Below, in pieces: positions 1-64,000 of a stretch of 64,000 nucleotides of DNA. How positions within the stretch are numbered: position 1 is the first letter of the stretch; each line of letters opens with the position of its first letter. Under the pieces are notes generated by a model, which was not told where the DNA came from, ran no database searches, and worked only from the letters and a program-made list of their open reading frames with translations. Made by a program: the position numbers and the translations under genes. Source of the stretch: Glycera tridactyla (lineage: Eukaryota); the NCBI GenBank assembly GCA_965644265.1, contig OZ286461.1, forward strand, positions 95,046,001 through 95,110,000, written 5' to 3'.

Positions 1-2250
1 ACTGCATGTAAATGCATTTCGCTCTTATATTTCTGGAATTACAGGACTAATTTCGACTTTAAGCATTACCAAATGGCTTGGAATGAGTTGAAATTGGGAT
101 TTGGTGAATTTTAGAATTCGAACTTAGCACGGACTTGGTAGATCGGAACTTAGACCCCGCTGCTGCTGCAGCTGTGACTTAGTGCGTTCCGGTCTATGTT
201 AGGTAGGTCATACTCACAGTGACTGGGAGGGGCAACTTGTGTTGATTTCAGATCTTGCCCCTTGCTTCCGTGAGTGGTGACTTCATCTGAATCTGTCTAT
301 AAAGACCACCTGCTCTGAATAGATTAATTTCTCTATCTTGGATTCTTAACTTAGAATTTATTCAAATTTTTGAATTTGATTTGATGAGGACTTGACTATT
401 TTTGATTTTGAAAAGCGTGCTAGCTCTTTTCATGCAGACAGTTGGACTTCAACTTTTTCGCAGTATTGCTGCTGCATCATGATCCCAGCTGACTGAGAGA
501 GGACTTGGTGTGTTCACCTTTCTAGTTCATTCCCCGTGAACTTAGCTCTCTCTGATACAGCTGATGATATTTTAATGCCTTGTTCATTGATTGATTAACT
601 TAGTTGGCTCAGTGCCTGCTCCGTTGATAATGGCTTAAGTGCATTGAGATTTCTTTTCAATGGTGATACTTGCTGATTGTCTTCTGACAATCTCTTCAAC
701 TGAATGTTGAAATATTTCGAGTAACTTGATCAATGGTAACTTGTAGTTTAAATTCTTGTGCTATTTAGTTAGTGGGGAATAAAGTGGGATCCTGCCTTCC
801 CACTATAAGAGATCTGGCAACTGCAAGTAACTAAGTGCACGCAACAAACAAATTAAAATCTTAGAGTTGTTTAAAGATACTATTTTGAATTAAAACTTTT
901 CATTATGATACTTGGACAGTTGGTAGGAGATTTTTTTCTATCTTCTTGCAGCGACCAGCACGTCTGAGATGTTGTAATCTGAAGAGGTGCGTACTCTTCA
1001 GGCCACGTTATTACCACTTCGCCCACCTGGCTTACAGATGCAGCTAATATAGACTGTAACGCCTCCTTTTGGTTGGCTGATACGATGGTGTGATCAACAC
1101 CCTAGCTCCGCTTATGAGAAGTGGGAGTTAGATATCTTATACGGTGAGATACGTTATCCGAGCAATGGATTTGGATACGCTTTCTTAGAGGAATGGATTG
1201 ATCCTCTATATGCTTCCTTCAACTGCTTTACGCGTTCCAGTGTTCGCTACAATCTAATACTAGCGGAACATGCATCATACCTCCGTGGTTCGTCATCATA
1301 CTTGCATCTAGGTGGCCACCAGTCATATTAACTTTAAAAGTTCTGTGCTTCACCATGGGTCTTTTACCCTAACTTTTCCAGTTTATATCTCGAAAGTGCA
1401 CTAACAATCTAGACATAGTGTCTTTGACTTTGTTTTGTTCCAGCTATTTATAGTGGCCACTCTTCAAGCGCTCAAGTCGTCGATGGATCAAAGAGAATAT
1501 TGACATTGGCAAAAAGGTTTGAGTTTCAAACATTGAACTCTTGGGGGAAGAACTTGTCTTTTACAATGAGGTACCTCAATTCGATCGGTCAATCATGAAT
1601 ATTCTGTGTATCTGTGTATCATGAGTTTATCTCCTCTTGTATTCACTGGTATTTATGTATTATGAATTCAACACCATTTGCCATATGTGATATTTGACTC
1701 AGATCTGAGTGGTATGAATTTAATTTATTTATTGAATTGTGGGTGTTATTGACGACAGTCAATCCGATACTGTGATATTCGATACGGTCTCATTCAATTT
1801 ATGTTCCACCATTTGCATCTATCCATGTGAACTTTACAAATTAATTATGTATCTACAACTCTATTTATGTGTCCATTATACTTTTGAACCAACATTTGAG
1901 TTCCCTGTATGAACAACGAGATGACTTCATAGATTCATGATTTCATTAGAGCTTGGTGAACGATGGGATTCAACATGTAACACTGATCATGCTTATAACA
2001 TCTTTTAGAATAACGTATAATTTTGTGAACATCATCCACAGGAGCAATGCCATTTATTTAGTTTTGGGATAAATGGGACAAATTCCCGGTTAGTCTGAAA
2101 CATTGCTTCCTGCTGTTCTTGATAATGGGGATTTAATCAGATCTAAACTTTTAGCCAAGGTTGCATCTTAAGGAAGAGGAGGGAATACTCCTACAAGCCT
2201 GTCGGATGACTGGTTCGATTCCATTGTCAGATTGGAAGGATTACAGTAGC
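1..2250. repeat. Large non-coding direct repeat, copy A (truncated by the window edge)
   Basis: Aligns colinearly with 11013-13261 from actgcatgtaaatgcatttc to gattggaaggattaca(g/a)tagc. About 95% identical at the start (7 mismatches in the first ~130 nt) and roughly 75% in the middle. No long ORF. Confidence 0.95.
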
Positions 2251-3033
2251 ATGACTCTTTACTCCCCTGTTGGAGGATTATTATGGTGCAAACCTCAAGT
2301 CATTGCGCTCATATATCATCTCTTTCATAGCAAATTCTCCATCCTAGAAAACTGGTTGATACATCTATATCCATTTAGGCCTCAAACACCATCTCTCACC
2401 TAACATAAGGTTTCTTATCCATAGCATTCATGAGGGGACTATTTTCTCAGTGAGCGCACACTGAATACATACAGTTTTGGGGCCTGCTGCTGCCATTGCT
2501 TCTGTGTGATTGCCTGCATAAAGCCTGGCAGAGCCATTCTTAAAAATCCGCTAACGTCAGAACCGTACGTGAGATCAACACTTGTTGGGCAATTTGTTGC
2601 GTCACTGTCACAGCTAAAACGAGCAGGTGATGTAGTTGAAAATAGGTGTAAAGATAGTGTTTTTACATAAGACCTTCTTCCATGGAAGATCCTTCTTGAG
2701 AGACGGGGCTCAATTTTGAGTCATTATTAATCAGATTTTCCCCTATGTTCATGATACACACAGAATGAATTACGGGAGACTGCAATGTAGTCGAACGTGG
2801 TTCACTTAGGTTGCTTGTGTGATTGGCTCGTCAGTCGTTTCCCACCCAGTCAGCATCATCCGGGATATATTGAGACGCCAGAGGATGTGCATTGATGGAA
2901 TGAATCAAAAATTCTCTACATTGGCCCTCAACAAGGATGGAATTCATTTCATCCAACTCCACAAGAAGTTACCTCTGACTATGTGACCAGTGTCAGCTAG
3001 AAATAGCTATATTGTGACGAACATGCAATCAGA

Positions 3034-3180
3034 TGGTTGGTTGTTTATGGCAACATGGGCACCAGCCTGGCTATATTGAGACGCCCGCGCGATGGACATG
3101 GGTAGGATCACTCACTGCTCCTCCTTCGGGATACCCAATGTAAGGTGAAATGAGATGAAAATCACAAATACTCAAAGTGT
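3034..3180 (-). mobile_element. Short SINE-like repeat family 1, diverged copy
   Basis: Shares ggctatattg(a/t)gacgccc...atgggtaggatc...ctcctccttc with the copies at 13914, 25434 and 27797; (GGTT)n tail on the plus strand. Confidence 0.65.
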
Positions 3181-3865
3181 AAAGACTCCATGCGATCAGC
3201 TTGATCAGTGCGATTCCTTATGAGTCAGACGGGATGTAGATACAAAGGTATCAATCGAAGACAAGATACGTATGGCAAACATGTCCATTGTGTTAGGAAG
3301 CTCTTTTCGTGATGCTTGGTTACCAGTTTGGCGACTCATGATATAATCGCAGCTGTTCTATGCGTCAATATCTGATCACAGAAACATTCCTCACTGGGTG
3401 GCAACCATATGATTGCGGCATATTCTTTCATTGGTTGATTATTCATCACATACGATACGTGGAGATGTTAATGCCAATTAACAGAATTGAAGACCCTTCA
3501 AGACGGGAAATATCATTCAGAACAGGAAGTGGTGAAGCAGGCAATGTCATTAGAGGTGAGTCAATAATTTGTCTCTTGACCACCTTGACTATATACCATG
3601 ACGCACACGCAAGGGACATACGTCTGCGGGCCATACAGACAGATGGAGCAAGTTCGGCTGGGTGTCAATCGTCGACAATTGTCACCCAGCCAAACTAGGC
3701 CCTGGTGGTACTGGTACACATCGGAGTTGGGGGGTTGACCTATTTTAGACATATCCGTCTCAGTCATTATATGCCTTCTCGAGACATAAGACCTACATCA
3801 ACCTGGCATGTATTTCAGAATTGATTCATTTTTACAGTCTTATATATGATTTTAGCTTGGATTGA

Positions 3866-4068
3866 TTTGTTTGTTTGTTTGGGTTGAATGTCCTCTCAAC
3901 CACCTTCGGTCATATCGGACTGAAAAACTGAAATTGCTCAAGAAAAGAGGCACTGCTGCCGGGGGCCGTCCCTACTCTGCGAAAGACAGCAGCGGTTCGT
4001 TTACGTGCATACAGAAAGAGACTCCTATAAACACGGGCGGCCTTTGATGTCCCAGTCGGCATGCACTG
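3866..4068 (-). mobile_element. SINE-like repeat family 2
   Basis: (GTTT)n tail followed by a ~200-bp body homologous to 16256-16451. Both copies end at cagtcggcatgcactg. Confidence 0.7.
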
Positions 4069-4522
4069 GGTTAGCATGCATACGATTCATATTTTTTCTA
4101 AATACTCCCATTCATGCAAATAATCGAATATGTCCGTTGGATCGACTTCCATGAGAAGTTGGGTCATATTCTCTGCATTGAGAAACTCCACTCAATAAAT
4201 CGAACAATATTGGCAACAGGGACGATGACGGTCACGCAGAGCAAAGACAAGACAATCCGTGATACAGGTCAGCTAATAGGCATTACAGGGACTTAGCTTA
4301 ATCTGCTCTCGGTAGCTCATCTGACACACTCAACTGTGAGTGAGCCCTGGAAATGTGGTCATCCAACATTTGCCAACCAAGCGCAGATTACCGGAAAAAC
4401 ACAAGCTACATTGGTGAAACCCCAGTCTCTGATGAAGAAACTCCATTACAGCTGAAAGCCCCGTAAGAGGATTGATCCAGAAAACGATGTGGTTTTTCTT
4501 CACCGGTCTGAACTACCGTGTT

Positions 4523-4644
4523 TTGCATCTGAGCTTAGTGAGGGCCTTGTACGGCGAAATGTAAAACAATATTATCACATTAGGTCCATGTGCGGCATTC
4601 GTGATAAAACAACTTGTCTTATCCAGCCCCAACTTCTTTCCCAC
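4523..4644. repeat. 122-bp dispersed repeat (second copy at 5966-6087)
   Basis: Near-identical ttgcatctgagcttagtgaggg...ccccaacttctttcccac at both positions. Confidence 0.85.
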
Positions 4645-6823
4645 TCAATCCCATTTTACGGGTGCATGTTATAGGCAAAGCAAAACCAAGAAATCCACAG
4701 TAAGTTTGAAGTCACTACTAAGTTGGAATTAATGAAATTCAAACAAATGAAATCGTGTGAACTGACATCATATTCATGTGGTGACATGATGAATAAGAAG
4801 TCTTCAGAGAGGCAATATGTTGCAAAATGAGATGATGAACCTCTATTTAGCGGATATTGAGGCAAACATGGTTGGCTCATCAGACAGACTCATACACATG
4901 TGAGTACAAGAGAGGAGGGTTCAACATTCAACCATACGTAGATGGTTGCAACCTACGAACTCTTATCAAACTAGCTAACAGCAGCATTCCAAGATCAGAA
5001 CCTTTCAGGATTTAAGGTGCTACGGGCAATCAAGGCAGCCAACACACATGTCTAATAGCAAACAAATTGCAATACTTAAACCAGGAAATGCATTAGGCTC
5101 TGTATTACTTTACCCATGTCTTCAATTACATGCCGCAGTCTACGATACTAGCGTCGCGTTAATAGGTGCCGTATCAACTTCTTTGATTTTTTTCCAAGCC
5201 GAACATCAAGAAATTTCACTAGAAACATGGGGAAATATCGTGAATCCATGAGAATAATCTTTTTGGGTGTGTTCCAAGAGGAAGATGGCAGCTCCCATCT
5301 TTGGTTTGGTAGTCGCCGAGCTGGGTAATGCCTGAAGAAGCTGCACGCATAAGGAAATTGTCATTGTGTACTTTCCGAAAAACTAGGACTGGTGAATCAC
5401 ATACAAGTTTCACAGCTGCTCCTTACTCGGGGCCCCTCCTCGAGTGAGCTGAACCCCTGCTCGGATGGCGCAGCCACCCGTAGCATCTCCTCTCAGCTAA
5501 CCTCCAAATCTGTGTAGAATATCAAGTGCCCATTTCCAAAAGTTCACCGAACCACCTGCACCTGATAGACTGCCCTGAACGGCACTCCCATTTCGTGCAG
5601 CACTCCCATTTCGTGCAGATCAACCGTTAGCATGCGAGGGCCATTCCCTCTAAGAGTTAAAATCATTGCTGTTGCGATCTCCCACCAGCACATCTGGTGT
5701 TGGTGCTACTAATGTGAGCACGTTGTCAGCAATGTATTTTATTTGTGTACTCATTAATGAACGTTCATGTCCTGAGGTCAACCTTCGAGCAAATGTCAAT
5801 GACATGTGATAATCTGGCATCCATGGTACCAAGATTCTCCTCACCTTGTGATATGTCTGCCCACAGATCAGTCTCGTCTATATATTCTAGTAAGGCTCCG
5901 TTCAACTGTCTTACCAGTCAGTTGAGTATAAGACCAATTCCAACCTCCTGCTGGTCTGAATATTCTTGCATCTGAGCTTAGTGAGGGCTTTGTACGGCGA
6001 CATGTAAAACCATATTATCACATTAGGTCCATGTGCGGCATTCGTGATAAAACAACTTGTCTTATCCAGCCCCAACTTCTTTCCCACATTTGAGATCTCA
6101 GTTGATATGTATTGGTTTTTAAAGTGTAGAAGAGTCTGAGCTTGGTTGACTGGCTGTTTAACGTAACATGGGCGCAGATAGACTACAGGGAAACTTGTGC
6201 TAAGTAAGAATTGTACTAATCTAAGCAACAGGTTTTTGTTCATCCCCTCGGAGTATTTTTCACTATAATTAACCTGTACTAAGCATGATCTTGCTCTAAG
6301 CACACAGTGTTTTCACTTCCCGGGGTTTGATGCTTAGGACAAGTTTGACTGTATAACGAGACACCCATTCAATGTACATGGGTATTTGGTTGGTTGTTCT
6401 GTTTCACGCCCCTTGCGAATATTTTGGGCTACATTGAGATGCCCGTGCGATGGGCGGGGAAAGGATCATTCAAAGCTCTTTCTGGGTACCCATGGGGCAC
6501 AAAAGACCAACCAACCAATTCAACCAACCATGATCTCCACTTGAATAGGACAGTGAACGTACTTGAAACGCCAGATGTTCATGAAGTAGATACACCAGGA
6601 CAGATCAATAGCTACGGGTGGAGGTGTAGGAGCAGAATCGCTGTGACACAGCTTGCAACGTGGGCATCACACACATCCGTCGACAGAGACCACATGGACT
6701 GGCGGTTAATATCAATGCAGCATAACATAGATGTAAACAAGTCCCATGGTTGTGTAACGCTGCGTTGTTTGTGTCGTTATTATCTGCCGGTCTACTACCA
6801 GTCTGGTAGTGCCCGGACGGTCA

Positions 6824-7768
6824 TGCCCCGTTTACACATACGCGGTCATTGTGCGGCACTGACACAGTTGTGCCGATCGCTGAACCTGTCGGAAGACCGC
6901 CACAAAAACTTCGTCATAAAGTGCATGGATTTCACCCGGAATCGACCTGGTGGTCTTGACACAGTTTGCATACGGTTGCTGTAAGGGCATGACAAGGTTG
7001 TGACATGGTAGTCATATGTTTTCATACGGGGACGACAAGGTTCTCGTGTGCTTCAAGGAGACACCCGGACATGACATGGGCTTGACATGATCAGGCGAGG
7101 GTGGATGGGGTGAGATACCATAACAGGGCGACCTGCGCCGGGATTGACACAGGTATCTAATGGTACTGAGAAGGGTTTGACAAGGATATGACCAGGGAGA
7201 GATTTATGATGATAAATGACAAGGACTACAAAAAGATGATGATGATGATGATGATGGTGAGAGTGATGATGTCTGTCTGTCTGTTTGTCTGTCTGCCTGT
7301 CCCACTCTTCAGGAGTACTTATATGGGGGTGGCAACGCCCACACGTCTTGAACCCTCTTAATGCCTGTGTCATATCAATGTCTCACCAGTGTCATGCCCA
7401 CAGGACCCACAGCTCACACCCTTCTTGTGTAATTTATTCACATATCTGTGATTGGCGTCATACAGGCATAGGGAGGGCATAGGGTGGGCATACACGGGCA
7501 TGAGGGAGGCATGATACATGCTCGACAAGGGACATTTGCCTGTCTCTGGTTTTTTACTACCCACTAAAAACCCAGACACAGGCAAATTGCCTGTGCGTCA
7601 GCCGTCTGTGCAGACAAGGGTATGACGTGGGTTCAGGCAGGGCATGACATGGATATGACACGGGCATGAACCAGGCATGCAGTTATTGACACAGGTATGA
7701 CAAAAACACCGAAAAATCGGTGCCCCTATCAAACCCGCGAGGCAAACCGTGTATGTGTGAACGGGGCA
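6824..7768. mobile_element. PIF/Harbinger-like MITE
   Basis: 22-bp TIRs tgccccgtttacacatacgcgg / ccgtgtatgtgtgaacggggca, a 3-bp TCA duplication on both sides, and internal (GAT)n and (GTCT)n tracts. Confidence 0.8.
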
Positions 7769-10700
7769 TCACTGAGTCCACAGTGTGTAACGGCTCAAGG
7801 TCCTCTTCGACTCCTTTCAGGTTTTATGTGATGTTTTATGAGCATTTCTCACCACGAGAACATTTCGGCTGATCACTGTCGTTTCATTTGATATCGCAGT
7901 CTGTGAAAATGTGCAATCATGTGCCGAATTTGCAGTCAGGTGCTGTCTTTGTGCCATTTGTACAAGTGAATTCGGAATTGAGTTCGTTAAGATCGATTAA
8001 TTTGACCGTGGTCGTCGGTTGAGTCATTCACACACGAGGGAGACAATTTTGATATTTCTTATACTGAGGTTTGATATTTCTTGGGCTGATAGCCATATGA
8101 TAGTGTAACGCCACGTTTTTGACGACGTGACGTTTGTTAGAATAACATGAACAATATAGGGATTTCTGGTAGCGGAATTCGCGGAATTCCTCTTTTGAGG
8201 CCCGCGGCACTAGTTTTACGCTACCGGAAGGGTATAAATTCCTTTCTACTCCAGAAGCATGAGATATTTTCACTTCTATTAGTTGAAAAATAGTTGTGAT
8301 CGTGTTAGTTTCCTAATATTAGTTGTTTCACTTATATGGTTGTTGGTGTGGCAACTAGAGTTCGAGTTACACGCGGTAGACTCGCCGTTCTCGGTGGGTG
8401 CCCAGCTTGCAGTGTTTCTGGGGTGAAACAGTGAAACTGCGATATCTCCGTGAATAATGGACGTAGGAAGGCCATATTTTTACATGATACGTATCTGAAG
8501 TAGGGCTGAAGATATCCCGAAGATGGGAAATGTATCTTATGAGGCAAAATTGTTAGTCCGAGGTATAGGCCGTTTATCGGACGGTTTTTGCCGATAGCGT
8601 TGATCACACAGTATAACGACTCCCTGAGCAGGAGGAGCTCAGAGTCGCGCAGGAGGAAAGTGATATGTAATGTACATGGAATGTACTTGTTTTCTCAGAA
8701 AATCTTCTGAAATCGATCTGTGAAAGTCTCGAGTGAATACATTCGAGGTAGCTGACTTGGGGAGTTTGACATCGCTCTTCCTGCTCCTTTTTCCCGCTCT
8801 TTGCTGGCTCTTCAGGACGGTTACATAAAAGTGTTCCAGACAGGAATTCTGGCACTTGGAAATTCTGTCCTGAAGAGTACGCACCGAAGCTGAAGGAGTC
8901 GGAAGCTGTGACCATCTAGCTTCTCCAAGAACGCTGCCTTGGACTAAGTAATGGACTCCGATACACCACAGTGAGCTCTACAACATCGAGTGAGTTTTTA
9001 TGAGATTTAGAACTGTTTTAGGATCCTTTTAGGAGGCTTTATTAGGAGTCATTATCCCTATTTGCCCCAATGGCCATTTTTAGTATCATGCCATTTCATG
9101 TCATCGGATCTTCCATGTTTTGTGTTGAATGTACTGTATTTCGAGCATACGTGGTCAAAAATCTAGAATTTGCATGTTTTGGATGTTTTTGGATCATCTT
9201 GGATGATAGGATTTTGTTCCATTAATGCCGTCCTGATCCAAAACGATTAGCTGATAATTCTCGTAAATATCGGTAGTTCTAGCTGTTTCTGTTAATTCCC
9301 TGTGCTGTTCCGGTGAATTTGGAACAAGTGTAACTGCGTGGAACTAGGCCGTGTTCCTCCAGTATTGTTCCCGGTCCAGTATGCCAGTATGGGTGGAACA
9401 GGGCTATGCAGGAATTTGTGAAATTGTATTTAAGCTTGGACTCACTGAATCCTCCGGGTGAGAGAAGCTGTGTGTATGAACTGCTAACACGTCTCAATAT
9501 AGCTCCTACGAATCAGTTTCAGATCATTAAGTAATACATCGGATTTCTGTGTGAATGAGGTGATTGAATCATTCAAAATTCAATTATATTCACGGGATTT
9601 CCCTATATGAATAAGTATATGAAAGGAATATTTCTGTAAGATCATTTTCAGTTGTAATAACGACAGAGACAACTGGTTATTTTCTCTCTAAATCTGTGTG
9701 TTTATAGACCCGGCAACTTTACCAGTCCATGTGGGCTGAGTTGAAATGAACATGTCTATCTCGGTATGACAATGGCAGCTCGCTGTTATGTGTACTAACC
9801 AGGTCACCGCTTAGGTGAACTTTGCTGCTGGTTGCGTAAATAGCACACACAGCTGATCTGTTTTCTTTAGCTTCCCTGATCATATGGATAGAGATCCAGT
9901 CAATCTTTTCTTTTTCAAGTGAAATTCTTTATTGAAAATCGTATTTTCATTGAAACGGCTTGTTTAGAGAAGGTAATAATCTAACGTCGTTCATATGGTG
10001 TGAAAATCTGGAATTCTTTAACGGTTAACCGATCGATTAATAGATTAATTGACCGATCAAATATGCTTCAATTTCAGTTTTCTGAATCTATTTCGGCTTG
10101 AAAAGCTTGTTTGTTTAACGATCAAATGCTAGCTTGATGGTATTTCAATTTCCATGACCACAACTGTCGTATTTGTCAATTGAAGATCCGGTGGTATGTT
10201 TTTGGTGCTCGTACTTGTAATAGACACGTAGGGGAGACGACAAACCGAGGCTTGTTTTGTTTACACGTAGTGCCTGCTTGTGATTCATGTGCCCGGCCTG
10301 AATTTAGACTTTTTCGGAGGAGGTCCACTCTGATAAGCTTGATTTTTGTCCTAAGCGCTGTATATCCTAAGCACGGACCCCTCCTAAGCTTGCTTAGTCT
10401 CGTGTCATGTCTTTAAGTCCCGTGACCCACTTTTCGAGTGAAACCTCCGTATTGAGACCAACCTGTCACATGTGACCACTTTGAGATTTTCGGTCTATAT
10501 GATCGGTGACATCACGTTGGGCTGTATTTTCGAAGGAAAATTCTTTTGGAATGATTTTAGACCTTCAAACTGCTGTATTTGTAATTGTTTTGCTTCCGTA
10601 ATGAATAAGCTGATAAGCGCTTTCATTTGAGCTCCGAAATACTTTCTGAGCGTTCTGGAATGAACAGCTGTTTCTGACTGATCGGTCAGATGTAAACAAT

Positions 10701-11012
10701 CCGCCATTTTGGATTTCCATCTGCCACATGTATGAGCCTCACTTTGAGCTTCCGATCCACTTTACACTTTTCAACAAGTTTGAAACTTTTTCACTTTTGA
10801 TAAAAGCTTTCAGCTGCCTTAGAATTGATCGGAATTGTTTCTCGTTATGTGCGGATTGCTTTTGTGGAACTTCAGTGTGCTGGCTTTAACGCTATTTGTG
10901 ATTTGACAGCGCGAACTTAGCGCGTTGACTGAAACTTAGCACGGTGCTTACCGGACTTACTCATGGTCTTACCCCGTAAGCACATTTGTGTTTGTGGTTT
11001 GTGACATATGGA

Positions 11013-13261
11013 ACTGCATGTAAATGCATTTCGCTCTTATATTTCTGGAATTACATAACTAATTTCAACTTTAGGCATTACCGAATGGCTTGAAATGAGT
11101 TGAAATTGGGATTTGGTGAATTTTAGAATTTGAACTTAGCACGGACTTGGTAGATCGGAACTTAGACCCCGCTGCTGCTGCAGCTGTGACTTAGTGCGTT
11201 CCGGTCTATGTTAGGTAGGTCATACTCACAGTGACAGGGAGGGGAAACTTGTGTTGATTTCAGATCTTGCCCCTTGCTTCGGTGAGTGGTGAATCTGTCT
11301 ATAAAGACCACCTGCTCTGAATAGATTAATTTCTCTATCATGGATTCTAAACTTAGAATTTATTCAAATTTTTGAATTTGATTTGATGAGAACTTGACTA
11401 TTTTTGATTTTGAAAAGCGTGCTTGCTCTTTTCATGCAGACAGTTGGACTTCAACTTTTTCGCTGTATTACTGCTGCATCATGATCCCAGCTGACTGAGA
11501 GAGGACTTGTTGTGTTCACCTTTCTAGTTCATTCCCCGTGAACTTAGCTCTCTCTGATACAGCTGATGATATGTTAATGCCTTGTTCATTGATTAATTAA
11601 CTTAGTTGGCTCAGTGCCTGCTCCGTTGATAATGGCTTAAGTGCATTGAGATTTCTTTTCAACGGTGATACTTGCTGATTGTCTTTTGACAATCTCTTCA
11701 ACTGATTGTTGAAATATTTTGAGTAATTTGATCAATGAAAACTTGTCACTTAAATTCTTGCGCTATTTAGTTAGTGGGGAATAAAGTGGGATCCTGCCTT
11801 CCCACTATAATAGATCTGGCAACTGCAAGTAACTAAGTGCACGCAACAAACAAATTAAAATCTTAGAGTTGTTTAAAGATACTATTTTGAATTGAAACTT
11901 TTCTTTATGATACTTGGACAGTTGGTAGGAGACTTTTTCTATCTTCTTGCAGCGACCAGCACGTCTGAGATGTCATAAACTGAAGAGGTGCGTACTCTTC
12001 AGGCCACGTTATTACCACTTCGCCATCCCGGCTTACGGAAGCAGCTGATATAGGCTGTTATGCCTAATTTCTGCTAGCTGCAATGATAGTGTGTTCGGCA
12101 CACTAGCTCCACCTGTGATGCGTGGGAGTTAGTTACCCGATACGGTGAGATTCGTCTATCCATCACTATGGAATAGGATACGTTTCACTAGAGGAATGGA
12201 ATACTCCTCTATACATCATACTCCAACTACTTTACACGTTCCTGTGCTCGCTACAATCTAATACTAGCTGAACATGCAGTATACCTCCGTGGTTCGTCTT
12301 CACACTTGCTCCTAGGTGGCCACCAATTATATTAACTTTAAAAGTTTGATGCTTCATCGTGGGTCTTTTACCCTAAACTTTCGAGTTATTATATCAAAAG
12401 TGTACTAACTATCTAGACACAGTGTCTTTGACTTTGTTTTGTTTCCAGCTATCAATAGTGGCCACTCATCGAGCGCTCAAGTCATCGTTGGAACAAGAGA
12501 TATATATTGCATACAGTAAGGTTTGAATTCAAACATAGACTCTTGGGGGAATGTAATTGTTATATACAATGAGGTACCTCACATTGGTCGATCAATCATG
12601 AATATCCTGTGTATTTGTGTATCATGAGTTTATCTCTTCTGGTATTCACTGGTATTTATGTATTATGAATTCAACTCCATTTGTTGTATGTGATATCTGA
12701 TTCAGATCTGAATGGTACGAATTGAATTTATTTATTGAATTGTGGGTATTATTGACAATTGTCAAATTTGATACTGTGATATTCGATATTGCTTCATTCA
12801 ATTTATGATCTACCATTTACATATATTTATGTGAACATTTACAAATTAAAATATGTATCTACAACTCTATTTCTGTGTCCATTATACTTTTGAACCATCA
12901 ATTGAGTTCCCTGTATGAACGATGAGATGACTTTATAGATTCATGATTTCATTAGAGCTTGGTGAACGATGGGATTCAACATGTAACACTGATCACGCTT
13001 ATAACATCTTTTAGAATAACGTATAATTTTGTGAGCATCATCCACAGGAGCAATGCCATTTATTTAGTTTTTGGGATAAATGAATGGGACAAATTCCCAG
13101 TTAGTCTGAAACATTGCTTCCTGCTGTTCTTGATAATGGGAATTCAATCAGATCTAAACTTTTAGCCAAGGTTGCATCTTAGGGAAGAGGAGGGAATACT
13201 CCTACAAGCCTGTCGGATGACTGGTTCGATTCCATTGTCAGATTGGAAGGATTACAATAGC
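11013..13261. repeat. Large non-coding direct repeat, copy B; the element may extend left to ~7786
   Basis: Same alignment as copy A. The left limit cannot be fixed because copy A runs off the window. TGTAA at 7786 and TTACA at 13252-13256 are candidate termini. Confidence 0.9.
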
Positions 13262-13913
13262 CAAAATAGTCAAATTTGCATCTCATTATTTTGCAGAAGT
13301 GTATAATGCTTCAAGGTCATCAAATGGTTTGTGAATTAGGAACAAAGGGGAGGCATAGGCAACCCTGGATAGTGACTTTAATTAGGTGGCAATTGGCTTG
13401 CCGTACTTCCATTGTCTAATATGGCCGCTGGGTAAGGCGATGGACATATTGATATCAGTCATTAACATTTCAGTCTGTCTATTCAACGAATCCAGGTACT
13501 GACCTCACAACATAACTTTGCTAGTTTCTCTCATCGCCTAACATCATTTGAAACTTCACTTGTTTTATTGATTGAATAAATTAGAATCATGATACAGCAT
13601 TCTTCCTGTTGGATTGATGAAGAAATATGCATTTTGGAACTTTGTAGTTCAAAATCGCTGTTTGAAGACAGACTGCCGTGAAATCTTTCAATTAGTCTTC
13701 ACAGAAGGTGGGCATTCATGAAATTCACAGAAACTCAAGGTGTCATTTCTCCTGAACTATTATCTGTTAATTATATCACAATTTTGTATAGTGAAGACGA
13801 TTTATGGCAGTCTCAGCCAATGCCATTGACCTGATGGGGTGAGAGGTTAGGTCACAGAGAGGGTCACAACAGAAGCAGTAACGCCATGTGTTGCGAGAGC
13901 ATGTGGGTGGCGA

Positions 13914-14079
13914 TGTTTGTTTGTTTTGTTGGGGGTTTAACGTCACGTCAGCTCCATCTGGGCTATATTGTGACGCCCACGCAATGGGCATGGGTGGGAT
14001 CATTCAACACTCCTCCTTCTGGATCCCCAACAGAAGGCGAAGCTTTATGAAATTCACAGACACTTAAGGTGTCATTTCT
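13914..14079 (-). mobile_element. Short SINE-like repeat family 1
   Basis: Homologous to 25434-25597 and 27797-27960; (TTTG)n tail on the plus strand. Confidence 0.75.
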
Positions 14080-14342
14080 GTTATTAAAAATGTTGACCAT
14101 GGTGTCACCATGTGAACATGTAGGGATTCATTCACATAGCTTCCACAAATAGTCTGTTCAACGGGAGTTGAGACCTCATCTGACAGCTACTCTTGTGTCT
14201 GGCGGATGGGAAGCCCCTCCTCCCAGGCCTCAACTCCCGTTGAATAGACATTAGGTCAGTTATTTTAGGCCATTGTGTTACACAGCGAACATGGCCTCCA
14301 CTTGGCCGGTTGGGGATGTACTCCATAGGATCTGTGTGTGGA

Positions 14343-15309
14343 CACACACATTTTTTTAGTGATAGAAATCATGTCAGAGACATATTTCCAGATTGTACTG
14401 GCAACAGGTCCATGAAATGTGTTCCAAATGCCCAAATTATTTTTTGGCTTGTATGGGATTTGAACCATCAACCTTCCAGTTTGGCACCCTCGCCAGCAAC
14501 AAACTGCCAACGCTCTTGTCCCCTGCCCCACGGCAGAACCACAAAAATGGATCTGCAATGGACGCAGTTAAGCCAGAGCGCTGGCAGTGTGTTACCCCCA
14601 GAGGTCAATGTATCACGAAACCTGGCACTCACATTCACACACATTTTTTTAGTGATAGAAATCATGTCAGAGACATATTTCCAGATTGTACTGGCAACAG
14701 GTCCATGAAATGTGTTCCAAATGCCCAAATTATTTTTTGGCTTGTATGGGATTTGAACCATCAACCTTCCAGTTTGGCACCCTCGCCAGCAACAAACTGC
14801 CAACGCTCTTGTCCCCTGCCCCACGGCAGAACCACAAAAATGGATCTGCAATGGACGCAGTTAAGCCAGAGCGCTGGCAGTGTGTTACCCCCAGAGGTCA
14901 ATGTATCACGAAACCTGGCACTCACATTCACACACATTTTTTTAGTGATAGAAATCATGTCAGAGACATATTTCCAGATTGTACTGGCAACAGGTCCATG
15001 AAATGTGTTCCAAATGCCCAAATTATTTTTTGGCTTGTATGGGATTTGAACCATCAACCTTCCAGTTTGGCACCCTCGCCAGCAACAAACTGCCAACGCT
15101 CTTGTCCCCTGCCCCACGGCAGAACCACAAAAATGGATCTGCAATGGACGCAGTTAAGCCAGAGCGCTGGCAGTGTGTTACCCCCAGAGGTCAATGTATC
15201 ACGAAACCTGGCACTCACATTCACACACATTTTTTTAGTGATAGAAATCATGTCAGAGACATATTTCCAGATTGTACTGGCAACAGGTCCATGAAATGTG
15301 TTCCAAATG

Positions 15310-15310
<1 letters not shown>
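14343..15310 (-). repeat. Tandem array of ~3.3 identical 293-bp units with a tRNA-like (B-box) segment
   Basis: Exact 293-bp period (identical ORF translations start at 14393, 14686 and 14979). Each unit contains GGTTCAAATCCC on the minus strand. CA runs bound both ends. Confidence 0.9.

Positions 15311-15384
<74 letters not shown>
15311..15384. repeat. (CA)n microsatellite
   Basis: About 37 perfect CA units. Confidence 0.98.
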
Positions 15385-15386
<2 letters not shown>

Positions 15387-16255
15387 GTGAGTGTGTGGGG
15401 GCAGGGTAAAGGGCATGTATTATCAATTACACGACCAGTTGAGTGAGTTTGACTACCAACATTTGATCCTGTTGGTGGTGGCAATGTTTGAATGTACTAA
15501 GGCAAACCTATTCCCTACCTCTCCGAATGGTAGGGCATAAATCAGTACTAGAAGCCTCACATTTTCACGTGATGGGTTCACTTCAAAACTGTGTCCTCAG
15601 AGTGATGACAGGTCAGGATGACAGGAAATGGCCTCCAATCCCACCTCACAAGTTTCCACACAGTGGTAAATCCACCAAGTATGATGCATACTGTGTATGC
15701 CAAAAGCATATACTGAGAAAGACTATACAATATGTCGGGAGTTTGTTCTTTCATACAAGTGGTATTTTTTTGTATAAAGTCTTGGCAGGTGGTGGTGTGC
15801 TGTGACTGGATGCTACACAGCTGCTTGCCCTGAATCTGTCAAGCCAATTACAGCGACCACACAAAAAGTTCTGACAATGAATACACCGTAGGTCTGAAAT
15901 AATTGATGTTTTTTTGCCAATTCAGGAGTTTACCTTTGACCTTTGGTTGCTGATTTCAGCTGCAACTTTTCTAATGCCCGACACGATTGCTCAATCGTGT
16001 CAGCTGAGTACTTTCCTCAGATCATTTTGGAAGGCATGGGGATTGTTGTTCACTTGTAACTGTCAGCTGTTTGTCTCCTGACAACATATTTTGACGTGTG
16101 TGCTCACTGCACACAATTCGTCGAATTAGTTGAGGGAGTTAAATCAAACAATAGTCTTCAATGTCTGCTATTAGGTTAGTGGATGTAACCCCCCCCCCCC
16201 CCCCCCCGGAGTTGGATGCTGCATTCTCTCTGAAAAATCATAGCAGAGGCAGGCA

Positions 16256-16451
16256 TGTTTGTTTGTTCGAGTTTCGCGTCCTTTTAACCTTCTTGGGTTA
16301 TATCAGACTGAAGTTGCTGCAGAAAAGAGGCATGGCTGCCGGAGGCCGTCCCTGCTCTTGTGCGAAAGACAGAAGTGGTTGTTCAACATGTGTGCAGGAA
16401 CAGACTCCCATACAAACAGTTGGCCTTTGATACCCCAGTCGGCATGCACTG
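16256..16451 (-). mobile_element. SINE-like repeat family 2
   Basis: Homologous to 3866-4068; (GTTT)n tail. Confidence 0.7.
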
Positions 16452-16957
16452 AGTTGTGACTATGTGAGATACGGGTAGCGTATCTAGCCCTCGGGTTGGA
16501 TCAGCATACACTCTCATATACATCATCTCTCTTCTTGGTGTATCCCGGGGCAGTTTTGTCTTTTCTTGCCCTACAAGAAGTTGATCACATCATTTGATGC
16601 CAGTATGTGCACCCATCACACTTAGTGACATTCTGTGTACTCATCACATCACTCGGTGAGTTATGTATTTATCATACTATTTGCTGACAGTTTTGAATAT
16701 CACAAATAACATAACATAACAAAACATCGGAGGTTCCGGTTCCGGTTGAAGTCAACCAGAAGACCCTATTACTATGCTCCTCTAAATCTGGATATATCAC
16801 AACCATCTGACTGGTAGAAGAACAACAAACAACAGGAACTGTTACATTATCTGATCTGGATTGTGCACATGTGTTTCGTTGGATCATACTATCTGTGAAA
16901 TCAGCCTATTGGACTACATAAACATTTGGTGGCCCGAGAGGCTACAGGTGGTTCAAC

Positions 16958-17944
16958 ATGGCGGATGTCGCCAGCCAGGATATGGTGAGGCCAGTATTTC
17001 TGAAGGAGGCCGATATCCTGAGTGAAGAAGCCCTGACTGTGAGAGGACTATGTGCTGCAGCAGAAGCAGTGACAGGATATAACACTATTGATGGTGCTCA
17101 GAATATTAGAGGTCTATGGAGATTGTACCCCAAAACTGAGGATGCAAGAGCTGAACTCCTGCTGAGTGGACTAACTTTATCAGGCATGCACATGACTTTG
17201 TGGGACCGAAACCCATTCCTGTTACATGACAACAAAGGGGAAGAGGTTCCAACCACTAGGTTGCTTGTATCAGACATTCCGTTGTCATATACCAACGAGG
17301 ATATTATCAAAGCCCTGGAAGCCATTGGATGTGTTTTCATGTCAAAATTGATATACGAGTGTGATCGTGATGAGAACAGGCGTCTCACCAGGTGGAAGAC
17401 TGGCAGGAGATTTGCCTACATAGCTATCCCTCCAGCACCCCTAGTGAGGTCACTCAGAGTTGGACTATTTGAAGCACGGCTCTATCACAAAGAACAAAAA
17501 CTCAGCATGCAGAGATCTACAGCAACCTGCTACCAGTGCCTGCAACCTGGCCACTTCCAGAGGGAATGTGTTAATCAGATTAGATGCCGGGTGTGCAGGA
17601 AGGAAGGACATAAGGCGGGAGATGCTGTATGCAGGTTGGTGCCAACGGAGAGAGAGGCACAGCTGCTGGAGGAGGGGGAGGTACAGGAGGATGACCAGCG
17701 TGAGCCATCCAGTCACCCTGATGGGGTGGATAACGGTATGGGGGAGGGCAGCGAGGATGATGACCAGCCAACCCCCACAGACACACCCAAGCAGCAGAGC
17801 TCCTTAACGAAATGGATAAATCGCAAGAAGGAGAAGCGTAATCCAACATCACCCTGTGAGGTCAGATCTAATGGCAAGCCAGCCAAAATTACCAAGCATG
17901 GTGGATCATTTGAGAAGAAAGTGGAGGTGAAGACTGGTACTTGA
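16958..17944 (+). CDS. LINE ORF1 nucleic-acid-binding protein (328 aa)
   Basis: Zinc knuckles CYQCLQPGHFQREC (CX2CX4HX4C) and CRVCRKEGHKAGDAVC, followed by an acidic/basic disordered tail. Lies directly upstream of ORF2. Confidence 0.92.
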   Translation: MADVASQDMVRPVFLKEADILSEEALTVRGLCAAAEAVTGYNTIDGAQNIRGLWRLYPKTEDARAELLLSGLTLSGMHMTLWDRNPFLLHDNKGEEVPTTRLLVSDIPLSYTNEDIIKALEAIGCVFMSKLIYECDRDENRRLTRWKTGRRFAYIAIPPAPLVRSLRVGLFEARLYHKEQKLSMQRSTATCYQCLQPGHFQRECVNQIRCRVCRKEGHKAGDAVCRLVPTEREAQLLEEGEVQEDDQREPSSHPDGVDNGMGEGSEDDDQPTPTDTPKQQSSLTKWINRKKEKRNPTSPCEVRSNGKPAKITKHGGSFEKKVEVKTGT

Positions 17945-18020
17945 TATTTTATTGCCATGCAAGGACTGATCTATGGATAATGATCTTGGAATGCCCCTGG
18001 ACATAATGCAACCCTGAATA

Positions 18021-21000
18021 ATGGTCAAAATACTCTCTATAAATTGCCGTGGTTTGAGGAATATTTTGAAGAGGAAATCGATGTTTCGAATGTTCAAAAA
18101 AGAAAAATATGATATAATTTGTTTACAGGAAACCTACATCACAGAAGCTGACACTGAGGCATGGACAAAACAATGGGGTGGGCCTTTATATGCCTCTTAT
18201 GGCACGGTCCATAGCAAAGGCTTGGTAATTTTATTGAGGAAAAATAGTCAGCTGGAAAATATCAGTTTCCAAGCTAGTTGTGACCGTATCATATCTCTTT
18301 CTTTTGTGCTGATGCAGAAGAAAATTACTGTGCTAAATGTGCATGCTCCTAACCAGGATAATGAAAAACATGCTTTTCTTTTACAGCTCGAAACTTTATA
18401 TAACACACTGGATGCAGAAGATGGCTCTCTGATTGTGGGTGATTTTAACATGGTTCAAAATAACAAACTTGATATCATATCAGGAAGTCCCCATAATCAG
18501 AGAATCAGCACACTTTTTGAATCAACATTGAGCATCCTCAATGTTTTTGATGTATGGAGGATGCTCCATGGTGAGGAAAAACAGTATACCTGGTGCAAAA
18601 CTAACCCTTTTATTGCCAGACGTTTGGATTATTCTCTAGTCTCAGAACAGCTGTTGGACAGATTAATATCCTGTGAAATAATTCCTGTACCTAACACTGA
18701 CCATAATGGGGTGGTAACTGAGTTACAGCTGCAAGATGTGAAACGCGGGAAATCTCATTGGAAATTCAATGAACAGCTATTGAATTTGCCAGAATATGTT
18801 GCAATGATAAATAATTTGATTGAGAAGACAAAGAATTCACCTGCGAATGTAAGTGCCCAGCAAAAATGGGATTTGTGCAAGATTAAGATAAAAGAATCCT
18901 CCATCAATTTTTCAAAACGGCGAGCCAAGATTGTATGTGACCATCAAAAATTATTGCAATCGAAGCTGAAAAATCAAGAGCTCGCCTTGTCCACAAATCC
19001 ACATGATGGTGATTTGCTGGAACTTATGAAAGACACAAAATTGGCACTTGATTTATATGCTCTGCAGGTAGCCCAAGGGGCGCAAATAAGATCACGGGTC
19101 AGATGGATAGAAGAAGGTGAAAAGAACACAAAATATTTTTTGAATTTGGAAAAGGCTAATGCATCTTCGAAAACCATAACATCCCTAAAAGATGAATATG
19201 GCAAATCCCACTCAGAACAATCCACTATACTTAACATTCAACAGCAGTTTTATAGCAGACTGTATTCCAAGAAATTTGAGTTTTCCTCAGTAACTGAAAC
19301 AATAGAAAGATTTTGTGATGATTTAGACATACCTAACTTGAGTGAAGCTGAAAAAGAATCTTGTGAAGGGCCTGCTACATTAGCAGAATTAGATGATGCC
19401 CTAAAACACCTGAACAGTGTCTCAGCACCAGGCTCAGATGGCCTGACAGTGCCTTTTTATAAATGTTTTTGGGACCAGATAAAAGAGATGGTACTAGACT
19501 CGGTCAACTCATCTCTTGAGGCGGGTTCTCTGTCAACCCTACAGAAACAAGGGATAATAACGCTCTTCCACAAGGGTAAAGGGTTAGCTCGTGATGAGCT
19601 GAATAATTGGAGACCGATTACTCTTACAAACACTGATTATAAAATAATCACAAAAGTGCTAGCAATTCGCATGCAAGCAGTGGTTAAAAGTATCATACAC
19701 AACAATCAAGTGGGATATATCAAAGGTCGTAACATATCAACAATCATTCGTACTATAGATGATGTGATAGAATTCATAGATGTAAATAATGATACAGGGG
19801 CAATAATCGCTCTTGATTATGCAAAAGCTTTTGATTCCATCAACAAACAGTTCATGTGTAAGGTGTTCCAGTTGTTTGGGTTTGGTGATACCTTCGTGAA
19901 ATGGGTGGAGACTATCACAGCTAAAACAGTAAGCTGTGTTAGTCACTGTGGCTGGAAAACACAATATTTCAATGCTGACAGTGGTATAAGGCAGGGTTGT
20001 CCATTCTCACCATTAGCATTCATTTTAGCAGTTGAACTGCTCGCTTTGAAAATACGGCAAACTGATGGGATTGAAGGTATACAACTCCCAAGAACCAACC
20101 TAGGGCAGGATGTATGCATAAAAATTTTACAGTATGCAGATGACACAACACTTCTTCTCAAAGATCAAAATGATGTCATCAATGCCCTTACTTTGATTGA
20201 ACAATATGCAAAGTTCAGTGGTCTAAATCTGAATAGAAATAAAAGTGAAGCGATGTGGTTGGGCTGTTTGAAAGATTCCAGAGAATGTGTGGGAGGTATA
20301 ACTTGGAAGTTTGAGAATCCACAAGTGGAAATACTTGGGGTCATATTCAGCAACAGGGAGAGGGTTTCAGAGATAAAAGAAAATTGGGAAGGCAGAATTG
20401 AAAGAGTAATAAGACTGATAAAAACATGGGAAAAACGGGACCTCTCAATCATAGGAAAAATTCACATAGTTAAGACATTTTTACTATCACAATTTGTTTA
20501 CCTCATGCAATCAATTTGCCTACCTGATACAACTCTCAGGGAGATAAATACAATTATTTTCAAATTCATATGGAAAAAGCGACATAACAATAGGAAAGCA
20601 TTTGAGAAGGTACGTAGAAATGTTGTTTGCAGCAGTACCAAACATGGTGGCCTGAACATGATAAGCATTATTGATATGCAACAGTCTTTTCTAATTGAAT
20701 GGGTGAAAAAGATATGGTTCAATCAAGAAGAATATTGGGCACATTTACCATCTTTTCACTTGAATCAACTTGGTCCACATTTTGCAATATTGAGATCAAA
20801 TGTGTGCAAAAAGTCCTGTATAGGCTTAGAACGGGTGAAATCACAATTCTGGAGAAAAGTTGTCATAGCTTGGCTTGAAAATCAGGTAAAATTGTCTTTG
20901 AATGACATTGCCCCCAATGAAATAAAATACCAGTGCATATGGAACAATCGCAATTTAACTTACCAGGGGAGAGTACTATTTATGCACGAATGGATGGAAA

Positions 21001-21734
21001 AAGGGCTGATATCTGTTGGAGACCTGTATTGTGAAGGGCACTTCATGTCATACATTGAATTGGTAAATAAAATTGGTTACACACCTGCTCTTTTATTACA
21101 ATATAACGTTGTGAAAAATGCCCTACCAGCAGGGTGGAAAAATGTTCTTGAAGATACTGGTCCTTTTAGAAACCCCACATTAGGGGAAAATGATATCAGC
21201 TTGTTGACTGCTAGAAAGACGCGTGAACTGATCACAATAGGGAAGTGGAAGGCTCCTTGCAGTGTAAACTTCTGGGCCAACAAATATATTGGTTTAGAAC
21301 TAGGCCCCAATCACTGGAGTTTGGCTTTTGAAGTAGCAAGTGAGACAAGATTGAGGACATTACAATGGAAAATTCTCCACAATATTTATCCTACCCAGAT
21401 ACTGCTGATGAAAATGGGTGTGACTGACAATAACAGATGTCCCTATTGTAATGAGGTGGATTATATTGAACATTTTTTCTATGTATGCCCTGTGGCACAA
21501 TCTATCTGGTCTCATGTGGAGCAGAAATTATCTAATATCTGGGATCAGAACATTTTGCTTGATGAAAAAACTGTCTTGTTCGGATTGCTTGAAGGCTACA
21601 ACAATGCTTTGAGAAAACTTATCAATCTTTATGTATTAATTGGGAAGATGTGTATATCTAAGTTTAAATATGGCTCCTATCATGATATCAAATCTCTTTT
21701 TGATTATGAAGTCAAACTTCGAGAAAAAGTGTAG
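18021..21734 (+). CDS. LINE ORF2: APE endonuclease, reverse transcriptase and C-terminal zinc motif (1237 aa, uninterrupted)
   Basis: APE motifs SINCRGL, LQET, GDFN, RLDY and TDH. RT motifs PGSDG, WRPITL, LDYAKAFDS, GIRQGCPFSP and YADD. C-terminal CPYC...HFFYVC. Confidence 0.97.
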   Translation: MVKILSINCRGLRNILKRKSMFRMFKKEKYDIICLQETYITEADTEAWTKQWGGPLYASYGTVHSKGLVILLRKNSQLENISFQASCDRIISLSFVLMQKKITVLNVHAPNQDNEKHAFLLQLETLYNTLDAEDGSLIVGDFNMVQNNKLDIISGSPHNQRISTLFESTLSILNVFDVWRMLHGEEKQYTWCKTNPFIARRLDYSLVSEQLLDRLISCEIIPVPNTDHNGVVTELQLQDVKRGKSHWKFNEQLLNLPEYVAMINNLIEKTKNSPANVSAQQKWDLCKIKIKESSINFSKRRAKIVCDHQKLLQSKLKNQELALSTNPHDGDLLELMKDTKLALDLYALQVAQGAQIRSRVRWIEEGEKNTKYFLNLEKANASSKTITSLKDEYGKSHSEQSTILNIQQQFYSRLYSKKFEFSSVTETIERFCDDLDIPNLSEAEKESCEGPATLAELDDALKHLNSVSAPGSDGLTVPFYKCFWDQIKEMVLDSVNSSLEAGSLSTLQKQGIITLFHKGKGLARDELNNWRPITLTNTDYKIITKVLAIRMQAVVKSIIHNNQVGYIKGRNISTIIRTIDDVIEFIDVNNDTGAIIALDYAKAFDSINKQFMCKVFQLFGFGDTFVKWVETITAKTVSCVSHCGWKTQYFNADSGIRQGCPFSPLAFILAVELLALKIRQTDGIEGIQLPRTNLGQDVCIKILQYADDTTLLLKDQNDVINALTLIEQYAKFSGLNLNRNKSEAMWLGCLKDSRECVGGITWKFENPQVEILGVIFSNRERVSEIKENWEGRIERVIRLIKTWEKRDLSIIGKIHIVKTFLLSQFVYLMQSICLPDTTLREINTIIFKFIWKKRHNNRKAFEKVRRNVVCSSTKHGGLNMISIIDMQQSFLIEWVKKIWFNQEEYWAHLPSFHLNQLGPHFAILRSNVCKKSCIGLERVKSQFWRKVVIAWLENQVKLSLNDIAPNEIKYQCIWNNRNLTYQGRVLFMHEWMEKGLISVGDLYCEGHFMSYIELVNKIGYTPALLLQYNVVKNALPAGWKNVLEDTGPFRNPTLGENDISLLTARKTRELITIGKWKAPCSVNFWANKYIGLELGPNHWSLAFEVASETRLRTLQWKILHNIYPTQILLMKMGVTDNNRCPYCNEVDYIEHFFYVCPVAQSIWSHVEQKLSNIWDQNILLDEKTVLFGLLEGYNNALRKLINLYVLIGKMCISKFKYGSYHDIKSLFDYEVKLREKV

Positions 21735-22534
21735 AACATGGTAGTCAAAATATGTAATGATCAGTGTGTGGTATGATGGGGGTTAGCTTCTCCTGGCCCC
21801 TCTGAAATGAATGTCAAGCTGTGAATGTAGAGACGAGGGTCAGGGGAGGAGGAGCAGACTCTAGACACAGTCAACAAGCATGAGGTGTGTGATCATGCAG
21901 TATACTATATGCTAGAAATATCCATGGGGATGTGAAGCTCATTGACCTTGATAATTGGAACCATATTTTGATGAGCAGGCGTCTAGCATTGGGTCGCGGA
22001 TGGGGAGAGTGGACCCCTTGCTGTGGTGTAATAGAAACTGACAAGTTGAAGGTACTGGCCACTCATGATCAGGTGTGTTGGCCATCATCATTGTAAATAC
22101 CTGGTTTTGTATTTTTTGTAAATAAATGTTGATTTAAAAAAAAAATAAAAAAAAAAAAAAAAATATATATATATAACAAAACATAACATAACATAACATA
22201 GTTTATTTTTATAAGCTCAACACAACGGAAATGGGCATATATTGTCCGCGCGTGAGCGCTGAAAAAAAATACATATGGGAAACGGCTAAGTACTCCCAGC
22301 AAGGTAACCAATTCAAAAGATTAACTGACCCACAGCAGTACTCATGTAGCTACTAGGGACGACACTGGAATCACATCAAGCTCATATTATACAAGTCAAG
22401 ATAGGCGTAATGGGCATTATTAGAACTGGAGACAATCAGCCATAGCAGGCACTTAAGACTGGTTTGCGCCCCCCCCCCCCCCCCCCCACACACATAGATT
22501 GATTTCATGATCATTCGTATACGTAAATTAATCA

Positions 22535-23212
22535 TTATAAATGCTTATAGTAGTATTCACGTAGTGCCCTCTTGTACGAGAGTGTAGATGTAGCGTTTTG
22601 CAGTTCAGTCGGGCGTGCATTCCACACAGAGATTGCCCTATACATAAAGGAGCATCTGCCGATCTCGGTTTTCCGGCGCGGCAGATTCATACCTCCGCCA
22701 CATAAATGCCGTGTACGTAGTGTTTCTCTGTGGTAATCCGGCATTTGACCCGAAAACAAGTCATATAGATGTGCAGATGTTTCCCTGTGACGGATTTTAA
22801 ATGTTTCTAGTAGTGTCTGCTTACTCCGACACGTGCTGAGACTAAGTAGGTTACATTGTTTCAAGAGAGTTTCTCGTGGTATCTCAGGGCCAGATTGTGC
22901 TACACACCGCAACAGATCATAGAAAGCAGAGTCTAGTTTAGCCAATAGGGTTTTGTTCCCGCCCCCATAGATTGTGTTCCCATAATTTACAGGTGATATT
23001 AAGACCATTAAAGCAAGTTGTCTTGCCGATCGTAGATCCATGTATGGTCTATTCCTTCGCAATTGGGCGGTGCGTCTGCGCAGGTCTTTGGTTAACTTCG
23101 TTATGTGATACATAAAAGACAGATTGTCATCGAGAAGCAGACCGAGATATTTCACTTGATGGATGTGTGCAATTGATATTCTTTTATGGTCCCCATAGAA
23201 TACCATAAACAC
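22535..23212 (-). pseudogene. 5'-truncated L2/CR1-group LINE ORF2 C-terminus
   Basis: KYLGLLLDDNLSFMYHI and SFMYRAISVWN are typical post-RT motifs. Downstream on the minus strand, AATAAA (~22202-22207) is followed by a (TATGT)n tail that the Tx1 element interrupts. Confidence 0.85.
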
Positions 23213-23899
23213 TCACAGATTTCCCAATGAATTGAGAAATGTTGTCTCACAGACATTTTTGTTATTACCTGCATATCTCTTGACTATTCATCCCCATGTT
23301 ATCGTTTTTTTGTAAGCAAATCATTCTCCTAGACGATGCCAGTCAACCGGATGAGAGCTCCCAACTTGAGGGTAATAATATCTACATTCATTTGAATAAC
23401 ATTTGAGTAAATAAGGCATATTTTTTCATACATATCCTCAGAACCATTTGACCTTAGTGATACTTTATTGTTTTTGGCAATTGCCTTGGACATTATCACA
23501 ATGATGCGATTGTATGTATGTACACTTTTAGGGATGTATGAATGGATATCTACAACTCAATATCTGGTCCCACTTATTACGTGCATGTGAAATCCACATG
23601 ACCCTAAAGCATTAGGTTCGAGTTTGGGGAATGCCTGATAACACCAATTCTAGTTAAATCAACCCAATCCAATGGAAATATAAATGACTTGGATTGCGGG
23701 ATGTCCAAACGACAGGAAAATGACTTAAGAAACAGTCCGTATCTAACAGTGGAGTGATTGGTTGGTTGGTTGTTTTACGTCCCATGAGCACCATCTAGGC
23801 TATTTTTGAAGAGCGCATGCAATTGGCATGTGAGTGTTTATGTGAGTGTCATAGCTGCGAGATTTAACTAGTCGATATGTTGGAGCACCACTTGGCAAC

Positions 23900-24230
23900 T
23901 GAAAAAGTGGATCGTTCAGTTTTAGACTTTTCCAAGTCATTTGATGAAGTGGCCCATCGACTTCTATACAAATGGTGATATTATGACATATGTGACTAAA
24001 GCCTTAAATTGCATCTGAAGTTGGTTAATGGGTAGATCACGAGTGGCAGAGGTAAAATAGTGGTCTCGAAAGGGTATTGCAGTTTTTTCCGGCATGCCTT
24101 AGAGGACAGTACTGCATTTCAGGCAAATATCTACATATAGTCGATAATGCTACATATTTGGGTGTTGAGCTCACACAGAACTGACCATGTGAGACACCTT
24201 CAATAGGTCACCGGTTGAGCAAACAATACA
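23900..24230 (+). pseudogene. Decayed CR1-like RT fragment
   Basis: Translates as SVLDFSKSFDEVAHRLLYKW* (compare CR1 LDFSKAFDKVPH), with TYLGVEL further on; contains stops and frameshifts. Confidence 0.65.
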
Positions 24231-24824
24231 CAGAATCCTCTGAGGAAACCCAATAGAGCACCAAGCGACTTGTGAAGAGCTTGGAATTTACATAATTAAT
24301 GGTGAGTTAAACGAGACTTACCTTGGTAAGGTGTAAGTTTGACGTACAACATTTGGGAAGACTGCTACGAGAGTTTGTACGAGAGAGGGCGCTACAATCG
24401 ACCGCATAATAATCACTTTTTAAAGCTATAATTCTATTTATCTGAGAGAGTCTATATAAATATGAGAGTTCCACCATAGGGTGGGCCATGCGGCGGGCCC
24501 ATAAACTCTTGTAGCAGTCTTCCCAAATGTTGTACGTCAAACTTACACCTTACCAAGGTAAGTCTCGTTTAACTATCCAACATTTGTGAAGACGCTACTC
24601 CGTTTCTAGGAGATTTCAAAGCTTAATGATAAATAGAATTAGCATACCTTCATTTGTAAGGCTCTTTGCTGTAACTCTATGGTTTCATATACTATTCTGT
24701 ATATAAAACTCTGTGAGGGGAGTATGCCAACTCTTCTTGGGAAATCATATTCTTTTGTAGAATATGCAAAAGCTTCCATCACCAATTGTGTGATTACACA
24801 ACATATATACACATGCATAAATAG

Positions 24825-25919
24825 TCAATAATGTTGTATTCTTGTGGGTTGTAGTATCGCTGTGGCAAATTCATCATGCTGGATAATGGGTCGGTGATAA
24901 TGTCGGGCAAATGTCGACTCTCCAGACCAGCCTGCTGCTTTCATCATTGATGAAAGAGGTAGAGAATTAGCTGTCTTGCTTGTTGAGGCAGATCTTGTGC
25001 TGTGGGCAGTATATTTCTTTACATCAATTCCTGATAGAGACATGACTGTTTTGATCCACCTCTTTATAGAGTCTCTGGTGGCAGGCGTATATGGCTTTTG
25101 TGTGATGAGAAAAAGCTGATTCTTCTCTTGATATCTGTATTGTTTTGTCCTGTTCAAGTAAGCATGTAGGCAAGTCAATACACAAATTTCCTTTTCAGTA
25201 TAAGAAGGAAAATGTATCACACATGGTACTCCTGATTTCTTTGTTTTGAGTCGTGCTAATATAGTGAAACATGCACAAGTAGAAGATATTTTCATGTTAT
25301 CGATTGACATCAGATGAAGTGTTTGTGACCTTTGTCCAGATACTAAGGCTGCCAGCATAGCCAGTTTTTGTGTCGATTGTCTCAGATTCAACTCTTTATT
25401 GTCCGGGATGGATCTCAGGTATTCTAGGGAGATTTTGTTTTGTTGAAGGTTTAACGTCACGTCAGCTCAATCTGTGCTATATTGTGACGCCCATGCAATG
25501 GGCATGGGTAGGATCATTTAAGACTCCTCCTTCTGGATCCCTAACAGAAGGCGAAATTTATGAAAGTCACAGACACTTGAGGTGTCATTTCATTCAAATT
25601 CTAGGGAGATGTCTGGATCCCATACTTCTGCATATTAGGAGTTAGTGGGTTGATTTTCTGCTATTCCTTTCATAAATTTGTCCATCAGAAAGGATGTAGG
25701 TACTTTGTTGTGATAGAAAGAGAGAATGTTCATTACGGCTGCTTTCGCTGTATTTATTGTGCTGTAAGAAAGTCCTTTTTTGCTCATATCAAGTAGAAAA
25801 TTAATCACATGTTTGTCCATCAGTGAAATGGGATTATAACCCCGTTCATTAGCTAATGATTTCCACTGTCGTAGGTAACAGCCATATTGGAGCTGAGTTC
25901 CTGTGCTCCACGATTGCAT
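24825..25919 (-). pseudogene. DIRS tyrosine recombinase, split by a SINE insertion
   Basis: N-terminal SWSTGTQLQY...LSYSTINTAKAA. Catalytic residues appear in SGQR, KTK, HSTR, AGW and RHY. Interrupted at 25434-25597. Confidence 0.9.
25434..25597 (-). mobile_element. Short SINE-like repeat family 1 inserted in the YR gene
   Basis: 13-bp TSD ATTCTAGGGAGAT at 25421-25433 and 25598-25610. Confidence 0.9.
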
Positions 25920-27455
25920 GCGAATAGTAATAATTTCTTCTGAAATTCCAATGTCTTTGAGTAGTTCCCTGATATTATCCCCGCTATTAGCCTCAGATGT
26001 GGGAACAGCGGATGTATTCTCATTAGATCGAATGGTAATTTTATGAGGTTCTGTCTATTCGGCCAACATTTGCAGAAATTGGGCAAACCATGGTTGCGTT
26101 GTCCATAGGGGTACTATCATCATGATGGATACTTCGTCCCCCTTCACTTTCTGAAGTACTCGAGGGATAATACTGAAAGGGGGAAATGCATAATATGAGA
26201 AATTGTCTCTCCAACTGATCATAAGAGCATCAGTGGCAAATGCTTCTGGATCTGGCCTCCAAGATATATAGTATGGAAGTCGTGTGTTTAATCGACTGGC
26301 AAACAGGTCCATGTTAGGAGATACATTCAATACTGTACATAACCGGTGAAATATCTGGGTATCGAGTTGCCATTCAGTTCGATCATAATGATTTCTACTT
26401 TCCAAATCAGCTAGGGCATTATCTGAGCCTGCAATATGTGAAGCTGATAGATATATGTTCTTTTGAATAGCCCAAGTCCAGATTTCTCTTGAAATAATAT
26501 TCCTGATTCTGAATCTGCAGCTTCCCATATCATTTATCATACAGATGGCTGTGGTATTATCTGATTTGATATGAAGATGTGCTACCGCTTTATTTTTATA
26601 TAAAGCCATCATACCATATTTGATAGCAAGTAGCTCTAGAGTATTAATATGATGTGATTGTTCCATCAGATCCCATTTCCCATTAGTACTGCCATGGTAC
26701 ATAGCTGCACCCCAACCTTCTTCAGAGGCACCAGTCCAGATATAGTAAGTGATAGGCATGGTCATAATGGGTTTAGGACAGATGTGAGCATTTTCAACCC
26801 ACCATTGTACATCTATTCTTGCTTCTTCAGATAGGAACATAGTATCGTCAAATCTGCCTGCAATCAATTTTATTGCCTTATTTTTCTCTGATTCTATCAA
26901 GTGTTTGTAGATATCCGTGTATTTTACTCCCAGTCTGCATGATTCTGCAGTGCCTAGAAATCTCATACACTGCCGGATAGTAGGTGTACCACTCAATAAA
27001 GGGGTTGCTCTATCTTTGAGTTTCTGCTTTCTTTCAGGTGTGATACTGGTCTCCATCTTCTGAGTATTGAAATGCATCCCCAGGTGATCCATAGATTGAG
27101 TGGGAATAATTTGTGATTTCTCAAGGTTCACTCTAAATCCTATATTCCTAAGGATTGTAATAGAGAATTCAATGTCTTGTATACATTTATGATATGATGG
27201 AGATACCAGGAAAAAATCATCTAGATAGTTACAGGCAGTGATGCCATTTTGTTGTAGGTAAGAGACCACTGGCTTCATTATTTTGGTAAAAAGCCTGGGG
27301 GCACATGCTAGTCCCTGTGGGAGCCCAATAAATTTATAGTGTGAATTCCTCCAATATTCTGATATGTTTCTTGCACTTTCACTGTGAAATATGCATCTTG
27401 GAGGTCCAGAGATGCCATAAATGCATTTGGATATAATAGATATGCACACGTCCAA
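25853..27455 (-). pseudogene. DIRS RT, RNase H and DNA adenine-methyltransferase-like ORF (frameshifted)
   Basis: RT motifs LPQGLACAPRLFTK and YLDD; FMASLDLQDAYF is in another frame near 27420. RNase H motifs are TGAS (normally TDAS), ELLA, SDNTTA and ADLESR. MT motifs are DLFAS and YAFPPF. The C-terminus HPLFPHLRLIAGIISG is in a shifted frame. Confidence 0.9.
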
Positions 27456-27796
27456 TAATTTGCTTCCTTTTATATCATCAAACTATGCATTTGGAATCAT
27501 TTTAATCTATTTGACGTGTGGCCGGTCTCATAACATGCCATCTCCACATATCCTTCCCTACTGAGGGATATTTTAACGTAGCTGGAATTAATCGTCAGCG
27601 CCTACGTTCGGACCGTGTTTACACGTCCTTACCATGTCGTTGTCAACCTCCAAGTGATTATTATGCCGGTCGATTGTAGCGCCCTCTCTCCTAGAAACGG
27701 AGTAGCATCTTCACAAATGTTGACCAGCTCTGGAATAGGTGTTTGAGCCGGGTGAGAGTGCAGCACAGGGCAAGCCAGGTTTGTTCTTGGCAGCTA

Positions 27797-27960
27797 TTTT
27801 TGTTGGTTGGTACTGGTTCAATGTCGCATCAGCACCATCAGGGCTATATTGTGACGCCTATGCAATGGGCATGGGTGGGATCTTCCGAGACTCCTCCTTC
27901 TGGGTCCCACACGGAGGGTGAAAGTTTATGAAATTCACAGACACTCAAGGTGCCATTTCT
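27797..27960 (-). mobile_element. Short SINE-like repeat family 1
   Basis: Homologous to 25434-25597 and ends at the same point (gtg(t/c)catttc). Confidence 0.75.
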
Positions 27961-29576
27961 GCGACCCAGCAGCTATAATTAAGTTTGGAGATGTCACAAA
28001 CACATGAACTCCTCGCACTGTCATGTCAAACATGACTCACAATGATCACAGGAGAAAAGAACACTCAACACGGAGAATCATATATACTTCAGCATTTATA
28101 TAAGGACAACTGTATACAGCATACATTATTCAGATATATGCCAATTGATAATGTGCTTATTTACAATTGAATGATACATTATCAACGGGGAAACAGAAAC
28201 ATGGGTATGGATGGTAGTCATCTAAGTAGACTGGGCAACAATATTCCTTTTTGTAAACAATACACGGTTGCAAGGCAATTCAGTTTGTTTTACATCAAAA
28301 TTTTGCACAGATGTGAAAAATATTAGCGTAATCACAAAAACTGAACTCCTGCTTGATTGCTATTGGGACAGTGACCATGGCTCATACAGTAATGTTCCTT
28401 CTCTCACTCCTCAATTTGTTATCACAAGAGGTTTTTTCATGTCATCCACCAGCATACTTCCATTCACTAACTCACAATGGATAGAAAACTGAATGGATAC
28501 AAAATAGAATTCAATCAGAACTGTAATTTTATCACGAAGGTCTGCTGGAATATTAGTTGATCAGATGATTACGGCTACTTGATCACAGATCATCTTATGA
28601 ATTTAACATTCTGAATACCTCTCACCAGACACTGAGAAAGAGAACATCAACAATAATTTAATTCCAGTATTTGCGATGATCAAATGAGCGAATCGTGAAT
28701 TTTTTCAGTCTTCACGAAAAACTTCTTCAGCCACTCTCCCATCGGGAGAGCAGATTGGGAGAATCACTCTCCAAAAAATGAATTCACTCTCACGAATTTG
28801 TGCAAGTCCCATTAATATATATTTTCCTGGGGTTAGCTCTTCAGAGTCATACATGTGCAGGCAAATACAAAGCCTACTCACAGGGACCAGGGATTATTGT
28901 TGGTGTAATCAAAATTGTGGTGTTCTCTCTTCACAGAAAATCCATCACTCTCACATCAAATGAAAAATTCCCACTCTCCCATCGGGAGAGTGAGTTGGAA
29001 GTTTTACTCTCCCGAAATCAAATCCACTCTCCCCGGGATTCGGGAGAGTGCTAAATTCGAAGACTGCTTCTTAGAGTAATGTTATGCATGGTAAGCCAAA
29101 AGTTTGTCCCAAGAAGGAAATCATTACACCTAAATCGTAATAGTTGGCATCTTTGGCACAGGGATATGAGTCACAAACTAGGCAGTGTCAGAGGCATGAT
29201 GTGAATACTACCTTCCTGATTATGCTCGATCAGATAGATTGCATCATAACAGAATTGATGAAGCAACATAGTGAGAACTATGACGACCAACATGCTGGAT
29301 TCTTTCACAGAAGCCGAAGCACAATCAGAATTCCCTATGTATCTAAATCTCCTTGAAAAAAGTGGAAATGGTTTGTCCATTGTTTTATGGTCAGCATCAT
29401 CGGGAGGTAATTGAAATGCCCATGCAATATGCTCATGATGATCATTGCAAACTCTTCCCCTGGTTAAAATATGATACATGATGTTCCTTTCCTATTGTCT
29501 CAGTCTTTGGTGACATCCTGCTTAGAGTTGTCCACTTAATAACTGACACTGGCTTAGCGTGCATACTTGGGTGCAT

Positions 29577-29578
<2 letters not shown>

Positions 29579-29646
<68 letters not shown>
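29579..29646. repeat. (GT)n microsatellite
   Basis: About 34 perfect GT units. Confidence 0.98.
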
Positions 29647-29649
<3 letters not shown>

Positions 29650-32600
29650 TGTGCATGCAACAATGCGAGCAAACTTCGAGTGAGGAGATGAAATTTTAAA
29701 ATCCCCTACATGACCTTCACCCATCTGCAACCTTCAATACAACTCATGAGAAACAGTGATTTCTGCAAAGCTATCTGCCAAGCACACATAGAAACTCAAG
29801 TTTACTTAGCTCATGGGAAATGAATAAGTGATGAAAGCAGAATAGATTACTAAATGAGCTATAAGTAGAAGGAAAATCATGACTGAGAAAGATTATGCAG
29901 GATGGTTGTTGAGTCTCTGATGGAATATTTGCTGCAGGTTAAGACTGGTGATTTCCTGAATTTGCTGTTTCAGCATAGTGCCACACATCAGGGTATACAT
30001 GACTATTGAGTACCCTCCTCGCTGGAACACCTCACCACAGCTCATTCACAGTTATATATACAAAAACTCGGAATATGCAAACCAAACTGCATTAGATACA
30101 AGGGCGTTTGATTTAAGTTATGATATCCAAACCCAACAAAGCAACATGTACATAGTATAAATTAAATCATATTTTGATGCAGATGAATTTGCCGGACTCT
30201 GTCCAACCATGTTCCTTGATCCAAATCAGACAAGCATGCATTGATAAATATACACCATATATACCACTCGTGGGATATTGGGTGCAATATCTCACTGTTC
30301 GGGAAAATGTCACAGATGCGGCTTCAGAAACTATGAACTGAACACAAAATGGTCCATCTATGATATAAAGCCAAGAACCCAGAACATCGGAATAAGTTGC
30401 CATAATCCATTTTGTGGGTAATAACGTCATAAGATGAGGCAATGTCCATGCCTGTTCATGAAATATGGCTTTTGCATCCAACAACCACAAGTTGTTATGA
30501 TAAAACAACAAAATCAACACAGACAGCAGTCAAGTATTTCAAGCCAATATCCCACAGGTTGACACCACACCAGAAGTGTCTCTTCACACCAAAGGTGACC
30601 CTCCATGAATATCAACCCTAGTCTTTATTTTGGCATTAGCATGGTTACAAGCATAATCGCTGAGAAATATATGCACAAAAGTAATGACTAAAACATCATA
30701 CTGGTGGAATATAAGCAAGATATCTTTTTCTCCTATCAATGGCCAATTCTTCGATATATTATGACATATCATCATGATAAAGAGCGAAAACAATGTCACA
30801 GGAAGATAGAGTTTATACCAGAATGTGGCAGTAACAAGGGATTATCTATCAGGTCAAGAGAGATAATGCCAATCCAAAAACAGTGATGTTTCAACTGTAT
30901 TTCTCCTGAGAATGGTTATTTATGTCCAGTAATTTGTTGACCAACATTACATCAGGTAATATAGAATAGTCATTCTCTGCCATATCCATGTATTTTTGAA
31001 GTCATGTCTGGGGATGGGATCAGCTTTGAATAAAGTATATAATAAATGCCTAGGAAGAAAATCAGCATCAAATACTGGTCTGTCTTTATCATTCTGCAAT
31101 GTCATGTTCTGTAAGATGGTATGACTTACATAACAATTTCTGTCTGATTACTTTTAAACCTTGGTGAACTGATGATGAGGATTTCTTTTTTCTAGTAATC
31201 AGTCGTTTTTACTGCATTACAAAATTTGGACATTCATTAGCTGGAAACAAATCAAAGTGTAGACTTTATCTGCATCAGCTAGGAATACTCAAGAGCCTTG
31301 AAACCAGTCTCACTCACAAAGTGCATACAGAGCACAAATCTGAACAAAGTTCATTCTATGGATGATGATCCAACCTGGGTGAACATACACACGAATTCTG
31401 TCTTACGTCCACCAAATATCCTGAATTGAATTCCAATCACACATAACATACACACATTACTTTGCACACCTCACCTCATATACATGCTTGCAAAATAGTT
31501 TATGCCCTCAACAAAATTGACATGGGACATTTCCTATGAGACACATTATTCATCTGCCAAATGACTCAGATTTGGTTAGGGAAAGAATCCCAGTAAAGCA
31601 TCCACACAGATCCCTTACATAGATTGCATAAGCCCTGGAAGATGACCACATGGGAACAGGAGATGCTTTTGTGGACATAACTCAAAATTCATTAGTCAAA
31701 TATATAATTTATCAAAATCATCTGCTTTACAATGTTGGATTATTTCATGTTTCTATGTAGAGATATTCATCAAAATACAGCATCGTTTACTGGAGCAAAC
31801 TTGTCCCACTAAAGATTTGATATTCTTCACAATTTCTGTGACTGTCACGATGGATCAGATAGGGCCAGCCTAGAGAATGACCAGTGCTCGCCTTCACTTC
31901 AAGGCTCCACCTGGTGAGTTTTCCTGACAATTTTACTCAACGTTACACTAATCAGTTATAAAAGGTCTTTGCTATGTCTCGGACAGCAAGCAGTTCATGC
32001 TGCCATGAAATTACTCTTATACATTAAATTGACATTAATTGGTAAATAAACTGCGGGCATATGGACAATACATATTACAATATCTGTTTGGAATAACAAA
32101 TTCCTATCATGTCATTGAAATATGGCCTATAAATCAGTCAGTGCTACTCCACAGAATAGTAATTCATTAAAGTGGTACAACTGATGGACAGGATTTGGTT
32201 AGCCATGAAATTACTATGAGAGGATGGAAAATCTGCCAGGTCCAATTGCAACAACTGTTTATGAAAGACTAACGATACACTTCAAGCAATCACCGTGGCT
32301 GAAAGAACTTGCATTTCCCCCATTTCCCATTCTGACACAATCCAAGTTTGGTGAAAGATCAAATATTTTCATCCTTGGTGACTGCAGCACCAGGAGGCCA
32401 GAATATTATAGGCATCAAAACTGGGCCAAATGAAAGGTGACCTTGTGTGTAGGTAAGGCAAAATCATGAATTCCAATCCTTTGTATTGAAGATCTGTTCT
32501 ATTGATATATAGCTGTGAACTAGCAAAGGAGGTAATAGCTAAACACCTGGCAAATCCCTATTATCATAGTTATTCCATAACATTCATGACACCGTTCCCC

Positions 32601-32772
32601 GTAGCATCTCGCCTCTCACTTCTAATATTCTATGAATGAGCATCGACCTTATAAATCCTGTGAGATGATCTGTTCTATGGCCACAAGATGGCAGACATGA
32701 TGATGACAATGACGACGATGATGAATTCTACGATGGATGATGAGAAGGTGAAGGATGTGGATGATGGCTGCT

Positions 32773-32913
32773 TCAACTCAGCAGCGTGCGAATCTCTTTA
32801 TGAATGTAGCATAAATATTCCACGTAGGAGGCCGAGCCGTTGGAGCTGTGATCTTCCATCAGGTACTGCTGGAAGACCGGTTCAAGTTTGTCTCGTTGGC
32901 GTACAATGATCAG
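32773..32913 (-). CDS. SEC24C: Sec24 canonical last coding exon ([11 protein letters not shown]...[18 protein letters not shown])
   Basis: ttctgtttgtag acceptor, conserved C-terminus, TGA stop. Confidence 0.96.
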   Translation of the reverse strand: MIIVRQRDKLEPVFQQYLMEDHSSNGSASYVEYLCYIHKEIRTLLS

Positions 32914-35900
32914 CTACAAACAGAAAGATTTCCATACATTACAATTGTGAGACAAACAACCACTTGAAATGTCAATCAACAATAAATATCTGCAGCGAGC
33001 CACATCATGTTTGAGCATGAGAAAGGTTTGAGGTAACTGTTATCAACATAGAAAAGATTCATAACAAATTCTCCTGACATTTTCACACATTCGAATTCAT
33101 GGCGAAGTGGTGAGCCATGGAGAAATAAAAAAAACACAACTGACTAGGAAGGCTGCGAATTTGGAATGAGGTGAACTTGCCTGAAAGACTACAACTATAT
33201 AATAACTTCAAGATCATGAACATTCAGCATCGACTCATTTTGTCTCTTTCGACCCCTGGTCAGTCATCTAGCCGTCCAATTCAATATTGTGTAGTTTTGG
33301 TCTGATTTAGTTTGGTTGTGGTTTGACTGCATGTATCAACGCAGAGGGATGTGTTTACTGTGTGTTCTGTCCCCTGCAGGCATCACTCACACAAACTCTG
33401 AACACTATATTTTGGTTCTCAACTGGAAGTAGCTGACATGATTACATACACACAGTCTAACCTGCCCTAAGCATGCACAGTACTAAGTAACATTCCTTAA
33501 GTAATCATGCTGTACTCATCCTGCCAGAGTATTGTCACTCTAATTTACCGATACTAAGCATGCACCTGTTTTAAGCATGCACTTTTGTGGTTTCACTTGA
33601 CTGCATGCTTAGGACAGGTTTGACTGTACATAGAATCTGCATCAAGAGGCTGCACACTAGCCATCAAATTGAAAAATCGGTCTCACAAATACGATGTGGA
33701 TCAAAGCACCAATCTTGATGGGGAATGAACGTGAAAAAAATAGTTTTCAATTGCCCAACAAACCATAGCCAACATACTGCAGAAAGTACAAGAATCTCAT
33801 TCTCTCGAGATACACATATAGCATACTATTCAGGAGCGACCTTCCACCATTACGATAGTACCAACTCCAGGAGAGTATGCCATGCTACCGGGCTCACACT
33901 TAACTACAATTCATTCCAATCTGTTTCTGACCTATCTTTTCAGGTTTCTCTCCGCTACAGTGAAACCTGAGACATGAGACCTCCCCAACTAGATAACAGC
34001 TCAAACGAAACTGCATTCACAGGGCAGCTTTCCTATTTGACATAGTCAAATATACTTACAAGAAACCTCCTCTTTCGAGACACCCCTTATTGCAGGTTTC
34101 ATGGTATAATGAGATTTGGAAATAGATTGGGAAGATATCATTCTGAGAGTATCAAAACCAAATTATTCACTCACTCACTGCTCAGAGAAACATGTCAGCA
34201 ATAGACATAGGACTGCTGATCATGATACGGAACAACAAAAATATGAGACATTAAAAGACATGAATAATGGAATTGCATGATCAAATCACCAGTGGTAGAT
34301 GGCTGTATTCAGGGCAACTCAAAATTGTCCCTGTTCAATGTGAGCCTTTCCTAAAGAAGGTGCCAAAAAACTGTTGTCACAACTGAATTGGAATTGATGG
34401 TACATGGGAGTTATGGCTGAAGGGGCAATTGATATTCTCATTAACATCCTGCTCTGAATTTCCATGCCTTGTTCAATTCTAACCATTCATTTGTGTGGGT
34501 GTAGGTGCATGTGCAGGCCTGCCTGTCTATGAATATCTGAAAGGGAATTAGTATGAAATTGTGACTGGCTTATGTTATGTGCAAACCCAGATACCAATTC
34601 ACTTAGATACCGTCTAACTTGCCTACATAGACCACCTTCTGATGTACCAAAAAGGGGATTTTGTACACAGGTGGCCTTCGTAAAAATGTTGTTCACTTTA
34701 TAGAGGTGATCTCGCGAGCAGGTACCATGGTATACATTTATAGTAGTTATTCTGAAAGACGGGTAGTAGCTGCATACCAGACATAACAAAAATGTTTTGT
34801 GATTAAATTGTATCCAAGGTCATCTTGAAAATGAAGAGAACCAAGGAATCTCTCTGCTGTCTTACGCTGATAACAGCGGAGCAACATAATTTTGAATTGA
34901 AAAGCAATCAGTCAAATCGGCTATAGCATCATCATAAAAGTTGCGAATACAAAACCAAAGCAATTAGGATTTGCACCCATCCACCATGAAGCTGAGAGGG
35001 ACATGTCACTCCACCATAACAGGTTACTATAACGTACAGGACATGGACTAGTGCTAGGAATTGGCCCCAATTTGGGTAATCTATTATTCAGGATTTACAG
35101 TCCAAACCTCTCTATAAAAACCATCAAAGTGGCCTTTATAGGGAGTTGGTCTTTATAGAGAGGTCATTTACAGTTGAAAATACTACGTCGCTGCTCAGGG
35201 GTGGCCTTTATAGAGGTGGTCTTTTGAGGAGGTGCAACTCTGTTGATAAATTTATCTTGATTGATGTTAAGTCAAAACATGGGGCATGGGGAGTGACATA
35301 CATGACTTTCATGGAGTGAAGGCATGAGTTTATCTGTGAAGAGTCCAGGGACACTGGAGAATGTGAGATAGAAACATATATTTGAGGAAATGATGAAAAG
35401 AGCTTGTTTGTTTTGGAGTGAAAAAATTCAATGATGTTCTGTTGAAATTGAGAGGCAATAAAATCAAATCGTACAAGGAAGATCCATTAGTGGAATTGGA
35501 ACCCATGCAGTTGATCAAATTGATTTCCTTGCAAACTGCCTCAGACTAACATGGACTACATTGATTCCACAAGTGGCATGTGTAATGTGTATGCTGCTCG
35601 ACTTGAAGATAACATGCTCAAGGAGGTTATATGTGAATGAGTGACTGTGATTCAATGAGCCAGGTTGCCTATGGCAGTTAGCTCGATAGCCAAAAGCTGA
35701 AGCTTCCATCATAAAGCCAAAAACACTAATCTTTAGCATTCTACAGGCCTTCAAGCTAAACTTCCTTCCATGGGAAGAGAACCCAACCTCTCCAATACTC
35801 CAGAATATTCCACTGAATATCAAGGGCTTCCAACAGTTTAGCTTCCTAGGTACATGTAATTTGCAGATTCTCCAAGAGAATTCCATTGAATTAATGTTTT

Positions 35901-38900
35901 CAATATTGTGGTCAGTGCAAGATGTGTTTGGGGAACTCTTGGGAAAAGCATCAGATTCCAAGGCTTTTATCGTGGGAAAAACAATTTGGAATTCGAGATA
36001 TTTACCAGAACATAGATAACTTTGGTATTTCTGAACTTTCCCATAGCAGGAAACATGGTGAAAGTTTAAGGATATTACAGGTGTTTAGGGCAGGGAAAGA
36101 GTATGAAGACATCACGGGACATTATCCACATACGGCACCAGGTAGAGTATACAGACACCAGAGACCATTTCAACCCATCAGGGCAGAGTTATGCAAACAG
36201 ATTATATATCGAGGCAGAGAAGTAGACTGGCAAGAAAAATTAGCCACAACCATGGTAGTGCCAGTTGCCGAGTGAGAAATCAGACAAAAGAAAATGCTTC
36301 ACAATATGCAGAGTGCACAATTTAGATACAATTTCAAAATCATCTCCTAGAAAAATCATCAGTAAAAGAATTTTAATTGGTGATTTTTCCATGTATATTC
36401 CTTACAGCTAGCACTCGGTGAAGGAAGAGCAGCAGAGACATGGGAGGAGAAAGAAGCCGGGTACCTATAATCAAGGGATGATGACCACTTCTAACCGAGA
36501 AGCACATTTCAGCCAGGCTGCACAACTTAATCGTCCACTTTGAAATCTTACTACAATTTCCATATGACTGATCTGTGCGTACAGAAACTCAAATCTATAC
36601 AGTTTCTATGAGATGCATGTGGAAGAGATATAATTGGTCACCACATATTGGCACAGCAACTTCATGCATCTGCACATCCATAAGAAAACCATCAGCCTTT
36701 TTGGATGGAAATACTGCAAGGGATAACAAATGAGAATTCAGCAAAGCTACTAATGACCCAGGAGAATATGAAAGAGTTTCTCTTATCAGAAAAATGATCA
36801 TTCCAAAAAATAATTTGCTGAATTCGAGCATTTTCAAAGAGAGGAGTTTTTTTCTTCTAGAAAGATGGTGTTTACCAGTTTTTTCCCAGACTGGCTGAGT
36901 ATTTGGTAGTGTTCAGAAAATCCAATAAGGAAATGAAATGGAATGGGTCGCACCCACAGTGCTTCGAGATAATCATTATGTGCGGACAAAACATTTGTAA
37001 GCTTCATGAAACACTTCAGATGGAATAATTGTCTGATTCTTCTGGTCGGAAGTTACCTAATGGGAGAAAGACGCACTAGAGATTCAAGAGCCTTACAAAT
37101 GTGTATATGCTGAAGAGACAGAACAAGCACTATGCCCAACACGAGACTGAGATCAGTGGAAACTTTGAATTGCAACCCAGCTGAATCATGCAAACCTGAT
37201 GCACAAATTGACACTGAAAGCATGAGAAGTTTGCCAAGTGTCTTTATTGAGCATGATAGAAATTGTCCCTACATCAAGGCAGGTTCATTACTGACGTGAG
37301 GGCGCTCCGTCTACCAGCAGTTTTACCATCTCTCGCTCTATTGGAGTACGCCGAATCACTATATGTAACTGCAAATAAGAAAGATTACTGTGTGTGCTGT
37401 GCCTAATGAAAGTGACAGAAGCTCCCATCTGCTGCGAGCCAATCAGGCCAGGCAGGCAAGAAAATAATTCAGCACCCATTAAATAAAGTCTCTGGCTCTG
37501 GGGCTGGGAATTCTAATGGTGGAAAAAAAAAGATGGCTTTGCAAGGGATGCGATTTCAAAAAAGATTCTCACTTCATCGTCTATTTCTACAAGAAACTTT
37601 CTCATGCAGACATCTGCACCAAATGTTTCTGAGAGCTCATGGGGCAATAATATTGCTTCATAAGAATCAGTTCAATCAGATGGATGCACTTGACATGTTA
37701 GGAAGATTGCCTACACAATGAGATTCATACACCAGAGAAATCAGCGAGACAGTTTATAACTGTAGGCATGTCATGTACCAAAACTTAGCACCTCGAGAGT
37801 CACTCCGAGAAACAAATCAGCGATTCAATAAAGGAAGATTCAGCTCAAGCTTCCATGGGAATGGCTGGATCTGCTGGATGATCACATCCTGGAAAATGAT
37901 GGGAAACTTCAGGGTACTCAGAAGCTAATACAGTGAAACCTCATTTGAGAGAGGGACCTCCTTTGAGAGACTGCATTTCATCCATTCATTTTTATTTGGC
38001 ATATTCAAATATACCTCCAATGAGAGACCACCTCTCTTGAGACCGCTTGTGGTTGGCATTTGGGTCAATCTCACAAGAGAGGTTTTACTGTACTCTGAAT
38101 ATCAGATGGAAATGTATCTTTTCTTCTTTCAGCCACTTTTTTCTTAATACGTGAGACAAACATTATGATTTTCTCTCGGAAGGCATGATCAATATAGAGC
38201 GCTAAGTCGTTGCTAATGTATGTCCCAGCAGAGATTTTTCACCAATATTCATTTGCTGTGAGCAGCCACTTTTTGTACTACATAAGGGTGTCTCACCTAA
38301 GACAGGTTTGAGGGTATTCTCAATGAAAACATTTTGCTGGACATATTTCTAATTTGAGTGTTTTGGCATTCTGCAAGTATAAATTTGCAAATTCTGTATT
38401 TCCTGGCATCCTTTCCCCCACAACAAAAATTCTTTCGAGACTGAATCATCATTAAATCAACCTTTGGACATGTGCCATCCATCCTATTGTGAAGTCATCT
38501 GGTGAATGGAGACATTCAACAGCCCAGCATCACACGAAGCGAGCAACAGATGGGGAGGGAAAGAGACCTCAATACAACCATATTCATTCAACATACAAAG
38601 CAACAGCTGTACAGAGGAGCCAGTCCGAATCAACCAGGCAGAAGGTGAAACCACTGGTTAAATAGATCACGCAACAGCAGATGTCTCCTCAAGTGTCAAT
38701 GCATATATGGCAAAGCTTTAGGCAACAGCAGAAGTGAGCTAAATTTCAAAGGTTTCCAGCGAGAAAATGCAGGGTTACAGGCAGGGTTGTGAGAATGCAA
38801 AGCCTTTATTTCATCAGGTTTGAGAGAATGCATATCTACTTGTCAAAATCCAAAGAGAGGGGTTTGATCAGCTAAGACTAGAAGATACTCCTGAGATGAC

Positions 38901-41900
38901 TCAAATATTCTTTCCTCCAATGCTACCTTGTGCGGACTACTGCATGCAAACAACTGTCTATCCCATTTGAAAACAGCAGGAAGGACCAAGTGGAAAATAT
39001 TTGGACCCTGATTCCCTGAATTTCTAATCATTCAGCACTCTTCATCCCCTGATTTTAGGTACAGTGGAGCTTTTATCAAGCAACCACTGTCCCAGGAAGT
39101 CACTTTCTAACATCCTCCATTCAAATGCCAAGACCGCTGAACCTCAGAATTCTGAGTCTTCCAGAACCTTCACACCCACAGGTATCATGTAGCATGATGA
39201 AGAAACAACATATGGACTCAGAAGGGTCAACAGCACAAAGCTGAATGGATGAACAGCACACAAGCTGATGATAGTACCCTGTCACACACAAATCACAATG
39301 ATACCATGAAAGACCGGAATTCTGGGCAAACCTAAATCAGATGTAAGAAACGAGATATAAAGAATCAAAGGATCTGAGAGAATGTGCTGCAGGGGATTCA
39401 CAAACTCTATGATTCTTTGATGATTCCTCTGATCAGAGACTGAAGGAGCGCCAGAATAACATGCGCTATCTGGCAGATTCCAATATTTTATCATTAAAAT
39501 AGTGGAAATTCCAGAGCAACCAAATAAACACACCAGGGTGCATAATGAATGTAGCCCTTCATTATGTACAGTCGAACCTGCTCGAGACCATCTTTCTATA
39601 AATGCCACCTGCCTACGAAAGCAACCCTGAACTGTGACCGTGCGTGTTTTAACAGTGAATGGTCTCTCTATAAAGGCCACCTGCCTACAAAGGCCACTTT
39701 TGGATGAGACCTCTTTAGACAGGTTCAATTGTATCTTGCAGTTCTGTTTGAAATTATGTACTACCAAATCAATCCAAGTGATAATCATGCGCCATGGTTT
39801 GATGCAGCTATATGCCCTGGTTGCAACGCGTGCACTATCAAGTATGGGCAACATCCATACACTAAGGGCTATTCCATTTAAAAAGAGGTGGGGGGGCCGG
39901 TCAGGAAAAAATTTTCACCCTCCCCCACCCCCGCTTTTTGATTATTCTGACCCTCCCCCACCCCCGCTTTCTAATTTTTCACCCCGCTTTCGGAAAGCGG
40001 TGACCCCCCTCACCCCCCCCCCCCCCCCCCGCTTTCGACGTTAACACACGAGAAGCAAGGTGAGAAGTGACAAATACGTCCAATTTCTTGACAATTGACA
40101 TTATTCTAATGGTCAATCGCGATTTCCAAGAATTACTGGGAATCTGTTGCCATTTTATCCCAAGAATGCATGATCAACGAAAAAAATCGCGCCAGAATCG
40201 AACTTTCATTCAAGATGGCGGCCGAATCCGACAGCGCCCGTGATACAAATCAGACGTGCCCACCGGCATATCAGATGATTGCCGGTTTCGTTCATCGATA
40301 TTCATCATATTTTCTGATGAATGACATTTTTCTGTCAATTAATCGCCATTTACGAGAGAAACCGGCATTTTAGGGACATTTTATCGTATTAATCGTGTAT
40401 CTATCGAAAAAGTTCACGCAGTTTGTTTACGTTGAGGCCGGTAACCAAGATGGCGGCGTCCATGATGTACGCGAGCCAGGTCGAACAGTCGACAATTTAT
40501 TGACTGATCACTGCTAATAGTCGCCCGATTCAATGTCTTAGGTCGGTTTTCAACACGAAAATTCTGACTCTCGCTCCTCCCCCACTTTTCGATTTTCCGA
40601 TCATCATACACCCCCCGCTTTTCGATTTTTCCCTAATATCGCCCCCCCCCCCCACCCGCGCTTTCGATTTCTTAGAGACCCCCCACCCCCGCTTTTTCAT
40701 TTCGTATCCAGACCGGCCCCCCCGTACGTTAATAAATGGAATAGCCCTAAGCAACATTCCATATCAATCTAGGACTGGGAAGGGAGAAGTGGAAGAAATT
40801 CTAATCCCAATATCTGAATCATCAGGTGACCCCCATGTCCCTAATTTTAGGATTTTCCAGGGAACTGCCTTATCCTCGAATCTTGAATTCAGACATTTTC
40901 CATGCCACAAATCCTGGATACTCCTCCCGACTCTAACTAGTTTTTCATACTGTAAATGGGACCCCATATCCACAAATACAATATTTTGCAGCCCCCCCCC
41001 CCCCCCCCAGCCCAAATTACCGTCAAGATTGTCTCTAAGATTAGATGCAGTGACTATGTATCTCATAAGGATGACATGTGCAATGGACAGTGGATACTAA
41101 CAAAGAGCGACCTTCCACATAAAGCTAGTTTAGGTCAACAGGATGACCTGACGATGGTGGTTTCAGAGTACCTGGCAATAAAAGTGAAGATCTCTCCTCC
41201 GCACACATGGCCTAGCAGTGAAGAGTTCTGAAGATTGCTGCCAATGTTGCGATACATCAACATGAAGTACCAAAGTGATTATCCTGCTCATGGTGAGAGA
41301 TCTTTGTTTTTATCATATAGTTGGGCCTGATGAAAGTCTTCAAAGATATCAGTCTTAGACTCCCATGAGATAATGCACCTACTGTATACAACATTCATGA
41401 CTTGATGAATGATTTGAGACAAAGTTGAAGCTACAGGGTTTTTTCGAATCATTAGAATACTAACTTCACCTCCTTTTATTAGTGTGCAAGTGTAAACACC
41501 ACCAAAGTGCAAATGGTTAGGCTGTCAAATCTAATAAGCCGCTATCAGAGGCCAATGGAAAGCCTACATAGCAAGATCTTACCTTCATATGCCGATGTCG
41601 TTCTTCACGAATATTCTTGATAATATCTCGCACACGTCTTGAAGTTGGGTTGTCCATCTCTTGTATTGTTGACTATAAGCAAATAGGTAGAAATCATTCA
41701 ATGAGAGAACGGCACCGTGATATCATCTGCCTGCATACTTCTCATACAAACCTGGAAAGACTGCAATAACCACGGACTGCTGCCAGCTGAGTGATATTTG
41801 ATCAGTCTAATTTTCCCCATCACATGTCATTCAAGCATGTTGTTTGGAATTTTCGCCCGCTCTCAACTTGAGATTACCTGCCCTAATAATCAATCAGTAT

Positions 41901-44900
41901 GTGCCAGTGAAATCATCCTTATAAAGATTCAATTTTTTACGGACTGTCAATATTTATGATTCAAAAGACATGCATTATTTTCCCAGCTCACATTCCTCAG
42001 CAGCATAGCAATCTCCACATTCATGCCTTGATTCTGCATCAAAGTATAGATTATACAAATGAAAAAAAATACTCACCTTGTCTATATCTATTTGGGCTGC
42101 AGACTGTACACCAAAGACATTTTGCACCCATTCTGGACTCACAGCAATACCGATCCATATATATATCGTTAAACCATTTTCTAGAAATGTAAAGATTATC
42201 CTCTTAATGAAATGCTAATCTCAGCATTTATAGAATTCATATGAAGATGGTGAAGACATCCCATCATACATCATTATCAATCAGGGGAGCACTCAACCAA
42301 TGTCTGTTTCTGATACATACGTAAAAACTATTGTGAGTTCAATCACATATCATGACCCACATCACTCTCACAAACCCTGAACACAAGATGATAGGGAAAC
42401 AGAAAGATTTTCAAATGGAACTAACTGACAGTTCAGGCACACTTCCACAAGCGTAACAAATATATGAAAAACACGTTGGAAAGCATTATTAACTGTGTGA
42501 CCACTGGCTTGAAACTTACACTCAAGCTTGAAAGCAATGTTCTTAAAAAAATCATTTTTCAGGCCCATATTGTAACTGAAACTGGGTGATTATTATCAGC
42601 ACAATTTATATCCACCAAAAAATCTCATAAATGCTCAAATTATTTCATTTTTGATCACTACTCTAGAATTCTATGCTGGGCAATCTCCTGTGACATGACA
42701 TACCAGGTCATCAAGGTAGCCATTACTTCAAGTTGCGAAAGCAACAGAAATAAATACTTGTACCTACCTAACAAGTACACTCCAGACTCCTGTAACCGCT
42801 CGTAAGAGCAGCGTATTGCACGTGGAGAGCTCTCATTTTTCGCTAGGTCATGCTGTAAACAGAAAGTAAAAGATCACTCATCCATGCCTAAGGACAATTA
42901 TTTCAATCACCAAGCTGATTTTACCTCTGCACTTCGAATGAAGGCAGGGCTCGACATCAACTTTTTTCAACACTTAAAGTGAAAGGGCCTGTTGATGGCA
43001 ACACTGACAAGCCCGATTGCAATGCTTTATTGAGTAATGTGCAGTAATTGAATACAAGGAAATGCATCAGTTTTGGAAAATGCTAAGCCAATATGATAGG
43101 TTGTGAACTGTCAACTTCATACCACCTTTACAACAATTTGCAAAAGTGAGTCAATTTCACAAGATGATAGGTATACACTGTGGAAGTGTCAGAAAGAAAA
43201 GCTCACCAGGGGTATTAACCGTGGGTAGAAGAAAGCTTGTGTATCTCGAACATTCATTGAATTGACGATATTGAACAAGAAACTTCGATCATCCGTCATT
43301 ATTTCAGAACCTGCAATCAAATTTGACTCATGTAATAAACAAAGTGAACAGTAATGTATCAGTCTGGGATGCAAGAAACATATCAAATACGTGAAGAAAA
43401 AAGAGCGGTAGTAATCCACCAGCCCTAGATTTTAAACTAGGTCCCGTGAAACTTCCCACACACTTTCCAATATGAAAAATCCCAATCATTTCCAAGCAAA
43501 TTCAAGTCTTAGATTCTCAACAGAAAATCCACTCCTGGATCATCGTCAATTTTATATCAGTTCCTCAACTTGTTGGCGAACTATGATCACAGATCTCAAA
43601 ATCAAGGCATCACTTTGGAGATTTGGGTCTGATTTGGGATCCACTGTATATCCACCGACTTTATTCAATTTTTGTGTAAAGGACCCATGGGTGAACAATC
43701 TCAAATCTGTCACTCTACTCATACTCACCTCCTTGTAACAATGTGCTCTTGATGATACAATTAGAATAAACAGGTAACAGCTTCATACATTCTGGTAATA
43801 TCAGCTGTCCTGCAGAGGATGGCGACGCACAGTTCTTCCTATAGCAGGCCAGAATTTGTGCACACTGATTCATGATATTCTCACGTACAACCTTCGGCTG
43901 ATTATTCAATGTACCACGAATTGCTGAAAACAAAGATAGCATCATGAGTTGATTCACTTCCTTTTTTCATCCAGGGATGCAACCAGGATTTCCAATATTG
44001 GGGGCAAAGCCCCCTTGAATTTGAGAAAAGTGGGCATTCCTTCAGGAAAATTCCCAAAATGGGAACCAAAAACCTCTTTTCTGTTTTGGGGCAATGTGGC
44101 CCCTGATTGCCAATATAAGGGGCCCATACCCATGTAAGTGGGGGTGAAATGCCCCTCTCTGGATGCAACCCTGTTCATCTACAATTGTACAATGGCTGTG
44201 ATATCCTGAGAACAGCTCATCCAATATGGGCCTGAAAAAAGAAAGTGTTTGGGGGGAAGCTGGACATTTGAATTGGATCAAATCCAGAACAGCCAGTCAG
44301 ATCATACAAAGACGCATGTTTATATTTAATACTTATATAGTAATTATCTCATTTGATCCCTGGCTCATTTCTCAGCAAAGATTCAAGTGTCACTGGCTTC
44401 TGTGATAACAAGGGTGTAAACCATGTGATATTACTGCCACCAGATCTTGTGATGACCAATTATGTAATCATAATACGGACACAGGGATGAAACTTGGGGG
44501 GATCCTGGGTCAACAAGGTGATTGGCCAGCTGCAGGTTTTCTCAACTCACCGATCTTCGCCATGTGGTTGATGAGTGTGTCTAGCTCACAGTTTCGGAAC
44601 AAGTCAGCCATCTGTGAGCAACAGTTGAGTGCCAAGTTCATCACACGTAACCGCCGAGTCCCAGCTACTGATGTGAATAATATAGCTGCCTGCAATCACC
44701 AAGACAAACAAAATTAACAATGAACGACTCCACCAAGAATCTTCACTGATCAGCAGTGATGCCACTGGACCGAAATAGAATAATTCAAAATCTAATCAAA
44801 TTTCCTCAGAAAAACTTCCAATGTACTTCAAAACATGGGAAATATTTCTGTCCTTGAAATCAATCAGGCTTTCTGGAATACGTGATTCATGTCTGAAATT

Positions 44901-47900
44901 CATTAGGGAATGCATGGATTACATCTGGACCCTGTATATGCATGTGTTCGGCAGGGTTCAATATGAGCTCAACAGTCATCCTAGAATACATAGAACTCGC
45001 AGGATATGTGGAACCATCACAACCCTGATCATGTGACAATCATGCAGAGTGAGAATGTGTAGTGGACATACCTGGATATATGCTCCTTCTGATTCGCTGA
45101 GTTTGTCATCATGCTTCACTTCCATGGTGACAGATTTATCACAGTCAATTGCTGCTAGTTCAATGTCTGTTGTATTTGACATATAGAAGTTACCCATGAA
45201 ATCTACAGGTCGAATTCCAGTGCTTGTTCGTACACGCATAATAGCATCAAATCCTATTGGCCTTTGGATGTTCCGTCTTAAATCATCCAAAAATCTCTCA
45301 CCATCCAGATCAGCCTGAAAAAAAACCCAAATATTAAGGGATGAAAATTTAGCGGACAGATATTCTTGACAATAATTCAACATGTAACACAGATTGATTT
45401 TCTCCATAGACGAAGACTGTCTGATGAACTGATTGGTTGGCTGATTGATTTGTTGGGGTTTGATAACCTACCCTTTGTCTACTCAATGAGAGCTGGATGC
45501 TTATTAATTGACAGGCAACACGTTCATACGCCTTGAGCGCAGAGGTTGCGGAGGCGTCGAGGATGTAGACATTTATTTTAGACTGAAGATACATACTTGA
45601 CTGCCTTGAAAATGTTAAGTACATTTTTACTATCAAAACTGACATAAGAAAAATAGTCACTCAAATATATTCTAATATTCATCTGAACATAGGGAAATCT
45701 AACATAATTGATGGGTATGAGGTAAATCTATCACTTTATTATAGAAGTTTCTGAATTAAAAATGGCTTTTGCCATCAAAGTATGTGGGCCTACCGAGAAA
45801 TTTAGTCTCCCATTGCGAGATACAGTTTGTTTATTCCTTATCACAAATTTAGATCCACTTCACTTTTGTACATGCTTCCCAGGCAGCAACAAATGAAGCA
45901 CAATAACTTCTCGTAAAACTCACCTGGAAGTATGTGTACTTGTATACTTGTCCTCCAGTCAAGCGTGGGATCTCAGCCATGGAAGCGATATCAATGTAGG
46001 AGTTGGGAAAGAGGAAAAGGTCCACTGAGCACCCTGCAGACACACACTCCTGACCCAAAGTTGTGTAGAAGGGATTTCCAGGGGTCAATACAGTCTGCAA
46101 AATATCACAATGAAGAGTACAATCATTATCAAACATACACACTCCTGCGGCTCACTAAGCTGAATTGCACTTTGCGAAAAGATGACCATGTCATGTATAC
46201 CATGAAGTTTGAAAAAGTGTACCTCCCCATTAAGTCTGGTTTGTTGAGATAAAACAAATCACAATCATTTTCTTGTATGCATTACTACAACACCAACAGT
46301 GATGATTAATAGAGATCTGGAGTTGAAACTGATACCCATGTAAACCAAAATTCATGTACTGAACCTCATAGTGTTTCACTGAACCTAAAACATTTTCATC
46401 CTACATTATCTTCCAAAAGTAAAAGTCACCAAGATGGGACAACCTACCTTCTCCTTTTCTGTTCCTAACAATTTACGATCATCCCGGTTTTTGAGTTTAC
46501 CAGGAGCTTCAGCAATTGGCAGTGAAGAGTGGAAAACGTAGAGTTTGCCGGGGCAGTCAGCAGATTTGAGTGCATCCAAACCAGCCTGGATCACGGGGCC
46601 CAACACAATCTCTGTTTCCCGACTGTCCGCAAACATTTGCGGAATCTGTGCAAGCAAGCTGAAAGCAGAAAGACCAAAACAAACATTCAACTGACCTACA
46701 GATACTAGGTTTATAGACTCACATCTGATAAAAAAACTAGTAATTCATCAACAGACAGTGCATAAGGCTTAAATCAGACAGGAACATCATTCACATCAAA
46801 TGGTTTATGTACAGCCTTATACGATATTCTCAATCAGTATGAAATTTTTTTTAAAGTATAATTTTCTCCCTCCTTTTCCATATGATTGAACAGCATGGAT
46901 AAGAACTCAAGACTTGGAAATCGCATCAAATCAATCAAATCGGGTGTTCTTAGTAGTTGGTAGCCCAGCTTACCTGTCGATTACAGCTTCTGACTCAGAT
47001 GGTTTGACCAAGAAGCCATCAAGGAGAGGAACAAAAACATCTTGGATATCTGACACAACTAACATCTGCGGCTGTACAAGGGTATTCTGAAACAAGCAGC
47101 ATAAGCAATATTATAGTTCTGTTACCAATCATCTGCGATCATTTGCATCAAGACAGTGAGTGACGTTTTCTGCCTCAACAATTACCCACATCCCTTCACC
47201 ACCCCATGTGCACCATGAGGGCGGTCTAGCATGATTATGTTGATCATGGTACATCGGAAATGGTAAGAACAGAGAGTGGCAATCTTTGAACAGATATTTC
47301 TGAATAAGTGGCCACATTCAATGTCACTCAGTTCAATACAGATGTAATAGTGGTTTTTCCACCACTTGATCTCTCCAGAGCTCATGGTAGCTTGTCCCAC
47401 CTGGCAAACATACACACTGTTTTGGGGAAACATATAGACCAATCTCTTCCAGGATCTGTCTCCATTTTTTTCAAAGACAATAGGACCAATCCATGAAATC
47501 TATGCCCAACTGTCATTAGGTTAACAACCAGCACTAACCACAGGTGCCAGTGAGCTAGTCCAGTGAAAATGCTCTATAATATGCTATGACCTTGTATACA
47601 TTGTTTGCATGCCTATATCCAGATATGAGAGCAGTAGTGCACAGTTTGTGCAGTACCACCCGACTTTGTATTTTCTCATTAATTCTTGCATCAGTCCGGC
47701 CATTATCACACAGGCAGCTATGATCAGGATGAGTGAGTGACTCGGGCCACACATTCACCACGGAGACAGGTCATGGCATACTTGTCCCACCCCTAGCATC
47801 TACCTCGCTGCTGCATGGCTTAGTGGATATAGCGACTCAAACTCAAAAGGATATAGTGCCCAGTCTCCCAGACTCATGTGCAACTGTATTATATAGCAAC

Positions 47901-50900
47901 ACCAATACAAGGAAACACAAATTGGAAAAGAGTATGAATATCTGAGACCCGCTTTCCAATTGAGGTGTTATGTATGGGTCTAAATCGTGAAATCAATCAG
48001 ATGAATGAATGAATGATTGAATGAATGAATGAATAATACTTACTTTTACATTATAAAAGTGCAGTTGTTTGGCATATGTTACAAATCCAACTCTTACTTC
48101 AGACTCCTCCATCCCCACTTCCCTGCAAAGAAATCATGAGCATGAGAGTTTCATCTTCAACCATGATGACGGAGGATGACCTGTAACGATGACAGAGGAT
48201 GACCTGTATATGACTTCCGATCATTAAAATTTCTGATACTCATGAAAAGTTGCTCCATACAGTCTGTACAAAACAAAAATCCAGCCAATTTTCTGAACTC
48301 GTTCCAAAAATTCATTCAGTTTTGCATACTGCAGCATCCACCTGAGATAGACGCAGAGTGAAGAAATGACAGCTCTCTGCTGACAATAGTGTCCAAGCGA
48401 GTATTCATCATCACAACCAAGATGCCATCTCTCCTGGGATTGAGGAAGTGTCATCACAGAGACAGGTCAAATCACCGACACATTTGTGCTCTATCTCTAA
48501 TAATTCTGATCCAATTTGCATGATTGTACTGCCAAAAAAAATTCACATGTAAAGCCTTTCCTTATGTATAAGTTTCTGAGTTTCGACTGAAGAATTTGCA
48601 GAACTACACATCCCTAGAAATGAGATATTCAATACAGAAATATTCAATGAATACTTACTTTGGTAGATGAGGAAGAATATCCTCTTTTAATCTATCACAG
48701 ATGAGATTAACAAAGCCACTCTTCACACTGTTATATGACACATCAATCATGAAGATAAATGCCGGTGGTTTTGGTAACTGACCATTCTGAAAAAAAAAGA
48801 GTACACCCAATACAAGAGACATGGATTTGGAGAAGTTCTTAAGTCTAGAGATATGCTAACAATGTATCTGATATACATGTAGATCAGTAGTCATAATGAT
48901 CATGTCAAATGAATTATTCCATTACGTTCTAACAAAGAGTCCATTTACTGAAAGCAAGATTATTGTGTTCATGATAAAGGACACACACAACCTGACCAAT
49001 TATGAAATCAGCAATGGAAGATCCACAGAAACGAACATATCAGTAGGATGATAAATATACAACTAATTTGATGTTACTACTTGAAAACAGGGTATGACCT
49101 CCTCTGAATCGCCTCCTCTGACTTAAGTTTACCAACCAGGGATTATCATGTGTGGAATCTCTCATAGCCATACGTCAAACTACAATGCAAACATACCTCA
49201 GGGCGTCACAAAATATAGGGCAAAAAGAACTCAAATGCATCACTCTGATGATGCAGAAAACCTCCATGGTGTTCCTGCCGGGATCTGAAAATTGCCACTG
49301 TTCCAAACCCATTTATTTTCCCCAGCTAGAGAACTTGTGTAAAAGGCTAGGCATCTGAATATTCCCCTGTGAACAGGACAATTTGATATAGAAGGCTACA
49401 TTCGCAACTCATTCCCTGTGATAAATTCAACCCCTGCGGGGCCTAACGCTACTGATATTGGAGCAAATCTTGAAAATCATCTGAAGTGTGCATTTGGCTT
49501 GACCACATACCTTACAGTAATCTTTTGTGGCAGTCATGTCGTACGTTCCTAGGCAAAGTTCTGGTCTGTCATATGTGTCCACTCTTCTCCCCGTATGATC
49601 CAGATGATTAAAATATTCAGGAGGCACTGGAAAAAAGGATGAGAAAGAATTTAGTTTCAACTATACATGAACAGAAAATAAAATATTCCAAAAAGTATAC
49701 AACTGACACATCGATCCTGGATAGCAACCTCTGCTGTCTATTCTAAATCGCTCAAATTCTTGCTCATACCACCCAGACGAACCACGAGCTGTTCTTACTC
49801 CTCTCTGCAAAGACCAATGAATTCTGGATAACACCCAAGTATTGAAAACCCTCTGCATTCAGAATCCAGGGAGGGGTAGACGTCAACCCCTATGCCTAAA
49901 TTCTATTTTCGGCTTACCCAGATGAGTAAACGTTAAGCCAAATAATGGAAGTTTCAGCTAATGGCTACTTCCCTGATCGCTAGCAATGACCAAGTGACTG
50001 CAGATGATGTGGCAGTGGCCGGAGGTAAAGATGATTCAAGGACCAAGGTAAATATTTCTGGGAAATTAATACCTATATTGCTGAATTTCTACTGTAATTT
50101 GTGACCAGCCCTTTTTTTGAAAATATGAACGAATATCAAGGATTATCCATTCACCAGGTCCCACAGGCACCTCGTCTTCACAAATATGCCAGACTTTCAA
50201 AGCCTTAGAAGCTTAGAAATACCTCGATACACAGACCACCTGTTTACAAATGCCTCCTGAGCTGTGATCGCGAGAGTCTTTCCAAAGGTCTACTCTACCA
50301 AATCTTTATAGACAGGTTCAACTGTACTTGACTTAAACTGAACAATACTGTGACAATTCATGAAGTGACAATCCGATGAATACTTAAAATGTCATAAGTA
50401 TGGGTGTCAGTTCTATCAATTTGTGAATATGTATAATGTCAAGAAAATCCACCTACCTTCAGTGGCACAACTACAGAAACAACATTGAAAGCGTCGCCCA
50501 CCATCGATGAACTGCATAAAGGGGTTCATATAGGCTTTACATCGATTACATCTCACAGGCCCAAGTTCACCAAGATCTACTAGCGGAGGTGGGTTCTGAA
50601 AATAAAGTATGATTTGCTGATATTATTATCCAGTGTTGCCAAAGGCCAATGAGCTGTTCCCTGGGAAGAGACTGCATGAACTCACTATATGATCACAAGC
50701 TACAGCACACTGTCTGCATAGTCATTCCTAAAAACATGGGCAATTTATAAAACTATCATGAGCAGTCATGACTTGACCGGTGTCCGCAGCCAATGGTCAG
50801 TCTTAGGGATATTCCATTAATTAAGGTGTGTGGGGGGGGGGGCGGTCTGGAAGCGAAATGAACAAGGCATAAATGCACAAAAGGCTCGCATGCACGCCGC

Positions 50901-53900
50901 TCGTCGAAAGGGGACACATCTGTGTGTGTGTGTGTGCCCCAACAACCCACCCTTCCCCCACACACCAACCCCAACACCCCCAACCCTGGCCCATACCCAA
51001 CCCATTCCCAGCCCCTACCGAGCTGCATCCAGGAATTCATCAAGTGGGGCCAATTTTGGGCCAATTGGCCCCATTTATAGAAAAAATGGCACCAATCCTG
51101 AAAAATTGGGGCCAACGGAAAGACTGAATTTATAATGACGCAAAAATCATCACAGAACACATTTCTCCCGCCAAAAAGATGTCTAGGCTAATATTTGGTG
51201 ATCCTTCTCCAACCCGTCAATAGTTCCGAAATATCGCCGCTCACAACACGGGGTGGCGCTGTGAAAATTTGTTTCATTCGATGAATGTTTGCCATCTCAC
51301 GGATATTCAGCGAACTGTGCACTTTGAAGCCGTTTGAAACACGCACGCTGATTGGCTGAGATTGACCGGTTACGCTTCTACGAGCCAATCAGAATTGAGA
51401 AGACAAATCGCCGTCATCATTGCACCTTGAGCTTATGCTGCCGCAAGACTTATCGCCAGATTTTATCAGATTAAACATGACGAAATACAGGTTTGTGGCA
51501 CGCTTCGCTCTTTTGAATCGCGTAGATATTTCGATAAAAGCGTAGCAGTTGGCACACTATAGTCTTCGGATCACGCCAATATTTGTTTTCTCGCGTAAAT
51601 CCCGCCAAGGCGCGGCCTGGATGCAGCTCTGCCCTACCTTCCCAACCCCACCCCACCCTTCAACCACCCCCACCCCACCCATCTCCACCACCCCCCTCCC
51701 CACTCCCGGCCCTTACCCCACCCATCCTGGCCCCTCCCCACCACCGGAATCAAACCCCCACCAATCCCTCAATCTTCCCCTACGCTCCCCCCCCCCATGT
51801 GATCATGTGTACCAAGTTTTATGAAAATCCAGTTATGGATGGCAAAGTTATGGGCCGGACACCAATTGACCAATCAGAGGCCAACATCTGGCAGGAAATC
51901 ACTCAAGCGTGACAGTTCTTGCTCATGACATACCGTCTTTATTTGGTGATCATTTGTACCAAGTTTTATCAAAATCCACTTATGGATGGCAAAGTTATGG
52001 GCCGGACAAAAATTGACCAATCAGAGGCCACCATTCAGCAGGAAATCACTCAAACGTGATGGTTCTTGCTCATGACACATCGTCTTCATATGGTGATCAT
52101 GTGTACCAAGTTTTATGAAAATCCAGCTATGCGTCTTCATATGATGATCATGTGTACCAAGTCATATGAGAATCCAGTCATGGATGGCAAAGTTATGGGC
52201 CGAACACAAATTGACCAATCAGAAGCCACCATTTGGAGGGAAATCACTCAAGCGTGACGGTTCTTGATCATGACACATTGTCTTCATATGATCATGTGTA
52301 CCAAGTTTTGTGAAAATCCACTCATGGATGGCAAAGTTATGGGCCGGACACGAAAATGAGCGGACTCACACACACACTGACATCCTGACACACACACACA
52401 TGCACGGACAGGGTAAACACTATATGCCATCCGCCATGATATGGCGGACGCATAAAAACAGTTGGGCCGTCCATGGCGTATGTGCTTAGGACAGGACTTC
52501 ACCTAGCACAGGTTTTCACTCGAGCAGGTTTTACTGTATGAGAAAGTGAAATGAGGTCCATCTACCACTACTGTGCTTGAGGGAGCAAATAATCTGACAT
52601 GCATACTAGTGTATGTATGAGAAAGTGAACTTAGGTCCAGGTAGCAATCGGTGTATGGAACTGATCAGACTATTATGTAACACAGCCAAGAACAAAAGAG
52701 TCACCAGGAGAGCCTTCCCCAACAGTGAAAGGACAGCCAAGTGAATGTGTCTATTTCGGAGGGGTCTTACACAATCCAGACAGAGTTAATGAGTTCTGCT
52801 GTCTCAAAAAAATCCTAACTCACAAATGAAAAAGTCTTCTTTTACCTCAAAATCACCCAATTATATGGGATTGAATGTGGAAAATAATGCTACAGAGTTG
52901 TTGTCCAATTACTAATGCAAATGTATACCAAATTTCAAGATTGTAGGTGCGATATTAACCGAGTTAGGCCTCAGTGAAAAACTTGTACGCAAAACTTTAA
53001 CCAAAAAGTTTACGTTCTACGAAGTGATAGCCGGACAGACGGACAGACGGACAGTCGCAACCAAACAGACAGACCATCCGCATCATTACATAGACTCGCA
53101 TTTTGCTTCGCATGCGAGCCAAAAAGCAGGGGTGGGGGGGGGTCACTGAAAAATCGAAAGCGGGGGTGGGGGGTCTCTGAAAAATCGAAAGCGGGGGCCA
53201 TATTAGGGGAAAATTGGAAAGCAGGGCGATATTAGGGAATAATCGATAGGGGGTTGTGTGATGATCGGAGAATCAAAAAGCGGGGGAAAGGGCGACAATC
53301 AGTATTTTCGTGTTGAAATCCGACCTAAAACATGAAATCCGGCAACGATCAGTCAATATATTCCCGCCTGTTCGACCTGGCTCGTGTATGTTATGGACGC
53401 CGCCATCTTGGTTGCTGTTGTTACCAACTGTCAACATAGACAAACTGCATCAATTTTTTCGATAGGTACGCGAATAATGCGAGAAAATGTCTCGTAAATG
53501 GCAATTAAGTGACAGAAAAATACCAATCATAAGAAAATACGACGAATATCGATGAGCAGAAGTGGAAATTGTTTGGTATGCTGGTGGTCACGTCTGATGT
53601 GTATCACGGACGTTATCGGATTCAGCCCGCCATCTACAGGCGAAAGCCGGAGTTGTAGCCGCTTAACACGAGATGGCGGGTCAAATTATTTGGATCTGGC
53701 CCATCTACCGGCAAAACTCAGAGTTGTAGATACCAAACACGAGATGGCGTGACAAATTATTCGAGAAGCACGTGGTCGGCACGCACGCCGCCATCTTGGA
53801 TGCCAGTTCAATTCTGCCGCAAATTTTTTCATTAATCATGGATTCTTGGAGTAAAATACTGACATATTCCTGGTAATTCTTGGAAATTGCGATTGATTAT

Positions 53901-56900
53901 CAGAATAATATCAATCATCAAGAAATTCGACGTATTTGTCATCTGTCAGCCACGTTTATGGAAGCGGGGGGGGGGGGGCTTTCAAAACCGGGGGTGAGAA
54001 AATTAAAAAGCGGGGTTGGGGGAGGGTCAGAATAATCAAAAAGCGGGGGTGGGGGAGGTTCAAGAATTTTCCTGACCGCCCCCCCCCCACCCCTTCTTAA
54101 ATGGAATAGCCCTTATATTATTCATAGCATCGTGTGATGGAAATGTTTGATGAACATAAGAATGCTTAACATAAGTATACATGCATCTCAGAAATGAAGG
54201 GCTGATGAATGTGCAGACTGACAATGCAGAACAAGTTATAAGAGGAAGGCCACAAATAATGACACTTTTTGTCTTTCCATAAATTTAACTACAGTAGTAA
54301 AATTTGAGAAATCTGTTATATGTGTGTCATATTATCTCTTTTCTCAGCAGATGCGCTCACCGCAGGGCTGACCCTGAATGTGCTAACCAATTCTTATCTG
54401 ATTTCTAACCATTTAGTACCAACATGCACCACCAACTAAATGACAGTTATCCACTTGCTATAAAAGCAATGGAGGACCACAAGAAACAGGTGGTCACTTA
54501 CCTCGTCGGGCGCAAGGGTGGCAAATGGTGCAATATTGAGGATGAATGGTATGTGGGCCTGCTTCATCATATCGCTCGTGATGGGCACATTATACATGGT
54601 TGAACGGATGAATCGAGGACTGCATATACCTACAAGATGACAAGGGATTCTCGGTTGGCACCATCCATGTTCAGTGAGACAGCAATTGGATACAACCTCC
54701 ATCACTTACTTTGAGAAGTCACATCATCTCCAGTCAAATCATTTATAAATTTCCGGCAGGGCTCTAAGCTAAGGTCTGCTCTACTGGCACGACCAGGCAG
54801 ATTGGTAGATGGGACAGGAAATTTTACTAGACTGCCTGCCTAATGGACAGGTAGTTTTGAGTCAAGTATTGAGGCAGGTCAAAATGATGGGAAGGGCAGT
54901 TGAAGAAAGAATTCGAGGTATAGTCCTTTTTTGGCATAACACAAATCTTTCAACACTAGTGTTGGGAACAAGAATAAGCCAGAAGCAATATCAGTTGGTG
55001 CACACCACCACCTGAAGTATATGTAATGAAATTTCCCATCTATCTATGACATGAGTGACACTTGTTAGGGACAGAGCAGGAATCGCCTATTCATCTTTTT
55101 CCCTCAAACTACGATGAAATAACTCACCTTGGTCTTCTACTACAAAATCTGTAGTAACCAGTGGTGGTACCATTCCACGCTGACCAGTCTGATACGGACC
55201 TGAACGATTCTGTTTATCATCCTCTATCACTTGAATCTGAAATAAGACATGCATGAATGAAAGTCATAGCCTGGTGATTCACAACACAGTGGATGTATGA
55301 TCAAACTTGTTCTAAATAGGAGTATGTAGCAAATGATGAGACCCAAGTCAATTACTAACAGCAGCGTCTTCTACACAATAACTCAAATATAGTAACCATG
55401 ACCTTGTTGCAAGAACACCGTCATGGAAAAGTGACACAAGAGGATATGAGGTGTAAACCTCTGACCAGCAACTACTCTTATTGCCACAAATCAAGGGATA
55501 TTTGTCAGTAGTTCAATCAAAACAGTGGAATTTACTTGATCCATCAAAAGATACAACATTTAGGCCATCAACAATATCCAAAGAGAGCATTCTGAACAGC
55601 TTGACAGCTTTTTCATAAGACAGTTCACCCCTTCTGCAATTACAACAAAAGTATTTGTTCAAAGGGAGGAGAACTCACTAACAAAATGAATATGACACTG
55701 AAACCATTCAATTCATCATTAAAACAAACAAATGACTCACAGGATTTGGCATTTGATCAGGATCAAGGCGTCGGGGTGCTTGTGCTGCTGCTTGTCTGGG
55801 TTGTCCTGCGTAGCCAGCAGGCCCGGGTGGCGGTGGGTAGGGCGGACCTCCCGTTCCAGGACTAGGTGGTGGCTGTTGCTGGTTATACTGGTTTCCGGGC
55901 TGCATTGCACCCGGTCCTAGTTGCGGTGGGCCCACACCACCCGCCATATTTTGTTGAGGTGGCCCTACAGAGTTCATATGTGTTGTGCCCATGGGAGGTG
56001 GACCCGCCATGGAGTGCGGCGGCCCAGACATATAGTTCATCATGGGAGGACCTGCCATCGAACTGGGAGGCATAGGAGCCCCGCTCATGGGTGTTGGACC
56101 ACCAAGGGTATTCATAGTAGGTGGCGGACCAGCCATTGCATTTGGCTGCCCACCAATGGCTGGTGGTGGGGCACCTACGGAGTTAGGAAAACTGCCCATT
56201 GACGTTGGTGGCCCACCCATTGAACTTGGCGGCCCAGCCATCGAACCAGGTGGCCCACCAAATGGGGGACCCATTGATGGAGGCCCTATTGATGTTGGTG
56301 GGCCCATTGATGTTGGCGGGGGCCCCATTGATGTTGGCGGAGGTCCCATTGCAGATGGAGGCCCCATGGATGTTGGAGGTGCCATAGAGGTGGGAGGTCC
56401 CATAGAAGATGGAGGCCCCATCATTGGAGCATTCATCATGGGTGGTCTTGGTCCCCCCATGTATCCTGTGCCTTGACTCGTCGGTGGTGGCATCCCAGCC
56501 ATGCTCTGAAAACATACAGCGATGACAAATGTTAGTTTGAGGAATGTGATGCTTGTGCTTTTTTTGCTCATCCCGAAATCTATAGCAGTAACAGTCTTTG
56601 AAAAAGACATTATATCAGAATCACACAGCAATTTCATTCGATAAGATAATTTGATGGACAATCATTCATAAAGAGTTCCCTTGAAAAGATGTGTGCCCTC
56701 CAACCACAGCCACTCTGAAACTGATGTGACACTATTAGAGAATATACATGTATTCACAGCTATCACCTGCCTTGTAATTTTGATGAAAGAATCCTATTTT
56801 TCATTGGCACACTGGTCTAATGGGTCTTTTGCAAACACAACAAACTGTCCAGGGGGATCCTCATACTTATGGTGGTACTTACACTTGGTTGTGGGGGTCC

Positions 56901-59900
56901 AGACATATTCATCCCTGCCATCTGATTTGACATCTACAAAATAAAATCAGCATGGTCAAATTGTCAATCAACCAGACTTCTGTGGAAGCACTCATATCAT
57001 AGATGGACACATGTTCTTTGTTCTTGTCTATTATTTCTCTTAACATATTTGGCTGGTGAATACTGTTCTATGAAATCTGTAATCATATATGATCCACAAC
57101 TTCATCCTACAATTGCACCTGTGCTGAAAGGACAATTCTGTACAAAGAAAACCTTCCCACAAACACAACTCTGGTATGACCTCAGTGATTTGTCAGAGCC
57201 ATTGTTATGCCTGGGGTATGATGATTCTTTGTAGGTGGTGGCCTTCGCAGGAATGATGTTACTATTGCAATCACAGTGCGGTGATTCAGAATTATTTGGT
57301 GACACATTACAATACATCTTCCCTGACTAAGTAGCCACCTGTGACTGTCTTCAGCAACATCTGCCACAGCCACCAGTCTAACCTGTCCTAAGCAGCCACT
57401 TGAATTTCCCCTCCGATGTTTCCTCACTGTAGTTCACCTGGCCTAAGCAGCCACTTCTTGAATTCCCGAAAGGTGGCTGCTTGGAACAGGTAAACTTTTC
57501 CTTATGCTAGTGGTAGAACGATGATCGAATATAGTCGAAAGTAGGTTGGTTGCCGACCTGAATCAAGCGCCTACTCGCAAAAATCGGTAATCGACGAAAT
57601 CGGAACCACAGACCAGATCAGTCTAGAAACGCCATAATCGCAAAAATGTGCGAGAAAAAGGCGGTATTTGTTTATTAACTCGGCGCACCATCTTGAAGGG
57701 TGAAACTTGCGTGTTCGCAAACGAAAATGAGATGCGCAGTTCAGAGAAAATCCGTCAGATGGCGGAGTTTCAACGTATTTTAGCAGCACCGCATGGTGGC
57801 GATAGATGGAACTAGATGCGCAGAAGACGATTTCACGGGTGTACGGCTGCGCAGGATTAGTTTCGCGGAGGAAGCCAAGTTATCTACATCGGCGCGTAAG
57901 ATTGATACAACTGTTCAAATATACGTTTGTAATGGGTAGCAATGTGGCGAGAAACTGTAGTCGTTTTATACGTCGATAAATGATTTTTTCGGCGATCGTG
58001 TAGGGATTTGTTTCCTTGCTCAGATGAAATGCGATTCTGGATAGCACTTCTTCAAGTTCATCATCGTGATGTTGGGAATCGGTGACCAAGCGCTTGGTAG
58101 AGATCTTATGTACGTACAGCGACAAATTCGTGACCAGGGGATGAAATTCAGAGGTGTTTTGTTGCATTCAAGTTCAAGCTTGGTTGAGGCTTGATTAAGT
58201 AATCTTTTCCCTTATCGATTTTGACTGATGATCAGTTGGAAAGGCCCAACCGATGATCAATTGAGAACTTGAAAACCGATTTCTACCACTACCTTATGCC
58301 TTCAACAGTGAGTCTTTGCCTATCCCAAAGGTGGCAGGTTCAACTGTAGACCTTTATGTATCTTCATGCAAAAGTAAGCTCCATGACAGTTTTGACAGTA
58401 CAGGGTTCATACCTAAGCCGAACATGTATTGAATTCAAGGACTCTTCATTGAGACTGGAACTTTACAAGAGCAAATACAGGAGCTTCCAAAGGGTCTGTC
58501 CAGATTCAAGGAGTTTTCAAAACCTGTATGAGCCCTGATGTTGCTTTGCCATTCACAGCCTCTTACCTGATAGATACTGGTAGGTGCAGATCCTATCGGC
58601 GGCCCATTCATAGCGGGCTGGCTGATCGGTGGAGTCATCCCACCACCTGGTGGGGCCCCCGGCCCTGGTGGTCTCCCAAATTGATCTTGTGGTCCACCGA
58701 ATGGTGCTCCGCGCTGCGGTCCATTCATGGGTGGCGGTTGTACCATGCCTTGCTTGGCACCCATGTGGGGTGGTGGCACACCTCCATAGTTACCTGAAAT
58801 CAACAATTTCAACAATGTCACCAGGGATGGTAATAGAGTGAAACCTGCGAAGAGACCCCCGATGAGATCCCACCTCACGACAGGGACCTCTTTTCCTTTT
58901 CTATTTGACATAGTCAAATATACCTCCAAAGAGAGAACACCTCTTCTGAAAGACCCCTTTTTGGTGTCATTTAAGATGGTCCCCCATCACAGATTTGACT
59001 ATCACCCACAACTCTGATAGACTGGCTACCAAAATTTAGATCTGGCTCCTAGAGACTGTCTGATAAGTGCCATCCTGGCTCATAAAAATCCTAGCCCTGA
59101 ACAAGCACCAGCACCAAGGCAAAGGGTGACTTTTCATTACAAATGATGAAGAATTCATTGTCATGTAATGTCTGGATCTGTCCATTTCTTGCCCTATCAC
59201 AGTGAAACTTAACAAATCATTTGAGTTTCAATGACAGTCCATGAAGTTTTTACATATAGAGAGATAGTTTCAACTGATTTCAGAGAAATTCCTTTAATAC
59301 TCATAACAAAACCACTCCTCATAGTCACCAAAATGGGCCAAAGACGGCCATATTTGTTGTCTCGTTGGAACACCAAAAGAAATATATTTTGATGAATACC
59401 AGCTCCGTTTTCAAGGTGAACATGGTGACAGTGGACGAGGGGGGCCTAGACTATCAGGTTAAGTGTCATAAATATGCCATCAACCTACTCTCAATGCTGA
59501 AATTGCTTCTTTCTCCAAGCCAAAATGGTGTAATGATTCATGTCAAATTTGTTGCATCTCGAAGAAAGATGGTCTGATTGGCTCAGTTGATACAAACATG
59601 AGAATGGGCCCATTTTTCTACAGCTAATATATAGCAGCACTCAAAATTCAGCTGTATGTTGTGAAAAATGTCCATGTACTTAAACAAAATAAAATCCCAA
59701 ATGTGATGAATTCATTCACGCCATAAACATTATCTTTTGTATCAATCATGAAAAGTCATCAAATCCATCATAGGGCTCTACATTGGCCAAAATATTTAGG
59801 TGTTCATTGCATCTATTATCATTCTCTGCCTGTCCATCAGGCAGGTGAATTCAAAACCAACCTGCCCACTTTGGAAATCTACCTGCCTAGGTCAGGTGGA

Positions 59901-61069
59901 AAGCCATCTCTTGTTGCCCTGGTTGTCTTGTTCTTGGTGCACAGAACATAATTTTCTAGCCCTCAACATGGATTGATCATCTATAGACTCTTCCATCTGG
60001 GTCCATGAGAGGTATTATAGACTATGATCTGATGGATAATTCATTATTTCATCATTTTCCCCAGTGAATATGAAGAAGGAAAGAACAAATCCTGGATACT
60101 CTAGTTGACCCAAAGGGGCCATACTTAAGTTAGCGGTTGGTATGAGTGGGTCATGTTGACTGGCCTTGTTTGTACAGTCGAACCTCCTCTAAAGACCACC
60201 TCTCTATAAAGACCACCTCCCTATAAAGACCGCCCTGAACTGCGACCGTGGAAGTATTTTCAACAGTAAATGACCTCTCTATAAAGACCACCTCTCTATA
60301 AAGGCCACTTTTTTATGTGACCGAAGGCGGTCTTTATAGGGAGGTTCGACTGTACTTGGAATATAGCGAGTCAAGCCCTGCATGTCCGTTGACATTATCT
60401 CTGATCAGGTAATCATGACTTGAAACTGGACTATGGATCTGATAAAACATTTGTGTGTATCATAAGCACCTAAAGCATTGCCAACATGTTTGACTTTAAT
60501 AGTCAAGCTCAAGCATACCTTGCTAATGGACTATTCTGTGACATTATAATCCCCACACCGCAAAGGGGACTGTGATCATATAAAGAAGCTGCACACAGGA
60601 TTTTTTGTTCAGGAGCTGATTGGTGCCCTCTTCTATCAGATGCAGGTCAATAACTTTCGAAAATGGGTTGAATTTACAGCATGGTGAAGCACAAGGCACA
60701 AACAATTAGCAGTCCTATCCTACCAGACAGGTATTAGTCATTGAAAATATGATGGTTCCACTACATTGGTGGCCAGTGATGATGGGATGAAACTTTTACC
60801 TCTTTCACACCATTTGACATCAACACAAAATAGGGCCACTGCCTACTTGTCAAAGTCACCTAACGGGAGGCAAAAATTCACCTACCTGGTGGCATAGGTG
60901 GTCGTTGAGGGGGCATCGTTGTGCCGTTATGGAGTCCTTGACCTGGCGGTGGTGGTGGGCCAGCTCCCGGCCCCGGCGGACGTACACCCGGTGGCGGGCC
61001 GTATCCTGGCTGCCCCATCGGTGGCTGGCCATACTGCCCTGGGGCAGGATTCATGTAGGCTGGGTTCAT
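32773..61069 (-). CDS. SEC24C: Protein transport protein Sec24C/D-type (COPII cargo adaptor), 21 coding exons, ~1173 aa
   Basis: Exons (minus strand): 61069-60886, 58793-58567, 56933-56883, 56505-55741, 55236-55128, 54629-54502, 50595-50457, 49626-49511, 48786-48659, 48122-48044, 47086-46974, 46658-46448, 46094-45924, 45314-45072, 44689-44551, 43923-43729, 43310-43207, 42852-42768, 42180-42077, 41672-41583, 32913-32773. All introns are GT-AG, phases match, and the total is 3522 nt. Domains: Pro-rich N-terminus, zinc finger RCNRCKAY...CCFC, trunk, beta-barrel, helical ([13 protein letters not shown], with the LIL motif of the C/D subfamily) and gelsolin-like; ends HKEIRTLLS*. Confidence 0.96.
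37288..37368 (-). CDS. Candidate alternative last exon of Sec24 ([26 protein letters not shown])
   Basis: Phase-0 acceptor tctttcttatttgcag, tandem TAA TGA, AATAAA 40 nt downstream, weak similarity to the canonical last exon. Confidence 0.45.
   Translation of the reverse strand, partial: LHIVIRRTPIEREMVKLLVDGAPSRQ
37931..38090. mobile_element. Tc1/mariner-type MITE
   Basis: TA-cagtgaaacct ... aggttttactg-TA with internal gagaccacct motifs. Confidence 0.75.
39569..39731. mobile_element. Tc1/mariner-type MITE
   Basis: TA-cagtcgaacctg ... caggttcaattg-TA; same family as 60175-60352. Confidence 0.8.
39866..40747. mobile_element. PIF/Harbinger-like MITE (882 bp)
   Basis: TIRs gggctattccattta / taaatggaatagccc, TAA target duplication, repeated subterminal ccccgcttt motifs. 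Confidence 0.88.
41583..41672 (-). CDS. SEC24C: Sec24 penultimate exon ([12 protein letters not shown]...HMK)
   Basis: Conserved motif; phase 0-0. Confidence 0.94.
42077..42180 (-). CDS. SEC24C: Sec24 gelsolin-like exon ([11 protein letters not shown]...[11 protein letters not shown])
   Basis: Conserved motif; canonical splice sites. Confidence 0.95.
42768..42852 (-). CDS. SEC24C: Sec24 exon ([17 protein letters not shown])
   Basis: Conserved motif; canonical splice sites. Confidence 0.94.
43207..43310 (-). CDS. SEC24C: Sec24 exon (TDDRSF...FFYPRLIPL)
   Basis: Conserved motif; canonical splice sites. Confidence 0.95.
43729..43923 (-). CDS. SEC24C: Sec24 exon ([28 protein letters not shown])
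   Basis: Nearly identical to vertebrate SEC24C; canonical splice sites. Confidence 0.97.
44551..44689 (-). CDS. SEC24C: Sec24 exon ([13 protein letters not shown]...DTLINHMAK)
   Basis: Conserved motif; canonical splice sites. Confidence 0.96.
45072..45314 (-). CDS. SEC24C: Sec24 exon ([15 protein letters not shown]...KHDDKL)
   Basis: Conserved motif; canonical splice sites. Confidence 0.97.
45924..46094 (-). CDS. SEC24C: Sec24 exon ([15 protein letters not shown]...YKYTYFQ)
   Basis: Conserved motif; canonical splice sites. Confidence 0.97.
46448..46658 (-). CDS. SEC24C: Sec24 exon ([12 protein letters not shown]...[13 protein letters not shown])
   Basis: Conserved motif; canonical splice sites. 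Confidence 0.97.
46974..47086 (-). CDS. SEC24C: Sec24 exon ([23 protein letters not shown])
   Basis: Conserved motif; canonical splice sites. Confidence 0.96.
48044..48122 (-). CDS. SEC24C: Sec24 exon ([22 protein letters not shown])
   Basis: Conserved motif; phase 2 to 0. Confidence 0.95.
48659..48786 (-). CDS. SEC24C: Sec24 trunk exon ([20 protein letters not shown])
   Basis: Conserved motif; canonical splice sites. Confidence 0.96.
49511..49626 (-). CDS. SEC24C: Sec24 exon ([23 protein letters not shown])
   Basis: Conserved motif; canonical splice sites. Confidence 0.97.
50457..50595 (-). CDS. SEC24C: Sec24 zinc-finger exon ([30 protein letters not shown])
   Basis: Sec23/24 zinc finger; canonical splice sites. 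Confidence 0.97.
50861..53120. mobile_element. Non-autonomous Helentron-like (HINE-type) composite element
   Basis: Starts aacaag; inverted repeat ggctcgcatgc (50883) / gcatgcgagcc (53110); GACA/GACG microsatellite and 3' hairpin; inserted in an A-run without a TSD. Confidence 0.6.
51799..52340. repeat. 147-bp tandem repeat (~3.5 units) inside a HINE-like element
   Basis: (g/a)tgatcatgtgtaccaagtttt starts at 51799, 51946 and 52093, with further starts near 52144 and 52289. A hairpin-ended terminus (ccatccgccatgatatggcgga) follows near 52430-52460. Confidence 0.85.
54502..54629 (-). CDS. SEC24C: Sec24 exon ([14 protein letters not shown]...APDE)
   Basis: Conserved motif; canonical splice sites. 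Confidence 0.95.
55128..55236 (-). CDS. SEC24C: Sec24 exon (IQVIEDD...[14 protein letters not shown])
   Basis: Matches human SEC24C IQVIEDD...VPPLVTT; canonical splice sites. Confidence 0.95.
55741..56505 (-). CDS. SEC24C: Sec24 765-nt Pro/Met-rich exon ending [11 protein letters not shown]
   Basis: ttttcag / gtgagt; RRLDPDxMPxP is the conserved Sec24C/D motif. Confidence 0.92.
56883..56933 (-). CDS. SEC24C: Sec24 51-nt microexon ([17 protein letters not shown])
   Basis: tttgtag / gtaagt, phase 0-0, composition like the flanking exons. Confidence 0.75.
57500..58170. promoter_or_regulatory. CpG-rich unique intronic segment, candidate internal promoter
   Basis: Dense CG dinucleotides compared with the CpG-poor gene body; no TIR, tail or sister copy seen in this window. 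Confidence 0.4.
58567..58793 (-). CDS. SEC24C: Sec24 exon (GNYGGVPPP...TSIYQ)
   Basis: atttcag / gtaaga, phase 1 to 0. Confidence 0.85.
60175..60352. mobile_element. Tc1/mariner-type MITE (178 bp)
   Basis: Perfect TIR cagtcgaacctcc / ggaggttcgactg, TA TSD, internal gaccacctctctataaa repeats. Confidence 0.9.
60886..61069 (-). CDS. SEC24C: Sec24 first coding exon ([12 protein letters not shown]...)
   Basis: Acceptor tcag just before the ATG, donor gtagg, Pro/Gly-rich. A non-coding upstream exon is implied but was not located. Confidence 0.8.
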
Positions 61070-61164
61070 CACTGACCCAAACTAATCACAGCATCCCACT
61101 TCTGCAAAGAAATAGCGTACCTCATTTTCCTCATCCTTCTGTGTCAAATCTGATGACAATAATA

Positions 61165-61343
61165 CAGTAAAACCTGTCCTGGGAGACCCCTCTTTCGGGA
61201 GACCACTCTCTAATGGGAGACAGCTCTTTATCGGCTCTTCCCTATTTGACATAGTCAAATATTACCTCCAAAAAGAGACCACCTGTCTCGAGAGACCACT
61301 TTTGGTTGGTGTTTGGGGCGGTCTCCCAAGACAGGTTTTACTG
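61165..61343. mobile_element. Tc1/mariner-type MITE
   Basis: TA-cagtaaaacctgtc ... gacaggttttactg-TA. Confidence 0.85.
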
Positions 61344-61689
61344 TAAAGGTCCCCCACCCATGTGGGAGCTATTACAGTGAGCACCTCTGCTCCCTGAATA
61401 GAACTGCGCAGAATAAATGCGTTGGTTTTAATTATAAGGGGTCGACAATGTGCATGCAATTATGAAGTGTTCCAAGTACTTGGGCAGCCCAGCACTTGTC
61501 CAAGCCCAGGATAAATATGCCGGTGCACATATAAACAATGAGACAGATCAATAAGATTCAATTTGGTATGGATCAGAATTGGTTTTGAATACATGGGTTC
61601 TGCTCAGTGAGAATCTTCTCGCCTTGGTTGTGGAATATCAACATTTTATTGTGATATCGATTCCGACCTAATGAAATTCTTCACGGATC

Positions 61690-62080
61690 AAAATGAATCT
61701 GTTTTTCAGACATTTACAAGCCCTGTGGGCAGCCCAAATCCAGAGTAAACATGCCAGTGCACACCTAAACACTTCTAGAAAACTTTCATGTGGATTAAGG
61801 CAGCAGTTCTGGAGAAGAGTTCTGCAAAATCTTGATGGAAGGGTATGCCATCCTGAAGTTTTTCAGACATTTCAATTGACCCGTGGGCAGCCCAAATCCA
61901 TATAATAAAAGTGCCAATGCACACCTACACATCAAGACGATTCTAGGAAACTTGATTTTGTGTGAGTGCAGCGGTTCCAGAGATACAGGTTCCGCAAAGT
62001 TGGTGTGCACGGAAGGATGGACGATGGACAGGCACAGACTATTTCATAGTCACCCGTTTGGTGTACCGGCGAGGGACAAT
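61690..62080. mobile_element. HINE-like fragment
   Basis: Internal repeat ccc(t)gtgggcagcccaaatcc occurs twice; GACG/GGAC tract and a terminal hairpin-like segment. Confidence 0.4.
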
Positions 62081-62152
62081 AGAAGTGAAACAGAATTGAT
62101 AGCGTCTTTTGACTACAAATATTGCAGAATTAAGATGGAATGTGCCAAAAAA

Positions 62153-63773
62153 TAAGATGGAAAATTCCAAGCCATGGTATAGTCTAAGACATAAATCAGT
62201 GGCGTATACAGGGGGTGACACGAGAGGCCTGTGCCGCCCTTTCAGCCTGACCACAACCTTTCTTTTGTTTTTCATCCACCCCTTCTTTCCACTCCAGCCT
62301 GTTTGGTGCCCCCCCCCCCTTGGGAAAGTTCTGAATACTGTACATCTCAAGTAATTCAGATTGCTCCTATGTCATGTCTGTTTTTCTTGTCATCCACAGA
62401 AAAGAAAATGAAAAACTGCCACAGACAGTATATCCCAAACTAAAGGTGCTTTTTCACAGAGGGCAATAACACCTTTAAAAATTATTCAGATGTGAAGCTC
62501 TGATAATATGCACCGCATCACTTGATTATAATCATTTTGTGAAAGTTTGGTGAAAATTGCATGTGATATGAATGAGGAGTTGCTCAACCAAGAGAGTGAT
62601 GCACAGACAGACACCGACCATTTCTAAATCCCCTACGCCTTTTGGCAGGAGATAATAATGAGCAAGATGCTGGACAACAGAGTTTGGACAGGAGGAATAT
62701 GCTCTAAACTGTGCATAGCAGCCAAGCCTTGATAGTACAGCTCAGGGCTCTACGCTAATGGTTGCCCTACTAGCACAGGCAAGCAGATTTGTTGTTAGGG
62801 CAGGTAATTTTATCAATCTGCCTGCCCGATGGGCAGGTACTCAATCATTATTTGGGCTATGATTATATGTAGGAGGGCAGGTGAAAATGACCAGGAGGGC
62901 AGGTAAAAATCCTACTTCACCTGATCAAAAGACAGCTGAAGAGAAATGTCAATGTAGAGCCCTAAGATGGAAAATTCCAAGCCATGGTATAGTCTAAGAC
63001 ATAAATCAGTGGCGTATACAGGGGGTGACACGAGAGGCCTGTGCCGCCCTTTCAGCCTGACCACAACCTTTCTTTTGTTTTTCATCCACCCCTTCTTTCC
63101 ACTCCAGCCTGTTTGGTGCCCCCCCCCCCCTTGGGAAAGTTCTGAATACTGTACATCTCAAGTAATTCAGATTGCTCCTATGTCATGTCTGTTTTTCTTG
63201 TCATCCACAGAAAAGAAAATGAAAAACTGCCACAGACAGTATATCCCAAACTAAAGGTGCTTTTTCACAGAGGGCAATAACACCTTTAAAAATTATTCAG
63301 ATGTGAAGCTCTGATAATATGCACCGCATCACTTGATTATAATCATTTTGTGAAAGTTTGGTGAAAATTGCATGTGATATGAATGAGGAGTTGCTCAACC
63401 AAGAGAGTGATGCACAGACAGACACCGACCATTTCTAAATCCCCTACGCCTTTTGGCAGGAGATAATAATGAGCAAGATGCTGGACAACAGAGTTTGGAC
63501 AGGAGGAATATGCTCTAAACTGTGCATAGCAGCCAAGCCTTGATAGTACAGCTCAGGGCTCTACGCTAATGGTTGCCCTACTAGCACAGGCAAGCAGATT
63601 TGTTGTTAGGGCAGGTAATTTTATCAATCTGCCTGCCCGATGGGCAGGTACTCAATCATTATTTGGGCTATGATTATATGTAGGAGGGCAGGTGAAAATG
63701 ACCAGGAGGGCAGGTAAAAATCCTACTTCACCTGATCAAAAGACAGCTGAAGAGAAATGTCAATGTAGAGCCC
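62153..63773. repeat. Near-perfect 810/811-bp tandem duplication
   Basis: 62153-62962 and 62963-63773 look identical by eye except for one extra C in a poly-C run. Confidence 0.95.
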
Positions 63774-63775
63774 TG
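63554..63775. mobile_element. Small TIR element (hAT-like termini); twin copy at 62743-62963
   Basis: TIRs cagggctctac / gtagagccctg with internal gggcaggt repeats. Only a 5-bp cagct duplication flanks it, so the superfamily is uncertain. Confidence 0.6.
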
Positions 63776-63831
63776 CAGCTGGAAATTATTTGTCACAAAA
63801 TACCAGAAATAGTTTGTTACATGTCCCATTA

Positions 63832-63991
63832 CAGTGAACCCTGCGACAACGGACCGCCCAAAATGTCATCAGAATATGGTCTCTTGTCGGAGGTATATTT
63901 GACTATGCCAAATAGAAAAGCTGCCCTGGAAAAGTGCTCTCCTGGTGGAGGTGGTCTCTCATCGGGGGATCTCTTGTTGCATGCTTCACTG
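63832..63991. mobile_element. Tc1/mariner-type MITE, diverged
   Basis: TA-cagtgaacc ... cttcactg-TA, with the family's internal motifs. Confidence 0.65.
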
Positions 63992-64000
63992 TACACACGG

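Follow-up and report, generated by a model that had tools for sequence, protein, structure and literature searches.

A Tx1/L1-like retrotransposon of Glycera tridactyla and a possible translational bridge between its two ORFs

Analysis of the window (the whole 64,000-nucleotide stretch of Glycera tridactyla DNA) revealed an intact L1-superfamily LINE with N-terminal APE and RT, poly(A) and a target-site duplication (Table 1). ORF2 matched PF03372 (5-228), PF00078 (527-775) and PF13966, and its best solved relative was human L1 ORF2p (E 6e-89, vs 1e-18 for R2). In ORF1, zf-CCHC was above cut-off at 190-204 and RRM families gave no match at E 0.1; a type I ORF1 (RRM plus CCHC knuckle) is typical of Tx1 (PMC5203782), and the Tx1-like label rests on domain content. 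At the 3′ end AATAAA is present at 22121-22126 and poly(A) starts at 22136. No target-site specificity was seen among twelve 5′ flanks and eighteen 3′ ends, and no relatives were found in viral contigs or prokaryote genomes. Reads from one sequencing run gave a contig over the spacer between the ORFs, with no difference from it listed there.

Table 1. Features of the element and of its inter-ORF spacer (positions in the window).
Feature	Position	Strand	Basis or remark
Full-length young Tx1/L1-like non-LTR retrotransposon, family A, 5′ end to poly(A)	16732..22163	+	5′ end common to 12/17 copies whose locus reached it; flanks unrelated
Target-site duplication, 5′ copy, 12 nt	16716..16727	+	identical 12-mer at 22173-22184
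Target-site duplication, 3′ copy	22173..22184	+	pairs with 12-mer at 16716-16727
ORF1, 328 aa, CCHC zinc knuckle, last codon Thr (ACT) + TGA	16958..17944	+	domain search; terminal Thr invariant in 8/8 aligned ORF1s
Thr-stop (ACH + TGA/TAA), ORF1 end	17939..17944	+	17/17 families
Inter-ORF spacer, 76 nt	17945..18020	+	between ORF1 stop and ORF2 ATG
Mini-ORF a, MQGLIYG, ORF1 frame; ATG 17957, TAA 17978 overlaps ATG of b	17957..17980	+	TAATG 17978-17982
GGAC site 1 (GGACT), +19 from ORF1 stop	17963..17967	+	GGA at +14..+25 in 11/12 clade-1 families
14-codon frame MDNDLGMPLDIMQP, ORF2 frame, internal AUGs 17991 and 18006	17973..18017	+	reaches the ORF2 doorstep in this copy
Mini-ORF b, MILECPWT; ATG 17980, TAA 18004 overlaps ATG of c	17980..18006	+	TAATG 18004-18008
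GGA site 2, here GGAATGCCCC	17988..17997	+	GGAC-type in X74-X76, X78 and older B copies; invariant site of G, H, I, X79, X80
GGAC site 3 (GGACA), +55 from ORF1 stop, directly 5′ of pentamer 2	17999..18003	+	GGA at +51..+59 in 12/12 clade-1 families
Mini-ORF c, MQP; ATG 18006, TGA 18015 at -6 from ORF2 AUG	18006..18017	+	in ORF2 frame
Third TAATG; TAA is a back-up stop in frame b and ends no frame in this copy	18019..18023	+	sequence reading
ORF2, 1237 aa: APE endonuclease, reverse transcriptase, zf-RVT	18021..21734	+	domain search

The spacer separates the ORF1 TGA (17942-17944) from the ORF2 ATG at 18021. An earlier reading of this DNA, made from the sequence only, had described here three mini-ORFs (a, b and c) and three TAATG pentamers within 46 nt, and had proposed that they relay ribosomes from ORF1 to ORF2. 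All the mini-ORFs and the pentamers at 17978, 18004 and 18019 were found exactly where it had placed them, and the stop-start overlaps between a and b and between b and c are true; the third is not, as its TAA follows the own stop of b and ends no AUG-started frame. Nor do the pentamers step through all three frames, since the second and the third are in the same phase, although ORFs a, b and c do use all three. Two AUGs in the ORF2 frame had been overlooked, at 17973 (MDNDLGMPLDIMQP) and 17991 (MPLDIMQP); both frames terminate at TGA 18015, and c is the tail of the 14-codon frame. The spacer thus carries five AUG-started mini-frames, four of their AUGs with a purine at -3. Five such upstream AUGs would hinder plain scanning to ORF2. 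The ATG of a lies 12 nt past the end of the ORF1 stop without overlap, leaving the chain with no link to that stop, and c stops in frame, 3 nt short of ORF2 and again without overlap.

Given the TAATG density of the window, a 64-kb strand should hold 0.11 groups of three TAATG within 46 nt, and 1.3% of dinucleotide shuffles of this spacer had three TAATG. There were 2 working stop-start overlaps in this spacer, and its shuffles had 1.66 on average (P = 0.52). All three pentamers were present in 13 of the 17 family-A copies examined; because the copies are young and near-identical (0-25 differences in 660 nt), this retention is not evidence of selection. The stop of pentamer 2 switches between TAA and TGA with the overlap retained in A copies L016 and L020 and in three B copies. 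In copy L015 frame b runs on to the TAA at 18019, and B copy L025/L117 has an intact ORF2 and has lost its +1 stop. An obligatory three-step relay, in which the three TAATG pentamers set the ORF2:ORF1 ratio, therefore appears very improbable: despite the true overlaps between a, b and c, and despite families D and F with their three or four TRATG pentamers, one of them at the ORF2 AUG, here the third TAA is an orphan, the ORF1 stop is not linked to a and overlaps are at chance level. Moreover, pentamer 2 is missing from the older family-A copies L015, L017 and L018, and TAATG positions and frames, which were supposed to be conserved among relatives, differ between families and are not kept in the 16 others.

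For the comparison of spacers we used 17 families, 9 from this genome and 8 from outside, with 47-71% identity at the ORF2 N-terminus. Nine outside loci were available and L082, without an ORF2 start, was dropped; family I is represented by one decayed copy. L019/L021, in which the spacer is deleted, were also left out. Two distant ORF1 queries gave no new intact families in this genome. Spacer length ranged from 73 to 230 nt over all 17 families. A short AUG-started frame ending between -6 and +5 of the ORF2 AUG was present in 11 of the 12 families of clade 1, vs 5.75 under the null (p 0.0008), and in none of the five of the other clade. For all 17 families this gives 11 vs 6.05 in dinucleotide shuffles (p 0.005); the -6..+5 window was picked after the data were seen, and p values are optimistic because the families are related and many TAATG are homologous to each other. 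Stops upstream only (-6..-2) were found in 8/17 families vs 2.45 (p 0.0007). When each supported group contributed a single pick (7 picks, 100 combinations), the count was 5-6 of 7 vs 2.8 (p 0.001-0.074, median 0.01), and a wider -15..+15 window gave p 0.08 across all 17 families. The strict TAATG/ATGA overlap at ORF2 (-2/+1) was not enriched (4/17 vs 2.15, p 0.13), nor was ATG itself in the spacers (63 vs 59.5 in dinucleotide shuffles). The TGA at -6 seen in this copy is also present in X74, X75, X76 and X78.

In 8 of 17 families (1.67 expected) the frame ending at ORF2 starts with an AUG that overlaps a true stop. This two-step link stayed in excess in shuffles with either the GGA 5-mers or the final 8 nt held fixed. 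A complete path from ORF1 to ORF2 exists in four families (C, E, X78 and X81, vs 0.76), X81 having an unbroken TGATG / TAATG / ATGA chain; this copy has none. In the long spacers of C, D, E, F and X77 none of 14 stops at -65 to -8 was in the bridging frame (binomial p 0.003). That of X77 is open for 52 codons, and its AUG is 93 nt (31 codons) farther from ORF2 than those of C, D and F. The bridging frames of B, C, D, E, F, X76, X77 and X81 and mini-ORF b of this copy are all in one frame relative to ORF2. Internal TAATG were found 14 times in the 17 spacers vs 2.8 expected; in seven the TAA ends an AUG-started frame and the other seven are orphan. A conserved peptide was considered and rejected, as the bridging peptides differ between families. 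Families G, H, I, X79, X80 and X74 do without the bridge, which is consequently not required lineage-wide; a GGAC site and the Thr-stop are present in all six.

These data suggest, with about an even chance of being right, that the short frame ending at the ORF2 start across the clade is a bridge, by which ribosomes finishing ORF1 would restart and reach ORF2 at low yield. The same geometry would be expected if the mini-frames were decoys repressing ORF2, like uORF2 for ATF4 and uORF4 for GCN4, with ribosomes released too near to or past the ORF2 AUG. We regard such decoys as unlikely, and equally so the corollary that ORF2 is made only by ribosomes skipping the spacer AUGs, e.g. when ternary complex is low under stress. 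Stops past the ORF2 AUG (+1, +4 and +5 in B, C, X75, X76 and X81) agree with decoys, since out-of-frame overlapping uORFs typically repress according to the available part of PMC10275272, where short stop-to-start distances are also described as often repressive, which weighs against a bridge; and little ORF2p is needed by LINEs, as stated in the accessible text of PMC3894237. However, a decoy would have no need to stop within six bases of the AUG, the unbroken chains from the ORF1 stop fit a hand-over better, and removal of AUGs from a megabat L1 spacer lowered, not raised, retrotransposition (PMC4072516, available portion). Against a bridge it also counts that the Met-Ile and Met-Leu-Lys codons of ORF2 itself readily create stops at +1 and +4.

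A second feature of the spacers is a cluster of GGAC sites. GGAC is present at fixed distances 3′ of the ORF1 stop in all 17 spacers, with 32 sites vs 9.4 expected (GGACT, 21 vs 3.5; DRACH, 62 vs 44.3), at a density of 16.7 per kb; the adjoining 300 nt of ORF1 and of ORF2 have 3.3 and 4.1 per kb. The GGA(C) positions are fixed relative to the ORF1 stop and not to ORF2, and GGAC is the sole spacer motif in common with clade 2. Judged by sequence, the spacers carry the clustered DRACH motifs of an m6A/eIF3 docking cluster. ORF1 ends in Thr-stop in all 17 families, and 35 of 112 further ORF1 homologues (120 proteins minus 8 matching loci already counted) end in T vs a 7% background. DRACH was rejected as the cause of the Thr-stop, as most ORF1 ends are not DRACH.

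Could the GGAC cluster be the selected element, with AUGs and stops as by-products of its flanking letters (ATGGAC, GGACTAATG)? Its presence in every spacer, its abundance, its sharing with clade 2 and the location of each internal TAATG within about 14 nt of a GGA site would agree with this, as would the human L1 m6A cluster which docks eIF3, but in the 5′ UTR (PMC7873242, in the part available). The excess of doorstep stops, two-step links and TAATG nevertheless survives shuffles with GGA 5-mers fixed, and site 2 is GGAAT or GGAAAT, no m6A consensus, in A, young B, D and F. We consider this explanation doubtful, and no less doubtful the individual roles it might give the cluster: m6A read by eIF3/YTH, a sequence bound by the ORF1 zinc knuckles or by some other protein, or a shield of the long-tailed RNA from nonsense-mediated decay. 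Selection on the cluster and a bridge to ORF2 are not mutually exclusive.

A bridge could operate as follows. Retention of the 40S subunit on the RNA past ORF1 would be favoured by the Thr-stop and by GGA(C) sites located 15-60 nt 3′ of it, possibly via m6A and eIF3. The 40S would restart at a spacer AUG, often inside a TAATG, and after a short frame (3-52 codons) termination would occur within about six bases of the ORF2 AUG, with restart there; the low output of ORF2 would then be set by a uORF-bridged termination-reinitiation module. For human L1 ORF2 termination of the ORF just upstream is described as key (PMC4072516, accessible part), and short frames retain eIF3 and reinitiate better (PMC10275272, in its available sections). 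Between families both the hop count (one, two or three) and the precise overlaps drift, and because of this drift the triple TAATG of this copy would be one recent state of the module and not its defining form. What the comparison supports in the earlier proposal is the general idea of mini-ORFs carrying or gating ribosomes from ORF1 to ORF2, while a conserved three-TAATG relay through all frames is unsupported. A fuller version is only a tentative possibility: a structure-free reinitiation module in which the Thr codon and m6A-type GGAC hold the 40S, one to three mini-frames walk it to ORF2, and the hops tune the ORF2:ORF1 ratio in each family.

Recruitment of ribosomes to ORF2 by a structured RNA (TURBS-like or IRES-like), with the mini-frames irrelevant, seems exceedingly improbable. 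By eye, short GTCC/GGAC hairpins can be placed directly 3′ of the ORF1 stop in C, D, E and F, and IRES-like elements have been predicted in vertebrate L1 spacers (PMC5381506, available part), but fold z-scores of seven pieces were -0.02 to +1.34, none conspicuous. For structure downstream of the overlap (two families, 106 nt folded) z was 0.00 in A (18015-18120) and 1.34 in B. Consensus folding gave no pairs for seven short spacers and -4.7 and -0.7 kcal/mol in the other two groups. Rfam had no match in the spacer and one weak match (E 4) outside the element. No Watson-Crick complement of 7 or more nt to the host 18S helix-26 apex was common to the families; GTGAA, the host counterpart of UGGGA, occurs only in the C and I spacers, and no P1 stem flanking the motif was found 12-23 nt before the restart AUG within the spacers, the part scanned for it. 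Three further readings were discarded: 9-nt matches to 18S (positions 873-893) are no more than chance would give over 1811 nt, TTTCAGG as a splice acceptor is confined to C, D and F, and a box C/D-like reading lacks both a shared guide and an Rfam match. Pairing of TAATGAT with the 3′ end of 18S, seen in A, B, C and E, is a lead only, as D, F and the second pentamer of A do not keep the two letters after TAATG.

In mammalian L1, ORF2 is translated by unconventional termination-reinitiation (Alisch et al. 2006, as cited in the available parts of PMC5972666, PMC5381506 and PMC4072516). The present element is likewise a bicistronic member of the L1 superfamily with non-overlapping ORFs and a stop-bearing spacer of similar length (76 vs 63 nt), and its ORF2 presumably also depends on a ribosome terminating upstream. 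In contrast, a conserved AUG-started doorstep frame, a GGAC cluster and a fixed last ORF1 codon are not described for mammalian L1 in the portions of these sources available, and here the spacer has five AUGs. The sequence-only reading knew of no description of such an arrangement. A precedent does exist in the megabat L1, where spacer AUGs matter and the lower retrotransposition with an AUG-free spacer was read by its authors as reinitiation (PMC4072516, available portion); that spacer is mammalian and 445 nt long, and no mapping of the acting frame is described in that portion, whereas here spacers are 73-230 nt and the doorstep frame is mapped in 11 families. For Tx1-like elements we found no account of an arrangement like the present one in the literature searched, most subscription papers and Repbase lying outside the search.

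SART1, with its UAAUG translational coupling (Kojima et al. 2005, as cited in the accessible parts of PMC10275272 and PMC5972666), is also a non-LTR retrotransposon with a stop-start pentamer at the ORF2 AUG. However, its ORF1 stop overlaps the ORF2 AUG and downstream structure is needed, while here a 76-nt spacer follows the ORF1 stop, no frame of this copy is closed by the TAA at the ORF2 AUG and the downstream fold is not conspicuous. As in TURBS of caliciviruses and influenza B (PMC11921876, in the part available), stop and start are within a few bases, and UAAUG, AUGA and AUG-n-UGA all occur among the families; the stop near the restart AUG belongs to the spacer frame in 11/17 families and not to ORF1. 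Unlike in TURBS, there is no conserved 18S helix-26 complement or P1 stem, and the conserved motif comes after, not before, the stop of the long ORF. In ATF4/GCN4 (PMC10275272) and KSHV ORF35-36 (PMC3561293), several short frames also decide reinitiation at a downstream ORF, but according to the available text these are located in a 5′ leader that ribosomes enter from the cap, while here the mini-frames follow a 328-codon ORF.

Translation of ORF2 on bicistronic LINE RNAs is still called unclear in the accessible part of PMC5381506. The lineage described here provides 17 natural short-spacer variants with three separable conserved features, the doorstep frame, the GGAC cluster and the Thr-stop, and its sister clade without the doorstep frame makes the relay, repression and m6A models separable by small reporter panels. 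Conservation of the final sense codon in a long ORF would connect with the effect that this codon is known to have on recycling of the 40S and on reinitiation (PMC7494916, whose main text does not mention Thr). A structure-free module, if true, would be the sequence-coded equivalent of TURBS and would explain in general how ribosomes get to ORF2 on bicistronic LINE RNAs.

The three short frames (mini-ORFs a, b and c) and three TAATG stop-start pentamers that a sequence-only reading had noted in the 76-nt ORF1-ORF2 spacer of the window's Tx1/L1-like LINE (family A) were correctly located; mini-ORF a starts 12 nt past the ORF1 stop. That reading proposed a ribosome relay stepping through all three frames, and its phases, third stop and AUG count need correction. 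Pentamers 2 and 3 have the same phase, and the TAA of the third, in frame b behind the stop of b, terminates no frame. Two AUGs that were overlooked, at 17973 and 17991, lie in frame with ORF2, and reading from either stops at TGA 18015. Three TAATG occur in 1.3% of shuffles of this spacer, such clusters being expected 0.11 times per strand; the two working stop-start overlaps are not unusual (shuffle mean 1.66, P 0.52).

Features of the window, and stop-start pentamers (TRATG, i.e. TAATG or TGATG) in family spacers relative to the A of the ORF2 AUG
Feature	Position	Remarks
Non-LTR retrotransposon, full-length	window	ORF1, ORF2, poly(A), target-site duplication
GGTTCC repeat	16732-16750	opens element; common to copies
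ORF1	16958-17944	328 aa, CCHC knuckle
KR..P.SP in ORF1 tail	17837-17857	basic patch and proline-directed serine, kept in 8/8 aligned tails; resembles a nuclear signal with CDK-type site
ORF2	18021-21734	1237 aa; APE, RT, zf-RVT
3' end GTAAATAAATGTT	22119-22135	common to families A, B, C, D, F
Poly(A)	from 22136	
Target-site duplication		12 nt
Tandem array	14316-15446	unit about 293 nt, repeated 194-codon open frames; adjoins CA microsatellite
Minus-strand frame	22535-23206	223 codons; looks like C-terminal part of another LINE, CR1/L2-like in its motifs; Pfam gave no match at a cut-off of E 0.1
TRATG, family A	-43, -17, -2	
TRATG, family B	-16	
TRATG, family C	-105, -70	
TRATG, family D	-103, -70, -2	
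TRATG, family E	-78	
TRATG, family F	-102, -84, -70, -2	
TRATG, family G	-2	

All three pentamers were found in 13 of 17 family-A copies, which differ from the window copy at only 0-25 positions in 660 nt. Pentamer 2 is TGATG in the older copies L016 and L020, and its AUG is lost in the older L015, L017 and L018; these last share a change at 18203; their grouping is not resolved in the tree. In L015 frame b then has 13 codons up to the third TAA, directly overlapping the ORF2 AUG, which offers a plausible history for the orphan third stop of the window copy. A one-base deletion disrupts this run in L017.

With the spacer region, ORF2 and ORF1 as queries, nine families (A-I) were recovered from this genome, and two distant queries revealed no further intact family in it. 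In other assemblies the spacer was present in eight of nine loci (X74-X81), seven of the eight coming from one assembly project. Over the first 75 ORF2 residues families are 47-71% identical to A. The tree of 17 families, rooted at its midpoint purely for display, has a 100/100 split between a first group of twelve (A-F, X74-X78, X81) and a second of five (G, H, I, X79, X80). Window positions 17963-17984 match the spacer of a family E copy (L038, at -93) in 21 of 22 nt, against endonucleases only about 45-52% identical; this may reflect strong constraint or inter-family exchange.

Relatives differ in how many TRATG they carry, where these lie and in which frame, and spacers of H, I, X79 and X80 have none. 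TAATG lies at the ORF2 AUG in four of 17 families, terminating an AUG-started frame in F only. Strict stop-start overlap at ORF2 was counted in 4/17 families, with 2.15 expected (p 0.13). Internal TAATG is enriched (14 against 2.8 expected, in 12/17 families); for TGATG and ATG there is no excess relative to dinucleotide shuffles. Nine of these 14 open a frame ending at the ORF2 doorstep, and in seven the TAA terminates an AUG-started frame. The triple pentamer is a family-specific state. The exact three-pentamer relay is very unlikely; in a looser form the relay idea is partly supported.

The bridge is an AUG-started spacer frame whose stop falls within -6..+5 of the ORF2 AUG. It was found in 11/12 first-group families and 0/5 of the second: 11 against 6.05 expected over all 17 (p 0.005) and 5.75 in the first group (p 0.0008), in a range picked post hoc with the data already seen. 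The excess persists at -5..+4 (p 0.03-0.05), at -10..+10 (p 0.002-0.017) and for stops upstream of the AUG only (p < 0.001), and is weaker at -15..+15 over all 17 families (p 0.08); for seven picks, one per separate group, p is 0.001-0.074. Of 14 stops from -65 to -8 in the spacers of C, D, E, F and X77, none falls in the bridging frame, whose length is 21-29 codons in families C-F and 52 codons in X77. The bridge AUG overlaps a true stop in 8/17 families (null 1.67); four families, C, E, X78 and X81, have a complete path from the ORF1 stop (null 0.76), and A lacks one. In six family H copies (L046, L047, L048, L049, L061, L064) a 15-codon frame ends about -25 from the ORF2 AUG, at a constant site with TGA, TAA or TAG by copy.

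The last sense codon of ORF1 is ACT, ACC or ACA in 17/17 families (window 17939-17944), although the ORF1 tails are unalignable. Thr is the last residue of 35 of 112 further ORF1 homologues; its frequency across the tails of these proteins is 7% (p 3e-14), and positions -2 to -7 have it in 4-11. Among database homologues P0001-P0120, 43/120 end in Thr, and WG, LC and ND also recur; those with names are from marine gastropods. The codon may affect termination, or the residue may belong to a signal at the C-terminus of the protein. The last sense codon is known to influence 40S recycling and reinitiation, from a report whose main text does not mention Thr (PMC7494916).

GGAC occurs in all 17 spacers (32 sites, 9.4 expected). 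Counted from the ORF1 stop, first-group sites lie near +19, +44 and +56, and 5/5 second-group families have one at +36/37. Zinc knuckles bind GG-rich RNA. At +36/37 the second group (L043, L046, L065, L079, L080) has an invariant near-palindrome, GGAC-Y-GTCC, which could also be a DNA-level site. Since the second group has GGAC and Thr-stop but no bridge, the bridge is not universal. That the GGAC cluster is the true element and the mini-frames mere passengers seems unlikely to us. In human L1 an m6A cluster docks eIF3, but in the 5' UTR (PMC7873242).

A structured RNA element is the least probable explanation: no common spacer fold was found across families. Nor did the families share a spacer sequence complementary to the apex of helix 26 in the host 18S rRNA. 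This apex (L071, about 1058-1073) is UUUCACUG, where the mammalian type is UUCCCAUG, so it would not be expected to pair with viral UGGGA elements.

Five upstream AUGs in family A make plain scanning to ORF2 unlikely. What the sequences show is these features and their conservation; how they act is inferred at every step. The reading we favour, with belief evenly poised, is that bridged termination-reinitiation sets up ORF2 translation. Signals at and just behind the ORF1 stop would retain some 40S subunits on the RNA; these would restart at an AUG within the spacer, read a short frame, favouring retention of initiation factors, and terminate adjacent to the ORF2 AUG. Reinitiation can also aid escape from decay. 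A short translated frame helps to retain initiation factors (PMC10275272). Doorstep geometry might instead repress ORF2, which we doubt. In megabat L1, the nearest experimental precedent, retrotransposition was lower with an AUG-free spacer (PMC4072516). The proposed mechanism is closer to mammalian L1 reinitiation than to SART1 or TURBS; the hallmarks of both were looked for and not found. Literature searches returned no description of such a spacer pattern in Tx1-like elements. The triple pentamer pointed to a spacer signature of three parts that spans the clade and makes the question of how ORF2 is reached directly testable.

Follow-up and report, generated by a model that had tools for sequence, protein, structure and literature searches.

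Sec24 is the subunit of the COPII coat that chooses the cargo leaving the endoplasmic reticulum, and animals vary it through paralogues (SEC24A/B and SEC24C/D) and through N-terminal or internal splice variants. To our knowledge, a diversification of the coat through the C-terminus of Sec24 has not been described. Here, we will focus on a Sec24C/D gene whose last intron holds a candidate alternative last exon, in a 64-kb stretch of DNA that is free of N stretches and that we will call the window. We will first examine how the known Sec24 isoforms end, then the host gene and the candidate, and finally how the latter compares with the systems in which exons are duplicated or transcripts end within introns.

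The isoform survey covered 77 annotated or assembled isoforms in ten clusters (three Branchiostoma, Octopus, scallops, two oyster, Lingula, Acanthaster and Lineus). The canonical C-terminal helix closes 66 of the 77, the other 11 being truncations at other introns or fragments, so that the variation among them lies in the N-terminal region or comes from truncation at other introns. A homologous alternative C-terminus or last exon was found in 0/77, and the titles and abstracts of the top-ranked papers on Sec24 splicing and isoforms describe no homologous alternative last exon either. An earlier note on this DNA, which had proposed such an exon from the letters alone, knew of no Sec24 isoform of this kind, and the ten clusters agree with it on that point.

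The host gene and its last intron

The host gene lies on the minus strand and is of the Sec24C/D type, not of the Sec24A/B type, membership being understood here as a closer relation to SEC24C/D than to SEC24A/B or to yeast Sec24, and this is the relation that was found. One of its exons matches human SEC24C with an E-value of 1.4e-33 and SEC24D with 1.2e-32, compared with 3.6e-08 for SEC24B and 3.8e-06 for SEC24A. In the window, 17 colinear exon matches correspond to residues ~390-1150 of the Sec24C/D proteins P0262 and P0001 (domains PF04810, PF04811, PF08033, PF04815 and PF00626), and the gene carries a complete colinear set of zinc-finger, trunk, beta-sandwich, helical and gelsolin-like regions. 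By its sequence, the gene is a regular orthologue of Sec24C/D. Among the proteins of the collections, the nearest ones (P0302, Lamellibrachia, Capitella, Owenia and several molluscs) are 63-68% identical to it, and representative, word and profile searches of the protein collections with P0001, P0262 and eight window exons returned no Sec24C/D match above 68% identity. The close homologue P0302 is encoded by an intron-less gene, and an 11-residue C-terminal motif of the host protein also occurs in the annelid sequences, which makes an annelid the probable source of the gene. The end of the gene is organized as follows.

41583..41672, minus strand: penultimate coding exon, 30 codons, ending RHRHMK, phase 0 at the donor AAG/gtaaga (from the sequence and tblastn to P0001, P0262 and P0192)
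32914..41582, minus strand: last intron, 8,669 nt, GTAAGA...TTGTAG
32776..32913, minus strand: canonical last coding exon, 46 codons, stop at 32775-32773, E 4.7e-12 to human SEC24C
start 32913, minus strand: 5' sequence of the canonical last exon, CTGATCATTGTA
~37884-38211 and 39524-41163: high-copy repeats in the last intron, with a depth in the thousands among the contigs of a relative

The canonical last exon matches the C-terminus of human SEC24C, that is residues 721-766 of chain A in PDB 3EH2, which is indeed the human peptide that the earlier note had quoted; the length of 8.7 kb that it had given for the intron also agrees with the measured one. A tblastn search of the window detected no other duplicated exon of this gene.

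A candidate terminal exon inside the last intron

The candidate sits inside this last intron, on the minus strand, and it is in phase 0 as required. Its features, together with a second acceptor-like site upstream, are listed here.

37513..37532, minus strand: second acceptor-like site, cttttttttt ccaccattag, exon start 37512, score 17, 74-codon frame
37369..37393, minus strand: candidate 3' splice site, acacagtaatctttcttatttgcag, with a pyrimidine tract and a possible branch point in gtaat
preceding 37368, minus strand: sequence before the candidate exon start, tctttcttatttgcag
start 37368, minus strand: 5' sequence of the candidate exon, TTACATATAGTG
37291..37368, minus strand: candidate alternative terminal coding segment, 26 codons, phase 0
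37290-37288 and 37287-37285, minus strand: tandem stops TAA and TGA
37243..37248, minus strand: poly(A) signal AATAAA, 36 nt past the TGA
~37200-37220, minus strand: GT/T-rich stretch, tgctttcagtgtcaatttgtg, downstream of the AATAAA, where CA dinucleotides are also found

The acceptor in the right phase, the 26-codon frame and the TAA TGA pair that the earlier note had described are all present at the minus-strand positions that it had given. Its AATAAA is also where it had been placed, at a distance that needs correcting, as the hexamer starts 36 nt after the TGA and not 40 nt. The crude score of the candidate acceptor is 14, which is the median of the 17 real acceptors of the host gene (range 10-18) and which only 3.8% of the AG sites in the whole window reach or exceed. 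An AATAAA or ATTAAA at most 100 nt from the stop accompanies only 7% of the ORFs opened by an AG in the window, and the minus strand of the last intron contains five AATAAA and one ATTAAA. In this intron, there are nine sites at which a frame opens behind a good acceptor and has a poly(A) hexamer close by.

The sequence signals of intronic polyadenylation are all there, namely a 3' splice site, an in-frame stop, a poly(A) hexamer and a downstream GT-rich element, and this completeness of the splice and poly(A) signals would suit an intronic-polyadenylation exon that is truly used but did not arise by duplication and serves no purpose at the protein level. Its use at a low level would give a truncated and probably unstable Sec24C/D, the product being either noise of splicing and polyadenylation or a way to lower the full-length mRNA, and its likeness to the last exon would be coincidental. 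Truncating terminal exons are indeed found in this family, as some annotated Sec24C isoforms of amphioxus and Lingula stop early, within other introns, and carry tails of unrelated sequence, and the loss of a helix that is invariant in animals speaks against a folded, working product. However, this reading leaves unexplained the anchored similarity that we will detail below, which is rare by chance, and we consider it rather improbable.

The boundaries of the exon can be drawn in more than one way. The acceptor at 37512 is stronger than that at 37368 and lies 48 codons upstream in the same frame, which is also open over those 48 codons, so neither the boundary of the candidate exon nor the codon at which it is anchored is unique. 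In addition, a donor-like GTAAAA is found at 37326, exactly 14 codons into the candidate segment. The stretch might accordingly be something else: a 42-nt in-frame cassette at 37368-37327 (donor-like ATG/GTAAAA), a terminal exon starting from 37512 with its stronger acceptor and its open 74-codon frame, or an exon of an unrelated nested transcript. The cassette is at odds with the similarity to the canonical exon, which continues past the putative donor to codon 21, and with the weakness of the GTAAAA itself; the longer exon is at odds with its 48 upstream codons, which match no Pfam family and nothing in the collections. We regard these other structures, taken together, as very improbable.

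An origin from a repeat, a retrocopy or a known domain was rejected, since the candidate stretch has no second copy elsewhere in the window and its peptide region gives no Pfam match. An exact look-up of the 63-aa ORF of the candidate region in the collections gave no match.

Resemblance to the canonical last exon

When both are anchored at their first codon and aligned without gaps, as in the earlier note, whose alignment holds, the candidate and the canonical exon are identical at 7 of 26 residues (27%), including L1, I3, V4, R7, E11 and L18, of which L1, I3, V4, E11 and L18 had already been pointed out. The anchored BLOSUM62 score is 16 over 26 aa and 17 over 21 aa. The hydrophobic pattern is kept, with a final beta-strand that reads LHIVIR in one and LIIVRQ in the other, plus a short helix. 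Among the 238 AG sites of the intron that open in-phase frames of at least 15 codons, the next-best anchored score is 2. The window, on both strands, holds 7,379 AG sites, of which 2,316 open frames of 21-99 codons, and a score of at least 17 is attained by only three: the canonical exon, with 105, and, with 17 each, the candidate and a single random site that has a poor acceptor and no poly(A) signal.

A profile built from 114 distinct canonical last exons of many animals places the candidate 4.4 standard deviations over the background of the window. Out of 44,572 stop-free positions, 11 score at least as high as the candidate, which is itself counted among them together with the real exon (p ~2e-4 per position). 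The candidate matches the profile at those core positions that are conserved best (L1, I3, V4, R7, E11, F/M14, L18 and V19), and the family-invariant E20-D21 is replaced by D-G. Across the codon positions, the identity between candidate and canonical exon is 10/21, 11/21 and 2/21. This split is the pattern expected of an old coding copy, if the two are related, and it is the same signal as the amino-acid match, not an independent one. Over the 78 aligned nucleotides, the identity is 33%.

The similarity is too weak for every unanchored method that was tried. With the canonical exon as the tblastn query, the candidate site is absent among the matches with E <5. The best match of the candidate peptide in a phmmer search of all PDB chains is a bacterial NarL helix-turn-helix (E 0.6), Sec24 being absent, and blastn and MAFFT comparisons of the exon with its flanks to the canonical exon with its flanks found no convincing DNA similarity. 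This noise level is what one would expect if the stretch were a product of chance, that is, an intronic AG behind a pyrimidine-rich stretch, followed by a short frame with a coincidental hydrophobic pattern, and never or only negligibly spliced. In the same direction, when stop-free 26-mers of the window are compared with the canonical exon, 12 random ones besides the candidate also attain 16 or more, and one of the 12 attains 32. Against such an accident stands the placing of the matches, which, far from being scattered, fall where the core of the family profile is conserved most.

As for the geometry of the pair, adjacency, strand and intron phase are as expected of a tandem duplicate of the canonical exon. 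The lengths are not, as the copies measure 26 and 46 codons, and the same length is expected of tandem exon duplicates; the candidate covers only the strand and the short helix, which amounts to 21-26 of the 46 canonical codons. Two further traces of duplication were considered and rejected. The acceptor tract of the candidate is like the canonical one (AATCTTTCT...TTTG.AG; rank 4 of 7,435 sites), a likeness that comes from the local splice-site consensus and not from duplication, because other real acceptors of the gene look alike. Derivation of the AATAAA from the canonical CAT AAA GAG codons (in the CATAAAGAG region) was also considered, and the colinear DNA match to the canonical exon beyond codon 21, on which it would depend, is weak and not significant (p ~0.08).

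How often such a site would arise by chance

For the similarity alone, the number of chance sites expected in the intron is ~0.07 (~170 in-phase frames x 4e-4). Once the acceptor and the poly(A) signal are added, it becomes ~170 x 4e-4 x 0.038 x 0.07, that is ~2e-4 per intron, and this rarity of the joint occurrence of strand, phase, acceptor, anchored similarity and poly(A) signal is an argument against a chance site. It is not decisive alone, because the candidate was selected by eye when some 250,000 windows were scanned, and events of this frequency will arise by chance somewhere in a scan that large. Moreover, it is common for a good acceptor and a frame to be accompanied by a nearby poly(A) hexamer, as the nine sites of the last intron illustrate. 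The odds of a real terminal exon against chance are in our estimate about even, judging from the letters of this one locus and its relatives. A chance site in particular is a serious possibility, one that might well be correct, and it also agrees with the lack of conservation in the readable relatives and of any precedent in the 77 isoforms.

Relatives and shallow reads

The exon boundary after ...MK is conserved in relatives, in which the last intron is short: ~590 nt in Lamellibrachia, ~50 in Capitella, ~180 in Helobdella, ~290 in Lingula and 2.3 kb in Octopus. The earlier note had looked to conservation in relatives, and none was found in these five animals, all of them distant (55-68% protein identity), whose last introns contain no frame like the alternative peptide or like their own last exon. 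The last intron of Octopus can also be read as a null, in which the best anchored score is -1 among 61 frames. As there is no counterpart in these relatives, the candidate exon would, if it is real, belong to this animal's lineage alone. Absence from relatives at such distances would be compatible with a younger, lineage-restricted copy; given its divergence, the exon, if real, would be either old and lost elsewhere, or fast-evolving.

Four small runs, all from one study, matched a 4.6-kb, mostly intronic query, and they behave like low-coverage DNA of a relative, ~95-96% identical on unique pieces. The contigs of this relative reach a thousands-fold depth where there are repeats, match the rest of the intron in sporadic pieces and leave the penultimate exon uncovered. 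Over the bin 37228-37391, the depth is 0-0.9, and so there is no high-copy, repeat-like sequence near the candidate. The sole contig that reaches this bin spans 37073-37279; it includes the poly(A) signal and stops outside the coding segment. It has 8 differences, and the five of them that are listed all lie at 37115-37163, past the putative cleavage site, a placement that may at most hint at conservation. Two junction look-ups were uninformative: a 56-aa junction peptide found no candidate in the protein collection, where the shared penultimate exon was equally without a match, and a degenerate DNA pattern covering both junctions found no match in metagenome contigs, the canonical junction included.

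Predicted effect on the protein

When the last 300 residues of the closest homologue, P0302, are modelled by AlphaFold (mean pLDDT 80), the canonical last exon is seen to provide the beta-strand that ends the gelsolin-like domain (254-259), then a short helix (265-269), a loop and the terminal helix (284-299). In the terminal helix, SYV(D/E)(F/Y)LCxIHKEIR, the residues Y, V, H, E and I do not vary among 36 diverse animals. This most conserved part of the canonical exon is missing from the candidate, whose 26 codons stop ahead of the helix-coding part, and the earlier note was right that an alternative isoform would be without the helix. Going by the model, the alternative tail would put similar residues in place of the strand and the short helix. 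A protein with this tail may be poorly folded, or else it may enter the coat as a subunit whose contacts are altered.

The reading that we tentatively favour, at somewhat less than an even chance, is that the stretch is a real, lineage-restricted alternative terminal exon of this Sec24C/D gene, derived from its last exon. Under such a scheme, the donor at 41583 would be spliced to the acceptor at 37368, in competition with splicing to the canonical exon at 32913, and cleavage and polyadenylation would take place ~20 nt past the AATAAA at 37248-37243. The 26 codons would go back to an old tandem duplication of the last exon, of which they would keep the first half in a strongly diverged form, and the alternative protein would end ahead of the invariant C-terminal helix. 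We infer the splicing of the site, its origin by duplication and the making or function of a truncated protein from the features of the sequence. The more specific proposal, that the animal makes a second Sec24C/D with a private, diverged strand and helix and without the terminal helix, and that this form behaves differently in the COPII coat, appears unlikely on the same features.

If such a form were made, the possible effects include an altered choice of cargo, an altered binding to Sec23 or to the membrane, or a brake on ER export, and the COPII coat would be diversified via the C-terminus of Sec24. A C-terminal variant without the most conserved helix would also provide a new handle on the roles of the gelsolin-like domain and of this helix in coat assembly and cargo choice. 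If the exon is unused, the locus becomes a calibration case, in which full splice and poly(A) signals with ~27% anchored identity mark about where sequence stops discriminating between a real duplicated exon and chance.

Comparison with known systems

The mechanisms that the favoured reading calls on, exon duplication and intronic polyadenylation, are both known, and the product that they would give here, a Sec24C/D without the terminal helix, is absent from the 77 isoforms and from the titles and abstracts of the top-ranked papers. The candidate resembles the tandem duplicated, mutually exclusive exons in that it lies in the intron next to the exon from which it would derive and agrees with it in strand and phase, and in that it can be aligned gap-free from codon 1 with the hydrophobic positions kept. 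It differs from them in that the two members of a known pair usually have one length and an obvious similarity, whereas the candidate corresponds to 21-26 of 46 codons, is 27% identical and has no DNA similarity. Moreover, unlike mutually exclusive exons, it would not be swapped inside the message and would bring a stop and a poly(A) signal of its own, with which the transcript would end.

The likeness is closer in layout with the intronic-polyadenylation isoforms of the 'skipped terminal exon' kind, with which the candidate shares an intronic acceptor, a short frame, a stop, an AATAAA and a GT-rich stretch, the predicted C-terminus being replaced and shortened. Such exons, however, normally encode unrelated tails, whereas the tail of the candidate resembles the exon that it would replace. 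Finally, in comparison with the known diversity of Sec24, in which the 77 surveyed isoforms vary N-terminally or by truncation and none carries a homologous alternative last exon, the candidate stands apart by its position. It would nevertheless be in line with this diversity in a broader sense, as the cargo selectivity of COPII is normally diversified by changing Sec24, and an extra Sec24 form fits this pattern.

The candidate terminal exon and its acceptors

The candidate alternative last exon of the Sec24C/D gene (37291-37368, reverse strand, 26 codons, acceptor at 37368) lies within the last intron, and a second acceptor-like site was found upstream of it:

Tract 37513-37532, exon start 37512, reverse strand: acceptor-like site in the sequence, cttttttttt ccaccattag, followed directly by the exon start

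This site is stronger than the candidate acceptor, and it stands exactly 48 codons upstream in the same open frame, so that the sequence equally allows a terminal exon of 74 codons starting at 37512. When the 26-codon peptide was compared with all PDB chains, its top match was the LuxR-type helix-turn-helix of NarL (E 0.6), which is at chance level, and the peptide matches NarL better than it matches Sec24.

The putative 3' UTR and poly(A) signal

A single contig from a relative's shallow runs spans the putative 3' UTR and the poly(A) signal, covering 37073-37279 with 8 differences from the window; the 5 of these that are listed all fall at 37115-37163, further downstream than the predicted cleavage site. 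At the DNA level, the alternative region (37240-37262, ...GCTCAATAAAGACACT...) shows a local, colinear match to the canonical last exon (32791-32812, ...ATTCATAAAGAGATT..., canonical codons I-H-K-E). Such a match would allow the AATAAA to derive from the coding sequence of an exon copy that was once full length; the match is not significant (p about 0.08).

Sec24C/D in other organisms

In the protein collections searched, the closest protein to the Sec24C/D of the window is P0302 (68%), whose gene is placed as follows:

L001:443-3745 (GCA_029979845.1, NCBI assembly): intron-less P0302 gene, 3.3 kb, on a 12.5-kb contig

The identical gene is also present in an ENA metagenome scaffold and in a Logan SRA contig (the three loci being L001, L002 and L003), and the P0302 contig could be either transcript-derived or from an organism with few introns. 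The Sec24C of Owenia fusiformis (P0192) has a gene range of 28,901 nt, and its protein shares only about 65% identity with the exons of the window, so it is not the window's gene.

Some deposited Sec24C models stop early with unrelated tails. That of Lingula in MetaClust (P0403) diverges directly after ...RHRNMK, the same boundary as the end of the window's penultimate exon; Lingula X3 (P0402) and the Branchiostoma models (P0354, P0357 and P0363) end at other introns. Their early ends come from a truncating terminal exon or a retained intron, and not from a homologous alternative last exon.

Repeats in the last intron

The last intron also carries repeats, over which the summed contig depth in the relative's low-coverage runs goes from hundreds to about 20,000:

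37884-38211: high-copy repeat
39524-41163: high-copy repeat
39862-39906 and 40707-40751: 45-nt inverted repeat pair, 800 nt apart, within the repeats

Among them is a family of 33-nt C-rich motifs. The arrangement resembles a foldback or MITE-like element, translated pieces of which (…AIPFKK.WGG…PPPP…) are found again in other parts of the window, at about 53,900-54,200 and 62,000-63,200.
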